From NCBI GenBank assembly GCA_963517545.1, contig CAUQGR010000001.1, positions 12,584 through 76,583 of the forward strand: DNA of 64,000 nucleotides, written 5' to 3'. Shown here in pieces: positions 1 to 64,000 of this stretch. This DNA is from an uncultured Streptococcus sp. (GTDB lineage: Bacteria; Bacillota; Bacilli; Lactobacillales; Streptococcaceae). A program made the position numbers and the translations under genes. Each line of letters opens with the position of its first letter. The first letter of the stretch is position 1. The notes under the pieces were generated by a model. The model was not told where the DNA came from and searched no databases. It saw only the letters and a list, made by a program, of their open reading frames with translations.

Positions 1-93
1 ACCTCTTGGTGAAAAAGACAAATCTTTCTAGAAACTAAAGTTTCTGCGTCAGATTTCCTATTTTCACTGTGAGGTTTTAACGGGCTTTGCATC

Positions 94-1929
<1,836 letters not shown>

Positions 1930-1957
1930 TTAAATTTTATATTCTATTTTTCTTTTT

Positions 1958-2071
1958 GATACTCTTCTTAAGTGGCGGCGCCGTCAGAGCTTGACTTCGT
2001 CAATCTCTTTGACTAAACTTTGAGCCTAAGGTCTCAAAGTTTGCGCAAATAGCGCCACGGCGAAGAGTATC
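1958..2071. repeat. 114-bp structured intergenic element with 10-bp terminal inverted repeats GATACTCTTC/GAAGAGTATC
   Basis: Terminal IR and two internal hairpins visible in sequence; termini resemble the boxC end of BOX elements. Confidence 0.6.
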
Positions 2072-2170
2072 GTCTTTGGTTCGCTTCGCTCACTCTTGCA
2101 AAGTCAAACATATTTTATCTTTCTTTCATAGTTTATTGTCGTTTCGGACAAGTTTTTTTAGTTCTATTGC

Positions 2171-2695
2171 CTAGTTATAGACCACTACCATTGCTGGGCG
2201 TAGGATGCGGTCATGGAGTTTGTAGCCTTTTTGGAAGACTTGGGCGATGGTATCTGCTGGGTGTTCATCGTCTGCTGGGAGAGTTTGGATGGCCATATGG
2301 TAGTTATGGTCAAATTCACCGTCAGCTGCGATTTCTTCGATTCCTTCTTCTTTCAAAGCGTGAATCAAGCTTTCTTGCACCATTTCCAAGCCCTTCTTCA
2401 CATCATCTGTCAAACCTTCAACTGCGAGTGCACGCTCTAGGTTATCCAAAGAAGGGAGAATTGCTTTTGCCAAGTCCTGGCTACGATAACGTTGCAAGTT
2501 TTGACGCTCTTCATTGGCACGGCGTTGGATATTTTGCATTTCTGCATGAGCGCGAAGGTATTTATTTTCGAACTCATCTGCACGTTCATTTGCCAAGTCC
2601 AATTCAGACTTCTCAGGAGTTGTTTCTTCAGCTGTTTCAACAACTTCCTCTTCTTGAACTTCTTCTACTTCTTCATTTTTTATATCTTGGGCCAT
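2171..2695 (-). CDS. grpE: Nucleotide exchange factor GrpE
   Basis: [19 protein letters not shown]-terminal motif; start MAQDIK after AAGGAGG. Confidence 0.98.
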
Positions 2696-2721
2696 TTTCG
2701 CCTCCTTTAATGATTTCAATC

Positions 2722-3756
2722 TTAATGTACTTCGTAATGATTACTGCTGAGGTAGCGGTAAAAATCTGTCAACTTCATGGTCAAAACACGATTGACCACA
2801 TTGACTTGGTTGATTAGCTGTTGGTAATCCAGATTGACTGGACCGATAATGGCTAGAATTCCAACTCCCCGATAAGGAATGAGGAACTTGCTACTAATCA
2901 CCGCCAAATCTGCTAGACAGGACTCTTGACTGTCCGCAACACGGACGTTTTGCATCTGATCCTCACGCAACCCCTCACGAATCTCCAAGGCCACCTTTTG
3001 CGGTTGGTCAAAGAACTGATAAGCTGCCAGATTGGCAAAATTCAAGAGATTGACCTTGCCTGCCACCACAATGTTTTCGTTGAACATTTCCTTAAAGATG
3101 TGTTCAAAAAGATCAATGACATTGTCCGTAGTTGTGAAGTAACGCTGGATAATCTGCGGAATCTCCGTCCGAATCTTGTAGTGAATATCTAGAACGGTGT
3201 GACCGAGGAAACGTTCCTGAATGATTGCCTTCAGTTTCAACAAATCTTCCTGCAAGAAGTTCCTTGGAATCAGAAACTGACTGGTAACCGTTCGAGACTC
3301 GTCTAGGGTGAATACTGCCAAGGCTGTATGTTGCCCCAAAACAACGATATCAAAGGCTGTCAAACGTTGCCTGCTGGGCTCAACATCCAGTGCCACTACC
3401 GTACAGCCACTCAAGTCTGTTAATAGATTAGCAGCCTCTTGCAGAATATCCTCTAGCTTAAAGAATTCCTGATCAAAGGCTTTGACAATCTCATAAACCT
3501 CATTTTCAGCCAGTCGGTCAAAATCCAGTGAGTGTTTCACATAGTACTGAAAACCAGCAACACTTGGCATCCTACCACTTGAAGTATGAGCCTTCTCAAG
3601 CAAACCTTGCTTTTCTAAAGCCGCCATATCATTACGAATAGTTGCACTGCTAGAGTTAATAGACTCTTGCAAGGCTTTGGATCCGACAGGTTCGTGCGTT
3701 TTGGTAAAGATGTCAATAATCAGATTTAAAATATCCTGCTGACGCTCTGTAACCAT
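2722..3756 (-). CDS. hrcA: Heat-inducible transcriptional repressor HrcA
   Basis: EPVGSK, SSATIRN and HTSSGR motifs; CIRCE sites upstream; start MVTERQ. Confidence 0.98.
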
Positions 3757-3782
3757 CTCATCACTCCTCTCTGTCTGATCAA

Positions 3783-3809
3783 TTAGCACTCGATACACTC
3801 AAGTGCTAA
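3783..3809. promoter_or_regulatory. CIRCE element (proximal)
   Basis: TTAGCACTC-N9-AAGTGCTAA, one mismatch to consensus. Confidence 0.95.
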
Positions 3810-3820
3810 CTCATGATTCT

Positions 3821-3848
3821 ATTATACACCCTTAGAAGAGAATGTCAA
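3821..3848 (-). promoter_or_regulatory. SigA promoter of the hrcA operon
   Basis: TTGACA-N16-TATAAT on the minus strand, between the two CIRCEs. Confidence 0.85.
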
Positions 3849-3865
3849 GATAAAAACTCAAAAAA

Positions 3866-3892
3866 TTAGCACTCTTTTATCAAGAGTGCTAA
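3866..3892. promoter_or_regulatory. CIRCE element (distal)
   Basis: Perfect TTAGCACTC-N9-GAGTGCTAA. Confidence 0.97.
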
Positions 3893-3898
3893 AATGAA

Positions 3899-4715
3899 AG
3901 TTCTATAATGAAGTTAGCCACCTAGCCCTCCTAAAAATTAGATGTTTCAACTAGCTGATAGCTAGTCCTCGATTTCATTTGATAAGAGGCTTGATGCTGT
4001 TAGGCTGGCGAGCCAAGGCTAAGACTAGCCTTGGTTTAGCTGACAAAACAGCTTCAAGGGTTCCTCTTGTCAAATGAAAGCTCTTCTAGGCATAAGAAAA
4101 CACCTCTGTGTTATACTTGTTGTTCACCACAAACACAAGAAAGGCACAGAGATGCAAAACCATTATACTACAAAAGCCAAACATTTGACAATCGATAACC
4201 GTCGCTTGATCGAACGATGGAAAAAAGAAGGAAAATCAAATAGAGAAATTGCCTCTCTACTTGGAAAAGCTCCTCAAACTATCCATACTGAAATCAACCG
4301 TGGGACAGTCCGACAATGTCTTGGAAAAGGGCGCTTCAAAGAGGTTTATTCTGCCGACTATGCTCAACAGTCTTATGAAAATAATCGCAAGCGCTCGGCC
4401 AAGAAATCAAGATTGAACAAGGAGCTGAAGGAAAAGATTCTCCACTATCATAACCAAAAGTTTTCTCCTGAAATGATGGTCAAGGCTAAGGGCGTTAACG
4501 TGGGAATTTCTACCATCTACTACTGGATCCATCATGGAAAATTAGGATTGTCAAAACAGGATCTGCTCTATCCTAGAAAAGGAAAAGCGGTTAAGAAACA
4601 GGCTAGCATCAACTTTAAACCTGCTGGTCAATCCATCGAACAGCGTCCTGAAGCTATCAATCTTCGCTTGGAGAATGGGCATTATGAGATTGATACGGTT
4701 CTACTTACAAGCTAA
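3899..4715 (+). mobile_element. Truncated IS30-family (IS1239-like) element
   Basis: Putative left end near 3899-3923 (inferred); transposase N-terminus present; right half and right IR missing. Confidence 0.75.
4152..4715 (+). pseudogene. IS30-family transposase, N-terminal fragment
   Basis: HTH (SNREIASLLGKAPQTIHTEINRG), STIYYWI and SIEQRP...GHYEIDT; stops just after the first catalytic Asp. Confidence 0.9.
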
Positions 4716-4739
4716 AAATCAGTCTAAAGACCTAGAACC

Positions 4740-5252
4740 TTACCTTCCATTCATTTTGTATTTCCTTTTAAGTCTGAAAAAACCATGGATTAGATAAGAA
4801 ATCATAAAAGCATATAAAAGAAAAATAATGAAGAAAGACATAGAAAGCTCTTCTTTAAATAAACTCATACAAACAACCAAACCACCTAAGAAAGCAGCTG
4901 TACATGAACGAAGTCTATATCGCATAACTTCCCATCTAAGGCCCTTACCCATATAGACTTGATCCTCTGGAAGTAAATCCGAAGATGATTTACGAAGAAT
5001 TGAACAAAAACCTGTTTCTATCAATTCCCAACCTCTATTTCGAAAATCTTGTAGTTCATGCTTATACTTTTTAAGAAATCTAGAATCATAAATACGGTAG
5101 ATGATATCGTCTGGTTGACACTCTTCAAAATAGAAAAAACCAAAACGACTAGTTCTATACCTCCAACCTTTCAAATGCATCTCATGTAAATATTCTTCTT
5201 CCTTGTCCAAATCAAGAATAGTAAAAATTCGAAATTCTACTCTGCTAACCAT
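4740..5252 (-). CDS. DUF2812-like membrane protein
   Basis: EEEYLHEMHLKGW...GWE motifs and C-terminal TM helices. Confidence 0.75.
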   Translation of the reverse strand: MVSRVEFRIFTILDLDKEEEYLHEMHLKGWRYRTSRFGFFYFEECQPDDIIYRIYDSRFLKKYKHELQDFRNRGWELIETGFCSILRKSSSDLLPEDQVYMGKGLRWEVMRYRLRSCTAAFLGGLVVCMSLFKEELSMSFFIIFLLYAFMISYLIHGFFRLKRKYKMNGR

Positions 5253-5286
5253 TGTCTCACCCCAAAATTAGAAAACATGCCTGGTG

Positions 5287-5865
5287 TTATTTATTAGATA
5301 ATTCTTTCCACTTTTGACTCAATCTCCACAAAACATAAGAAATCTGAATCGCATGAATGATCAATAAAACAAAATCTATTAAGACAAGCAAAAACATGTC
5401 CCAACTGAAAGAACTTGCTCCACTGACAAACTGTGAGAAAACCGGTAGTAGAGCCGAAAAGAGAAGCAAAATAGGAATCATCCGCATTATTAAAATACGT
5501 TTGACCATAGCTAACTTGCCGGCCGCATCATTATAAATTTCAAACTCTGCATCCGACTCAATTCCAGAATGAAGCTTTCTAAAGTAGGAAAAACCATTAA
5601 AGTCTGTAATATGCTCCCAGCCACAGTCTTTAAATAATTGTAAATAGGAGGCTCTATCTGATTTTTTCATGGGATAAAAGTCCAACTGATAAGATACTTG
5701 CTCAGGCTGACATTTTTCAAAGGTATACTTAACTGCAAACAATAAGATAGAATAGCTTACTTTCCTAAGTTTCCAGCCCTTAGCATGCATTTCTCTAAAG
5801 TATAGAGCCTCTCTCTCATAATCCGCAATTGTAAAAATTCGATAAACAATTTTCTTTTCCATCAT
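5287..5865 (-). CDS. DUF2812-like membrane protein
   Basis: EALYFREMHAKGW...LFKDCGWEH...YFRK and two C-terminal TM segments. Confidence 0.8.
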   Translation of the reverse strand: MMEKKIVYRIFTIADYEREALYFREMHAKGWKLRKVSYSILLFAVKYTFEKCQPEQVSYQLDFYPMKKSDRASYLQLFKDCGWEHITDFNGFSYFRKLHSGIESDAEFEIYNDAAGKLAMVKRILIMRMIPILLLFSALLPVFSQFVSGASSFSWDMFLLVLIDFVLLIIHAIQISYVLWRLSQKWKELSNK

Positions 5866-6182
5866 CCTTCCTCCCGACTGTTTCTATAGAGCCGTTCAAT
5901 ACGTTTCAATTCAATATCTAAGACTTTGCGTCCCAAGTCTGTAATCTGATAGATTTTCCGTTTTTCCTCTTCTCGGACAAAGGAAATCAAACCATCCTTT
6001 TCCATTTTTGACAAGGTTCCATACATAGTTCCAGGACTAATCGAAACTTGCGAATCTGTCATCTCCTTGACCTTTTGCGTAATACTATACCCATGACGCT
6101 CCTTTTGCAGACAGAACAAGATATAAAAACCCGTTTCCGTCATCGGAAGATAAACTCGACGAATCTTATCCGTTAATTCCAT
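5862..6182 (-). CDS. PadR-family transcriptional regulator
   Basis: HGYSI, PGTMYGTLSKMEKDGLI and RKIYQITDLG winged-helix motifs; AGGAGG RBS. Confidence 0.93.
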   Translation of the reverse strand: MELTDKIRRVYLPMTETGFYILFCLQKERHGYSITQKVKEMTDSQVSISPGTMYGTLSKMEKDGLISFVREEEKRKIYQITDLGRKVLDIELKRIERLYRNSREEG

Positions 6183-6207
6183 TTTTATCACCTCCTATTT
6201 AGTTCGA

Positions 6208-6258
6208 TATATCGCACTTCGTTATATAGAATATATCACACCTCGATATAAAATGCAA
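6208..6258 (-). promoter_or_regulatory. padR promoter with two palindromic operators
   Basis: TTGCAT-N17-TATATT; TATATC-N7-GATATA at 6232-6250 and TATAAC-N7-GATATA at 6208-6226. Confidence 0.7.
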
Positions 6259-6286
6259 GAAAAAAGACCGCCCTCAGGCAATCTTT
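6259..6286 (-). terminator. glnA intrinsic terminator
   Basis: AAGATTGCC-TGAG-GGCGGTCTT followed by a T-run. Confidence 0.8.
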
Positions 6287-6294
6287 CTTCTATA

Positions 6295-7641
6295 TTAGTA
6301 AAGGTCTAAATAATTATCAATTTCCCACTGTGAAACGAAAGTTGCATAACTTGCCCATTCAATTCGTTTAGCTTCAAGGAAACTAGTATAGATATGTTCT
6401 CCGAGAGCCGCTCTGACAACTTCATCTTCCGTCAATGCTTTCAAAGCGTTGTGAAGGGTTGATGGAAGGTCTGTAATACCAGCTTCCTTACGCTCTTCTG
6501 CTGTCATGATGTAGATATTTTCTTCGATAGGAGCTGGTGCTTCGATTTTGTTTTCAATACCATGCAAACCAACTTCCAAAAGAACAGCCATAGCGATGTA
6601 TGGGTTTGCCATTGGATCCACTGAACGCAACTCAAGACGAGTTCCCATACCACGTGAAGCAGGCACGCGCACAAGTGGCGAACGGTTACGACCAGCCCAA
6701 GCAATGTAAACAGGCGCTTCATAACCTGGAACCAAACGTTTGTATGAGTTAACCGTTGGGTTCATGATGGCAGTATAGTTGTAGGCATGCTTGATCAAAC
6801 CACCAAGGAAATGGTAGGCCGTTTCTGACAACTGCATTCCTTTTGGATCATTTGGATCAAAGAAGGCATTGTTTCCTTCTGCATCAAACAAGGACATATT
6901 ACAGTGCATACCTGAGCCAGCAATACCAAATTTTGGCTTGGCCATAAAGGTTGCGTAAAGACCATGTTTACGAGCAATGGTTTTAACAACAAGTTTAAAG
7001 ATTTGAATCTTATCACAAGCACGGAGAACTTCATCGTACTTAAAGTCAATCTCATGTTGTCCAACCGCAACCTCGTGGTGACTCGCTTCTACTTCAAATC
7101 CCATTTTGGTCAAGACATTGACAATCTCACGACGTGTATTGTCCGCAAGGTCAGTAGGCGCCAAATCAAAGTAGCCACCCTTGTCATTTACTTCAAGTGT
7201 TGGGTCTCCATTTTCATCCAGTTTAAATAGGAAGAATTCTGGCTCTGGTCCAAGGTTGAAGGATTTGAATCCAACTTCTTCCATGTGACGAAGAGCACGT
7301 TTCAAATTGCCACGAGGGTCACCTGCAAATGGTTCACCTTCTGTTGTATAGACATCACAGATCAAACCTGCAACACTTCCATTTTCATCTCCCCAAGGGA
7401 AGACTGTCCATGTATCCAAGTCAGGGTACAAGTACATATCTGACTCATTGATACGTACAAAACCTTCAATAGAAGATCCATCAAACATCGCCTTGTTTGA
7501 CAAGACTTTATCTAACTGTTCATCTGTAGCAGGAATTTCGACGTTTTTCATGGTTCCCAAAATATCTGAAAACATGAGACGAATAAAGGTAACATTTTTT
7601 TCCTTGACTTCACGACGAATATCTGCAGCTGTGATTGGCAT
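6295..7641 (-). CDS. glnA: Glutamine synthetase type I
   Basis: FDGSS, HHEVA, GSGMH and [10 protein letters not shown] motifs. Confidence 0.99.
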
Positions 7642-7677
7642 GAGTTTTCTCCTTAATGTATGACTACTTGCGGTTGC

Positions 7678-8034
7678 CTAACCGCGACCAAAAGGTGACC
7701 GTACTGAAGCAAAGCGACCCTGTTGGAGGAGTTCATTGTGAAGTGCACGGCGCACCTCAGTCTGACTCACCGCTTTCTTGGATTTCGCTTCACGTTCAGC
7801 ATATTTTTTCTTAATGGCAGCGATATTATAACCTTCAGAGATATAATCTTTGATTTCAAGCAGACGATCCATGTCATTCAAGGAATACATGCGACGGTTC
7901 CCTTCGTTTCGATCAGGCTTAATCAACTCTTGATCTTCATAATAACGAATCTGACGCGCCGATAGATCGGTCAACTTCATAACACTGCCGATAGGAAAAA
8001 CAGCCATATTTCGGCGAAATTCTTTTTCCTTCAT
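7678..8034 (-). CDS. glnR: MerR-family regulator GlnR
   Basis: MerR HTH (RQIRYYE); directly upstream of glnA. Confidence 0.97.
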   Translation of the reverse strand: MKEKEFRRNMAVFPIGSVMKLTDLSARQIRYYEDQELIKPDRNEGNRRMYSLNDMDRLLEIKDYISEGYNIAAIKKKYAEREAKSKKAVSQTEVRRALHNELLQQGRFASVRSPFGRG

Positions 8035-8057
8035 TTACAATTTCCTTCTTTCTGTCT

Positions 8058-8111
8058 ATTATAGTCTAAAAAAAGACGAACGTCAATTGATAATGTTATA
8101 AAATGTAACAT
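8058..8111 (-). promoter_or_regulatory. glnRA promoter and GlnR box
   Basis: TTGACG-N17-TATAAT; ATGTTA-N7-TAACAT at 8093-8111. Confidence 0.9.
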
Positions 8112-8638
8112 TATTTTTCTTTTTTCTCTAAAAAGATTCGAATGCGATCAATATCGTAATTTACGAGAATCGCGACAAAAACTCCCATAAAAGTTTCAAA
8201 TACACGCGCAAACACGTACAAAATCGTCTCGCCAACCGGAATCGATAGGGTAATGATTAACATAGCTGCTACACCACCGATAACACCTGCTTTATTATTC
8301 ATGGCTACATTTGTCATAATGGTTAACATGGTACAAATTGGAACAACAACCAAGGTCACCCAAAAAGCTTCGTGAAAAACGGTATTTAATAGGAAGAAGA
8401 GGAGGGCATAGAGACCACCGATACTATTTCCTAGAATACGCGAAGTCCCAAAATGGACACTCTTATCAAAACTCTCCCTCAGGCTAAAAACAGCTGTCAA
8501 AGCACCGATTTGAAGACCTTTCCAACCAAAAAAGCCAAAAATCAAGAGAACTAGAAAAACAGCAATACCTGTTTTAAAGGTTCGCATACCAAGTTTGAAC
8601 TGGGATTTATCGAATTTATATTTTTTAAAATAACTCAT
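8111..8638 (-). CDS. FUSC/aromatic acid exporter family membrane protein
   Basis: LGMRTFKTGIAV N-terminal motif; hydrophobic. Confidence 0.8.
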   Translation of the reverse strand: MSYFKKYKFDKSQFKLGMRTFKTGIAVFLVLLIFGFFGWKGLQIGALTAVFSLRESFDKSVHFGTSRILGNSIGGLYALLFFLLNTVFHEAFWVTLVVVPICTMLTIMTNVAMNNKAGVIGGVAAMLIITLSIPVGETILYVFARVFETFMGVFVAILVNYDIDRIRIFLEKKEK

Positions 8639-8773
8639 AATCTCAACTTTCTATTTCCATTTTATCATAAATCGGTGATTTTTATGAGTAATAGTTGAGA
8701 GGAAGCGTTTTTATTTTAAGCAAAAGAAAAGAGGAACTTCCATCCCTCTCTTCTTTGATTTATTTATAAAATC

Positions 8774-9970
8774 TTATTTTTCTGTCAAGGCTGCAAGTCC
8801 TGGAAGAACTTTACCTTCAAGAAGTTCCATTGATGCTCCACCACCCGTACTAATCCATGAGAACTTGTCTGCACGGCCAAGGTTAATCGCTGCGGCAGCT
8901 GAGTCACCACCACCGATGATTGATTTAACGCCTGGTTGTTTCACGATAGCGTCCATCACACCGATTGTACCAGCTTGGAAGTCTGGGTTTTCAAATACAC
9001 CCATAGGTCCGTTCCATACAACTGTTTTGGCACCAGTCAAAGCTTCGTCAAATTTAGCGATAGATTTTGGACCGATGTCAAGACCAAGGAAGCCTTCAGA
9101 AACTGCTTCACCTTCAGTGTCACGCACTTCAGTGTAACCAGCAAATGCGTTAGCTTCTTTTGAGTCAACTGGCAAGATCAATTTACCGTTTGCTTTTTCA
9201 AGAAGAGCTTTCGCAACATCCAATTTGTCTTCTTCTACAAGTGAGTTACCGATTTCGATACCTTGTGCTTTGTAGAATGTGTAAGTCATACCACCACCGA
9301 TAAGGACTTTATCAGCTTTTTCAAGCAAGTTTTCGATAACACCGATCTTGTCTGAAACTTTTGAACCACCAAGGATAGCCACGAATGGACGTTCTGGAGT
9401 TTCAACTGCTTCTTGGATGTAGGCAATTTCGTTTTCAAGAAGGAAACCAGCAACTGCTTTTTCAACGTTTGCTGAGATACCAACGTTAGATGCGTGTGCA
9501 CGGTGAGCTGTACCGAATGCATCGTTTACGAAGATACCATCTCCAAGTGATGCCCAGTATTTACCAAGTTCAGGATCGTTTTTAGATTCTTTCTTGCCAT
9601 CAACATCTTCGTAACGAGTGTTTTCAACCAAAAGAACTTGTCCATCTTCAAGAGCGTTGATTGCTGCTTCCAATTCAGCACCACGAGTTACACCTGGGAA
9701 AACAACGTCTTGGCCCAATTTAGCAGCCAAGTCAGCAGCTACAGGAGCAAGTGATTTACCAGCTTTATCAGCTTCTTCTTTCACACGTCCAAGGTGAGAG
9801 AAGAGGATAGCACGTCCACCTTGTTCGATGATGTACTTGATAGTTGGAAGAGCTGCTGTGATACGGTTGTCATTAGTGATTACGCCATCTTTCAATGGTA
9901 CGTTGAAGTCAACACGAACGAGGACTTTTTTACCTTTCAAGTCAACGTCTTTAACAGTAAGTTTTGCCAT
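8774..9970 (-). CDS. pgk: Phosphoglycerate kinase
   Basis: [15 protein letters not shown] and [13 protein letters not shown] motifs. Confidence 0.99.
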
Positions 9971-10209
9971 GTTACAAAAACCCCTTTATTTATTTTATTC
10001 GAAACTATTATATCACACTTTGGAAATATAAGGAAAGATTTCACAAGATTTTTCGATATTTAATCTTTGTGACATGCTAGAGTATATTATTTTTGCTTTT
10101 TCTAACGAATTTTCTTTCTAAAATCTTAGCTTAACACTTGTTAGATTTACTTTTATCCTTTAAAATAGAATAGGAGAAATTCCGTTATTATTTTTCGGAG
10201 GAAAAAGAA

Positions 10210-11841
10210 ATGTCCATTAATTGGCAGGAAATTTTATTTCACTTTTTAGGTGGTCTGGGACTATTCTTATATAGTATCAAGACCATGGGAGACGGTTTGC
10301 AACAAGCTGCTGGAGATCGCCTTCGTTTTTACATTGACAAGTACACTAGCAATCCCTTTCTAGGTGTTCTAGTCGGAATTGTCGTGACTGCCCTGATTCA
10401 GTCAAGTACAGGGGTTACAGTTATCACGGTCGGACTGGTCAGCGCTAGTCTTCTCACTCTTAGACAGGCTATCGGAATTATCATGGGAGCCAACATCGGA
10501 ACCACCGTTACTTCCTTTATCATCGGTTTCAAGCTTGGTGAGTATGCTTTACCCCTGATTTTCCTTGGAACCATGTTCCTCTTCTTTACCAAAAATAGAA
10601 CAGCAAACAATATCGGACGCATCCTGTTTGGTGTAGGGGGAATCTTCTATGCCCTCAACCTCATCAGTGCCGGTATGAGCCCTCTTAAAGATTTACCACA
10701 ATTCAAGGAATACATGGTAACCTTGGGACAAAATCCTGTATTGGGAGTTTTTGCCGGTGCAGTGATCACCGTTCTCATCCAAGCTTCTTCTGCGACAATC
10801 GGGATTTTGCAAGGTCTCTATGCAGGTGGGTTCCTTGACCTTAAAGGTTCGCTACCAGTTCTCTTCGGGGATAATATCGGGACAACCCTAACCGTTATTA
10901 TCGCGGCAGCTGGAGCCAATGTCTCTGCGAAACGCGTTGCTGCAACCCACGTTACCTTTAACGTTTTAGGGACTATTCTTTGCTTAATCTTATTAGGTCC
11001 ATTTACATCTATGATTGAGTACTTCCAGGCACTCCTTCACCTCTCACCTGAGATGACCATCGCCTTCTCGCACGGTGCCTTTAACGTAAGTAACACCATT
11101 GTACAATTTCCATTCATCGGAGCCTTGGCCTACTTTGTAACCAAGCTCATCCCTGGTGAAGATGAAGTTGTCAAGTACGAGCCACTTTATCTTGATGAGC
11201 ATTTGATTAAGCAAGCTCCATCAATCGCTCTCGGAAATGCGAAGAAAGAGCTCCTTCACTTGGGAAATTATGCTTCTAAAGCCTTTGACCTTTCATACAA
11301 CTACATCATTGACCTTAATGAAAAGGTTGCTGAAAAAGGCCACAAGACAGAAGAAGCCATCAATACCATTGATGAAAAATTGACTCGTTACCTGATTACT
11401 CTTTCAAGCGAGACCCTTAGCCAGAAAGAAAGTGAAGTTCTGACCAACATCCTGGATTCATCCCGTGATTTGGAACGGATTGGGGACCACGCAGAAGCCC
11501 TAATCAATCTGACTGACTACCTTCAACGTAAAAACGTTGAGTTCTCTGAAGCTGCTTTGCAGGAATTAGCTGATATCTATCAAAAAACCACTGACTTTAT
11601 CAAGGATGCCCTTGATAGCGTGGAAAACAATGATATCGAAAAAGCTCAAAGTCTGATTGAACGCCATAAAGAAATCAACAATATAGAACGTGTTCTCAGA
11701 AAGACCCACATCAAACGCCTCAACAAAGGCGAGTGTTCAACACAAGCTGGAGTCAACTTTATTGACATCATTTCCCACTACACTCGTGTATCAGACCACG
11801 CTATGAATTTAGCTGAAAAGGTCATTGCTGAACAAATCTAA
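10210..11841 (+). CDS. Na+/Pi cotransporter with PhoU-like C-terminus
   Basis: QSST/QASS repeats; GANIGTT and GDNIGTT; DLERIGDH. Confidence 0.93.
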   Translation: MSINWQEILFHFLGGLGLFLYSIKTMGDGLQQAAGDRLRFYIDKYTSNPFLGVLVGIVVTALIQSSTGVTVITVGLVSASLLTLRQAIGIIMGANIGTTVTSFIIGFKLGEYALPLIFLGTMFLFFTKNRTANNIGRILFGVGGIFYALNLISAGMSPLKDLPQFKEYMVTLGQNPVLGVFAGAVITVLIQASSATIGILQGLYAGGFLDLKGSLPVLFGDNIGTTLTVIIAAAGANVSAKRVAATHVTFNVLGTILCLILLGPFTSMIEYFQALLHLSPEMTIAFSHGAFNVSNTIVQFPFIGALAYFVTKLIPGEDEVVKYEPLYLDEHLIKQAPSIALGNAKKELLHLGNYASKAFDLSYNYIIDLNEKVAEKGHKTEEAINTIDEKLTRYLITLSSETLSQKESEVLTNILDSSRDLERIGDHAEALINLTDYLQRKNVEFSEAALQELADIYQKTTDFIKDALDSVENNDIEKAQSLIERHKEINNIERVLRKTHIKRLNKGECSTQAGVNFIDIISHYTRVSDHAMNLAEKVIAEQI

Positions 11842-11946
11842 TACTCTTCGAAAATCAAATTCAAACCACGTCAACGTCGCCTTGCCGTACTCAAGTACAG
11901 CCTGTGGCTAGTTTCCTAGTTTGCTCTTTGATTTTCATTGAGTATA
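11839..11946 (-). repeat. BOX element (boxA-boxC, no boxB)
   Basis: Reverse complement of TATACTCAATGAAAATCAAAGAGCAAACTAGG...TTTTCGAAGAGTATTA. Confidence 0.93.
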
Positions 11947-12043
11947 AGTACCAAGAAGCTATCCTAAATGGGATGGCTTTTTTCTTCTTCTCATCAAAAA
12001 TTGCTTTTCCACCATATAAAAAACACTTTGATTCACAATGGAA

Positions 12044-12340
12044 TCAAAGCATTTTAAAGAGCTCTCCATACATGAGCGCAGAAGCTGCGGTCCCTCTGTA
12101 CTTGGCTTCTTCTCTTTTAATAAAACGAGCTAAGTTTATCAATTCAGGTGCCGGGTGTTTGGGGTTTAGGAGCAATTCATGATTGACCAGACCTGAGAGA
12201 CGGACTGCCAGCAATTGCTCATTTGTAGCAGGCAGTTTTTTAGCAGTCTCTAGGAGAGCAGCAACTAAATCTTCACTCAAATCATGTCGAGCATGATTGT
12301 AAAGATCTTTTACAAGGCTTTCTAGGTTTGGTTCTACCAT
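12044..12340 (-). CDS. Small helical protein, putative bacteriocin immunity protein (EntA-immunity-like)
   Basis: 98 aa predicted helical protein with GGAGG RBS; family call from recollection. Confidence 0.55.
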   Translation of the reverse strand: MVEPNLESLVKDLYNHARHDLSEDLVAALLETAKKLPATNEQLLAVRLSGLVNHELLLNPKHPAPELINLARFIKREEAKYRGTAASALMYGELFKML

Positions 12341-12359
12341 CCCTACCACCTCCTTAAGT

Positions 12360-13424
12360 TTAATAATTTTTAATCAAATCAACCGTTGAACGATCCAATT
12401 TTTTCACCAAGGCTTGTAAGAAAGCTTGCGCTTCTAGGAAGTCATCCATAGCATAAAGAGTTTGGTGAGAGTGGATATAACGAGCGCAGACACCGATAGT
12501 TGTTGATGGGACACCACCATTTTTCAGATGAGCTGCGCCAGCGTCTGTTCCACCTTTACCACAGTAGTATTGGTACTTGATACCAGCTTCTTCAGCCGTT
12601 GTCAAAAGGAAATCCTTCATCCCTGGGAGAAGCAAGTGACCTGGGTCATAGAAACGAATCAAGGTTCCATCCCCAATCTTGCCTTGGCCACCATAAACAT
12701 CACCAGCAGGTGAGCAATCAACTGCTAGGAAGACTTCTGGGTCAAACTTAGTTGTAGAAGTATGAGCGCCACGGAGACCAACTTCTTCTTGGACATTAGA
12801 GCCAAGATAGAGTTCATTTCCGAGTTTTTGACCTGATAAAGCTTCAGCTAGCTCGCTCACCATAAGAACCCCGTAGCGATTGTCCCAAGCTTTTGAGATG
12901 ATATTTCTTTCATTGGCTGTCAAGATAGCAGAGCTATCAGGGACAATGGTATCACCAGGACGGGTGCCAAAGCTTTCTGCCTCAGCCTTGTCCGCAAAAC
13001 CACCATCAAAAACGATATCGGCAATGGCTGGCATGGTTGGTCCACCCTTTCCACGAGTCAAATGTGGAGGAACAGAGCCTGAAATCACTGGAATTTCACG
13101 ACCATCACGAGTCAATAGTTTGAAACGTTGGCTGCTGACCACCATAGGATTCCAACCACCGATTTCTACGACACGGAAGGTACCGTCTGGCTTGATTTCG
13201 CTAACCATAAAACCAACTTCATCCATGTGAGAAGCGACCAAGATGCGCGGTGCATCGGCAACTTCTGAATGCTTGATACCAAAAATACCACCCAAGCCAT
13301 CTGTTACGACTTCATCCACATGCGGTGTCAATTTTTCACGAAGATAAGCACGGACAGGCGCTTCATGACCTGAGATCGCAGCAAGTTCTGTTACTTCTTT
13401 GATTTTTGAAAATAATGTTGTCAT
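12360..13424 (-). CDS. pepA: Glutamyl aminopeptidase (M42)
   Basis: SHMDEVGF, KAWDNR, QEEVGLRGA and RYIHS motifs. Confidence 0.93.
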   Translation of the reverse strand: MTTLFSKIKEVTELAAISGHEAPVRAYLREKLTPHVDEVVTDGLGGIFGIKHSEVADAPRILVASHMDEVGFMVSEIKPDGTFRVVEIGGWNPMVVSSQRFKLLTRDGREIPVISGSVPPHLTRGKGGPTMPAIADIVFDGGFADKAEAESFGTRPGDTIVPDSSAILTANERNIISKAWDNRYGVLMVSELAEALSGQKLGNELYLGSNVQEEVGLRGAHTSTTKFDPEVFLAVDCSPAGDVYGGQGKIGDGTLIRFYDPGHLLLPGMKDFLLTTAEEAGIKYQYYCGKGGTDAGAAHLKNGGVPSTTIGVCARYIHSHQTLYAMDDFLEAQAFLQALVKKLDRSTVDLIKNY

Positions 13425-13644
13425 TTCAGTTCCTTCTTTCTTTCATCCATTTTACCACTTTTTATAGGAGAAGGATAGTGGGAAGGTGGATTTCTAAATT
13501 AGTATCTTAGTCTTACTGCATCTTAGAAAAGCTTGTATTTTCTTGCATGTGAGGTGAAATCTAAGAACTATTCCAAGACCAACCAAACTATTAATTCCCA
13601 AACACAAAACAATTCAATGCTATATTTGTTCAGTTTTTTCATGA

Positions 13645-13689
13645 AATTTGCAGAAAATAGTTGACTTCACCTTCTTATTTCTTTAAAAT
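13645..13689 (+). promoter_or_regulatory. Promoter with CodY-like box upstream of the galE-like gene
   Basis: AATTTGCAGAAAATA (2 mismatches to AATTTTCWGAAAATT) directly before TTGACT-N17-TAAAAT. Confidence 0.55.
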
Positions 13690-13717
13690 AGTACAAAACT
13701 AGGAAAAGGAAAAAATC

Positions 13718-14716
13718 ATGACCAAAACAATTCTTGTTACAGGTGGAGCTGGCTACATTGGCTCCCATACCGTTAAAGCTCTTTTAAATGCTGGCTATCA
13801 GGTGCATGTCCTCGATAATCTCTCTACAGGAAATCGTTCGGCTGTGGATAGTCGTGCTAGCTTTAAACAACTGGATGTTTATGATGCTAGTGCCCTAAAA
13901 GCTTACTTAGAAGAAAATCAAATTGATGCTGTTCTGCATTGTGCAGGTGAAATTGTTGTGAGCGAAAGTATTGAAAACCCAAGCAAATACTTCACTGCTA
14001 ATGTTGCTGGTATGAACCAAGTTCTCAAAGTCTTATCTGAAGTTGGCATTCAAAAAATCATGTTCTCTTCGACTGCTTCCCTCTATGGTAATAACTGTAT
14101 TGACAAGCCAGCAACTGAAGATACCCTGCTCGACCCTGTCAACCCTTATGCAGAGACAAAACTGATGGGTGAACGAATGATTTACTGGATGGCCAATCGC
14201 TACGACTGGAAATATGTCATTTTCCGTTACTTTAATGTAGCTGGGGCTGAAATGGATGCTTCAAACGGTCTGCGTGTGAAAAATCCAACTCACATCATCC
14301 CTAACATCAACAAGACTGCATTGGGACAAAATGAGAGTCTAAAAATATTTGGAGATGACTACGATACACGTGACGGTTCATGTATTCGGGATTACATTCA
14401 TGTCTTGGATCTTGCACAGGCCCATGTTAAAGGAATGAACTACCTCTTTCAAGGAAACAGTTCTTCTCAAATCTTTAACCTAGGAACTGAAAAAGGCTAT
14501 ACTGTCAAAGAAATCTTTAAAACTGCTGAAGAACTACTAAACCAAAAAATTCCACACGAAATTGTTGCTCGTCGTGCAGGTGATCCGGCTAGCGTCCTAG
14601 CAGATGCATCAAAAGCTAAACAATTTCTTAACTGGCAGGCTAGCTACTCCCTCGAAGATATTATTTTATCAGACTATCGTTGGCGAGTTAAAGAGGGTAA
14701 AAATATTTTAGAATAG
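13718..14716 (+). CDS. galE: UDP-glucose 4-epimerase family protein
   Basis: GGAGYIGSH, YxxxK (YAETK) and FRYFNVAGA motifs. Confidence 0.88.
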   Translation: MTKTILVTGGAGYIGSHTVKALLNAGYQVHVLDNLSTGNRSAVDSRASFKQLDVYDASALKAYLEENQIDAVLHCAGEIVVSESIENPSKYFTANVAGMNQVLKVLSEVGIQKIMFSSTASLYGNNCIDKPATEDTLLDPVNPYAETKLMGERMIYWMANRYDWKYVIFRYFNVAGAEMDASNGLRVKNPTHIIPNINKTALGQNESLKIFGDDYDTRDGSCIRDYIHVLDLAQAHVKGMNYLFQGNSSSQIFNLGTEKGYTVKEIFKTAEELLNQKIPHEIVARRAGDPASVLADASKAKQFLNWQASYSLEDIILSDYRWRVKEGKNILE

Positions 14717-14764
14717 AAAAACAGAGGAGAAAGCCTTTTTGCTCTCTCCTTGTTTTATTCATTA

Positions 14765-14787
14765 AATTGTCAGAAAATTTATTGACA
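14765..14787 (+). promoter_or_regulatory. CodY box and -35 of the piu operon
   Basis: AATTGTCAGAAAATT (1 mismatch) immediately before TTGACA. Confidence 0.8.
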
Positions 14788-14859
14788 GATTAAAGAAATC
14801 GTGTTACAGTAATATCCGCAGGTATCTTTCGATACCAAATCTACATGAAAGGACGGGGT

Positions 14860-15819
14860 ATGAAACTTTCTCATTATTTAATTGGCTTACTTCTACTCCT
14901 AGTCTTTCTCTCTATTAGCATTGGAACCAGTGATTTTTCATGGGGAAAGCTTTTTGCTCTGGATCATGAAACTTGGCTTCTCTTTCAAGAGTCACGTCTT
15001 CCAAGGACGATTAGCATTCTCCTAACTGCCTCTAGTATGAGTATGGCAGGACTTCTCATGCAGACTATTACCCAAAATCAGTTTGCTGCTCCAAGCACAG
15101 TTGGGACCACTGAAGCCGCCAAACTAGGAATGGTACTGAGCCTCTTTGTTTTTCCTGCAGCTAGTCTGACCCAAAAGATGCTCTTTGCTTTTGTTTCCTC
15201 CATCTTATTTACCCTCTTCTTTCTGGCCTTTATGACTATTTTTACCGTAAAGGAAAGGTGGATGTTGCCCTTGATTGGGATCATCTATAGTGGGATTATC
15301 GGTTCTATCACAGAAGTTATCGCCTATAGGTTCAATTTGGTTCAGAGTATGACCGCTTGGACCCAGGGGTCGTTCTCCATGATTCAGACCCATCAGTATG
15401 AGTGGCTCTTCTTAGGCCTCATTATCCTGATTGCCGTTTGGAAATTGTCCCAAACCTTTACCATCATGAATCTAGGGAAAGAAACCAGCGAGAGTTTGGG
15501 GATTTCCTACTCCCTGCTTGAAAAACTGGCCCTCTTTCTGGTTGCGCTAACGACAAGTGTCACCATGATTACCGTGGGTGGCTTGCCATTTCTCGGGGTC
15601 ATCGTTCCCAATCTGGTTCGCAAGCGCTATGGATATAATCTGAGCCAAACCAAGCTCATGGTCGCACTGGTCGGTGCCAATCTAGTTCTGGCCTGCGATA
15701 TCTTATCTCGAGTCTTGATTCGACCCTATGAGCTGTCTGTCAGCCTCTTGCTAGGAATCATCGGTAGCCTCGTCTTTATCCTACTTCTATGGAGAGGGGG
15801 ACGAAAAGATGCAGTCTAA
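14860..15819 (+). CDS. piuB: Iron-siderophore ABC permease (FatD-like)
   Basis: SRLPR and QNQFAAPST FecCD-family motifs. Confidence 0.9.
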   Translation: MKLSHYLIGLLLLLVFLSISIGTSDFSWGKLFALDHETWLLFQESRLPRTISILLTASSMSMAGLLMQTITQNQFAAPSTVGTTEAAKLGMVLSLFVFPAASLTQKMLFAFVSSILFTLFFLAFMTIFTVKERWMLPLIGIIYSGIIGSITEVIAYRFNLVQSMTAWTQGSFSMIQTHQYEWLFLGLIILIAVWKLSQTFTIMNLGKETSESLGISYSLLEKLALFLVALTTSVTMITVGGLPFLGVIVPNLVRKRYGYNLSQTKLMVALVGANLVLACDILSRVLIRPYELSVSLLLGIIGSLVFILLLWRGGRKDAV

Positions 15820-16765
15820 AAGCAAACATAGCAAGCTCTTCTGGCTTCTCATTATTCTGGCCATCGGAGCTTGTCTCCTCTACTTTTGGCCTATCACCCA
15901 GCTGTCTGCCTTTGCTTGGAAGTTGCGTTCACAAAAGATAGTTGTTTATCTCTTGGTAGCTATCGCGACAGGGATTTCGACCATTAGTTTTCAAACCCTG
16001 ACGGAAAATCGCTTCCTGACACCTAGTATTTTAGGAATTGAATCCTTCTATGTTCTACTACAAACCCTGCTACTAGTTTTTGAAAGCAAATTTCTTCAAC
16101 TTGGGAAGTCTCCTATCTTAGAATTTCTAGTCTTGCTTCTGCTTCAATCCCTCTTCTTTCTCGTCCTACAAGGCTACTTGAAGACACTAATGAAACAAGA
16201 CCTGGTCTTCATCCTGCTAATCTGTCTAGCCCTCGGAAGTCTCTTTCGGAATATCAGTACCTTCCTTCAGGTCCTGATGGATCCAAATGAATACGATAAA
16301 CTGCAAAACAGTCTCTTTGCCTCCTTTCAGCATCTCAACATTTCCATCCTAGCCATCGGTTCTCTGATCATCCTTGCTTTGACAATCTTTTTCTTTCGAA
16401 AAGCAGTCATTCTGGATGTCTTGCACCTGCAAAGAGAAACGGCTCAGATACTGGGACTCGATGTTGAAAAAGAACAGAGAGAACTCCTCTGGGGCATCGT
16501 GCTTTTGACCTCAACGGCCACTGCCTTGGTAGGGCCTATAGCCTTCTTCGGCTTTATGCTGGCCAATCTTACCTACCTGATTGTCAAAGATTATCGACAC
16601 AAGATGCTCTTTATCGTGGCTATTCTGATTGGATTTATTAGTTTGACCTTGGGACAAACCCTCATCGAACGAGTCTTTGCTCTGGAAATTCGCATCAGCA
16701 TGATCATTGAGAGTGTGGGTGGCTTCTTATTCTTTATCTTACTATACAGGAGGGCGCGTCAGTGA
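15809..16765 (+). CDS. piuC: Iron-siderophore ABC permease (FatC-like)
   Basis: FQTLTENRFLTPSILG motif. Confidence 0.9.
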   Translation: MQSKSKHSKLFWLLIILAIGACLLYFWPITQLSAFAWKLRSQKIVVYLLVAIATGISTISFQTLTENRFLTPSILGIESFYVLLQTLLLVFESKFLQLGKSPILEFLVLLLLQSLFFLVLQGYLKTLMKQDLVFILLICLALGSLFRNISTFLQVLMDPNEYDKLQNSLFASFQHLNISILAIGSLIILALTIFFFRKAVILDVLHLQRETAQILGLDVEKEQRELLWGIVLLTSTATALVGPIAFFGFMLANLTYLIVKDYRHKMLFIVAILIGFISLTLGQTLIERVFALEIRISMIIESVGGFLFFILLYRRARQ

Positions 16766-17514
16766 AACTGGAAAACATTGACAAATCCATTCAAAAACAG
16801 GATATTTTGCAAGGTATTTCACTTGAAGTCAGTCCTCAGAAACTGACAGCCTTCATTGGTCCAAATGGTGCTGGAAAATCGACTCTCCTCTCCATCATGA
16901 GCAGACTGACCAAGAAGGATCATGGAATCCTCAGTATCAAAGGTCGTGAAATCGAGAGCTGGAATTCACAAGAACTGGCCAAAGAACTGACTATCCTAAA
17001 GCAGAAGATCAATTACCAAGCCAAATTGACCGTTGAAGAACTGGTCAGCTTTGGACGTTTTCCCTACAGTAGAGGACGTCTGAGAGCAGAAGACTGGGAA
17101 AAAATCCGAGAAACTCTGGACTATCTGGAACTGACCAACTTAAAAGACCGCTACATCGATAGCCTGTCTGGCGGACAGCTGCAACGTGTCTTTATCGCTA
17201 TGGTCCTAGCCCAGGATACGGACTTTATCTTACTAGACGAACCGCTCAACAATCTCGATATCAAGCAAAGCGTCAGCATGATGCAGATTCTTCGGCGACT
17301 GGTGGAAGAACTCGGAAAGACCATTATCATTGTCCTTCACGATATCAACATGGCCAGCCAGTATGCAGATGAAATTGTCGCCTTCAAGGACGGTCAAGTC
17401 TTTAGCAAGGGAACGACTGCTCAAATCATGCAGGTTGACCTGCTTAGTCAACTCTATGAGATTCCCATCACGCTGGCGGATATCAATGGCAAAAAGATCT
17501 GCATCTATAGCTAG
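16762..17514 (+). CDS. piuD: Iron-siderophore ABC ATPase
   Basis: GPNGAGKS, LSGGQ and LLDEP; GTG start. Confidence 0.92.
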   Translation: MKLENIDKSIQKQDILQGISLEVSPQKLTAFIGPNGAGKSTLLSIMSRLTKKDHGILSIKGREIESWNSQELAKELTILKQKINYQAKLTVEELVSFGRFPYSRGRLRAEDWEKIRETLDYLELTNLKDRYIDSLSGGQLQRVFIAMVLAQDTDFILLDEPLNNLDIKQSVSMMQILRRLVEELGKTIIIVLHDINMASQYADEIVAFKDGQVFSKGTTAQIMQVDLLSQLYEIPITLADINGKKICIYS

Positions 17515-17609
17515 CAACTCAGAAACTCGAGTTAGAAGAAACTTTGTCTCTTAGTCAATAAAACCTAGAGACTCCCTAAATCGTTATCACATTTTAAAAA
17601 GGAGAAATC

Positions 17610-18581
17610 ATGAAAACATCCCTTAAACTTTACCTCACTGCCCTAATAGCTAGTTTCTTGCTCCTACTTGGTGCATGTAGTACAAACACAAACTCAAGCA
17701 CTAGTAAGTCGGAAACAAGCAGCTCTGCTCCAACAGAAGTGACTATTAAAAGCTCACTAGACGAAGTCAAACTTTCAAAAGTTCCTGAAAAAATTGTTAC
17801 CTTTGACCTCGGTGCTGCGGATACTATTCGCGCTTTAGGTTTTGAAAAGAATATCGTGGGAATGCCTACAAAAACAGTACCAACCTATCTCAAAGACCTA
17901 GCTGGAAAAGTTAAAAATGTTGGTTCTATGGTTGAGCCAGACCTAGAAGCCCTTGCTGCTCTTGAACCAGACCTAATTATCGCTTCACCACGTACCCAAA
18001 AATTCGTAGATAAGTTCAACGAAATCGCTCCGACTGTTCTCTTCCAAGCAGGCAAAGATGACTACTGGACTTCTACCAAGACTAATATCGAATCCCTAGC
18101 AAGCGCCTTCAGCGAAACAGGTACACAGAAAGCCAAGGAAGAATTGGCCAAGCTTGACAAGAGCATTCAAGAAGTCGCAACTAAAAATGAAAGTTCTGAC
18201 AAAAAAGCCCTTGCCATCCTCCTCAACGAGGGAAAAATGGCAGCCTTTGGTGCCCAATCTCGTTTCGCTTTCTTGTACCAAACCTTGAAATTCAAGCCAA
18301 CAGATACTCAATTTGAAGACTCTCGCCACGGACAAGAAGTCAGCTTTGAAAGTGTCAAAGAAATCAATCCTGACATCCTTTTTGTCATCAACCGTACCCT
18401 TGCCATCGGTGGCGACAATTCTAGCAACGATGGCGTCCTAGAAAATGCCCTCATCGCTGAAACTCCTGCCGCTAAAAATGGTAAAATTATCCAACTCACA
18501 CCAGACCTCTGGTATCTAAGTGGAGGCGGTCTTGAATCAACAAAACTCATGATTGAAGACGCACAAAAAGCCTTGAAATAA
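17610..18581 (+). CDS. piuA: Catechol-siderophore-binding lipoprotein
   Basis: Lipobox LGAC; SRHGQ and LWYLSGGG (CeuE/FatB-type). Confidence 0.92.
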   Translation: MKTSLKLYLTALIASFLLLLGACSTNTNSSTSKSETSSSAPTEVTIKSSLDEVKLSKVPEKIVTFDLGAADTIRALGFEKNIVGMPTKTVPTYLKDLAGKVKNVGSMVEPDLEALAALEPDLIIASPRTQKFVDKFNEIAPTVLFQAGKDDYWTSTKTNIESLASAFSETGTQKAKEELAKLDKSIQEVATKNESSDKKALAILLNEGKMAAFGAQSRFAFLYQTLKFKPTDTQFEDSRHGQEVSFESVKEINPDILFVINRTLAIGGDNSSNDGVLENALIAETPAAKNGKIIQLTPDLWYLSGGGLESTKLMIEDAQKALK

Positions 18582-18609
18582 GCTACTTTAAACTCAATCA
18601 CATCTTTAC

Positions 18610-18666
18610 ATGATAAAACGCATCCTATCAAGCTTTTTAAGACCTTATAGGATGCGTTTTTATCAT
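18610..18666. terminator. Bidirectional terminator between piuA and yidD
   Basis: 14-bp perfect stem AAAACGCATCCTAT/ATAGGATGCGTTTT. Confidence 0.75.
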
Positions 18667-18687
18667 TTTGAAACCTTTTGCCCAACC

Positions 18688-18930
18688 TCATTTTCCTTCT
18701 TGATTCCGTTTAAGAGAAAAGTGGTCTGGGACGGGGTCCTTACCTGTTTTCGACCAGGGATGACAACGTAAAATCCGAACCAAGCCCATCAAGACACCCT
18801 TAAAGCCATGTTTTTCAATAGCCTGAATCATGTAATTTGAACAAGTCGGCTCAAAGCGACAAGAGGGGGGAAAGACTGGCGAGATAAACCGTTGGTAAAA
18901 GCGCACAGGCGCTATTAAAATTCGTTTCAT
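18688..18930 (-). CDS. yidD: Membrane protein insertion efficiency factor YidD
   Basis: [10 protein letters not shown]...RILRCHP motif. Confidence 0.95.
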
Positions 18931-19652
18931 TATTTCTTAGTTACAGCCATGGTGTGTAGTTGGCTGATTTCTTTTTTGTTAAGACGGCGGGATTCACCTG
19001 GACGAAGACCCGTCAAGTCTAGATGTCCAAAACGTGTCCGCGACAACTTATCTACTTGAAGACCAACAGCTTCAAACATCTTTTTAACCTGGTGGTTACG
19101 CCCTTCATGGATGGTCAACTGCACTACTGAGCGATTTTTAACTGGATCCACTTTGAGAATTTCATAAACAGCTGGCTTGGTTTTCTTACCATCAATCTCA
19201 AGTCCACGGGTCAAGGGACGGAGATTGTCCTTATTGGCCACACCTTTAACACGCGCGACATAGACCTTGTCAATCTCATTACGGGGGTGAATCATCTCAT
19301 CCGTAAAGTCTCCATCATTGGTCAAAATCAAAACACCTGATGTATCCCAGTCCAAACGTCCAACTGGGTAAATACGCTCTTTTACATTTGGCAAGAGATC
19401 CACAACCGTCTTACGACCCTTATCATCTGTCACACTGGAAATCACACCGCGTGGTTTGTTAAGCAGATAGTAGACCTTTTCTTCGTTGTAGATTGGTTGG
19501 CCTTCCACTTCGACCTTATCACCTGACTTAATGGTTGTTGCTAGTTCACGTACCACTTGGCCATTGACCGTCACCAAGCCTTGCTTGATCAACTCTTCTG
19601 CTTTTCTCCTACTGGCCACACCTGCGTGGGCAATATACTTATTGATTCTCAT
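18930..19652 (-). CDS. rluB: 23S rRNA pseudouridine synthase (RluB-like)
   Basis: S4 domain plus GRLD catalytic motif. Confidence 0.9.
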
Positions 19653-20208
19653 CTTCTTCTATCCTTTCACCAAATAATTGGCTTTCTTGAGCTTGAATCT
19701 CAAGCTCATCAATCACTGGTAATTCTTCCAAATGGTTTATTCCCATGTAATCTAGGAAATAATCCGTAGTCACATAGAGGTTGGGGCGACCCAACACTTC
19801 TTTTTTCCCGTCTTCTTTAATCAAGTCAAAAGCCTGCAACTTTGCCAAAGCCCCACTCGAGTTGACCCCACGAATGGCATCAATCTCTATCCGTGTGATG
19901 GGTTGCTTGTAGGCAACGATGGACAAGGTCTCAAGGGCAGCCCGAGACAAGCTCTGGTTAATAGGTGCCTTAGAATATTCCTTCAAAACCTCTGAAAACT
20001 GAGGCTTGGTCACCAATCTGTAGGCCGTCCCTGTCTCAATCAGAGCCAAACTGGAATCTGGGTCATTTTCATACTTCTGGGCTAATTTTTCTAAACTCTG
20101 TTGGATACCTGTCGATGGCAGAGAGAGGAGTTCAGCTAACTGGCGGACCCTAATCCCATCTTCACCCGCTACAAACAAGAGCGCTTCTATTTTTGCTAAA
20201 GTACTCAT
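19639..20208 (-). CDS. scpB: SMC-Scp complex subunit ScpB
   Basis: [15 protein letters not shown]...IRGV motif. Confidence 0.96.
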
Positions 20209-20226
20209 CTTTCCTCTCTATCAAGT

Positions 20227-20955
20227 CTAGCTTTGGGCCACTTGACTTTCTTCCTTCTTTTCCATGAGATAGATATCTCCGAAACTCTCCTCTTGCACAA
20301 GAATCAGCTCCTGGGTTTTGATTAACTCTAGGGTTGCCAAAAAAAGGGTAATGACCTCTTGGACATTCTGGGCTTCCTTGAACAAATCCTGTAAGCGCAA
20401 CTGATCTCGTCCAACCAAGGACTCTTTTACGATAACCATCATATCCTCAATCTTATACTCATCCCGCAAGATAGTCGTGTGATTTTGTGCAAACTCCTCT
20501 TTTTTCTTGGCTAGGATATTTGAAAAAGCCAAAAAGAGGTCAATGGTCGTCTTGTCATGCACAAGCTCCGCATCTTCGTAAATCAACTCTGTCGGCGCTT
20601 TAGAATAATACTGGGCCCGTTCTTGGTGCTTGGCTTCCAAGTGCTCACCCAAGAGCTTGAACTTGCGGTATTCTTCGATTTGAGAGAGAAGATCCTGCTC
20701 TAGGTCATCCTCCAAGTCGGTCACTTCTGCTACCTTTGGAAGGAGTTTGCGGCTCTTGATCAGCATGAGCTGACTGGCCATAACCATGTACTCCCCCGTC
20801 ACTTCCAGACGCATGGCCTGCAGGGTTGAGACATAGGCTAGATACTGTTCGATGACTTCCGTAATAGGCACATCGTAGATATCCATCTGGTACTTAGAAA
20901 CCAGGTGCAAAAGCAAGTCCAGGTGCCCTTCAAAATCTTTTAATTTAATATCCAT
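20227..20955 (-). CDS. scpA: Segregation/condensation protein A (kleisin)
   Basis: FEGxLDLLL and FLATLEL motifs. Confidence 0.95.
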
Positions 20956-21689
20956 TATCTATATTTTTCTAAGGTCAGGACTGTTTTTAATCCTAATTTT
21001 TTTGCAATTTCGTACAAATCGACCTTCTTTTCAATTTGTCTTAGAATAAACTGTTCCCGCAAGGCTTGGGCTGATAAGGCCGGAAAACCTTTCTCCTTGA
21101 CAAAGGATTCTAGCTGACGAAAGGCCCACTGACGAGAATAGGCTTTCCCTGCCCTTTCAAAGAGATAGGTCTGGCCCATCAAGGGTTCCAATTCTGAAAG
21201 CAAGGTTGTGGGAATGGTGACAATCCTCTGTTGGGAAGCCTTCTGGATTCTCAACACTTGAAAGTCCAGATTGATATCCGCAACCTTTAGAGCTAAAATC
21301 TCACTTGGCAAGAGTCCTATTTCCAAAATCAGGAGAGCTAGTAACCGTCCCTCTGGATAGTCGCTTTCCTGCCAAAAAGAGTCTAGCTCTAACAGCTCTG
21401 GCTTCTTGGTCTTCTTTTCAGCTTGTTTAGCTAATTCCAAACGATAAAAGCTGTCCACCTCTCCTTTTTGATAGAGAAAGTAGAGAAATTGGTTACAGGC
21501 TGACATCTTTCGCTTCTGGGCGCTGATTTTTAGATTGGCTAGCTGGGCTTGGTAAATCTTGAGACTGGTCTCAGAAATCCGCTCGCCCACAATGTCTAAA
21601 AATTGCTCCAGATCATACTTATAAGATTGCTTAGAATTAGTAGATAAGCCTTGCTTTTCCTCTAAAAAGGCTGAAATCCTGTCTCTCAT
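20955..21689 (-). CDS. xerD: XerD-like tyrosine recombinase (streptococcal, atypical active site)
   Basis: Integrase-like layout with C-terminal Tyr (LEKY); degenerate R-H-R-H motifs; conserved position before scpA. Confidence 0.85.
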
Positions 21690-22147
21690 TTGCATCGAAT
21701 TTCATATTCCTTACTAAAGTCATGCAAGAGGGCATTGACAGCCTTGAGGATAGATTTACGCGTGATAATCCCTTGGAAAATACCTTCTGCGTCCACAACC
21801 GGTAAGAAGGACTCATCTACCAGCTTGTGCAAGACCTCCGTAATGGTAAAATCAGGCGAGACGACCGCTACGTCCGTTTTCGTCATATGAACGATATCCG
21901 TATCTGCCATGATTTCTTGACTCAAGTCATGCTCCATCTGATAAGCCATAATATCTCTGAGCCCAATCGTCCCAACAAACTGTTTTTCATCTGTTACAAC
22001 AGGAACACGGGTATAGGTCATCTGACTGAGCAAGAGGGTCGCATGATCCGCATTGTGGGTATCAATCAACACAGCTAGATTTTCAGCAGGGGTCAAAAAA
22101 GTTTCCTCTTGCCCCAACAAGAAAGTCTCAAACTCCTTGGCAATCAT
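21686..22147 (-). CDS. CBS-domain protein (CbpB/YkuL-like)
   Basis: Tandem CBS motifs; GIITRKSILKA. Confidence 0.85.
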   Translation of the reverse strand: MIAKEFETFLLGQEETFLTPAENLAVLIDTHNADHATLLLSQMTYTRVPVVTDEKQFVGTIGLRDIMAYQMEHDLSQEIMADTDIVHMTKTDVAVVSPDFTITEVLHKLVDESFLPVVDAEGIFQGIITRKSILKAVNALLHDFSKEYEIRCK

Positions 22148-22665
22148 CGGCTAAACTCCTTGGACAAGCCTGGATACACCTCATGGTCTCGTGTCAAAAA
22201 GTCGACTTTGAAGTAACTATCATCAATCTCCACACGAGCATAGAGACATTCTCTGATGGTCCCACGTGGTTGACTGATAGAACCTGGATTTAGAAAGAGG
22301 GTCTTGCCTTCCATCCAAGCACTTGGCACATGCAAGTGACCATAAAGACAGATATCGGCCTCTTCTTCCTGAGCCCAGTAGTCCAACTTTTGAAAGTTGA
22401 AATTGATGTCAAACAAGTGACCATGGGTTTGGATAATCTTGGTCGAACCAAGCTCAGTCACCAAACGTTCTGGGTAGCCGGCGTAGAAGTCCATGTTCCC
22501 TTTAACAACACGGATGCCTTCCCAAAGGGGAGAATCAGGACGCAGTTCAGAATCGCCGTTATGAAAAACGGCGTCAACTTTGCCCACATAGCGATCACGG
22601 ATTTCTTCCACAATCAAGCTATCGCCATGGGAATCGCTCATTACAATGATGGTTTGCTTTGCCAT
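22144..22665 (-). CDS. Metallophosphoesterase (YfcE/YsnB family)
   Basis: DSHG, GD, GNMD, HGH, GHLH and NPGS motifs. Confidence 0.92.
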
Positions 22666-23612
22666 GATGGAAATACCTCCAAAAGTTTCTTAACGGCTAA
22701 GGCACGGTGAGATTGACTATTTTTTTCTTCAAGGGTTAATTCAGCTGAGGACTTGCCTGTCTCTCCTACAAGGAAGAGAGGGTCATAGCCGAAGCCATTT
22801 TCACCCTTAGGTTCAAAGTTAATGTAGCCAGGCCAGTCTGCTTCAACAACCAAGCTTTCCTTGTTTGGGCTGGCTACGACTAGGGTTGTATGGAATTGAG
22901 CCGAGCGGTCCTTGAGTTCAAAGACCATGGCCAATTCGTGCAAAAGTTTAGCATTGTTTTCACGGTCAGTTGCTCCCACACCTGCAAAACGAGCTGACCA
23001 GACACCTGGCAAGCCACCAAGGACATCAACTTTCAGTCCAGAATCATCTGCCAGAACCATCTTGCCCGTTAATTGAGAAATAGTTTCTGCCTTGAGGCGG
23101 GCATTTTCTTCAAAGGTCATGCCTGTTTCTGCTACTTCAGGTAGGTCAGGATAGTCATTGAGATTTTCCACATCGTAGCCTAGCTTGTCAAAGATTGCTC
23201 GAAATTCCTTGGTCTTGCCTTCGTTACGAGTCGCAATCAACAAGGTTTCTCTGACCTTGTTTGTCTCAAAGAAATCATGAACATTGACCCCTTCTTTGGG
23301 CAATTCCACATACAAGAGTTGGCCATTTTCAACCAAAAGCAAAGCTCCCTGACGTTGGATGACTTCTAGATTGCGACCTGCTTCTTGGTTTAGTATATCT
23401 ACCACAAAAGACAATAAACGGTAGCGAGAACCATAGCGTAAAACAGTAACTGAAATCGGGAAACCTCGTTCCTCGTCTCGAAAGATTTTGGCCAATCCAA
23501 CCAGAGGGAAATCCAAGTCTTCATCAGTCAACGTCCGGACGCCACCAAAAATACTATAGGACCCGACATACCAGTCCTGGTCATCCTTGTATTCATAAAT
23601 TTTATTTGTCAT
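22641..23612 (-). CDS. rdgB: Non-canonical purine NTP pyrophosphatase (RdgB/HAM1) with N-terminal extension
   Basis: ATRNEGK, DDSGL, GFGYDP and SHR motifs. Confidence 0.92.
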
Positions 23613-24403
23613 AATTCTACATGCTCCACATGAATCTCTTTTTCCAGCCATTCTTCACCAATTTGTGCAAAACTTTGGCTGCTGGCTGTTGTGTAAAAAC
23701 GGTGATGGAGTGGTCCAGCATCGCGACCACGATTGATTTCAAAATAATTAAGTAAGACTGAGATATCTCGTACGCACTCTGCTCCACTATCGATAAGCTG
23801 AACCTTGGGCCCCATAACATTTTGAATAATAGGTCTGAGGAGTGGATAATGGGTACAGCCCAAAATCAGGCTATCCACCTTTCCAACCAAGGGGCGCAGG
23901 GTTTCATAAACCACTTTCTTGGTGACACTGGTTGACAGGGCACCTGACTCCACCAAGGGGGCAAACTTGGGACAGGCCAAACTCTCCACCTGTAAGTCTG
24001 GATCCAGATCATGGATTTTCTGACGGTAGATGTCTGATTGGACCGTCATGGGCGTTCCAATGACCCCGATTTTCCCACCTTGGCTGGACTTGATGGCTGC
24101 CGAAGCTCCTGGCAAAATCACACCCAGGACAGGAATGTCTAGTTGAGCCTTGATTTCTTCCCAGACGACCGCAGTCGCAGTGTTACAAGCAATGACAATC
24201 ATCTTGACATCCTTGGTCAAGAGAAAGTTGACCAACTGCCAAGTATATTCACGAATTTGCTCAGCAGGACGGGGACCATAGGGCGCCCGTGCCGAATCTC
24301 CAATATAGACGATTTCTTCATGGGGAAGCTGGCGCATGAGCTCCCGCACAACGGTCAAGCCCCCGACACCCGAATCCAAAAAACCAATTGGTCGATTATC
24401 CAT
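23609..24403 (-). CDS. murI: Glutamate racemase
   Basis: DSGVGG, ACNTA and LGCTHYP motifs. Confidence 0.98.
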
Positions 24404-24602
24404 ACAGTCTTCTTTCTAGTCTTTTTTCTGATTGATAGTTCATTATGATTATTGATCCTTATGAACTGAATGACAGCCTAATCAACAACTATCTCTCTTA
24501 ATCATAATCAAATATCAATAGAATGCAAGGAAAAAGTCTCATCCCTAAACCATAGCCAACATAGTGAGAAGTCTGGAACTTTCATCCCAGACTTTTCCTT
24601 AT

Positions 24603-24854
24603 TTATTTTTTCTTTTTATTGTTAGCAAGGGCTGCCTTTTGTTGGCGGATGATTTGGTGGTAAACTTGTTGTACCTTAGCTTCGCTTGGTTTTTGACCAT
24701 TTGCACTCAAAAGAGTACGAACTGCTTCAGCATTCAAACGTGGGTTGTCAGCGAATTCTTTTTCAATTTGCTTACGAACCAAGTACATTCCTCCAAGAGC
24801 TCCTCCTAGAAAAGCTAGCACAATCAATACAATTGCTAAAAGTAAATCCATCAT
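24603..24854 (-). CDS. YneF family protein
   Basis: N-terminal TM helix, then NPRLN...GQKPSEAKV. Confidence 0.88.
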
Positions 24855-25057
24855 TTTTCTCCTGTTTCTTTTTGAGTCTCTTTCATTATACCACAAACTA
24901 GCCACCCTGACCAGTTTGTTCTACACTTTCAGGGAGGGAATAGACAGCAAAAAGAACCCTGCTTTTCTGAAAAAGAGGGCTCCTTGCTAAGTTTAATTTA
25001 CATAAATAGCTAGTGTAAGAAATAAAAGACTGAAACACTAGATTTCAGCCTTTTTCT

Positions 25058-25861
25058 TTATCCCAAAACCAATTCATCACTGACTAGACTTTGGCCACTA
25101 TTTTTCTGGAAGAGATGCATAAGGTCTTCAACTGTCAGATGCTTCTTCTCTTCTCCCTTGACATCCACCACTATCTTACCCTGATAGAGCATAATGAGAC
25201 GATTTCCGTACTCAATAGCATGGTTCATATCGTGGGTAATCATCAAAGTCGTCAACTGATGGTGTTCCACAATCTTTTGCGTCAAATCCATCACCATTTG
25301 ACTGGTTTTCGGGTCAAGTGCCGCAGTATGTTCATCCAAAAGCAAAAGTTTGGGTTTCACCAGAGCTGCCATGACTAGGGTCAAAGCCTGTCTTTGTCCT
25401 CCTGAGAGGTATTGAGTATCTACTTTTAAGCGGTTTTCAAGACCAATATTCAACTCCTTCAAGGCCTCTTGGAACTGGATTCTATCCTTCTCCTTCACGC
25501 CCCAACCAAGCCCTCTCTTTTGCCCACGTCTCAAGGCAATAGCCATATTCTCCTCAATCGTCAAACGAGAAGCTGTTCCCATCTTAGGATCTTGAAAAAC
25601 ACGGGCTATATCCTTGGCTCTCTTTCTTACACTCAGATTTTTAATGGATTTGCCTGCCAATAAAAGGTCCCCTTCATCCACCGATAGATTGCCAGCCAAG
25701 ATATTCATCAAAGTGGATTTCCCTGCCCCATTTCCACCAATCACAGAGATAAAATCTCCCTCTTCAACCTCTAAATCTAATCCTTTGAGGACATGGTTCT
25801 CATTGACCGTCCCTGCTTCAAATGTTTTGTGAATATTTTCAAGCGTTAACAAACTTGCCAT
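25058..25861 (-). CDS. ABC ATPase of a TrpXYZ-type amino acid importer
   Basis: GGNGAGKS, LSGGQRQ and LLDEHTAALDP. Confidence 0.9.
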   Translation of the reverse strand: MASLLTLENIHKTFEAGTVNENHVLKGLDLEVEEGDFISVIGGNGAGKSTLMNILAGNLSVDEGDLLLAGKSIKNLSVRKRAKDIARVFQDPKMGTASRLTIEENMAIALRRGQKRGLGWGVKEKDRIQFQEALKELNIGLENRLKVDTQYLSGGQRQALTLVMAALVKPKLLLLDEHTAALDPKTSQMVMDLTQKIVEHHQLTTLMITHDMNHAIEYGNRLIMLYQGKIVVDVKGEEKKHLTVEDLMHLFQKNSGQSLVSDELVLG

Positions 25862-25873
25862 AACTTTCTCCTC

Positions 25874-26767
25874 CTATTCATTTCTCAATTTCAGACCACG
25901 AATCTTTAATCTCTTTTGCAATTCTGGTGCAAATAAAACTAAGGCTAACAAGATTGCATTAAAGAGACGAACTAGATTTTGATCTAGATTTGGAATTTCA
26001 TAGATATTTAAAATAATCAAACGGTATACAATAGCACCGATTCCGATGGATAACAAGCGGCCTCCAATGGTCAAGTCGTGTATCAATACTTCCGCAATAA
26101 TCACTGCACTCAAACCAACAACAATGGTTCCTGTCCCAGAAGTCACATCTGAAAATCCATCATTTTGGGCGAACAAGGAACCACATAGGGCAATCAAGCC
26201 GTTTGAAATCATGTAACCAACAATCTTCATGGTGTCTACATTGACCCCATTGGCCTCACTCATCGGAATATTGTCCCCAGTCGAACGCAAGACCAAGCCA
26301 ATCTCTGTTTTCATCAAAAGAGTCAAGACCAAACAAACAAGTAAGAGACAGGCTAAACTGAATGAGAAAACAGCTTCTTCATTTGTCAGTCCCAAGCTCG
26401 CCAACTGTTTAAAGACAGTTGAAGAATCTCCCAAGGAAAGATTGGGCACACTTCCCATGATTTTAATATTGATCGAATAAAGCCCTGTCAAGGTCACAAT
26501 CCCTGTCAAGAGAGCTGGGATTTTCATCTTGGTGTGGAGCATTCCTGATACAAGACCTGCTACCATACCTGCCAGCAAAGCAAGTAAGGTCGCAATCCAA
26601 GGATTTGTCCCTGCCTGTATCTGAGATACGACGACAGCTGCACCCAGAGGAAAGGCTCCTTCAGCAGTCATATCCGCAATATCCAAAATACGGAAAGTCA
26701 AGTAGACCCCAATCGCCATAATCGACCACAACAAACCTTCTGATAAACTAGATAATACAAAATTCAT
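25874..26767 (-). CDS. ABC permease of a TrpXYZ-type importer
   Basis: FRILDIADMTAEG, LRSTGDN and GTGTIVVGL motifs. Confidence 0.88.
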   Translation of the reverse strand: MNFVLSSLSEGLLWSIMAIGVYLTFRILDIADMTAEGAFPLGAAVVVSQIQAGTNPWIATLLALLAGMVAGLVSGMLHTKMKIPALLTGIVTLTGLYSINIKIMGSVPNLSLGDSSTVFKQLASLGLTNEEAVFSFSLACLLLVCLVLTLLMKTEIGLVLRSTGDNIPMSEANGVNVDTMKIVGYMISNGLIALCGSLFAQNDGFSDVTSGTGTIVVGLSAVIIAEVLIHDLTIGGRLLSIGIGAIVYRLIILNIYEIPNLDQNLVRLFNAILLALVLFAPELQKRLKIRGLKLRNE

Positions 26768-26778
26768 CTTAAACCTCC

Positions 26779-27756
26779 TTATTCCTTGCCTTCTAACTTA
26801 CTAATATCAATTCCTAATGCATCTGCCATTTCTTGATTGGTATGCAATTCCAGTTTTTCAGGCAACTCAACTGCTATATTTTCTGGCTTCTCACCTTTTA
26901 AGACACGAATCAACATACGGGCTGTCTGCCGTCCCAATTCTTCATAATTGGTTCCGTAGTTATACAAGCCACCAACAGCAATCATTTCTGTTGAACCACC
27001 AAATACTGGAACCTTGTGTTTAATAGAAACCTGCTTGACTGTTTCCATGGTTGATGAAATGATATTGTCCGTTGGTACAAAAACCATATCCACTTCTGCC
27101 ATCAAGCTCTCTGCTGCCGCCTTGACGTTGTTACTGTCCAAGATTGTTTTTTCAACAACGGTAAAGCCTTTTTCTTCCAGAAGTCGCTTAGCTTCATCCT
27201 TTTGGACAACTGAGTTTGGCTCGCTCTGAGTATAGAGGATTCCAATTGTTTTAGCCTTTGGCAACACTTTCTTTATCAAATTGATTTGGGTTGAAATGGC
27301 ATCTGATGACTGATCACTTGTCCCAGTTACATTGCCCCCAGGATGTTCTCTTGACTCAACCAACTTGGCACTGACAGGATCTGTTACCGCTGAAAAGATA
27401 ACAGGTGTCGTTTGTGTTGTATTGGCCAAGCTCTGAGCAGAAGGCGTTGCGATAGCTAGAACGACATCACTAGATTCTGCTAGTTGCTGGGAAATCGTTT
27501 TTAGATTTCTTTGTTCTCCCTGTGCATTTTGCAAATCAATCTCGATATTTTTCCCCTCAACATAGCCTTGCTTGGCCAACTCATCCACAAAACCTTCTCT
27601 AGTAGCGTCTAGGGACTGGTGGGTAATAAACTGCGAAATACCGATACGAAAAACATCTTTTTTCTTGTCTGCCTTCAACTGATGCAAACTGATCAGAGAA
27701 GTCAAGAGGATCCCCACTACCAAGAGGGGTGCTAGTAATTTTCGAACAACTTTCAT
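26779..27756 (-). CDS. ABC substrate-binding protein (TrpX/ABC_sub_bind family), predicted aromatic amino acid binding
   Basis: QFITHQSLD, AVTDP, NVTGTSD and PTDN motifs; N-terminal membrane anchor. Confidence 0.85.
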   Translation of the reverse strand: MKVVRKLLAPLLVVGILLTSLISLHQLKADKKKDVFRIGISQFITHQSLDATREGFVDELAKQGYVEGKNIEIDLQNAQGEQRNLKTISQQLAESSDVVLAIATPSAQSLANTTQTTPVIFSAVTDPVSAKLVESREHPGGNVTGTSDQSSDAISTQINLIKKVLPKAKTIGILYTQSEPNSVVQKDEAKRLLEEKGFTVVEKTILDSNNVKAAAESLMAEVDMVFVPTDNIISSTMETVKQVSIKHKVPVFGGSTEMIAVGGLYNYGTNYEELGRQTARMLIRVLKGEKPENIAVELPEKLELHTNQEMADALGIDISKLEGKE

Positions 27757-27780
27757 AATGAAACTCCTTCTCAGAAAAGA

Positions 27781-27887
27781 TAATACTCAATGAAAATCAA
27801 AGAGCAAACTAGGAAACTAGCCGCAGGCTGTACTTGAGTACGGCAAGGCGACGTTGACGTGGTTTGAATTTGATTTTCGAAGAGTAT
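27781..27887 (+). repeat. BOX element (boxA-boxC)
   Basis: TAATACTCAATGAAAATCAAAGAGC...TTTTCGAAGAGTATA. Confidence 0.93.
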
Positions 27888-27892
27888 AAAAC

Positions 27893-27921
27893 AAAAAACC
27901 GCCTAGATAATACCTAAACGG
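27893..27921 (-). terminator. Attenuator terminator in the ABC importer leader
   Basis: CCGTTTAG-GTATTAT-CTAGGCGG-TTTTTT on the minus strand. Confidence 0.85.
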
Positions 27922-28064
27922 ATGCTTGAAATAATCTAACAAGTTACAACTTAGCTAGTCCATTTAGATATTCATCTATATGGACCACAATCAAAAATCT
28001 TAGCCACATAGATACAAACAAATTGCTTGAACTGTTTGCATCCATGGTGACATGTCTACAAACA

Positions 28065-28124
28065 CTATCTAAAGTAGCTAAAGTAAAAGTTTTGATTCAT
28101 TGTTACAGCTTGTCTTTTATTCAT
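28065..28124 (-). CDS. Putative Phe/Tyr-rich leader peptide MNKRQAVTMNQNFYFSYFR
   Basis: 19-codon ORF; AGAAAGCAG SD-like site 8 nt upstream; 5 Phe/Tyr codons in the last 7; alternative ATG at 28100. Confidence 0.75.
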   Translation of the reverse strand: MNKRQAVTMNQNFYFSYFR

Positions 28125-28156
28125 TTCTTTTTCTGCTTTCTTTTTTGATGTTTCCT

Positions 28157-28221
28157 ATCTTACCACCTTTTTCATCAGCTGTCAAGAATATTTCAGAATT
28201 TTTTAAAATTTTTCGAAAATT
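28157..28221 (-). promoter_or_regulatory. Promoter of the leader/ABC importer with CodY-like box
   Basis: TTGACA-N17-TAAGAT with extended TG; AATTTTCGAAAAATT at 28207-28221. Confidence 0.75.
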
Positions 28222-28251
28222 CTTTCAAAGTTTTTTTCAAATCAGTCCAAC

Positions 28252-28300
28252 AAAAAAGGTTTATAATTTCCATAAGAATTGACATGGAAATTATAAAACC
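28252..28300 (-). terminator. ami operon terminator
   Basis: 14-bp stem TTTATAATTTCCAT/ATGGAAATTATAAA followed by a T-run. Confidence 0.75.
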
Positions 28301-28304
28301 ATTA

Positions 28305-29231
28305 TTAGTTTAATCCTTGTTTGTATCGCGCCAATTCGGCTTGGTTAGCCCAAACATAGTGACCTGGACGGATTTCAACCATGGATGGTTTATCAGTCTC
28401 ATAGTCGTGTTGACTTGGGTCGTAAACCTTCAAGATCTTCTTGCGTTCCAAGATTGGGTCTGGAATTGGTACCGCTGAAAGCAAGGCTTGAGTATATGGG
28501 TGAATTGGATTGTTAAACAATTCTTCTGTTTCTGCAACCTCTACAATAACACCCTTGTAAATAACTGCGATACGATCTGAAATAAAGCGAACGACCGACA
28601 AGTCATGGGCGATAAAGAGGTAGGTCAAACCGAGCTCTTTTTGGAATTTTTTGAGCAAGTTCAAGACTTGGGCACGCACAGAAACGTCCAAGGCTGAAAT
28701 GGGCTCATCCGCAATAACAAAATCTGGTTGCATGACCAAGGCACGGGCAATACCGATACGTTGACGTTGACCACCTGAAAACTCATGAGGATAACGAGTC
28801 AAGTGCTCAGCAAGAAGCCCCACTTCACGGATAATATTTTTAACTTTCTCTTTACGTTCTTCTTCATCCTTAAATAGGCGGTGATTGTAAAGACCTTCAG
28901 AAATAATATAATCAACAGTAGCACGTTCATTCAAACTTGCTGCAGGGTCTTGGAAAATCATCTGGATACGACGAATCAATTCCGCAGCTTGTTCACGCGA
29001 TTTCTTACCATTAATCTTTTGACCGTCAAAAATGATATCACCATTACTTGTGTCATTTAGACCGATGATAGCACGACCAATAGTTGTTTTTCCACTTCCT
29101 GACTCACCTACAAGCGAGAAGGTTTCTCCCTTGTTGATAAAGAAGTTGGCATTTTTGACCGCGACAAACTTCTTACTTCCTTCACCGAAGGAAATTTCTA
29201 AATCTTTGATTTCTACTAATTTTTCAGACAT
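28305..29231 (-). CDS. amiF: Oligopeptide ABC ATPase AmiF
   Basis: GESGSGKT and FSGGQRQR; operon position. Confidence 0.95.
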
Positions 29232-29241
29232 TTCCTTCCTC

Positions 29242-30309
29242 CTAGTCTGCCAGATGGGCAAATCCCATTTTTTCACGGATCTTATCGTGGAGATTTGCAA
29301 TCACAGCTGGTTTTTCTACTTTTGGAGCATCCTCATGAAGAAGCCAAGTTTTAGCCCAATGTGTCTCTGATACTGAGAATTGAGGAGCTTTTTGTTCGAA
29401 GTCAATTTGCATTGCATAGTCTGAACGCAAGGCAAAGGCATCCCCTTTCAGATCAGTATAAAGTGACGGAGGTGTTCCTGGGATTGAGTAAAGATCCCCT
29501 TTATCATCAGCAAGCTGAGGCAAGCTAGACAAGAGACTCCATGTATATGGATGGCGAGGGTCATAGAAGACTTCCTCAACAGTTCCATATTCAACGATTT
29601 CTCCTGCATACATAACCGCTACCTTATCCGCAATACTTGCTACCACACCAAGGTCGTGAGTGATAAAGATTGTTGTGAAATGGTACTCGTTTTGTAATGA
29701 TTTCAGCAAATCAATAATTTGTGCTTGAATGGTCACATCCAAGGCTGTCGTTGGCTCATCACAAATCAAGACATCAGGTCGGCAGGCAAGGGCAATAGCA
29801 ATAACGATACGTTGACGCATTCCTCCAGAATATTGGAATGGGTATTCATCAAAACGTCTATCTGCATCTGGAATCCCAACCTTATTCATGTAGTCAATAG
29901 CCAATTCTTTTGCTTCCTTGGCTGTTTTCCCTTGGTGTTTTACAATAACTTCTGTAATCTGACTACCAATTGTTTTAATTGGGTCCAAACTAGTCATTGG
30001 ATCCTGGAAGATAGTCGCAATCTTAGCACCACGAATTTGTTCCCAATCCTTGTGAGAAGACAAGGCGGTCAAATCCTGACCACGGTAGTCAATGCTACCT
30101 TGAGCAATACGACCATTTTCTTCAAGCATACCTGTAAAGGTCTTTGTCAAAACAGATTTACCTGATCCTGACTCACCTACCAAGGCCAACACTTCTCCCT
30201 CAACTAGTTCAAGGGAAACGCCGCGAATGGCTGTCAATACTTTGTCACGAACGTCAAATTCCACGACAATATCGCGAGCAGTCAAAATTACATTTTTTTC
30301 TTTTGTCAT
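29242..30309 (-). CDS. amiE: Oligopeptide ABC ATPase AmiE
   Basis: GESGSGKS and YSGGMRQR. Confidence 0.95.
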
Positions 30310-30317
30310 TTCTACTC

Positions 30318-31244
30318 CTATCTATGTGTACGTGGATCACTAGCATCCGCTAAGTTTTGACCAACTACGAAAAGGGACAAGGATACCAAGACAAGAGTTG
30401 TCAATGGAATCCAGAACAAGTAAGCATTGGTTGTTACGTTTTGTGAATAATCCGAAATCAAACGACCCAAACTTGGCACAGTAATCGGTAATCCAAGACC
30501 GAAGAATGACAAGAAGGCTTCGTATGAGATAAAGCTTGGAAGCATTTGAGTCATCGTTGTCACAATAACAGATACCAATTGTGGCATGATATTTTTGGCA
30601 ACAATCTTCAAGGTCGGTGTTCCCAAAGTACGTGACGCCAAGTTGTATTCCAAGTCACGATAACGTAAGATTTGCACACGAATCATGAAGGCAATTCCGA
30701 TCCATGTTGTCACACTCATGGCAAAAATCAGATTCCAGAATCCAGCTCCGATTGAGTAAGTCAAGACAATGACAATCAAAAGAGATGGGATGTTTGAGAT
30801 GACGTTGTAAACTTCCATCATGACACGGTCAACTGATTTTGAAATTCCCCAAATACCGCCGACAAAGACACCGATAACCAAGTTAATCACTGTTGCAATC
30901 ACAGAAATGAGGATAGAGTTACGAGCTCCGAACCAGACACCGTCAAAGAGAGATTTACCGTTACTGTCAGTACCGAACCAATGCTCTGCATTTGGCTTGA
31001 TATAACGAGCACTAAAGTCGTTTACCTTGCTGACATCATTGAAATCAAACTTAGAAAACATTGGGTAGATGAAACTCATCAAAATGATGGCTACCAAGAT
31101 TCCCAACATGACTACAGTTGATTTTTTCTTCATAAATTGTCTAAACACTGAACCCCAGTATGAATAAGCTGGTGCATCAATGGCTTCAGAGGCAAAATCG
31201 TCACGTTTTACGAACTGAAATTTTTCTTTATCGATTGTAGACAT
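30318..31244 (-). CDS. amiD: Oligopeptide ABC permease AmiD
   Basis: HWFGTD; OppC-like. Confidence 0.95.
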
Positions 31245-32740
31245 TATTTGCCTCCTTTCTCAGTCAATTTAATACGTGGGTCAATAATAGTCATCCAAAT
31301 ATCTCCCAAAAGAAGTGAGAAGATAGAAATACATGTAAAGATGAAGACAAGACCTACGACCATAGAGTTATTAGATGCTTTTACAGAGTCAATCAACATT
31401 TTACCCATACCTGGGAAGGCGAAGACTGTTTCAGTAAGAGTTGCACCACCGATAACCCCGATAACGGCACCAGGAATTCCTGAAACCAGAGGAACCATGG
31501 CATTTTTAAAGATGTGTTTGTTTGAAATTTCTTTTTCAGACAAACCTTTTGCACGAGCAAAACGTACAAAATCTTGTGATTGCAAGTCAATCATGTAACG
31601 ACGAATCCAAATAGCTGTACCAGGAGCCCCCAACAAACCAAGGATAACTGCTGGTAAAACGTAAGAACGCCAATCTCCAGCACCCAAGATAGGGAATGAA
31701 TCTGGCAAGCCGATTGAAGAACCAGCCAAACGAACGATATAAACCAAGGCAATTGTTGGAAGAGCCATCAAGAAAGTCAAAGCCCCTGTTGAGAAGCTAT
31801 CAATCCAAGTGTTCTTGAAGCGAGCCATAGCTGAACCAAGCGGCACGGCAATCGCATAAGAAATCACCAAACCAATCAATCCTACAACAGCAGAGCTGGC
31901 AATCATTGAAGGATATTGGTAGTTGCTTTCAGTTGCAGTATATGGGTCATCTTTCCCATAGTTAGCTACTTCACGAGAATCAGCCTGACTAGGAGATTTG
32001 TAGGTTCTTGAGTAAATATTTACAGAAGAAGTTTTCTTACCTGTTGGGAACTGAACTTGAGCAGTTTTTGTTTGCCCTTGCCCCTGAGTAATAACCTGTA
32101 AAACAGGGCTATTAGCATAGGTTGGATAAGAGTCACCTAAATTAATGTTCACAAAGTTTTGATGCACAAATGGGAACTGACTGTTGAAGTATAAGAGATA
32201 TTTGTGTTTAGTTCCTGAACCAACCAATGACCATCCGATAGCTGGATCGTTTTCGAAACGAAGGTAACGTTTCAAGTCTGGATTCTCAGGGTCTTGGATT
32301 TTATTAGTATGGTCAATGTCAATCAAGTTAGCATAGAAGTGAAAAACACGTTCAAAAATTGGGATTTCACGAGTAGCGTAGAATTGGCCACTTTCAGTAA
32401 ATTCTCCCAGGGTCCAACCATGACCGATTTGTTTGATGTATTTTTCATAGATAGCCTTGTTGGTGTCATTAGCTTCAACTGTTACAGAGGCATCCATCTG
32501 GCTAGCTTTTTCTTGCAACTCTTTGGTATCGTAGTACTCGATATAACCCATACGCTCATAAACGGTATTTTCATAGTTATCACGTTTATCAGCAGTTGTC
32601 GCAATCTTGTTATAGTTGGTATCCTGTTTGAAAATCAATTTTCGAGGAACCATTGTATAGATAATCGTGTAGGTCAAGGTTGTTACTAAGAAGATAGAAA
32701 CCAAGGACCGCAAAACACGCATAAAAATATATTTTTTCAT
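31244..32740 (-). CDS. amiC: Oligopeptide ABC permease AmiC
   Basis: 498 aa; FARAKGL EAA-loop; DPRI. Confidence 0.95.
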
Positions 32741-32806
32741 ATCATTTCCTTTAAAAATCCCAAAAGAACCTTCTCCTCATGGAGAGAAAGTTCTATTGAA
32801 AATTAT

Positions 32807-34795
32807 TTACTTCACATGACTTGCCAATTCTTTTTGAGCTTTCTCGTTTGACTCAGCCTTTTCTTTCAACCATTTTTCACGAGCTTTTTCATACTCTTCT
32901 TTGGTGATTGCTTTTTCACCAACTTCAGTATACTTCAAGTATCCTGCATTTTCACCTTTAAGACCAGCTACAGAATATGAAGAGCTAAATGGTAGAACCT
33001 TTGAAACAAATGAAACGGCTGTTTCTTTAGGAGAAGCCATTACTGGAATTGTCAAAGCATTATCACTCAACCAAGCTTGTGCTACTGCGTACTTTTCATA
33101 ACGTTTTTGAACGTCTTGGTTTTCACTGTTTGCGTCATCAAGTAATTTTCCATAGTCAGCTAAACCAAGTTTGCTTACTACTGATGCATCTGTGTTTTGG
33201 TCAATACCAAGGTAAAGACGAGTACTTCCTCCCTTAAGGACGAACTGATCCAAGAAAGTAGAAGGATCTTGATAGTCAGGGTTCCATCCTAGCAAGGTAT
33301 GGATATCCCAGTCTTGCTCTTTAGCTGTTGGAGCACTAAATGAAATTGGTAAAGCTTCTGCTTGAGTCATTTGTTGCAAGTCTACAACAACATTATCTGA
33401 ACCCAATACTTTTTCAATTGATTGCTTCAATGATTGCACACGGTTTACAACCGCTGTTGATTCTTGGATAACCAAGGCATCCAAATGGATTGGGAATTCA
33501 ACACCTTCAGCTTGTAGGCTTGATTTAGCTTTAGCAAAGACTTCTTTCGCTTTTTCTTCATTGTAAAGGCCATTTTGAGAATCTGCTAGAGATACGTTTG
33601 ACCAAGTAGAAGAATTTGTCTTAGCCAAGCTATCTTGTACCAATTCACCAAATGTTTTCTTACCAACTTGAAGATTATAAGGTGCGAATGTATTACGGAT
33701 GGCTACTGCAGCTCCATCAGTACCATTTGTTTGAGCTGAATAAGAACTGCGATCTACCGCAAAGTTCAAGGCTTGACGGAATTCCTTGTTTAGCAAGGCT
33801 TTCTTAGTAGATGTCTTTTGGGCATCACTTGTCTTAGCAGTGTGGTTATAAGTTGTACGGCCATAGTTCAAGCTGACAGTTGCAACACCCGCACCTGGTT
33901 CATTAAAGTAAATGTTATCTTTGAAGTCAGCTGCATATTTTTCATATGTAGAACTTGTAGGGAAGATACGAGCCTTGCTATATTGACCATCAGAAAAACC
34001 TTTGGCAATTACATCTTGATCCTTACCATCCCAGAAAGTGAACTTAACGTTCTCAATTTTTACATTTTCTTTGTCCCAGTAAGCATCATTTTTAGCCATC
34101 TCGATAGATGATTTAGGAGTTACAGCCTTCAAGACAAATGGACCGTTATAAAGAATAGAGTTAGCATCTGTTGGAGAACCAAAACCTTCCCCTTTTGAAG
34201 CTAAGAATTCTTCATTAACTGGCATCAAAACACCACTAGTTGTCTTGTCATTCCAGAAAGTTTCTGGCTGGTTCAAAGTATATTCTAGTGTTTGGTCATC
34301 AAGTGCTTTTACTCCGACGGTTGAAAAATCGCTTGTTTCACCCTTGATATAGGCTTCTAATCCCTTAATAGAAGAGCTAACGATTGAAAGTTCTTTTGAT
34401 TTTCCATCTACCGCATGTTTCAAACCAGTAACGAAGTCTTTAGCAGTGACAGGAGCGTACTCTTCTCCCTCTGCTGTCACCCATTTAGCATCCTTACGGA
34501 TTTTATAGGTATACGTCAAACCATCTTTTGAAACTGTCCATGATTCAGCAATAGAAGGAACCAGATTACCATATTTATCGTTAGCCAACAAACCATCTAC
34601 AGCATTTGTTGTGATGAATGATGTTGAATCGATATTGCTGACGATATAATCCAAGGTTTCTGGATCTGTTTGATAAACATATTGGTAATCTTTTGCTAGT
34701 TTCGCATTATTTGAACTAGTGTTTGAACACGCAGCTAGAACTCCTGACGCTAATAAGGTAGCTCCTGCTACAGCAAGCACTTGACTTTTTTTCAT
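32807..34795 (-). CDS. amiA: Oligopeptide-binding lipoprotein (AmiA position, divergent allele)
   Basis: Lipobox LAAC; SKDGLTYTYKIR; first gene of the ami operon. Confidence 0.85.
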   Translation of the reverse strand: MKKSQVLAVAGATLLASGVLAACSNTSSNNAKLAKDYQYVYQTDPETLDYIVSNIDSTSFITTNAVDGLLANDKYGNLVPSIAESWTVSKDGLTYTYKIRKDAKWVTAEGEEYAPVTAKDFVTGLKHAVDGKSKELSIVSSSIKGLEAYIKGETSDFSTVGVKALDDQTLEYTLNQPETFWNDKTTSGVLMPVNEEFLASKGEGFGSPTDANSILYNGPFVLKAVTPKSSIEMAKNDAYWDKENVKIENVKFTFWDGKDQDVIAKGFSDGQYSKARIFPTSSTYEKYAADFKDNIYFNEPGAGVATVSLNYGRTTYNHTAKTSDAQKTSTKKALLNKEFRQALNFAVDRSSYSAQTNGTDGAAVAIRNTFAPYNLQVGKKTFGELVQDSLAKTNSSTWSNVSLADSQNGLYNEEKAKEVFAKAKSSLQAEGVEFPIHLDALVIQESTAVVNRVQSLKQSIEKVLGSDNVVVDLQQMTQAEALPISFSAPTAKEQDWDIHTLLGWNPDYQDPSTFLDQFVLKGGSTRLYLGIDQNTDASVVSKLGLADYGKLLDDANSENQDVQKRYEKYAVAQAWLSDNALTIPVMASPKETAVSFVSKVLPFSSSYSVAGLKGENAGYLKYTEVGEKAITKEEYEKAREKWLKEKAESNEKAQKELASHVK

Positions 34796-34831
34796 TTCTT
34801 CACTCCTCGTAATAAAGTATAGGTCATCATC

Positions 34832-34878
34832 AATTATATCATAGATTTCAAGAAAAGTAAACGAATTTTCAGAATATT
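34832..34878 (-). promoter_or_regulatory. ami promoter and CodY box
   Basis: AATTTTCAGAATATT at 34864-34878; TTTACT-N17-TATAAT with extended TG. Confidence 0.8.
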
Positions 34879-34953
34879 TAGGCTTATTCATACAAAAAAT
34901 CTGAAAAAACTATTGACTGAGAATGATTTTCAAGGTATAATAATAAACGTTAA

Positions 34954-35024
34954 GGCGGTATAGCCAAGTGGTAAGGCACGGCTCTGCAAAAGCTTGATCG
35001 TCGGTTCAAATCCGTCTACCGCCT
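34954..35024 (+). tRNA. tRNA-Cys(GCA)
   Basis: Acceptor GGCGGTA/TACCGCC; anticodon loop CTGCAAA; T-loop GGTTCAAATCC; promoter TTGACT-N17-TATAAT; CCA not encoded. Confidence 0.97.
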
Positions 35025-35057
35025 TTCAATGCCGAATTTATCGGAATTTATCAAGAC

Positions 35058-35090
35058 AAAAAGCCCGTAAAATGGGGCTTTTTTATTTTT
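35058..35090 (+). terminator. tRNA-Cys terminator
   Basis: AAAAGCCC...GGGCTTTT followed by a T-run. Confidence 0.75.
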
Positions 35091-35219
35091 TCTTCGGATA
35101 AATACATATAACTTACAAAAATTTTTGAAGCGCATTTGAGTCAGACTTCTTTTTAGGAGACAATCTTTTGAAATCAACTGAAAAAAGCTTTGTCACGCCT
35201 GGTGACAAAAGCCTCTAGT

Positions 35220-36551
35220 TTACTCTGTTTCTTCTTCTATTTCAACTTCGGTAATTTGGACTTTTACCTTGGTAACACGTCCATTTTTCACTTTATCATT
35301 GGTTAGGATAAGCTGTTTGTTTTGGCTGACTAATTCATAACTGAGTTTCTCAGTCGTTGGAATGGTCCCAACTCCTGTCAAATAATAACCAGCGATGGTA
35401 TCAACGTCATCACTTTCCAGTTCAACATCAAAGTAGTCATTAAAAGCATTGAGATTCATGGTACCTTGAACGATATAAGTATCTTCTCCAATCTTATGGA
35501 CTTCGATTTCAGCCTTATCTGTTTCGTCATCGATTTCCCCAACGATTTCCTCTAAGAGGTCTTCCAGGGTCACCAAACCAGCCATCCCACCGTATTCATC
35601 TAGCAAGATTGCCATTTGTCTTTGAGTATTGCGCAATTCTTTTAGCAAGTCATCCACAAAAATAGTTTCAGGAACAAAGAGTGGATCTTGTAAAATTTTC
35701 TTCCAAACAATATTGTCAAAACCGTCTACAAAGGCTGCCTTAAGAAGACTCTTGGTATGAATCAAACCGATTACATTATCCTTGTCTCCATCATAGACAG
35801 GGATACGAGAATAATTTTGTTTTAAAATACTTTGGATGATGGTTTGACTATCATCCTGAATATCCACCATAAAGGCATCCGTTCGAGGAACCATGACTTC
35901 TCTGGCCATTAATTCGTCCAGTGAAAAGATTCCTTGTAACATTTCAATTTCGTCAGCATCTAGTGTTTCTTCACTATTTGTCAGCATGTACTCAATTTCA
36001 TCACGGGTCATTTTTTCATCAGCATCGTCAAAGGTCATAGGAGTCAAGCGACTCAAGAGATTGGTAGATGCAGACAAGAGCCAAACAAAGGGACTAACTA
36101 GTTTCCCCAGCCCAATGATAACTGGCGCTGTACGAATCGCCAAGGCATCCTTTAGATTAAGAGCGATTCTCTTAGGATACAATTCCCCAAAAACGATGGA
36201 AATATAAGTCAAAAATGCTAAAGACAGAAAACTTGCAACGGCATAAGCCGTTTCACCATTTCCAAGCCAAGATGCAATTTCTCGTCCCAGAGTGTCTGCC
36301 AAACTCGCCCCTGATAAGATCGTAATTAGGGTAATCCCTACTTGAATGGTTGATAAAAAGTGGTTAGGATTTTCTAGTACCTTCAGCAGACGGATATAGC
36401 GTCTATCTCCTTCTTCTGCCTTTTGTTCAACCCGCGCACGGTTAAGAGAAACCATGGCCATTTCTGTGGCTGAGAAAAAGGCATTTAACACCGTCAAGAT
36501 AAACAATAAAACAAATTGTAGCAACAAATTCTGACTACTTGGGTCTTCCAT
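35220..36551 (-). CDS. Hemolysin-family CNNM/CBS/CorC protein (likely Mg2+ export)
   Basis: LSTIQVGIT, GELYPK, MVPRT and DEYGG...EDLLEEIVGEI. Confidence 0.9.
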   Translation of the reverse strand: MEDPSSQNLLLQFVLLFILTVLNAFFSATEMAMVSLNRARVEQKAEEGDRRYIRLLKVLENPNHFLSTIQVGITLITILSGASLADTLGREIASWLGNGETAYAVASFLSLAFLTYISIVFGELYPKRIALNLKDALAIRTAPVIIGLGKLVSPFVWLLSASTNLLSRLTPMTFDDADEKMTRDEIEYMLTNSEETLDADEIEMLQGIFSLDELMAREVMVPRTDAFMVDIQDDSQTIIQSILKQNYSRIPVYDGDKDNVIGLIHTKSLLKAAFVDGFDNIVWKKILQDPLFVPETIFVDDLLKELRNTQRQMAILLDEYGGMAGLVTLEDLLEEIVGEIDDETDKAEIEVHKIGEDTYIVQGTMNLNAFNDYFDVELESDDVDTIAGYYLTGVGTIPTTEKLSYELVSQNKQLILTNDKVKNGRVTKVKVQITEVEIEEETE

Positions 36552-36705
36552 AGTTCTTCTCCTAAAATAGTATCTTATCCTTTATTATATCACAAAATTT
36601 AATCCAGTACATATTATTTTTTCTCAGTGTCTATTCTAGTTCTACTTAAATTGTCCAAAAAAGAACTCCTACATCTTCAAGTGACATGGGAGTTTATCTC
36701 ATCTT

Positions 36706-37748
<1,043 letters not shown>

Positions 37749-37756
<8 letters not shown>

Positions 37757-39032
37757 CTTCATCACTTGCCTCAATCCGCTGAATCTTAGCACCTAGCTGC
37801 GCCAACTTCTCATGGAAACGGTAGTAACCTCTATCCAAGTGAACCAATTTACCAACTACAGTTTCTCCTTGTGCTACCAAACCTGTCAAAATTAAGGCAG
37901 CACTGGCACGAAGGTCAGTTGAAAGAACTTCCGCCCCCTGCAAAGGTTGACCACCAACAATACGAGCTGTATCACGGATAATCTCAGAGTGCAAGCCCAT
38001 GCGACGCATTTCTTCTAGATGTTGGAAACGATTTTCGAAAACTGTCTCCACCATAGTTGATTCGCCTTTTGCGACGGTCATCAAGGCTGTAAATTGAGCC
38101 TGCATATCTGTTGGAAATCCTGGGTGGGGCAAGGTTTTCACATGAACAGCTTTTAAATTTTCTAGTTGAGAGCGAACTCGAATTCCTTCAGTCTCCTCTG
38201 TCACTTCCACTCCCATTTCAAGCAATTTGGCAATCAAGGGACGGTTGTGCTCCCAGACAGCGTCTTTAATCAAGACATCACCACCAGTCATGGCAGCAGC
38301 TACCATAAAGGTTCCAGCTTCGATACGGTCTTGGACTACATTGTGAGTCGTACCATGAAGTTTCTCAACACCAGTAATGGTAATAGTCTCTGTACCAGCA
38401 CCTTTGACCTTGGCTCCCATTTCATTGAGGAGAATGGCTAGGTCAACAATCTCAGGCTCACGCGCAGCATTTTCAATCACTGTCACCCCATCAGCCAGAG
38501 TCGCCGCCATCATCAAATTCTGCGTAGCACCAACACTTGGGAAGTCCATATAGATATGGGCCCCATGTAAACGATCAGCCTTGGCTTCGATATAACCAGC
38601 TGTCTGACTAATCTTAGCCCCCATAGCTTCTAGACCTTTCAAATGAAGATCAATAGGGCGGCTACCAATCGTACAACCACCTGGCATGGATACCTTGGCA
38701 TGACCTACACGGGCAAGAATTGGTCCCAAGACAACGATAGATGCGCGCATCTTGCTGACATACTTGTAAGGGGCTTCTTCAGTGATATCGCCAGTTGCGT
38801 CCACCTCAACAAGATGAGCTTCCTCATCAAAATCTACCTTGGCATTCAAACCACGAACCACCTGATTCATAGTGAAAACATCTGACAAGATAGGAACATT
38901 CTGCAAGACGGTCTTTCCTTCACTTGCTAGAATAGTCGCTGCCAACAAGGGCAAGACTGCATTCTTTGCTCCTTCAATCGTAACACTTCCTACCAGACGA
39001 TTATCGCCACCTTGAACCACAATTTTTTCCAT
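37749..39032 (-). CDS. murA: UDP-N-acetylglucosamine 1-carboxyvinyltransferase
   Basis: [15 protein letters not shown] and GFPTDMQ motifs. Confidence 0.98.
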
Positions 39033-39055
39033 ACTTATTTCCTTTACATTTGATT

Positions 39056-39286
39056 TTATAATAATCCTCTAAGCGCTTCTTGCCACAACTGATATAAGCT
39101 GATAAAGAAAGAACTCAAGATATAGCCCATGACAATGCTGAAAAAACCTACTAATAAACGAACTTTTCTTGTATTCTCAGCTGTCACTTTTAAAACCTTT
39201 TCCCATCTAACAAGATTCTTTAAAAGGTAAAAACTCACATAAATAAAGAGCATGTGACTGCTTAGAGTGAATAATAATTGAACCAT
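39056..39286 (-). CDS. DUF1146-family small membrane protein
   Basis: 76 aa with two hydrophobic segments; typical position before murA. Confidence 0.7.
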
Positions 39287-39343
39287 TTGACTATTATACC
39301 ATCTTCTCTGTTTGTGCGCTAGTTTGGAAACTTCACTCAAAAA

Positions 39344-40381
39344 CTAGGGATTGTTTTTCAAGTAATCAATTGCATCTTGTAGGGTTTTAACTGGCACAAT
39401 TTTCATATCTGTCTTAATTGTTTTGGCTGCTTCTAGGGCTGTTTGGTAGTTGTTTTTCGCATCAGGATGCGCTTTTTGTTCTTCTTCGCTAACAGGGTTA
39501 TCAGGGGCAAAGAAAATCGCAGCACCTTCTCTAGCCGAAGCTACAACTTTCTTATCAATACCTCCAATGTCCCCCACATTACCATCTCTGTCAATGGTCC
39601 CTGTACCAGCAACGATACGGCCGTTACGAAGGCCTGGGTCAGCTATTTGGGTATAGATAGCTAGACTAAACATAAGACCAGCACTTGGACCGCCGATACC
39701 AGCTGTTGAAAAGCGAATTGGGACATCACTGGTTACTTCTGTACGGTCAATCAAACCGATTCCAATCCCATTTTTGCCATTTTCCAAGGTGATAATCTTA
39801 CCTTCTGCAGACTTGGTTTGCCCATCCTCTTCATAGGTGACCTTGACGGAGTCCCCTAGTTTTTGAGAATTGACGTAATCAATCAAATCTTTGGAACTGT
39901 CAAAGGTCTGATCATTGACTGCTGTGACCGTATCAGAGATGTTAAGAATCCCTTTAAAGGTCGAATTATCCGTCACAGTCAAAACATAAACCCCAAGGTA
40001 TTTGAGTTCGATATCTTTACCAGCTGTTTTTAGACCTTGATACTTGGCCATATTTTGCGATGTTTGCATGTAGAATTGATTGATCCGCATAAATTCAACA
40101 TCTGAAGAGCCACCTGTAGTCTCCTGGGCACTACGAATATCTGTAAAAGGCGTCAACCACGCATAAATCATATGGGCTAAAGTAGCATGTTGGACACCAA
40201 CCGTAACGAAGTGGTAGGCACCAGCTTCCTTATCTTCTGTATCATTGACTTTGAGGACTTGGCGAATATCTTCCGAACCACCTGGAACCTCTATATAGTA
40301 GGGCAAGGGCACTACAAATGCCAAGAAAGTCACAATCAAGGCCGCAATGACATATAAGGGCCATCTAATCTTTTTTTTCAT
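39344..40381 (-). CDS. sepM: SepM/YlbL PDZ-Lon-like serine protease
   Basis: GGPSAG Ser motif and IGGIDKK Lys motif; PDZ region. Confidence 0.85.
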
Positions 40382-40853
40382 TTCTTATTTCCTCCAAAAT
40401 ACTCTCAGGAACATAGCAGGCAACATCCTGACCAAACTTCAAAAGCTCTCGAACACCGGATGAACTAATATAGAGATGTTCAGGTCTGCTATGTAAATAA
40501 ATGGTCTCTATATCAGGAGACAGTTGATGATTGTAGTAATCAAAACTAGCTTCATATTGTAAATCCGCTGCATTCCTCAAACCACGCACTAGACAAGTAG
40601 CACCCAATCTTTTTGCGACATCGACAACCAATTCATCATGAGAAGACACGACTGCAACATTTTTCAAATGTCCCAAAGCCTCTTCTAACCCCCGTTTACG
40701 ATTTTCGATAGGGAGAAACCCTTGTTTGTGGGGATTAAAAAAAATACCCACATAGAGCTTATCAAAGAGTTTGCTAGCCCGTTCAATCATATCCAGATGC
40801 CCATTTGTCATCGGATCAAATGAACCTGTGAATAAGCCAATCTTATCTGACAT
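40365..40853 (-). CDS. coaD: Phosphopantetheine adenylyltransferase
   Basis: [15 protein letters not shown] and ISSS motifs. Confidence 0.97.
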
Positions 40854-41382
40854 AGACTGTCACCTTACTAATTCCATAAATCTTTTCCTTCCAGATGCCC
40901 AGGCAGGCAATTTCTTCTGGAAGTTCAACGGCCTTATCCGTCTCACACACGACCATGACATCTTCAGAAAAAAGCTCTCTCTCAGCCATTTTTTCAATAT
41001 CTGCTACGATTTGTTCCTTGGCATAAGGAGGGTCTAAGAAAATGAGGTCAAATTCCCCAGATACCTGTTCCAATGCCCTTTCTGCATCCATCTTGAGGAG
41101 TTGAAATTTTCCAACTTCCTTGGTCATCTGAATATTTTCAGCCACGATAGCCTGAGCCTTACGGTCTCGCTCCACCAAAACAGCGCTGGACATGCCACGC
41201 GATACTGCCTCGATAGATAAACCACCACTACCTGCATAAAGGTCCAAGACTCGTCCCCCTTCAAAGTAGGGACCAATCATGTTAAAAATAGCTCCCCTAA
41301 CCTTATCCGAAGTTGGTCTTGTCGTCTTGCCTTCTAGTGTCTTGAGGGGACGTCCCCCATAGATTCCTGATACGATTTTCAT
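40843..41382 (-). CDS. rsmD: 16S rRNA m2G966 methyltransferase
   Basis: TRPT, DLYAGSG and DPPY motifs. Confidence 0.95.
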
Positions 41383-41446
41383 ACCGTTTATTATACCAAA
41401 TTATAGGCGAAAAGAGAAAGAAAACCGAACCTTGCGGTTCGATTCT

Positions 41447-42439
41447 CTACAAAATATTTTCGTAAGTATCGCGAACTTCTTGAGGCCAAACACTTGTTTG
41501 CACTTCTCCGATGTGTTTCTTGCGAAGTAGGAACATGGCCATCCGAGATTGTCCAATTCCTCCACCGATTGTCAATGGGAATAGGCCATTCAACAAAGCC
41601 TTGTGCCATTCCAATTCCAAGCGGTCTTCATCACCTGTGATGGCAACCTGACGGCGAAGGGTTTCTTCATCTACACGGATTCCCATAGAAGACAACTCAA
41701 AGGCTCCACCCAGAGACTCATTCCAGACAAGAATATCGCCATTTAGACCCTTGTAGCCATTTTCAGACTCACTTGTCCAGTCATCGTAGTCTGGTGCACG
41801 TCCATCGTGCGGTTTACCGTCTGGTAATTCCCCACCGATACCGATCAAGAAGACTGCTCCAAATTCTTTACAGATAGCATTTTCACGTTCTTTCGGTGTC
41901 AAGTCTGGGTAGCGTTCTACCAACTCTTCTGTGTGGATGAAAGTGATTTGTTTTGGCAAGATTGACTCGATGTCATAGCGGGCTTCAACAGCTAACTCAG
42001 TCAGGCGAATAGCCTTGTAAATCTTCTCAACTGTTTCTTTTAGATAAGCGATATTGCGTTTACCATTTGGGATAACCTTCTCCCAGTCCCACTGATCAAC
42101 ATAAACAGAGTGGGTCGCATCCAGCGAGTCTTCGTCTGGACGAAGGGCTTTCATGTGGACAAAAAGACCTTCACCCTCACCGAAACCAAAGCGAGCTAGA
42201 GTATGGCGTTTCCATTTAGCAAGCGAATGAACCACTTCATAGGTTTCATCAGGAATCTGCAAAACCTTGACAGATACTGGATTTTCCACACCAGATAAGT
42301 TGTCCTGCATCCCGTCACCGACCTTGCTCAAGATAGGACCTTGAACTTCGACAACTTCTAGCTTATCTTTCAAATACTGGGTAAAAGTGTTTTTAACAAA
42401 GGAAATTTCTTCTTGTTGATGGATAAAACTTTTCTTCAT
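41447..42439 (-). CDS. asnA: Aspartate-ammonia ligase
   Basis: [15 protein letters not shown] and GGGIGQSR motifs. Confidence 0.98.
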
Positions 42440-42550
42440 AGGCTACTCCTCAAAAATTTAATTAAAAGCATTATACACCTATTTCCCAAAAAAGAAAAGA
42501 GAAAATTTAAAAAAATCAGTGTCACTCAAAACACTGATTTCATAGACCTT

Positions 42551-43234
42551 TTAATCATTGCGGCCAAAGATACGTAAAATGCTTAGGAAAAGATTGATAA
42601 AATCAAGATAGATACTGAGAGCCATTGACACAACCCAACCTGTTGCTACTCGACCTTGCGATTGTTCATAGGCATAGCGAATTTTTTGGTTGTCCCAAGC
42701 AATCAGCCCAGAGAAGACCAAGACCATGGCTACGCTGATCATATAATCAAAGAAACCGCTAGCCAAGAAAATATTAACTACCATGGCAATAATCAAACCG
42801 ATAAGAGCCGCCATCATAGCTCGACCAATCCCACTCAAATCTTTCTTGGTGAAGATACCAACTGCCGCCATGACAAAGAAGAGAAGGGCGCTCGACACAA
42901 AGGCGGATAAAACTGTACCTGGAGTATAGAAGGCCACCACAAAACTGAGTGTAAAGCCGTTTAATACTGAGTAAAGTAAAAATACTGGAAGAGCCGCTGG
43001 ACTATTCCTTGAAGCCATGCTACTGGCAACAAAGACTAGGGCTAGCTCTGCAAAAGTAGCAATGGTCAACCAGAGACGCCCCTGCATCAAAAAGTAAACC
43101 AACTGAGACTGAAAGACCGTCAACATAAGACCTGATACTAAAGCGGATAGTCCGATTCCCAGACCAACAAAGGCATAAACCTTAGCGTAAAATTGATTGA
43201 GACCTGCGCGGTCGTGAATAATAGTGTGATTCAT
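42551..43234 (-). CDS. Bax inhibitor-1/YccA family membrane protein
   Basis: 7-TM pattern; AWDNQKI and YLDFINLF. Confidence 0.92.
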   Translation of the reverse strand: MNHTIIHDRAGLNQFYAKVYAFVGLGIGLSALVSGLMLTVFQSQLVYFLMQGRLWLTIATFAELALVFVASSMASRNSPAALPVFLLYSVLNGFTLSFVVAFYTPGTVLSAFVSSALLFFVMAAVGIFTKKDLSGIGRAMMAALIGLIIAMVVNIFLASGFFDYMISVAMVLVFSGLIAWDNQKIRYAYEQSQGRVATGWVVSMALSIYLDFINLFLSILRIFGRND

Positions 43235-43288
43235 CTTTTCTCCTTTTCTATGAACATCTTTCCTTGATTATAACAAAGAAAATTAAAA

Positions 43289-44029
43289 TTAGCTTAAATG
43301 GAAAATTAAAATACCAGCTGCAACGGCAACATTCAAACTCTCTGCCTTACCCTTCATGCTAATATGGACCAACTGGTCTGCACTTTCCGCCATGAGGGGA
43401 CTAATTCCTTGACCCTCATTTCCCATGACTAGTACAAAATTTTCTATAGGAGGCAGTTCTCTGTAATCAACAGAATCTTTAGATAGGGTTGTTGCCAGCA
43501 CTGGGATAGCTGCTTCCTTAGCTTCCACGAGAAGTCTTTGACTAGACATTCGGTAAATAGGCAGATGAAAATGACTGCCTTGCATCGAACGTAAGGTCTT
43601 GAGACTGTAGATATCTGCCGATTTATCTGAAACAATCACTCCAGTAAAACCTGCTGCATCCGCAGTCCGAATGATAGTTCCCACATTACCAGGATCTTGC
43701 ACATCTTCCAAAAACAAGAACTTTCCCTGACTAAAGTCAGCTTGCCCTACTTCTTCTTTTTGAATCACCGCAACAATTCCCTGTGGAGTCTGAGAATCTG
43801 CCAAATCTAACAAAATATCCTCTGACACCCAGACAGTTTGCGGAAACGAGGCTAACTGATCTCGGTAATTTTCTAGGGCAAAGATTTTCTCAATCGTCAC
43901 TCCAGCTTGAACAGCTTCTTCAAACAAGTGCCAGCCTTCAATCAAATAAGCAGACTTGCGGTATTTTTTTTGGTGTAATTTCTTGGCATTTTTTACCACA
44001 GAATTGGCTTTTGAGGTTATAATAGTCAT
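43289..44029 (-). CDS. TrmH/SpoU family RNA methyltransferase
   Basis: QDPGNVGTIIR, GNEGQG and ESLNVA motifs. Confidence 0.93.
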   Translation of the reverse strand: MTIITSKANSVVKNAKKLHQKKYRKSAYLIEGWHLFEEAVQAGVTIEKIFALENYRDQLASFPQTVWVSEDILLDLADSQTPQGIVAVIQKEEVGQADFSQGKFLFLEDVQDPGNVGTIIRTADAAGFTGVIVSDKSADIYSLKTLRSMQGSHFHLPIYRMSSQRLLVEAKEAAIPVLATTLSKDSVDYRELPPIENFVLVMGNEGQGISPLMAESADQLVHISMKGKAESLNVAVAAGILIFHLS

Positions 44030-44062
44030 AGAAATATTATAACACAATCAAAGGGGTTTGGT

Positions 44063-44341
44063 ATGCAAAAGGTTAGAATGATTGCCCAAGGTAGGGTACA
44101 GGGAGTCGGCTTTCGTTGGGGTGTTTACAGCTTGGCACTTGAAATTGGTGGCATCACAGGTCGAGTATGGAATAACGACGATGGCACAGTGGAAATCTTA
44201 GCCCAAGCAGACTCATCTGCTATCATGGCAAAATTTATCCAAGAAATCCGAAAAGGACCAACACCTTTTTCAAAAGTCAGCTACTTAGATGTCAAACTAA
44301 GTAACTTTCCTCCTTACCCTGACTTTAAAATCGCAAATTAG
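44063..44341 (+). CDS. acyP: Acylphosphatase
   Basis: GRVQGVGFR and GRVWNNDDGTVE. Confidence 0.95.
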   Translation: MQKVRMIAQGRVQGVGFRWGVYSLALEIGGITGRVWNNDDGTVEILAQADSSAIMAKFIQEIRKGPTPFSKVSYLDVKLSNFPPYPDFKIAN

Positions 44342-44418
44342 GTCTCTAGAACTATTGTATATTTTGTAAAAAAACAGTAGAATAGAAAGGTATAATTTTT
44401 AAAGAAGGAATAAAAACA

Positions 44419-45345
44419 GTGAAATCTATTAAACGTTTTGCACTCTCAGCTATGGGAGTGGCTATGTTGCTAGTCTTGACTGGTTGCGTTCAGATTGATA
44501 AAGCAACAGGTAAGCCAATTGGTCCCGTTTGGGATTTCTTGGGTGCGCCGATGGGAGAAGCTATCAAGTACTTCGCTACTGATAAAGGTCTAGGCTTTGG
44601 TGTCGCTATCATTATCGTAACCATTATCGTGCGCTTGATTATCTTGCCACTTGGTATCTACCAATCATGGAAGGCAACGCTTCACTCTGAAAAGATGAAC
44701 GCCCTCAAGCACGTCCTTGAGCCACACCAAACTCGTCTCAAAGAAGCAACTACTCAAGAAGAAAAACTCGAAGCCCAACAAGCTCTCTTTGCTGCTCAAA
44801 AAGAGCACGGCATCAGCATGTTTGGTGGTGTAGGATGTTTCCCTATCCTCCTTCAAATGCCTTTCTTCTCTGCAATTTACTTTGCTGCCCAATATACTGA
44901 AGGTGTTGCTCAAGCAAGTTACCTAGGAATTCCTCTAGGCTCTCCAAGTATGATTTTAGCTGCCTGCGCTGGTGTCCTTTACTATCTTCAATCACTCCTT
45001 TCACTTCACGGAGTAGAAGATGAAACGCAAAGAGATCAAATCAAGAAAATGGCTTACGTGAGCCCAGTCATGATTGCCGGCTTCTCCCTCATCTCACCAG
45101 CTAGTGTCACACTTTATTGGGTTGTCGGTGGTTTCATGATGATTCTCCAACAGTTTATCGTCAACTATATCGTTCGTCCAAAACTTCGCAAAAAAGTCCG
45201 TGAAGAACTAGCCAAGAACCCACCAAAAGCACGTGCTTTCTCTACACCAAGTGGACGAAAAGACGTTACCCCTGAACAACCAACTGCTATCACAAGCAAG
45301 AAAAAACACAAAAATCGCAACGCTGGAAAACAACGTTCGAGATAA
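44419..45345 (+). CDS. yidC: Membrane protein insertase YidC (lipoprotein)
   Basis: LTGC lipobox; GCFPILLQMP; basic C-terminal tail. Confidence 0.95.
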   Translation: MKSIKRFALSAMGVAMLLVLTGCVQIDKATGKPIGPVWDFLGAPMGEAIKYFATDKGLGFGVAIIIVTIIVRLIILPLGIYQSWKATLHSEKMNALKHVLEPHQTRLKEATTQEEKLEAQQALFAAQKEHGISMFGGVGCFPILLQMPFFSAIYFAAQYTEGVAQASYLGIPLGSPSMILAACAGVLYYLQSLLSLHGVEDETQRDQIKKMAYVSPVMIAGFSLISPASVTLYWVVGGFMMILQQFIVNYIVRPKLRKKVREELAKNPPKARAFSTPSGRKDVTPEQPTAITSKKKHKNRNAGKQRSR

Positions 45346-45349
45346 GAAG

Positions 45350-45381
45350 AAAAAGGCTTAGCTAGTTTGCTAAGTCTTTTT
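45350..45381 (+). terminator. yidC terminator
   Basis: AAGGCTTAGC-TAGTTT-GCTAAGTCTT followed by T residues. Confidence 0.75.
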
Positions 45382-45569
45382 GCGATATCAAAAATAGTCA
45401 GAATGCCACTTCATTAAAAATCAAAACGTACCCACTGAAGCTTTACAAAGTTAGCTAAAGCCTTGTTTTGAATCCCCATATGAAATCTATGTAGTCAGTA
45501 AGACTCTTAGAAAGATATGACGCTCGCATCGTTTAAAAAATGCCCCATAAATAAACAGTCCTCGCATCA

Positions 45570-46658
45570 CTATGATTTAATACACTTCACAGTTATTAAA
45601 ACTTCTGCTCCCTTGTCCCTGTTTCTAAGCTCAACTCGGCCTTTGTGCAGTTTTGCAACTCTGCATACAAAACTTAGTCCAATACCATAATGTTGCTCTT
45701 TAACCGATCTAGCTTTATCCATACGATAAAAGAGCTTTCCAAAATTAGTTAAAACTTCCTCTGGAAATTCAGAGCCATTATTCCATATAGCTATTTTTAA
45801 TTCTTTCGCCTCTTGCTCTACTCTAATTTTAATTTTAGGATTCTGTTCATTCGCGTATTCCAAAGCATTTGTTAAAATATTTTGTATGGCACGAATCAGA
45901 AGAGACGGATTTATATAATAGTTTTCAGTTCCTTTCACATTTTGTTCAAAAGAAAACTTCATCTGATTTTTTATCAAAAAAGAGACTTCTTTCTCTAATT
46001 CATTGATAAAATCTGAAGAGGAATACTCCGTCCAACCTGTCTCATCATCATAATAGGTTTTGGAATAGTGAATCAATTGATTGAAGTAATCTAGTAACTG
46101 TTGACTAGCTCTTTCTATATCTGCTAAGCATTCTTGAGATTGGTCACTTTCAGTTATCGCCTGCAAAAATTCCACATTCCCCCTAATAATGGTTAAGGGA
46201 GTCTTTAAATCATGAGAAGCTGCTGAAACCTGAAACATCAAATCTTCTTTCTGCTGTTTCTCATCAACTATTAATTGTCGAATTCTATCTTGCATCACAA
46301 TAATCCGATTTCCTGTCTCACGAAATTCTTTAACCGTTAATCTTTCTGTACATTCCCTCTCTAACCATATACTATTTTCATAAATCAAAGTCATTTCATA
46401 ACTCAGTTTTTTCAACAATTTTCCAATGTGATAACTTATTAGAATAATCAATAAAACACAAATATATATCCATGATGACACATTAAAAAAGATTGATAGA
46501 ACACCACTATTGTTTAGAGGTTTCCCATCTTCATTTATTTGTATAGATACTGAAGCTAAGGGAATAAGATAGGCCATTAGTAAGCCAAGACTAAACTGCC
46601 AAATAATTCTCCAACAGGTTTCTCGAATTAATTGTCTAAAACTTTTGATTCTACCCAT
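45570..46658 (-). CDS. Sensor histidine kinase (intramembrane-sensing type)
   Basis: SHDLKTPLT H-box; NALEY, FYR and GIGL boxes; short loop between two TM helices. Confidence 0.93.
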   Translation of the reverse strand: MGRIKSFRQLIRETCWRIIWQFSLGLLMAYLIPLASVSIQINEDGKPLNNSGVLSIFFNVSSWIYICVLLIILISYHIGKLLKKLSYEMTLIYENSIWLERECTERLTVKEFRETGNRIIVMQDRIRQLIVDEKQQKEDLMFQVSAASHDLKTPLTIIRGNVEFLQAITESDQSQECLADIERASQQLLDYFNQLIHYSKTYYDDETGWTEYSSSDFINELEKEVSFLIKNQMKFSFEQNVKGTENYYINPSLLIRAIQNILTNALEYANEQNPKIKIRVEQEAKELKIAIWNNGSEFPEEVLTNFGKLFYRMDKARSVKEQHYGIGLSFVCRVAKLHKGRVELRNRDKGAEVLITVKCIKS

Positions 46659-47314
46659 TGATATCCTCCACCGTACAAGGTTTTAATTGGATTTAATTGA
46701 TAAGGTTTCAGCTTTTGACGAATTTGATAAATATACTCTGAAACCGAACGTAAAAGCGCTTCTGAACTTTGTGGATATAGATAATTATAAATTTCCTCAA
46801 TAGAATATATTTTACTTGGGTTGCTTGCCAAAAGATTCACTATGTCAAATTCCCTCCTTGTCAGGGCAATCTTATCATCGTTTACAAATAGTTCCTTACT
46901 ATCCGTATATAGTATAAGCTTCCCAATCTTTATTTGATGAACATTTCCTTTAATCCGTTCTTCACGACGTAAGTGCATTTTAACACGTGCTAACAATTCT
47001 TGCATACTAAAGGGCTTCATAATATAATCATCAGCACCTGCATTGATTCCAGCTACCAAATCTTCATCCATATCCTTAGCAGTTATAAAACAGATAGGAA
47101 CAGTTATCTGCTCGCGAATCATCTGACAGATTTCTAAACCACTAACAGGCATCATAATATCTAATAAAATCAAGTCGAATCCTGTAAAATCACAAAGATC
47201 AATCTCTTCTATCTTATTTCGTATGACTACTTCATATTTTTCATATTCTAGTACTTTTTTTATTAGGCGAAGAATAGCAAGATCATCATCTACTACCAAA
47301 ATTTTATAAGCCAT
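46628..47314 (-). CDS. OmpR-family response regulator (NisR/SpaR-like)
   Basis: DDD, LLDIMMP and GADDYIMKPF; YIYQIRQKL. Confidence 0.93.
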   Translation of the reverse strand: MAYKILVVDDDLAILRLIKKVLEYEKYEVVIRNKIEEIDLCDFTGFDLILLDIMMPVSGLEICQMIREQITVPICFITAKDMDEDLVAGINAGADDYIMKPFSMQELLARVKMHLRREERIKGNVHQIKIGKLILYTDSKELFVNDDKIALTRREFDIVNLLASNPSKIYSIEEIYNYLYPQSSEALLRSVSEYIYQIRQKLKPYQLNPIKTLYGGGYQWVESKVLDN

Positions 47315-47375
47315 AACTCACCCTCCTAACTATATTATAACACTAACCGAGAAAAAGACAGGATATCCCCTGTCT

Positions 47376-48104
47376 TTAGCCTACATTTCTTCCTATAAGA
47401 ATTAGTGTAGCACATACAAAAACAATTACTAACCAAACTATTTGTATCCCTAAGCCTTGCCACACTGGATAATAAAGAGACAATGGATAGGTATAAAAAC
47501 AATTCATACTAGCTAGTAATGGTAAATTTCTAAAAAAAGAACTGAATTGTAGTAACATTTGTCCCAAACCCAATAAAAGGGATAAACTGATTCCCAGAAT
47601 TAAGATAAAAGACTGGGAAATAAATACAAAAATACCACTTAAAAGAGCGAAGGTCAGAATAGAAATACAAGCTGGAAATAGGATTGTCAGAATATGTTTA
47701 ATATCGCTCAAAAGATTGATATTATAGTATCCTTGGGCAAGCAGTATACATAATGATAATACAGCGACCAATAGGACAATTTCTATACATAATAGAATAG
47801 CTAGTTTAGATATTATAAATTTCAAACGGTTTGGGCAGGTAAGAAAACTGGTACGAAGGCTTGAACCTGTAAATTCTTGACCTATAAATAGGACCGCTAG
47901 ACTAATAAAGCCTGCCTGTCCTAAATAAAGACTTTGCAGTAGCTGTTCCAAAACAAACTGTAGAGTCAACTGGTCTGGCTTACTATTTAAAAAAACAACC
48001 ATCGCCGGAACACACAGTAATAGAGCACCTATAATCAACCAGTGCCAAGGATTCATCATAAACTTGAGATACTCACTTTTAAGTTGTTCTTTCAACTTAT
48101 TCAC
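47376..48104 (-). CDS. ABC-2 type permease (lantibiotic-immunity-like)
   Basis: SEYLK N-terminus; GQEF...LRT motif; six hydrophobic segments. Confidence 0.75.
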   Translation of the reverse strand: MNKLKEQLKSEYLKFMMNPWHWLIIGALLLCVPAMVVFLNSKPDQLTLQFVLEQLLQSLYLGQAGFISLAVLFIGQEFTGSSLRTSFLTCPNRLKFIISKLAILLCIEIVLLVAVLSLCILLAQGYYNINLLSDIKHILTILFPACISILTFALLSGIFVFISQSFILILGISLSLLLGLGQMLLQFSSFFRNLPLLASMNCFYTYPLSLYYPVWQGLGIQIVWLVIVFVCATLILIGRNVG

Positions 48105-48882
48105 CTCCTCCGATATCTGACTTAAGTAAGCGGTAGATTGCTAAAGCCAAGAATGAGAAGTTCCAACAAAGTAAAAATAAAATATGTTGTAAACTATTCT
48201 GTTCTAAAATTTGAGGAGATGTAGCAATCAATCCTTGCCCCAATGCAACTGGAAGAAATTTTGCAATCGATATATAGTTTGCTAAGAATGTTCCTAAATT
48301 GTAGACTTGAGGAAGCAAAAATAATAGAGGAACAATGGCTGTTTTAAATGTCAAAGCCATAATATAGGCCAGCAGTCCCAACAAAGTCCAAGCTATACTG
48401 GCTAAAAATATATAGAACCAAACTCTCCCATTTAGTGAAAAAAGCAATAAGCCATCTTGTCCTAAAACATAATGTGTCATGTTAATCGTAAGGAATATTG
48501 ATAGAAAGGAAATGATAAAAGAAAATATAAGCCAAACTAATGTTTTTGAAACTAGGAAAGTGCTTTGATTTGTAATAGAGAGGAGGCTTGTACGAATAGC
48601 AGAGCCTTTGTACTCCTCGGCTCCGTAAATTGAGCCTAGGATAATCATAATAAAAACACCAAATAAAGTGACATCAAAACCTAAAAATTCAATAGGAGGT
48701 ATAGCTTCTGCTAATTCTGGATTTGTCTCTGGTGTAGCATGGATACCAACTGAAACAATTTGAGAAGCACCAATATTTGCTAAAAACGTTTGAAATACCA
48801 GTATAAAGAATAGTACGACATGAGTAGCTCTCCTATAAAGCAATTTCAATATTTCAGAATGAAGAGAGTAAATAAGCGCCAT
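48097..48882 (-). CDS. ABC-2 type permease (lantibiotic-immunity-like)
   Basis: SEILK N-terminus; EEY...IRT motif; multiple TM segments. Confidence 0.75.
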   Translation of the reverse strand: MALIYSLHSEILKLLYRRATHVVLFFILVFQTFLANIGASQIVSVGIHATPETNPELAEAIPPIEFLGFDVTLFGVFIMIILGSIYGAEEYKGSAIRTSLLSITNQSTFLVSKTLVWLIFSFIISFLSIFLTINMTHYVLGQDGLLLFSLNGRVWFYIFLASIAWTLLGLLAYIMALTFKTAIVPLLFLLPQVYNLGTFLANYISIAKFLPVALGQGLIATSPQILEQNSLQHILFLLCWNFSFLALAIYRLLKSDIGGGE

Positions 48883-48883
48883 G

Positions 48884-49594
48884 TCACTTCCCTCCCTCTG
48901 TTAAACTAAAGAAGACTTCCTCTAGTGAAGAAAGATTTTTCATCACTTCTTGTAAAGTCCCTTTTATAAGAACTTTGCCTTTATTTATGATAACCACATC
49001 ATCTGTTACTGCTTCCACTTCCGATAATATATGAGATGATAGCAAGACTGTCTTCCCTTCTTGAGCTTGTTTTTTTATAAACTCTCTAAACCACCGAATT
49101 CCTCTTGGATCCAACCCATTAGTCGGTTCATCCAATATCAGATATTGAGGATTTCCTAATAGAGCTGTTGCAATTCCTAATCGTTGTCCTTCTCCTAATG
49201 ATAATTTCCAAATTTTAGATTTTTTCTTATGGCTAATATCCACCATATCCAAGACTTGCTCAATTCGCTGACTGGATATCCCATTACTAGCAGCAACAAT
49301 TTTCAAATGTTGATAAACAGTCCGATCATCAGGAGCACCTACACTGTCAAATGAAGCTCCTACAGTCTTTAGAGGAAATTTTAATTCCTTATAAGTTTGA
49401 TCTCCAATTTTGGTAAGACCAGATGTTGCTTTGTCTAATCCTAATAAAATACGTAAGGTTGAACTTTTACCAGCTCCATTTGGACCCAGGAAAGCAGTCA
49501 CTCTACCTGCTTTTGCTTCAAAAGAAATATCTTTTAAAATTTGAGTTTGGCCATACGACTTACATAAGTTTTTAATGGTAATACTTTGTTCCAT
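48884..49594 (-). CDS. ABC ATPase (BcrA/LanF-like)
   Basis: GPNGAGKS, LSLG, DEPTNGLDP and SSHILSE. Confidence 0.88.
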   Translation of the reverse strand: MEQSITIKNLCKSYGQTQILKDISFEAKAGRVTAFLGPNGAGKSSTLRILLGLDKATSGLTKIGDQTYKELKFPLKTVGASFDSVGAPDDRTVYQHLKIVAASNGISSQRIEQVLDMVDISHKKKSKIWKLSLGEGQRLGIATALLGNPQYLILDEPTNGLDPRGIRWFREFIKKQAQEGKTVLLSSHILSEVEAVTDDVVIINKGKVLIKGTLQEVMKNLSSLEEVFFSLTEGGK

Positions 49595-49635
49595 GATGTT
49601 CTCCTATTCTATTTAATATTTCCAAAAGTAACTTT

Positions 49636-49668
49636 ATCTTACACATTCATTTTCGGATTTTTTTCAGA
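49636..49668 (-). promoter_or_regulatory. Response-regulator-dependent promoter with nis-box-like repeat
   Basis: TCTGA-N6-TCCGA centred at -37 and -26 relative to the TAAGAT -10; no canonical -35. Confidence 0.65.
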
Positions 49669-49690
49669 ATTTCAAAAATCAAAAAATATT

Positions 49691-49843
49691 TAATACTCAA
49701 TGAAAATCAAAGAGCAAACTAGGAAGTTAGCCGCGGGCTGCTCAAAACACTGTTTTGAGGTTGTAGATAAGACTGACGAAATCAGTCACATATATACAAC
49801 AAAGCGACGCTGACGTGGTTTGAAGAGATTTTCGAAGAGTATA
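49691..49843 (+). repeat. BOX element (boxA-boxB-boxC)
   Basis: Typical boxA, one boxB (GCTCAAAACACTGTTTTGAGG) and boxC. Confidence 0.93.
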
Positions 49844-49919
49844 AAATTTTGTTTTATTTAATTATATATATTTGTGTAAACTTAAAAGCCCGATGTTTCC
49901 ATCAGGCTTCTTTATTATA

Positions 49920-50714
49920 TTATCCATGTACACGTTTCATATAGTCTTGATAACTTTCGGTATCCATGAGTTTTTTAGCGTTTTTCACGCGATCTGCTGT
50001 TGGTGGTTTGACCCCTTCGAGGGAATAAGGAATTCCCAATTCACGCCATTTGAACTCACCCATAGTGTGATAAGGTAGAATTTCAAACTTATCAACATTT
50101 TTGAGGGTCTTGACGAACTTACCAAGTTCAATCAAGTCATCATCTCTGTCTGTCAAACCTGGAACTAGCACGTGGCGAATCCAGACAGGTTTTCCAATAT
50201 CTGATAGATACTGGGCACAGGCCAAGATGTTTTTATTGGTTTGGCTAGTAACAATCTTGTGCTGTTCTTCGTTGATTTCCTTGATATCCAAGAGAACCAA
50301 GTCAGTGACAGCCATGAGTTTGTCAAACTTTTCAAGGTAACGTGGTTTATTACGGAAAGGAAGGGCACAGGTGTCCAAGGTACAGTGGATTCCTTTTTCC
50401 TTGGCCTTGGTAAAGAGGGCAATCAGGAAATCAATCTGCAAGAGGGCTTCTCCTCCACTGACTGTAATTCCACCCTTATTCCCCCAGAAACCGCGGTAGC
50501 GCAAGGCCTCTGCCAAGACATCATCTACTGTCCGTTCACGTGATTTATTGGACTCCATAGCCCAAGTATCCGGGTTATGGCAATACTGGCAACGCATGTG
50601 ACAGCCCTGCAAAAAGACAATAAAGCGAATACCAGGACCATCTACCGCCCCAAAGCTTTCTGTCGAATGCACCATTCCTGTCACTTGTCCATAATCAATT
50701 GTTTCTTCAGACAT
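49920..50714 (-). CDS. pflA: Pyruvate formate-lyase activating enzyme
   Basis: VDGPG and CxxxCxxC radical SAM motif. Confidence 0.97.
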   Translation of the reverse strand: MSEETIDYGQVTGMVHSTESFGAVDGPGIRFIVFLQGCHMRCQYCHNPDTWAMESNKSRERTVDDVLAEALRYRGFWGNKGGITVSGGEALLQIDFLIALFTKAKEKGIHCTLDTCALPFRNKPRYLEKFDKLMAVTDLVLLDIKEINEEQHKIVTSQTNKNILACAQYLSDIGKPVWIRHVLVPGLTDRDDDLIELGKFVKTLKNVDKFEILPYHTMGEFKWRELGIPYSLEGVKPPTADRVKNAKKLMDTESYQDYMKRVHG

Positions 50715-50728
50715 ATCGTTACCTTCCT

Positions 50729-50742
50729 TGAAAACGTTTTAT
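50729..50742. promoter_or_regulatory. Possible cre (CcpA) site upstream of pflA
   Basis: TGAAAACGTTTTAT. Confidence 0.45.
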
Positions 50743-50839
50743 AGTTTTATTATATCACGACTTGAAGGAAAAACAAGATTTTTGCCTATTTTTTAGAAAG
50801 CAATCTGTTTTTCAATTTCATTTTCAATTAATTATCATT

Positions 50840-52090
50840 TTATTCTTCAAAATCAAAGCCATACAAGGTTGCAAAATAGTCCTCAGGGCGCTCTGCACGG
50901 CGGATTTGGCGAGCTTTACCTTCTTCGGTATAGAGGATTTCCGCAGAACGAAGTTTGGCATTGTACTGATAGCCCATTGAAAAACCGTGGGCACCTGTAT
51001 CATGAATTACCAGCAAATCACCTATTTCTGTATGAGGCAGTTCGCGATTCACTGCAAATTTATCATTGTTTTCGCAGAGAGAACCGACCACGTCTACTAC
51101 CTCAGATGCTCCTTCTGGACGAGTTATGTTGGTAATATGGTGGTAGGCTCCGTACATGGCTGGACGCATGAGGTTGACTGCTGAGGCATCCACGCCTAGA
51201 TAGGTACGGTAGGTTTTTTTCTTATGGGTGACTCTTGTGACGAGAGCTCCGTGAGGGGCCAACATAAAGCGACCCAATTCGGTGAAAATCTTAACCTTAC
51301 CAAGACCTGCTGGCGTAAGAAGCTCTTCATACACCTTACGAACTCCCTCACCAATCAAGGCAATATCATTCGACTCCTGGTCTGGACGATAGTTGACACC
51401 AATACCACCAGAAAGATTGATAAAGTCTAGCGAAATACCCAACTTTTCCTTGATTTCAACAGCCAATTCAAAGAGCTGACGGGCCAACTCTGGATAATAG
51501 AGATGGGTCACTGTATTGGATGCTAGGAAAGAATGAATTCCAAAGGTCTTAGCTCCTTTTTCCTTCAAAATCACAAAGGCTTCAAAAAGCTGGTCCTTAG
51601 TCATTCCAAACTTGGCTTCTCCAGGATTGTCCATAATGTCTGTCCCCAGTTCAAAAACACCACCAGGATTGTAACGACAAGAGATAATTTCTGGAATGCC
51701 TGCCGCTCGCTCCAGATGTTCAATGTCTTCAAAAGCATCTAAGTTAATAGTCGCACCTAATTCACGTGCATAGGCATATTCCTTGTCTGGCGTGTTGTTT
51801 GAAGAGAACATAATCTCAGAACCCGGAAAGTCCAGTTTGTGACTCATCAAAAGTTCTACATAACTAGAGCAGTCCACACCGCAGCCTTCCTCTTGAAGGA
51901 TTTTCAAGATAGCTGGTGTTGGAGTTGCCTTAACTGCAAAATATTCCTTAAAGCCCTTGTTCCACGAAAAGGCTTGGTTGACAGCTCTTGCCTTTTCACG
52001 AATTCCCTTCTCATCATACAAGTGAAAGGGAGTCGGGAACTCGGCAACAATCGCTTCTAAGTCTTCTTTATTAATAAATGGTGTTTTCAT
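50840..52090 (-). CDS. lysA: Diaminopimelate decarboxylase
   Basis: FAVKA PLP lysine; GSLCENND. Confidence 0.93.
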   Translation of the reverse strand: MKTPFINKEDLEAIVAEFPTPFHLYDEKGIREKARAVNQAFSWNKGFKEYFAVKATPTPAILKILQEEGCGVDCSSYVELLMSHKLDFPGSEIMFSSNNTPDKEYAYARELGATINLDAFEDIEHLERAAGIPEIISCRYNPGGVFELGTDIMDNPGEAKFGMTKDQLFEAFVILKEKGAKTFGIHSFLASNTVTHLYYPELARQLFELAVEIKEKLGISLDFINLSGGIGVNYRPDQESNDIALIGEGVRKVYEELLTPAGLGKVKIFTELGRFMLAPHGALVTRVTHKKKTYRTYLGVDASAVNLMRPAMYGAYHHITNITRPEGASEVVDVVGSLCENNDKFAVNRELPHTEIGDLLVIHDTGAHGFSMGYQYNAKLRSAEILYTEEGKARQIRRAERPEDYFATLYGFDFEE

Positions 52091-52156
52091 AAGTTTCCTT
52101 CTATTCTATTTGCAAAGAAAGGCTGGGACAATCGTTCCAACCTTTAGTTCTATCTC

Positions 52157-52984
52157 TTATTTATCTTCGTCAAAGATATTGCCAACCTCAACATCGATGG
52201 CTTGGTTCTTGACATCAATATTGGTTACCTTCAAGAGTGACTTGTAGTCAAACTGCTTTTCGCGTTCTTCTTGAGCATTGTCCGCAAAGACCGCTACACC
52301 TGCCAATTCTGAATCAAACTCACGCAAGAGACTGATCATCCCGTTGACAGTTCCGCCGCCTTTCAAGAAGTCATCCACAATCAAGACACGGCTGCCTGCC
52401 TTGAGACTACGTTTTGAAAGGAACATTTTCTCAATACGGTCACCACTTGAACCTGATACATAGTTGACGCTGACAGTTGAACCTTCGGTAATTTTCAAGT
52501 CACGGCGCACAATAACAAAAGGAACATTGAGGACATTGGCAACTGCATTTGCAAGTGGAACACCCTTGGTCGCTACGGTCATAACGGCATCAATTTTTTG
52601 GTCCATAAAGCTCTTGGCAATAATGCGACCAATATTTTTCAAGATAGCTGGTGTGCTAAGCAAATCAGACAGGTAGATATAGCCACCTGGCAAGATACGG
52701 TCACTTTCTGACAACTTGGCACGCAAGTCCTCAACCATTTCCTTGGCATCATGGCTTGAGATTGATGGTGTAAAAATGACACCACCACCAGCACCAGTTA
52801 CTGTCTGGATATGACCGATTTCAATTTCCTCAAAGGCTCGTTTGATAATCACGATATCCTCTGATATGGATGATTTAGCAGATTCATACTTTTCAGCAAA
52901 AGTATTGAGACTAGTTAGTTTATAAGGATTATTAATCAAATAGTTGGAAATGACAACCATCCGATCACTTCTTCTTAATTTCAT
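52157..52984 (-). CDS. purR: Pur operon regulator PurR
   Basis: AKSSISED HTH; PRT motif VDDFLKGGGT. Confidence 0.97.
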   Translation of the reverse strand: MKLRRSDRMVVISNYLINNPYKLTSLNTFAEKYESAKSSISEDIVIIKRAFEEIEIGHIQTVTGAGGGVIFTPSISSHDAKEMVEDLRAKLSESDRILPGGYIYLSDLLSTPAILKNIGRIIAKSFMDQKIDAVMTVATKGVPLANAVANVLNVPFVIVRRDLKITEGSTVSVNYVSGSSGDRIEKMFLSKRSLKAGSRVLIVDDFLKGGGTVNGMISLLREFDSELAGVAVFADNAQEEREKQFDYKSLLKVTNIDVKNQAIDVEVGNIFDEDK

Positions 52985-53004
52985 TTCTATTTCCTATTCC
53001 ATTT

Positions 53005-53166
53005 TTATTCAAAAAATCAAAAAGCAAACTAGAAAGCTGGTCGTTGGTGGTTCAAAACACTGTTTTGAGATTGTCGATAGAACTGACAAGGTCTGTAATA
53101 TAACTACATATATACATACGACAAGGCGATGCTACCCTAGTTTGAAGAGATTTTAGAAGAGTATTC
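53005..53166 (+). repeat. Degenerate BOX element (ABC) in the purR leader
   Basis: AAATCAAAAAGCAAACTAG...TCAAAACACTGTTTTGAG...GAAGAGATTTTAGAAGAGTAT. Confidence 0.8.
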
Positions 53167-53183
53167 ATTTTTGTCTTTTACTT

Positions 53184-53240
53184 ATTATACCATATTCACA
53201 TAAAAAAACGAACATTCTTATCCTAAAAAATGCTCATTTT
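53184..53240 (-). promoter_or_regulatory. purR promoter (extended -10) with PurBox-like sites
   Basis: TGGTATAAT; AAAACGAACATT at 53205-53216 and inverted AATGCTCATTTT at 53229-53240. Confidence 0.55.
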
Positions 53241-53250
53241 TCTTAAATTA

Positions 53251-54192
53251 TTAATCTAAATCTGGTTTATAGAAGGAACGATTGTCCATAGCGAAGATTT
53301 TATTGGTCATCTCTCCTTTATCCACCAAAGCCAGAGCTGTTGACATCATCATCATGCTAGCATCCAGATTATCAATCATATGGATAATCTCTGCCTCCAT
53401 GATACGTGGGCGAACCGGACTTCCATACTCTAGTAAGCCATGGTGGCTGAGGATGACGTGGCGGAGCAAAACGACTTCTTCCTTAGTATCATCGATGCCG
53501 AGTTCCATGACTGTCTTGGTAATTTCACTATCAATCAGAGCGATATGTCCAAGGAGATTGCCTCGCACTGTGTACTCAGTCTGGTCTGGTCCCGTCAACT
53601 CAATGACTTTGGCCAAGTCATGCAACATAATCCCCGCATAGAGCAGACTCTTATTAAGTTGAGGATAAATCTCGCTAATGGCATCTGCCAAACGCACCAT
53701 GGTCGCCGTATGATAGGCCAAGCCCGTTTCAAAGGCATGGTGGTTGGTCTTAGCTGCTGGATAAGAGTAAAATTCCTTATCATACTTGGTGTAAAGTTTT
53801 CGGACAATCCGTTGCCAAACAGGATTTTCAATTTTAAAAATCATTTGCGCCATATAGTCACGGATTTCCTTGACATCAACTGGCGACTTGACCTTAAAAT
53901 CAGCTGGATCACTGGGTTCACCAGGCTGAGACAGGCGAAGGGTAATTTGATTGACTTGAGGAGTGTTATTATAAACTTCTCGGCGCCCTTTCATGTGGAC
54001 AACCTTACCTGCGGTAAAGGCCTCAATGTTATGAGGTTGGGCATCCCAGAGCTTCCCATCAATCTCACCACTATCATCTTGGAAGGTAAAGGCTAGGTAA
54101 TTTTTCCCAGCTCGAGTTTGCCTCAGGTCAGCTGATTTGATTAGGTAAAAGCCTTCAAACAGCTCATCTTTTTTCATGTGACTAATCTTCAT
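53251..54192 (-). CDS. yhaM: 3'-5' exoribonuclease YhaM (Cbf1)
   Basis: OB fold plus HD domain (HHAF, LHDLAK, SHHG). Confidence 0.93.
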   Translation of the reverse strand: MKISHMKKDELFEGFYLIKSADLRQTRAGKNYLAFTFQDDSGEIDGKLWDAQPHNIEAFTAGKVVHMKGRREVYNNTPQVNQITLRLSQPGEPSDPADFKVKSPVDVKEIRDYMAQMIFKIENPVWQRIVRKLYTKYDKEFYSYPAAKTNHHAFETGLAYHTATMVRLADAISEIYPQLNKSLLYAGIMLHDLAKVIELTGPDQTEYTVRGNLLGHIALIDSEITKTVMELGIDDTKEEVVLLRHVILSHHGLLEYGSPVRPRIMEAEIIHMIDNLDASMMMMSTALALVDKGEMTNKIFAMDNRSFYKPDLD

Positions 54193-55438
54193 ATTCTTCC
54201 TCATTTTCTTGGAAATGGAGTAGATCAAGCGCAGGCTCACCTTCTGATAACTCAATGTGACGGAGCGTCCGCTCGATAGCTGTAGTGCGACGGTTTAATA
54301 GTTCATCAATATTGCCAGAGGCATGTTGGAGGTGTTTTTGTGCCTTGACCAGAATGCCACCAAACTTGCCAAACTCGGTCTTAACACTAGCAAGGGTCTT
54401 GCTGATATGGTCGGCACTCTTTTGGATATTAAGGGTTTTGAAGCCAACTGATAGGGAGTTAAGAAGAGCTGATAGGGTACTTGGACCTGCGACAATAATC
54501 TGCTCTTCCCGTCTCAAGTCATCAAAGAAGACCGGATTGCGGACGATTTCTGAGTAAAGTCCCTCTGTCGGAACAAACAAGACTCCAAAATTGGTTGTCC
54601 GAGGTGGGGCTATATACTTGTTCCTGATATCCTTAGCAAAGCGCTTGACGCTGGCTAGGAGTGACTTGCGACAACGTTCGATTTCGTCCTTGTCACCCAC
54701 TTCATAGGCTTCTTCCAAGCGGTAATAATCCGCCAGTGGAAACTTGGAGTCAATCGGCAGGTAGACATATTCCTGGTCACCTTGCCCAGGTAACTTGATG
54801 GCGTACTCCACTCTTTCACTGGAGTTTTCAACCGTTGCAAATTCTCGTTCATACTGGGCAGGGGTCATGATGTCTTCGATGATTTGCCCCAGTTGCAATT
54901 CACCCAGAATTCCTCGCGTCTTGGTCCCAGAGAGAACCTTATTGAGGGCGCAAACATCGCGGGCAACTGTCTGCATTTCTCCCAGACCACGATTGACCGA
55001 CTCCAGTTGTTTGGAAACTGTCTCAAAGGAAGCCTGCAAACGCGTCTGCAAGGTCTTTTCCAACTTTTCCTCAACTGTCTGGCGCATTTGTTCCAAACGT
55101 TGCTCATTTGATTCCTGCAAGGCTTGGAGACGTTGGTCAGTCTTATCCCTGGTTTGGAGGAGATTATCTGTCATTTCTTGACGGACTTGCGTCAGACCTT
55201 GGTGCAATTCCATTCGCACCTCTTGCAAACGGTCACTGACAACCACTTCCAAATCTTTTTGATCTAGCTGACTGGCTTGTCTGGCTTGTTCAAAACGGTA
55301 ATCCAACTGGTCTGACAAATGATCTGCCTGATCCTCCAAGCTCTTGCTTAAGTGTTTCTCCTGCTTATCCTGTCTTTGCCAAATCAGAAAGATACCAGCT
55401 AGGTTGGCAACTAATAATAGAACAAGTAAACTTTCCAT
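54182..55438 (-). CDS. rmuC: DNA recombination protein RmuC
   Basis: Coiled coil; RGILGELQL and IDSKFP. Confidence 0.92.
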   Translation of the reverse strand: MESLLVLLLVANLAGIFLIWQRQDKQEKHLSKSLEDQADHLSDQLDYRFEQARQASQLDQKDLEVVVSDRLQEVRMELHQGLTQVRQEMTDNLLQTRDKTDQRLQALQESNEQRLEQMRQTVEEKLEKTLQTRLQASFETVSKQLESVNRGLGEMQTVARDVCALNKVLSGTKTRGILGELQLGQIIEDIMTPAQYEREFATVENSSERVEYAIKLPGQGDQEYVYLPIDSKFPLADYYRLEEAYEVGDKDEIERCRKSLLASVKRFAKDIRNKYIAPPRTTNFGVLFVPTEGLYSEIVRNPVFFDDLRREEQIIVAGPSTLSALLNSLSVGFKTLNIQKSADHISKTLASVKTEFGKFGGILVKAQKHLQHASGNIDELLNRRTTAIERTLRHIELSEGEPALDLLHFQENEEEYED

Positions 55439-55439
55439 C

Positions 55440-56102
55440 CTACCTCCTGTCCTTGCTATGCAAGACAACCACATAGCCATCTGGGCAAGTCACCGAAACT
55501 TCCCTATCTATATATTCGTTAGAAGCGTACACTTTTTTAAAGAAAAAATTTTCCTCTGTCAACTCATACTTGGCTCCGAGAATGGTCAACCGGCTATCCC
55601 GAACTGGCATAAAGGCTAGATAGTCGTAGTCTGAACGAGGCTGTAGCTGACTGGTTCCTTCTGGACAATAGGTAATCAAGTTTTGTCCATCCTCAATTTC
55701 TATCTGACGCATATAAGGTGCCAACTTGGGATTGCTAGGTAGAAAGACATTAGCCAGTATATGGTCAATACGGCCACCCAAAGCACCGAAAATAGTAACC
55801 TGGGCCTGAGGATTTTGTTTAAAAATGGTCAAGAGAGCCAATTCCAAATCCGTGTCATCTTTTTCCGGATGAGCTTGGACAAACTGCTGGGCACATTTTT
55901 GAATCAACTGACGCTCTTCTGCGGTTACAGAATCAAAATCCCCAACTGCTATGGCGAGAAGAAGTTTTTCCTCTAAGACCCAGAGCGAGCCCCGATCCAC
56001 ACCGACAAAGCAATCAAAATCCGTCCGGTAGTGACCGCGGTCTCCGCCTGCAAAAACGGCAACCCTAGTCCAGTTGTTTTCTGAGAGTTTGTACTCGCTC
56101 AT
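55440..56102 (-). CDS. thiN: Thiamine pyrophosphokinase
   Basis: GDFDS, EKDDTD and GGRIDH; start uncertain. Confidence 0.92.
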   Translation of the reverse strand: MSEYKLSENNWTRVAVFAGGDRGHYRTDFDCFVGVDRGSLWVLEEKLLLAIAVGDFDSVTAEERQLIQKCAQQFVQAHPEKDDTDLELALLTIFKQNPQAQVTIFGALGGRIDHILANVFLPSNPKLAPYMRQIEIEDGQNLITYCPEGTSQLQPRSDYDYLAFMPVRDSRLTILGAKYELTEENFFFKKVYASNEYIDREVSVTCPDGYVVVLHSKDRR

Positions 56103-56721
56103 TGACATCTCCCTTAAAGACATAGGAACCTGCTACAAAAACGGTCGCACCAGCTTCTTTAGCCTGAGCAATAGTTTGATCATCAATCCCGCCATCGACT
56201 TCTATTTCAAAGTTCAAGCCTTTTTCCTCACGAAGGGCAACCAACTCACGAACCTTATCCATGGTTTCAGGTAGAAAGGCTTGACCGCCGAAGCCAGGAT
56301 TCACTGTCATGACCAAGACTTGGTCAACTAGGTGAAGCACGTGCTTAATGGCTTCAACAGGCGTACCAGGGTTAATGACAACCGAAGGTTTAACGCCGAG
56401 AGAACGAATCTTTTGGAGGGCACCATGAATATGAGGCGTTGCTTCCACATGGATGCTGATGATATCTGCCCCTGCACGCGCAAAATCTTCTAAATGATGC
56501 TCTGGATTAGCTACCATCAAGTGGCAGTCAAAGACCATCTTGCTATGAGGGCGAAGAGCTTCGACCACACCTGCACCAAAACTGATTTGTGGTACAAAGT
56601 GACCATCCATGATATCGATATGGGCATACTCTGCCCCAGTTGCTTCTAGGCGTTTGATTTCACGTTCAAAGTTGGCATAATCTGCTGCCAGAATTGACGG
56701 AGCAATCTTGTATTGAGACAT
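56065..56721 (-). CDS. rpe: Ribulose-phosphate 3-epimerase
   Basis: HIDIMDGHFVP, MTVNPGFGGQ and DGG. Confidence 0.97.
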   Translation of the reverse strand: MSQYKIAPSILAADYANFEREIKRLEATGAEYAHIDIMDGHFVPQISFGAGVVEALRPHSKMVFDCHLMVANPEHHLEDFARAGADIISIHVEATPHIHGALQKIRSLGVKPSVVINPGTPVEAIKHVLHLVDQVLVMTVNPGFGGQAFLPETMDKVRELVALREEKGLNFEIEVDGGIDDQTIAQAKEAGATVFVAGSYVFKGDVNERVQTLRKQLD

Positions 56722-56731
56722 AGGTTTCTCC

Positions 56732-57610
56732 TTATTTTGGAATTTTTTTGCTGACTTTTTTATAGGTTTCTCTGCGATTTTCAATTTCACTGAGGAATTG
56801 TAGGTAGTTGTCAAAACGGAAGGTGGCAATGATTCCTTCATCTACAGCTGGTTTAACCGCACAAGACGGCTCATGGGTATGGGTACAGCTACGGAACTTA
56901 CAATCTCGACTAATACTAGCAAGCTCTGGAAAGGCCTGATTAAGATCTTCAGCCGTTGATACTTCATAGTCCAGCGATGAGAATCCCGGTGTATCTGCGA
57001 TTTTACCCCCATTGAGGTTGTAGAAACTGACCGCACGAGTTGTATGACGCCCGCGACCTAGACTGTCTGAGATTTCTCCTGTTTCAAGATTGAGGTCTGG
57101 TGCGATTTTATTGAGAAGAGTTGATTTCCCAACACCTGTCTGCCCCATAAAGACTGTAACCTTGCCTGTTAACAAAGGAAGGAGTCCCTCTTTACTGGTC
57201 ACAAAGTCATAGCCAATGTCACCATAGGTCTGTTCATAAAAATCCAGTTCTTCACTATCTTCCAACAAATCCATTTTAGAAATATAAACGATGGGATGGA
57301 TGTCCTTGTGCTCCAAAAGAACCAGGAAACGATCCAGCAAATTGCTGTTGAAATCAGGTTCTTTGACAGACATGATCACCACAGCTTGGTCAATATTGAC
57401 AATAGGCGGACGAACCAGACTGTTTTTCCGTTCGTGAATCTTGAGGATATAGCCTTCTGAATTTTCCTCGGCAGAAAAATCTACCCAATCCCCAACGTAG
57501 GGAGTATGGCCTTTTTTACGGAAATTCCCACGCGCGCGTGTTTGATAGACCTGGCCATCACTCTCTACATAATAGAACCCAGCCAAGGCTTTAATGATTT
57601 GTCCCTGCAT
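56732..57610 (-). CDS. rsgA: Ribosome small subunit-dependent GTPase RsgA
   Basis: [13 protein letters not shown] and DTPG; CxxxxCxHxxxxxC zinc finger. Confidence 0.97.
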
Positions 57611-57611
57611 C

Positions 57612-58484
57612 TTAGAGCCCTTGCCCTTTAAGTGCGTCTGCTAGGCTGGCAAATTCTGCCAAGCTAAGAGCTTCCCCACGTACACTTGGTGACAAGCCTG
57701 CTTGGTCCAAAGCCTTGGTCAACTTGTCCTTGACCTCTTCAGTCTTGCCGAAGTAACCTGTCAAGTTATTCCACAAGGTTTTACGGCGATGAGTGAAACT
57801 AGCCTTGGAAACCTTAAAGAAGAAGTTCTCGTCTTCCACTGCTACGGCTGGTTCTGGACGACGCACCATTTTCAAAATAGCAGAGTCCACGTTTGGCGCT
57901 GGCACAAAGACAGTCCGAGGCACGATGAAAGCAACCTTGGCAGTCATGTAATACTGCACGGCGATAGACAAGCTACCATAAGCCTTGGTATTCGGCTGAG
58001 CGGAGATGCGGTCCGCTACCTCTTTCTGCATCATAACCACAAACTCACTAAAAGGAATCCCACTCTCGATCAAGTGCATGAGAATAGGCGTTGTGATGTA
58101 ATAAGGCAAGTTAGCCACTACCTTGATTGGCAGGTCAGGATTTTTAAAATTCTGGATATGTTGCGCCAAATCGACCTTGAGAATGTCCTCGTTGACTACG
58201 GTCACATTGTCAAAATCACGCAAGGTATCTGCCAAAATAGGCACCAAACGATGATCAATCTCAAAAGCCATGACTTGTGCTGCACGCTCAGCCAAAAACT
58301 CCGTCAAGGCACCAATCCCTGGCCCGATTTCGATGACATTGACCTGGTCATCAATCTCAGCCGTATCCACGATTTTTTGAAGGATATTGGTATCCGTCAA
58401 GAAATTTTGCCCAAAGGACTTTTTAAAGGTAAAACCGTGACGCTCCAGCACTGCCTTGGTCACGCTATAATCTGCAATTCTCAT
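57612..58484 (-). CDS. rsmA: 16S rRNA dimethyladenosine transferase
   Basis: GQNFL, EIGPGIG and NLPY motifs. Confidence 0.98.
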
Positions 58485-58548
58485 CTATTCTCTTTTCTAT
58501 TATCTGTTACTTCTATTGTAACACATTCCCCTTACATTTGGGGTCTGC

Positions 58549-59115
58549 TTAGCTGTTCTCATAAGATTTCATAGCTTCTTCCACTTCTGCCAAAGTAACC
58601 CCAAACAACTCTAAACGCTTGAGGAGTTGCTTGCCGTTGGAATAGCCGATTCGGAGAGCCTCTCCTAGATATTCTCGTCGCTTACGGCTGTCTGCCCCTG
58701 CTAGAAAGCCAAGGCGAATCAAGTCGCTACGACTGATGTCAAACTGACTCTCATGTTCAAATTGTTCTGTCACCTGAGCTAGAGCCATTTTCAGGTCTTC
58801 ATAGCTGGCATGCTCAATTCCCAGAGAACGGCCCTTGGTCTTGGACTTGGGAACAGCTTCATCTCGTTTGAGGAAGGCATGCTGAACTGTTGGAATGGCC
58901 GTCATAATCATGCGACGAATCCGCTCCCCATTAAAATCTGGGTCTGTAAAGACAATGACTCCATGGCGTTGGTGTAGACGTTGAATCCGCTCTAGATCCT
59001 GGTCATTGATAGCAGAACCTCGGGTTTCATAGGTCTCTACATCGAAGTAACGTTTGAGATTGGCCGTATCATCGCGACCTTCAACCACGATAACTTGGGA
59101 AATTTTCTCTTTCAT
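58549..59115 (-). CDS. rnmV: Ribonuclease M5
   Basis: Toprim motifs VVEGRDD and TDPD. Confidence 0.93.
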   Translation of the reverse strand: MKEKISQVIVVEGRDDTANLKRYFDVETYETRGSAINDQDLERIQRLHQRHGVIVFTDPDFNGERIRRMIMTAIPTVQHAFLKRDEAVPKSKTKGRSLGIEHASYEDLKMALAQVTEQFEHESQFDISRSDLIRLGFLAGADSRKRREYLGEALRIGYSNGKQLLKRLELFGVTLAEVEEAMKSYENS

Positions 59116-59888
59116 TACTTGCTATCCAATCCAAAAATTCGCTCTGCATTTGCAGTCGTTGCTACTGCTAGCTCTTCTGCCATCATGCCACGCAAATCTG
59201 CAATAAAATCCACTACATAGCGAGTATAGGCTGTTTTGTTTTCGCGACCACGCTTGGGTACAGGTGCTAAGTAAGGCGCATCTGTTTCCACCAAAATCTT
59301 GTCCAAAGGTAACTCTTTAGCTGCTTCTTGGATGTCAGTTGCTTTCTTAAAAGTCACCACTCCTGAGAAGGAAATAGTCATACCAAGATCCACAAACTTC
59401 TCTGCCCATTCAAGAGTCCCTGAGAAAGAATGCATAATGCCACCTCGAGGGCCAACTCCCTCGCTCTTGATAATCTCATAGGTATCTTCCAGCGCATCAC
59501 GGGTATGGACAACAAAAGGCAAATCCAAGTCCTTAGATAACTGAATCTGACGACGAAAAACCTGCTCCTGCACCTCTTTTGGCGCTGTCATCCAATGATA
59601 ATCCAAACCAATCTCACCTAAAGCCACAACCTTGGGATGTTTTAACTTATCCAACAAGTAAGCCTCGACTTCCTCCGTGTAAGTCCCTGCTTCTGTCGGA
59701 TGCCAACCAATAGTCGCGTAAAGTTGCTCATACTCATCCACCAACTCCAAAGCACGCTCAATCGTTAATTTATCAAAACCAACAATATTCATCTGTGTCA
59801 CACCCATCTCAGCAGCCAAGGTAATTTCTTCTGCCTCACGACCTGCAAATTCTTCTACATTCAAGTGTGTATGTGTATCAAAAATCAT
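59115..59888 (-). CDS. tatD: TatD family hydrolase
   Basis: DTHTH, GEIGLDY and ETDAPY motifs. Confidence 0.93.
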   Translation of the reverse strand: MIFDTHTHLNVEEFAGREAEEITLAAEMGVTQMNIVGFDKLTIERALELVDEYEQLYATIGWHPTEAGTYTEEVEAYLLDKLKHPKVVALGEIGLDYHWMTAPKEVQEQVFRRQIQLSKDLDLPFVVHTRDALEDTYEIIKSEGVGPRGGIMHSFSGTLEWAEKFVDLGMTISFSGVVTFKKATDIQEAAKELPLDKILVETDAPYLAPVPKRGRENKTAYTRYVVDFIADLRGMMAEELAVATTANAERIFGLDSK

Positions 59889-60045
59889 CTCTTCTAACCT
59901 CGTTTTCTATCTACTATTATAGCAAAAAAACTGAACTCTCTCCTCATCTGAAAAAAATATTCTAAAATCCATCGTCGTCTCTTGACGCTATTTTTTCAAA
60001 GCAGTATAATAGCACTTATTGAAATTTTCAGTAAAGGAAAATACC

Positions 60046-61890
60046 ATGTTTACAAAATTAAAACAGACCTTTATAGGTCGCCCTCTTAAATCCTTAACAG
60101 AAGGCGAGGGAGGTCTGCTGGGAAAAATGCAGGCCTTGGCCATGTTGTCAAGCGACGCTCTATCTTCCATTGCCTATGGGCCTGAGCAAGTAGTCCTCGT
60201 CTTGGCTAGTCTCTCTCCTCTTGCGATATGGTGGAGCCTTCCTATCGGCCTCTTTGTCCTCCTGCTCCTAGCTAGCCTGACCGTCTCCTACCGTCAAATC
60301 ATCCATGCCTACCCTCAAGGGGGAGGGGCCTATATGGTTACTCGAGAAAATCTATCTCCCGAACTTGGCTTAATCGCTGGAGGTAGTCTGCTAGTTGACT
60401 ACATGCTGACCGTAGCGGTATCTGTTGCATCTGGAGCTGACGCTATCACAGCAGCTCTCCCTGCTCTCCACCCTTACAACCTCCACATTTCCATTTTTCT
60501 AGTTTGCTTGCTTATGCTCTTGAATTTACGGGGCTTAAAAGAATCTGCCAGTTCACTGATGATTCCTGTCTATCTCTTTATCATCAGCACTGTCTTTCTC
60601 TTGCTCTATGGAATCTTTCAACTAATGACAGGGTCTCTCAGCTATCAGGCAACTTCACCTATTGGGCATGCTGTTCCGAGCCTGTCTATCGTTCTCATTC
60701 TAAGAGCCTTTACCAGCGGCTCTGCCTCTCTGACAGGAGTTGAAGCTATTTCAAATGCCGTTCCCTTTTTCAAGGCTCCGAAAGAAAAGAATGCCGCTCA
60801 GACCTTGACCATCATGGCCTTGATTTTAGGTTTTCTTTTTTCAGGCATTACCTTCCTAAACTACTGGATGGGGATTATGCCTCAACACGGAGAAACTATT
60901 CTTTCACAGATGGCTCAAGGCATCCTTGGCACTTCCTTCTTAGGCCACCTTGGCTATTATATCTTCCAATTCTCCACAGCCTTGATTTTAGCCGTAGCTG
61001 CAAATACTGGCTTTTCGGCCTTCCCTATGCTGGCTTACAATATGGCTAAAAACAAATACATGCCCCATCTCTTTATGGAAAAAGGAGACCGCCTAGGCTA
61101 CTCCAATGGAATTTTAACTCTGGCATTTGGGGCTATGATTCTTCTTCTCATTTTTAATGGCAATACCGAACGTTTGATTCCTCTTTATACTATCGGTGTC
61201 TTCGTGCCCTTTGCCCTATCTCAGACTGGGATGATTCGCCATTGGAAAAAAGAAAAAGGGGCAAATTTCTTAAAACCTGCCCTTGCCAATATCCTTGGAG
61301 CTATCATTTGCTACGCTATTGTACTAATCTTGCTCTTTTTCCGTCTCAGTGATATCTGGCCTTTCTTCCCGATTATTCTCGTACTCACCCTACTCTTCTT
61401 GGCAATTCACAGTCATTACCAAAAAGTGGCCCAACAACTGCGACTCTATGAAGGAATCGAAAAACGTACCTACGATGGCAATCTTGTTCTCGTCCTAGTA
61501 GGGAATGTCACCCGTGTAAGTGTTGGAGCCATTAACTACGCTCAAAGTATCGGTGACGAAGTCTTAGCCATGCATATTTCTACCAAGGAAACCGCAGAAA
61601 AAGACCAAGAAATTCTCCAAGAATTTGCCGATTACTTCCCAACCATTACTCTGAAAAATATCAAAACCAGCTACCGCGATATCATTACCCCTACTGTCAA
61701 GTATGTCAAACGAATTTCCGAGGATGCCCAGAAAAAGAACTATACAGTCACTGTTCTGGTACCCCAGTTTATCCCTAATAAACCTTGGCAAAATATTCTA
61801 CACAATCAGATGAGCCTCAAACTCAAATACGCCCTTCGTTGGCACCAAGACGTTGTTGTCGCTAGCTACTCTTACCACTTAAAAGAATAA
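60046..61890 (+). CDS. KimA/YdaO-like APC-superfamily transporter (probable K+/H+ symporter)
   Basis: IGRPLKS...AMLSSDALSSIAYG, AYPQGGGAY and LHNQ, matching B. subtilis KimA as recalled. Confidence 0.8.
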   Translation: MFTKLKQTFIGRPLKSLTEGEGGLLGKMQALAMLSSDALSSIAYGPEQVVLVLASLSPLAIWWSLPIGLFVLLLLASLTVSYRQIIHAYPQGGGAYMVTRENLSPELGLIAGGSLLVDYMLTVAVSVASGADAITAALPALHPYNLHISIFLVCLLMLLNLRGLKESASSLMIPVYLFIISTVFLLLYGIFQLMTGSLSYQATSPIGHAVPSLSIVLILRAFTSGSASLTGVEAISNAVPFFKAPKEKNAAQTLTIMALILGFLFSGITFLNYWMGIMPQHGETILSQMAQGILGTSFLGHLGYYIFQFSTALILAVAANTGFSAFPMLAYNMAKNKYMPHLFMEKGDRLGYSNGILTLAFGAMILLLIFNGNTERLIPLYTIGVFVPFALSQTGMIRHWKKEKGANFLKPALANILGAIICYAIVLILLFFRLSDIWPFFPIILVLTLLFLAIHSHYQKVAQQLRLYEGIEKRTYDGNLVLVLVGNVTRVSVGAINYAQSIGDEVLAMHISTKETAEKDQEILQEFADYFPTITLKNIKTSYRDIITPTVKYVKRISEDAQKKNYTVTVLVPQFIPNKPWQNILHNQMSLKLKYALRWHQDVVVASYSYHLKE

Positions 61891-61956
61891 AGAAAAGGCC
61901 CTACCAGAACCAATAAGCGTCTGATAAGGCCTTTTTCTGAATCCAGTCACTATGCT

Positions 61957-62198
61957 TATACTCAATGAAAATCAAAGAGCAAACTAGGAAGCTAGCCGCA
62001 GGCTGCTCAAAGCAGTGCTTTGAGGTTGTAGATGAAACTGACGAAGTCAGCTCAAAACACTGTTTGGAGGTTCAGATAGAACTGACGAAGTCAGCTCAAA
62101 ACACTGTTTTGAGGTTGCAGATGAAACTGACGAAGTCAGTCACATATATACGGTAAGGCAACGCTGACATGGTTTGAAGAGATTTTCGAAGAGTATTA
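61957..62198 (+). repeat. BOX element (boxA-boxB x3-boxC)
   Basis: Three ~45-bp boxB units between boxA and boxC. Confidence 0.95.
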
Positions 62199-62221
62199 AC
62201 TGAAAAGCATGACTAGGCATA

Positions 62222-64000
62222 TTATTGAATGTGGTTAGCTAAATCTTCCTGAGCTTTTTTATTTGACTCAGCTTTTTCTTTCAGCCATTTTTCATAGAGT
62301 TCTTGGTACTGTTTAGCAGTTACTGGCTCTTTTTGCAATTCAACATATTTGTAGTTGTCCGCATTTCCCTTATGACCAACGAATGAGAATGGACCTGTAA
62401 ACGGTACAGTCTTACGGAAGATTGGGTTGGCTCCACCACTTTGAACTGGTAGGAAGAGGGCACTATCTGTCAACCAAGCTTGGGCTTCAGCGTATTTTTC
62501 ATAGCGAGCTTGAGTATCTGTGATTTCCGCATCAGCCTGATCCAAGAGTTTCTTATAGTCAGAAAGACCAAGCTTGTCCTTCACTTCCTTGTCTTTTCCT
62601 TCAGACAAGCCCATGTTTTTCAACTGAGAACCTGTCTCTGGATCTAGAATCGCTAGGTAAGTCTTAGGATCTGAGTAGTCTCCTCCCCATCCTGAGATGT
62701 CGATGTCGTAGTCTTTTTGTTCTGCTGTATCTGCAAAGTAAGTTGCCTGGTCTTTTTCATCCGGAGAAAGTTGGATAACATCAATGACTACATTATCCTT
62801 ACCAAGAGTTTCTTCCACTGTTTGTTTGAAAGATCCAGCCTGTTGCACATCCAACTTAGCAGTCTGGTCAACTGGCATATCCAAATGAATTGGGAAAGTT
62901 ACTCCCTGAGCTTGCAGGCTTTCTTTAGCCTTAGCAAATTTCTCTTTGGCCTTATCAGGGTTCAAGAAGGCTTGCTTACCATCGTTTAGGTTGATATTGG
63001 CCCAATCTTTACCGTAGTTGACAATTTTTTCATTAACAATATCACCAAAGTTCTTATCGCCAACTTGAACAAAATTACTTGGTGTAACTGTGTTACGCAA
63101 GATACGGTCTGCTCCATCTTCACCATTTGTCTGTGCTGCATAGGCATGACGGTCAAAGGCAAAGTTGATAGCCTGACGGAAATCTTTATTTTGCATAGCT
63201 GCGCGTGAATCTGTCTTTTCCTTATCAGACTGTTTCATAGTCTGCTTGTAGCTTTGACGATTGACGTTGAAAAGATAGTAGAAAGTAACTGAGTTTTGTG
63301 GTGTATAAGTAATCTTGTCCTCATTTCCCTTTTTGAGTTCAGCAAAGACTGAGCTGGTTGGGAAAATACGACCATCTGTATAGTTACCATCCAAGAAACC
63401 TCTTGCAATACTGTCTTGGTCAGAACCGTCAAAGAATGAAAGTTTCACTTTCTCGATTTTGACATTGTCCTTATCCCAGTAATTAGGATTTTTATCAAAT
63501 TCAATCAAAGATTTTGATGTGAAGGACTTAAACAAGTAAGGACCATTTGACAAGATACTTGATGGTGTCACACTTCCAAAGTCATCTCCCTTAGACTTCA
63601 AGAAGGCTTCATTTACAGGACTAAGAATACTTGCTGTTGTTTTAGAGTTCCAATAAGTCTCTGGTTGGATGAGGGTGTATTGGAGGGTGTAATCATCCAC
63701 TGCCTTCACACCAACGGTTCCAAAATCAGATGATTTTCCTTCAACATAGTCTGCTAGCCCCTTGATGGAGTCTTGTACCAAGTACAAGTTTTCAGCCTTT
63801 TTATCAGCTGCATACTTGAGACCAGTCACAAAGTCATGAGCCGTTACATCCGCATACTCTTCTCCTTCAGAAGTGTACCATTTAGCTCCCTGACGGATTT
63901 TATAAGTGTAAGTCAAACCATCTTTTGACACTGTCCATGACTCAGCCATAGATGGAATGAGATTGCCATACTGGTCATTTTCCAACAAGCCATCAATCAA
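62222..64000 (-). CDS. AmiA/AliA/AliB-family oligopeptide-binding lipoprotein (5' end outside the window)
   Basis: SKDGLTYTYKIR and KDFRQAINFAFDR; C-terminus WLKEKAESN. Confidence 0.9.
   Translation of the reverse strand: MIDGLLENDQYGNLIPSMAESWTVSKDGLTYTYKIRQGAKWYTSEGEEYADVTAHDFVTGLKYAADKKAENLYLVQDSIKGLADYVEGKSSDFGTVGVKAVDDYTLQYTLIQPETYWNSKTTASILSPVNEAFLKSKGDDFGSVTPSSILSNGPYLFKSFTSKSLIEFDKNPNYWDKDNVKIEKVKLSFFDGSDQDSIARGFLDGNYTDGRIFPTSSVFAELKKGNEDKITYTPQNSVTFYYLFNVNRQSYKQTMKQSDKEKTDSRAAMQNKDFRQAINFAFDRHAYAAQTNGEDGADRILRNTVTPSNFVQVGDKNFGDIVNEKIVNYGKDWANINLNDGKQAFLNPDKAKEKFAKAKESLQAQGVTFPIHLDMPVDQTAKLDVQQAGSFKQTVEETLGKDNVVIDVIQLSPDEKDQATYFADTAEQKDYDIDISGWGGDYSDPKTYLAILDPETGSQLKNMGLSEGKDKEVKDKLGLSDYKKLLDQADAEITDTQARYEKYAEAQAWLTDSALFLPVQSGGANPIFRKTVPFTGPFSFVGHKGNADNYKYVELQKEPVTAKQYQELYEKWLKEKAESNKKAQEDLANHIQ

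Follow-up and report, generated by a model that had tools for sequence, protein, structure and literature searches.

A predicted phenylalanine/tyrosine leader-peptide attenuator ahead of a PF04392 ABC importer operon in Streptococcus and its relatives

Locus layout and relation to RF02863

The window, by which we mean the complete stretch of 64,000 nucleotides of streptococcal DNA analysed here, carries on its minus strand a leader region in front of an ABC importer operon. The leader begins with a strong sigma-70-type promoter at 28157..28185 (TTGACA-17-TAAGAT with an upstream TG), which gave 10 of 12 matches in the promoter scan. The A-rich stretch between the promoter and the leader ORF holds the purine stretch AGAAAGCAG (28133..28141), which had originally been described as SD-like; it is present, but matches a Shine-Dalgarno sequence poorly and is distant from the ATG. 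The leader ORF itself (MNKRQAVTMNQNFYFSYFR followed by TAG, 28065..28124) comprises 19 codons from the ATG at 28124 to the TAG at 28067-28065, whereby codons 13-18 (28071..28088) read TTT TAC TTT AGC TAC TTT, i.e. F Y F S Y F, and constitute the control codons. Segment 1 (28066..28082), the 5' strand of helix P1, overlaps the last codons of the ORF and its stop, and the A:B hairpin (28032..28064) follows immediately 3' of the stop codon. The 5' part of the subsequent segment C (27999..28020) is a near-repeat of A and able to pair with B (28020-28007), while its 3' part (28014-27999) is the partner of segment 1 or of D. The D:E hairpin (27955..27988) has alternatives as well, namely D with C and E with F, and the series closes with the F:G intrinsic terminator and its U6 run (27893..27922; stem 27921-27899 with 10 pairs, then TTTTTTGTTT), the one terminator found by a scan of the leader region. 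From the leader ORF to the intrinsic terminator the hairpin region measures about 170 nt. Promoter, leader ORF and terminator were all found on the minus strand exactly where the original prediction had placed them.

Between the terminator and the importer ribosome-binding site lies a multicopy repeat (27783..27890, minus strand), which is outside the conserved attenuator and is missing from the locus L030, elsewhere 96% identical to the window. A good ribosome-binding site 3' of the repeat precedes the importer operon, which consists, likewise on the minus strand, of the genes for a substrate-binding lipoprotein (26779..27756; PF04392, E 5.9e-80), an ABC permease (25874..26767; domain match to BPD_transp_2) and an ABC ATPase (25058..25861; domain match). 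Upstream of the attenuator an oligopeptide-permease-type operon is located. RNA-library depth on the repeat was in the thousands versus about 55 on both flanks. Three raw-read RNA runs with the same species label placed reads on the repeat only and 0 on leader or gene, and a contig-based run showed a flat depth of about 55 over leader and gene, a profile unable to show ends or levels.

Amino-acid sensing in Firmicute leaders is assigned to T-boxes in textbooks. In the available passages of a 2005 survey, RNA-level control by tyrosine is listed via T-boxes only (PMC1262725). The T-box model (RF00230) had no match reaching its gathering score anywhere in the 64 kb window, and it matched neither the region 27600-28400 up to E 10 nor any of 20 homologues, which bears out the claim that no T-box motif is present here; nine T-box matches were found elsewhere in the window's genome. 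An Rfam scan of the leader, envisaged from the outset as a check for a T-box, returned neither a T-box nor a known leader family and gave a single meaningful match, RF02863. The Phe leader and the Leu/phe leader were rejected, having no Rfam match to the window or the 20 homologues, as was the 'trpB ncRNA motif' (29 bits, E 0.07), of which only the terminator was covered.

Rfam already lists the element under RF02863 ('Enterococcus sRNA_2410'), an sRNA whose function is unknown. The window matched this model over its full length (model positions 1-196) with 56.0 bits and E 2.7e-8, thus below the gathering score of 61 bits. Homology between the two is nevertheless clear, since relatives of the window form a continuous series of RF02863 scores from 31 to 167 bits (best 166.9) and because of the alignment; the window element and RF02863 are the same RNA family. 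The RF02863 consensus shares the P1, A:B and D:E helices with the window. It is filed as an sRNA gene without function, whereas the window element is read here as an attenuator, and the model begins at the Ser-Tyr codons, so that the promoter-proximal part of the ORF is omitted; its start coincides with segment 1, i.e. it lies inside the leader ORF. E. faecium sRNA_2410 is described as a 195-nt, Northern-validated RNA with two transcripts (Sinel et al. 2017, PMC5593968), and the passages available from that paper mention no function, leader peptide or aromatic amino acids for it. That a terminated RNA of the family appears on E. faecium Northern blots, as those passages describe, lends support to the attenuator reading. 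Against it counts that the RNA-seq-defined 5' end of sRNA_2410, which is the start of the Rfam model, falls within the ORF.

With respect to its distribution, the element was found by DNA search in 66 of 94 further genomes belonging to the same genus as the window, and a search with the RF02863 model detected related leaders in 85 of 151 genomes sampled across the Lactobacillales (positive in 28 of 47 genera and in 7 of 9 families, with 41 genomes above the gathering score), compared with 0 of 14 control genomes. Up to four copies occur per genome, each with its own operon. In a class-level sample outside the order, one further family carried the element (4 of 4 genomes), in copies with the same leader ORF, and it was not found in the remaining families of that sample.

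Conservation of the leader ORF, the helices and the downstream genes

For the comparison, 27 loci at least 96% identical to the window were excluded, the core was located by an HMM built from the first matches with a cut-off of at least 30 bits, and three weak loci were dropped. An ATG ORF with an equivalent end was present in 124 of the 125 homologous elements, a set in which one site enters twice (L074a and L105) and whose members are mutually related, so that the family counts are not independent; the exception, L112, has an in-frame stop. The ORFs mostly comprise 17-27 codons, with a full range of 12-41. In a frame control on 117 distinct upstream regions, taking an ATG ORF of at least 12 codons as criterion, the true frame was open with an ATG in 117 of 117, compared to 1 and 0 for the shifted frames. 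Of 117 distinct homologues, 105 have an SD-like motif ahead of the ATG, compared with 0 of 117 for each of the shifted frames, and a promoter-like site 27-59 nt upstream of the leader ATG was present in 112 of 119 distinct homologues versus 22 of 119 shuffled controls. Judged by comparison, the leader ORF is real.

The N-terminus of the leader peptide varies freely among the homologues. Conservation of the Phe/Tyr codons in orthologues had been set beforehand as a test of the prediction, and it was evident: among 113 distinct ORFs, Phe or Tyr occupies positions -6, -5, -4, -2 and -1 relative to the Arg in 103, 112, 112, 113 and 111 cases, respectively. Counted over the last seven codons before the Arg, 99 of these ORFs contain five Phe/Tyr codons, 10 contain four and 4 contain six. 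Four leaders are all-Phe and two all-Tyr, while Trp accounts for 3 of 2383 residues, none of them within the control block. Ser and Arg are near-invariant, and a stop codon (TAG, TAA or TGA) directly follows the Arg in most copies; in one subfamily the stop lies three codons past the Arg, with the TAG inside strand A. One relative carries an in-frame 9-nt duplication (FSY) in the ORF, and in three relatives with a 1-nt insertion the stop is still located directly after a Phe. Furthermore, the residues Q-L-N before the aromatic block are kept at the peptide level, the Leu codons being CTG (38), TTG (13), TTA (7) and CTA (7).

The pairings listed in the original prediction all exist in the window, with the single correction that B:C comprises 14 contiguous base pairs and not 15. 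According to RNAduplex/RNAfold the control codons pair with C over 15 bp (-16.3 kcal/mol), the A:B hairpin has 12 bp (-13.8 kcal/mol), B:C reaches -18.5 kcal/mol, C:D has 14 bp (-15.4 kcal/mol), the D:E hairpin 13 bp (-14.2 kcal/mol), E:F 14 bp (-16.5 kcal/mol) and the F:G hairpin 10 bp (-10.4 kcal/mol). The whole leader folds at -71.3 kcal/mol versus -49.5 ± 4.0 kcal/mol for 200 shuffled versions (z -5.4, 0 shuffles as good). In its MFE structure the control codons pair with C and thereby enclose A:B together with a small hairpin, while D:E and F:G form 3' of this unit; this is exactly the state that had been proposed for the untranslated leader.

Conservation of the pairs was counted in an alignment of 109 distinct leaders, the figures from which are generous because the structures were taken from the window's alignment row and because strands of the same parity are similar to one another. 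For the ground state 86.1% of the cells were paired versus 31-44% with the partners slid by 1-3 columns, a value reached by 0 of 500 shuffles, and 38 of its 50 pairs change on both sides. The read-through pairings C:D and E:F together gave 76.8% versus 34-44% when slid, and B:C gave 89.8% versus 24-56%. Among the individual helices, P1 reached 97.6% and 96.3%, A:B 94.5% (11 of 12 pairs with changes on both sides) and the terminator helices 94.4% and 83.0%, with compensatory changes in all 9 pairs. Of 110 leaders, 35 could not be divided automatically into six strands and were left out of the duplex energies and of the folds ending after D described below. In the 75 segmentable leaders the median duplex energies were -14.2 kcal/mol for C:D (2:3) and -12.4 kcal/mol for E:F (4:5), with a z-score below -2 in 81% and 75% of them, respectively. 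The 124 elements yielded 110 distinct leaders with a hairpin and U run 120-185 nt after the stop. Under a loose criterion, a further U run lies behind D:E in 28 of the 124 elements, resulting in two tandem terminators, which may be the cause of the two E. faecium sRNA_2410 bands.

The first downstream gene could be assigned for 122 scorable elements, all of which lie in sense orientation 102-593 nt upstream of the putative start of that gene. It encodes a PF04392 binding protein in 84 cases, shikimate dehydrogenase (AroE) in 29, DAHP synthase in 5, and prephenate dehydratase (pheA), chorismate synthase (aroC), a family-3 binding protein and glucosamine-6-phosphate isomerase (377 nt away) in one case each. 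Thus 120 of 122 downstream genes belong to one pathway or importer family, 36 of the 122 being biosynthetic. A regulon composed of PF04392 importers together with aroE, DAHP synthase, pheA and aroC fits control by aromatic amino acids.

Attenuation model and competing readings

We read the element as a ribosome-mediated transcription attenuator that responds to the supply of charged tRNA-Phe and tRNA-Tyr, and assign a probability of roughly 0.8 to this reading, which is supported by comparison and not by experiment. Translation of the ORF, stalling, the order of co-transcriptional folding and the response to starvation are the parts that we infer.

According to the model, transcription would start at the promoter and a ribosome would translate the 19-codon leader. 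With Phe and Tyr plentiful the ribosome would reach the stop, its front edge lying over strand A, and B would pair with the A-like 5' part of C; once B:C has formed, D:E and then F:G would arise and RNA polymerase would terminate at 27893. If Phe or Tyr is scarce, the ribosome would stall on the Phe/Tyr codons, hide segment 1 and leave A:B intact; C would then be free for D, E would pair with F, the terminator would be blocked and the importer operon transcribed. If the leader is not translated at all, the pairing of segment 1 with C, D:E and F:G would form, and transcription would stop.

This three-state logic was compared with the footprint geometry and with folds of transcripts of different length, which agree with it in part. 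Assuming that the footprint reaches 11 nt beyond the first base of the A-site codon (a general figure), a ribosome at the stop would mask a median of 83% of strand A (half or more of the strand in 90 of 110 leaders), compared to a median of 0% for a ribosome on the third-last or an earlier aromatic codon. RNAfold with ribosome masks, the check suggested with the original prediction, gave a divided answer. In transcripts ending after D, stalling favours C:D, which formed in 42 of 75 leaders with a stalled ribosome, in 13 of 75 with no ribosome and in 8 of 75 with the ribosome at the stop; counting any leader in which D paired with C for at least one stall codon, the figure rises to 57 of 75. 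For the window itself the C:D value of this transcript was already 0.93 without a ribosome. The full-length MFE, on the other hand, does not switch: the terminator is kept in 94 of 110 leaders with no ribosome, in 90 of 110 with a stalled ribosome and in 96 of 110 with the ribosome at the stop. Stalling removes it from the equilibrium fold in only 7 of 110. With the terminator in the MFE in nearly all ribosome states, a purely thermodynamic switch was rejected. Since the full-leader equilibrium fold does not switch, read-through would have to be kinetic. In classical attenuators, read-through is a kinetic outcome of the order of synthesis. For the window transcript ending after F the pairing of F came out as predicted, namely 0.40 without a ribosome, 1.00 at 4 of 5 stall codons and 0.40 with the ribosome at the stop, but across the family this test was noisy, with 8 of 110 members fitting and 4 of 110 showing the full pattern.

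The conserved Q-L-N is neither needed nor explained by classical attenuation and keeps an arrest-peptide component alive. The Q-L-N nascent chain may delay the ribosome at the aromatic codons or halt it there and thus make the element a hybrid of attenuator and arrest peptide, and the Phe:Tyr codon ratio may be matched to the specificity of the controlled gene. That the leader is, taken together, a tunable sensor of two amino acids with a contribution from the peptide itself appears rather unlikely to us; it would then also be, to our knowledge, the first tyrosine-reading leader peptide. Lower still we rate a pure arrest peptide, in which the nascent chain of QLNN, aromatic block, Arg and stop would stall the ribosome from within the exit tunnel and so set the RNA fold, possibly in response to free Phe/Tyr, by analogy with TnaC and free Trp. 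Such a peptide would account for the retention of Q-L-N through four synonymous Leu codons, also in the one family outside the order, and for the near-invariant Ser and Arg with the stop directly behind the Arg in most copies. The Ser and Arg codons, however, both lie inside helix P1, which explains their conservation at the RNA level. Copies without QLN moreover exist in the same genus (e.g. MNQNFYFSYFR and HTYFYSYF), Phe and Tyr interchange at every aromatic position up to the all-Phe and all-Tyr versions, and one subfamily tolerates three extra codons behind the Arg. Finally, an importer or a biosynthetic gene should respond to a lack of the amino acid, although a TnaC-like sensor could be wired oppositely.

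Very improbable, compared to the attenuator, is the view that the family acts mainly in trans as a small RNA, as Rfam files it, with a secondary link to the downstream gene. A stable RNA of about 195 nt with two bands in E. faecium (PMC5593968, available passages) would suit this view, and trans-acting sRNAs derived from attenuators are known, such as rnTrpL (PMC6614838). The uniform sense orientation and spacing of all 122 scorable elements, the downstream genes coming almost without exception from one pathway or importer family, the separate operon for each of up to four copies per genome and the conserved ORF and promoter argue against it; an additional role in trans could coexist with attenuation. 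Equally little credit is due to direct sensing of aromatic amino acids by the three-way junction of P1, A:B and the small hairpin, be it as a riboswitch or as a protein- or tRNA-binding domain with an incidental ORF: the junction and its surroundings show very high sequence conservation, the Rfam consensus is a compact junction and the SD of the window is weak, but neither the outcome of the frame control nor the restriction of second-codon-position variation to that between Phe and Tyr would be expected for a non-coding aptamer, T-box features are absent, and the fact that every strand has a choice of two or three partners accounts for the strong conservation of the junction.

Importer specificity, known systems and biological meaning

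The importer had originally been called TrpXYZ-type, of which the membership in the PF04392 family holds, whereas the residue pair typical of a tryptophan binder does not. The closest solved structure to the binding protein of the window is CD0873 of C. difficile (E 6.5e-68), followed by VC_1101 and SP1069, which bind tyrosine, phenylalanine and tryptophan, respectively (PMC6816091). Selectivity in these proteins was ascribed to Glu-263 of CD0873, which is Ala in VC_1101 and SP1069, and to the position of Tyr-279, where the Trp binder has Gln and where a Tyr blocks tryptophan; Ala-268/Gln-284 of SP1069 is the pair that admits tryptophan (PMC6816091). At the positions of Glu-263 and Tyr-279 the window protein has Ser-255 and Tyr-271, and the combination of a small residue with Gln is absent from it. 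Among 65 regulated binding proteins the position of Tyr-271 is occupied by Tyr in 63, by Phe in 2 and by Gln in 0. A second PF04392 gene of the window's genome, on another contig, encodes a 38% identical protein with Ala/Gln as in the Trp binder, and this gene lies directly behind a T-box of 112 bits. Because Tyr-271 stands where Tyr excludes tryptophan in the solved relatives, the window importer is probably a TrpXYZ paralogue, most likely for Phe and/or Tyr. In one genome with two tandem units an all-Phe leader is combined with Ala as selectivity residue and an all-Tyr leader with Ser, and over the 65 binding proteins the leaders average 4.25 and 3.8 Phe codons where the selectivity residue is Ala or Phe, respectively, and 3.5 Tyr codons where it is Glu.

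In its proposed mode of action the element resembles the phe, his and trp leaders of enterobacteria but is no sequence member of those families. The Phe leaders of E. coli pheA and pheST consist of a Phe-rich short ORF, alternative hairpins and an intrinsic terminator. They share with the present element the amino-acid logic and the control of Phe-related genes, whereas the present leaders mix Phe with Tyr codons, mostly target an importer and have their control codons at the extreme 3' end of the ORF, as part of a helix strand. The enterobacterial his leader, with seven consecutive His codons, has in common the chain of six segments (1:2, 3:4, 5:6 versus 2:3, 4:5); it differs in amino acid and lineage and has no extra A/B decoy module, which is a feature of the window element. 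In the E. coli trp leader segment 2 itself lies under a ribosome that has reached the stop, and the antiterminator is thereby disabled. The three outcomes (no translation, ribosome at stop, ribosome stalled) would be common to both systems, but in the window the ribosome at the stop would uncover B, which captures C, so that the route would be an indirect one via a duplicated strand, A resembling the 5' part of C.

Closer to the Lactobacillales, the Leu/phe leader RF01743 is likewise a leader-type cis-regulator of the same order, listed for L. lactis only in the accessible text of Weinberg et al. 2010 (PMC2864571), and as noted the window and 20 homologues do not match it. The uORFC-13-1 motif upstream of aroF in Acholeplasma (24 representatives) was proposed to be a Phe-codon uORF beside a terminator, with a U run encoding at least one Phe (Brewer et al. 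2021, PMC8632094). It resembles the window family in combining a Phe-codon uORF and a terminator ahead of DAHP synthase, but differs in motif and lineage and, as far as the available passages describe it, has no Tyr codons and no importer. S. suis trpXYZ is reported to be under T-box control (PMC9382623); importer family and premature termination in the leader are the same as in the window, but in the passages at hand uncharged tRNA-Trp is sensed directly by the RNA, with no ORF. Leader peptides in Firmicutes are documented for histidine in the parts available of PMC2965389 and PMC9413887.

In the full-text literature searched, neither a description of the element as a leader peptide nor the string YFSYFR was found. 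Panina et al. 2003 (FEMS Microbiol Lett 222:211) reportedly described a candidate signal upstream of DAHP synthase/shikimate kinase genes in Streptococcus and Lactococcus, which may bear on priority.

If the attenuator reading is true, a classical leader-peptide attenuator for Phe/Tyr would be common across the lactic acid bacteria, and an aromatic regulon would join the shikimate pathway to an importer family of poorly known specificity. The Rfam 'sRNA' RF02863 would have to be re-read as the terminated product of this attenuator. For dozens of PF04392 binding proteins, whose relatives in pathogens are under study as fitness factors and vaccine antigens according to the available passages (PMC6816091, PMC9382623), a testable call of specificity for Phe/Tyr and not Trp would follow. 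The A/B/C decoy, finally, would represent a compact way of converting the position of a ribosome at the stop codon into an RNA fold.

Serial terminators

In 28 of the 124 elements a U run follows the D:E hairpin upstream of the F:G terminator when a loose criterion is applied, as for example in the homologous loci L058, L060, L078 and L080, whose D:E hairpin is the equivalent of window positions 27955-27988. On the basis of sequence, D:E with its U run followed by F:G (27921-27899 plus U6 in the window) constitutes two predicted terminators in series. In E. faecium (PMC5593968), Northern blots of sRNA_2410 (RF02863, the same RNA family as the window leader) display two bands, which may originate from two such serial terminators.

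Sequences flanking the element

Upstream of the leader promoter, positions 28215-28300 gave weak, sub-threshold matches to the streptococcal sRNA families Srn266 (26 bits) and Spd-sr37 (17.5 bits). These matches coincide with the hairpin closing the upstream oligopeptide-permease operon and probably represent merely the terminator of this operon.

Between the F:G terminator and the importer RBS a multicopy repeat is located on the minus strand (27783-27890), for which the depth in RNA-library reads and contigs reached thousands compared to about 55 on either flank. Many of the reads from this repeat continue into another repeat module, which is missing from the window, and L030, a locus 96% identical to that of the window, is devoid of the repeat. 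Presumably it resembles the BOX element of mitis-group streptococci. Read-through transcripts would carry the repeat inside their 5' UTR. A second case of an insertion at the same spot is L044 (G149:C1), in which additional sequence is inserted 3' of the terminator and the distance from leader stop to importer gene amounts to 593 nt.

Variation of the leader ORF

A Q-L-N motif at codons -10 to -8 before the near-invariant Arg codon that ends the aromatic block is kept in 62-80 of the 113 leader ORFs, including most non-streptococcal copies, and its Leu codon can be CTG, TTG, TTA or CTA. Judged from these ORFs, the motif appears to be under selection at the peptide level, for which the classical attenuation model offers no explanation. 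The control region of L023 (G131:C2) contains a tandem duplication of 9 nt that preserves the frame and inserts an additional F-S-Y, resulting in …NFYFSYFSYFR and in a longer strand 1, the 5' strand of helix P1. In L112 (G259:C5) the RNA core is conserved, yet the aromatic block is interrupted by an in-frame stop, and this copy may be a decayed leader.

Leader codons and importer pockets

The genome of the window harbors a second PF04392 importer gene (L163, contig C76:166-1491) directly behind a T-box match of 112 bits, and its binding protein carries the pocket residues Ala/Gln, the same pair as in the tryptophan binder SP1069. In L091 (G233:C14) two units of leader and binding protein are arranged in tandem, with the elements 1.4 kb apart. 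The all-Phe leader (…NNFFFFSFFRYRL) precedes a binding protein with Ala at the pocket position (Ser-255 in the window protein), and the all-Tyr leader (…HNYYGYYR) one with Ser at this position. The two units provide a natural test pair for codon-specific sensing.
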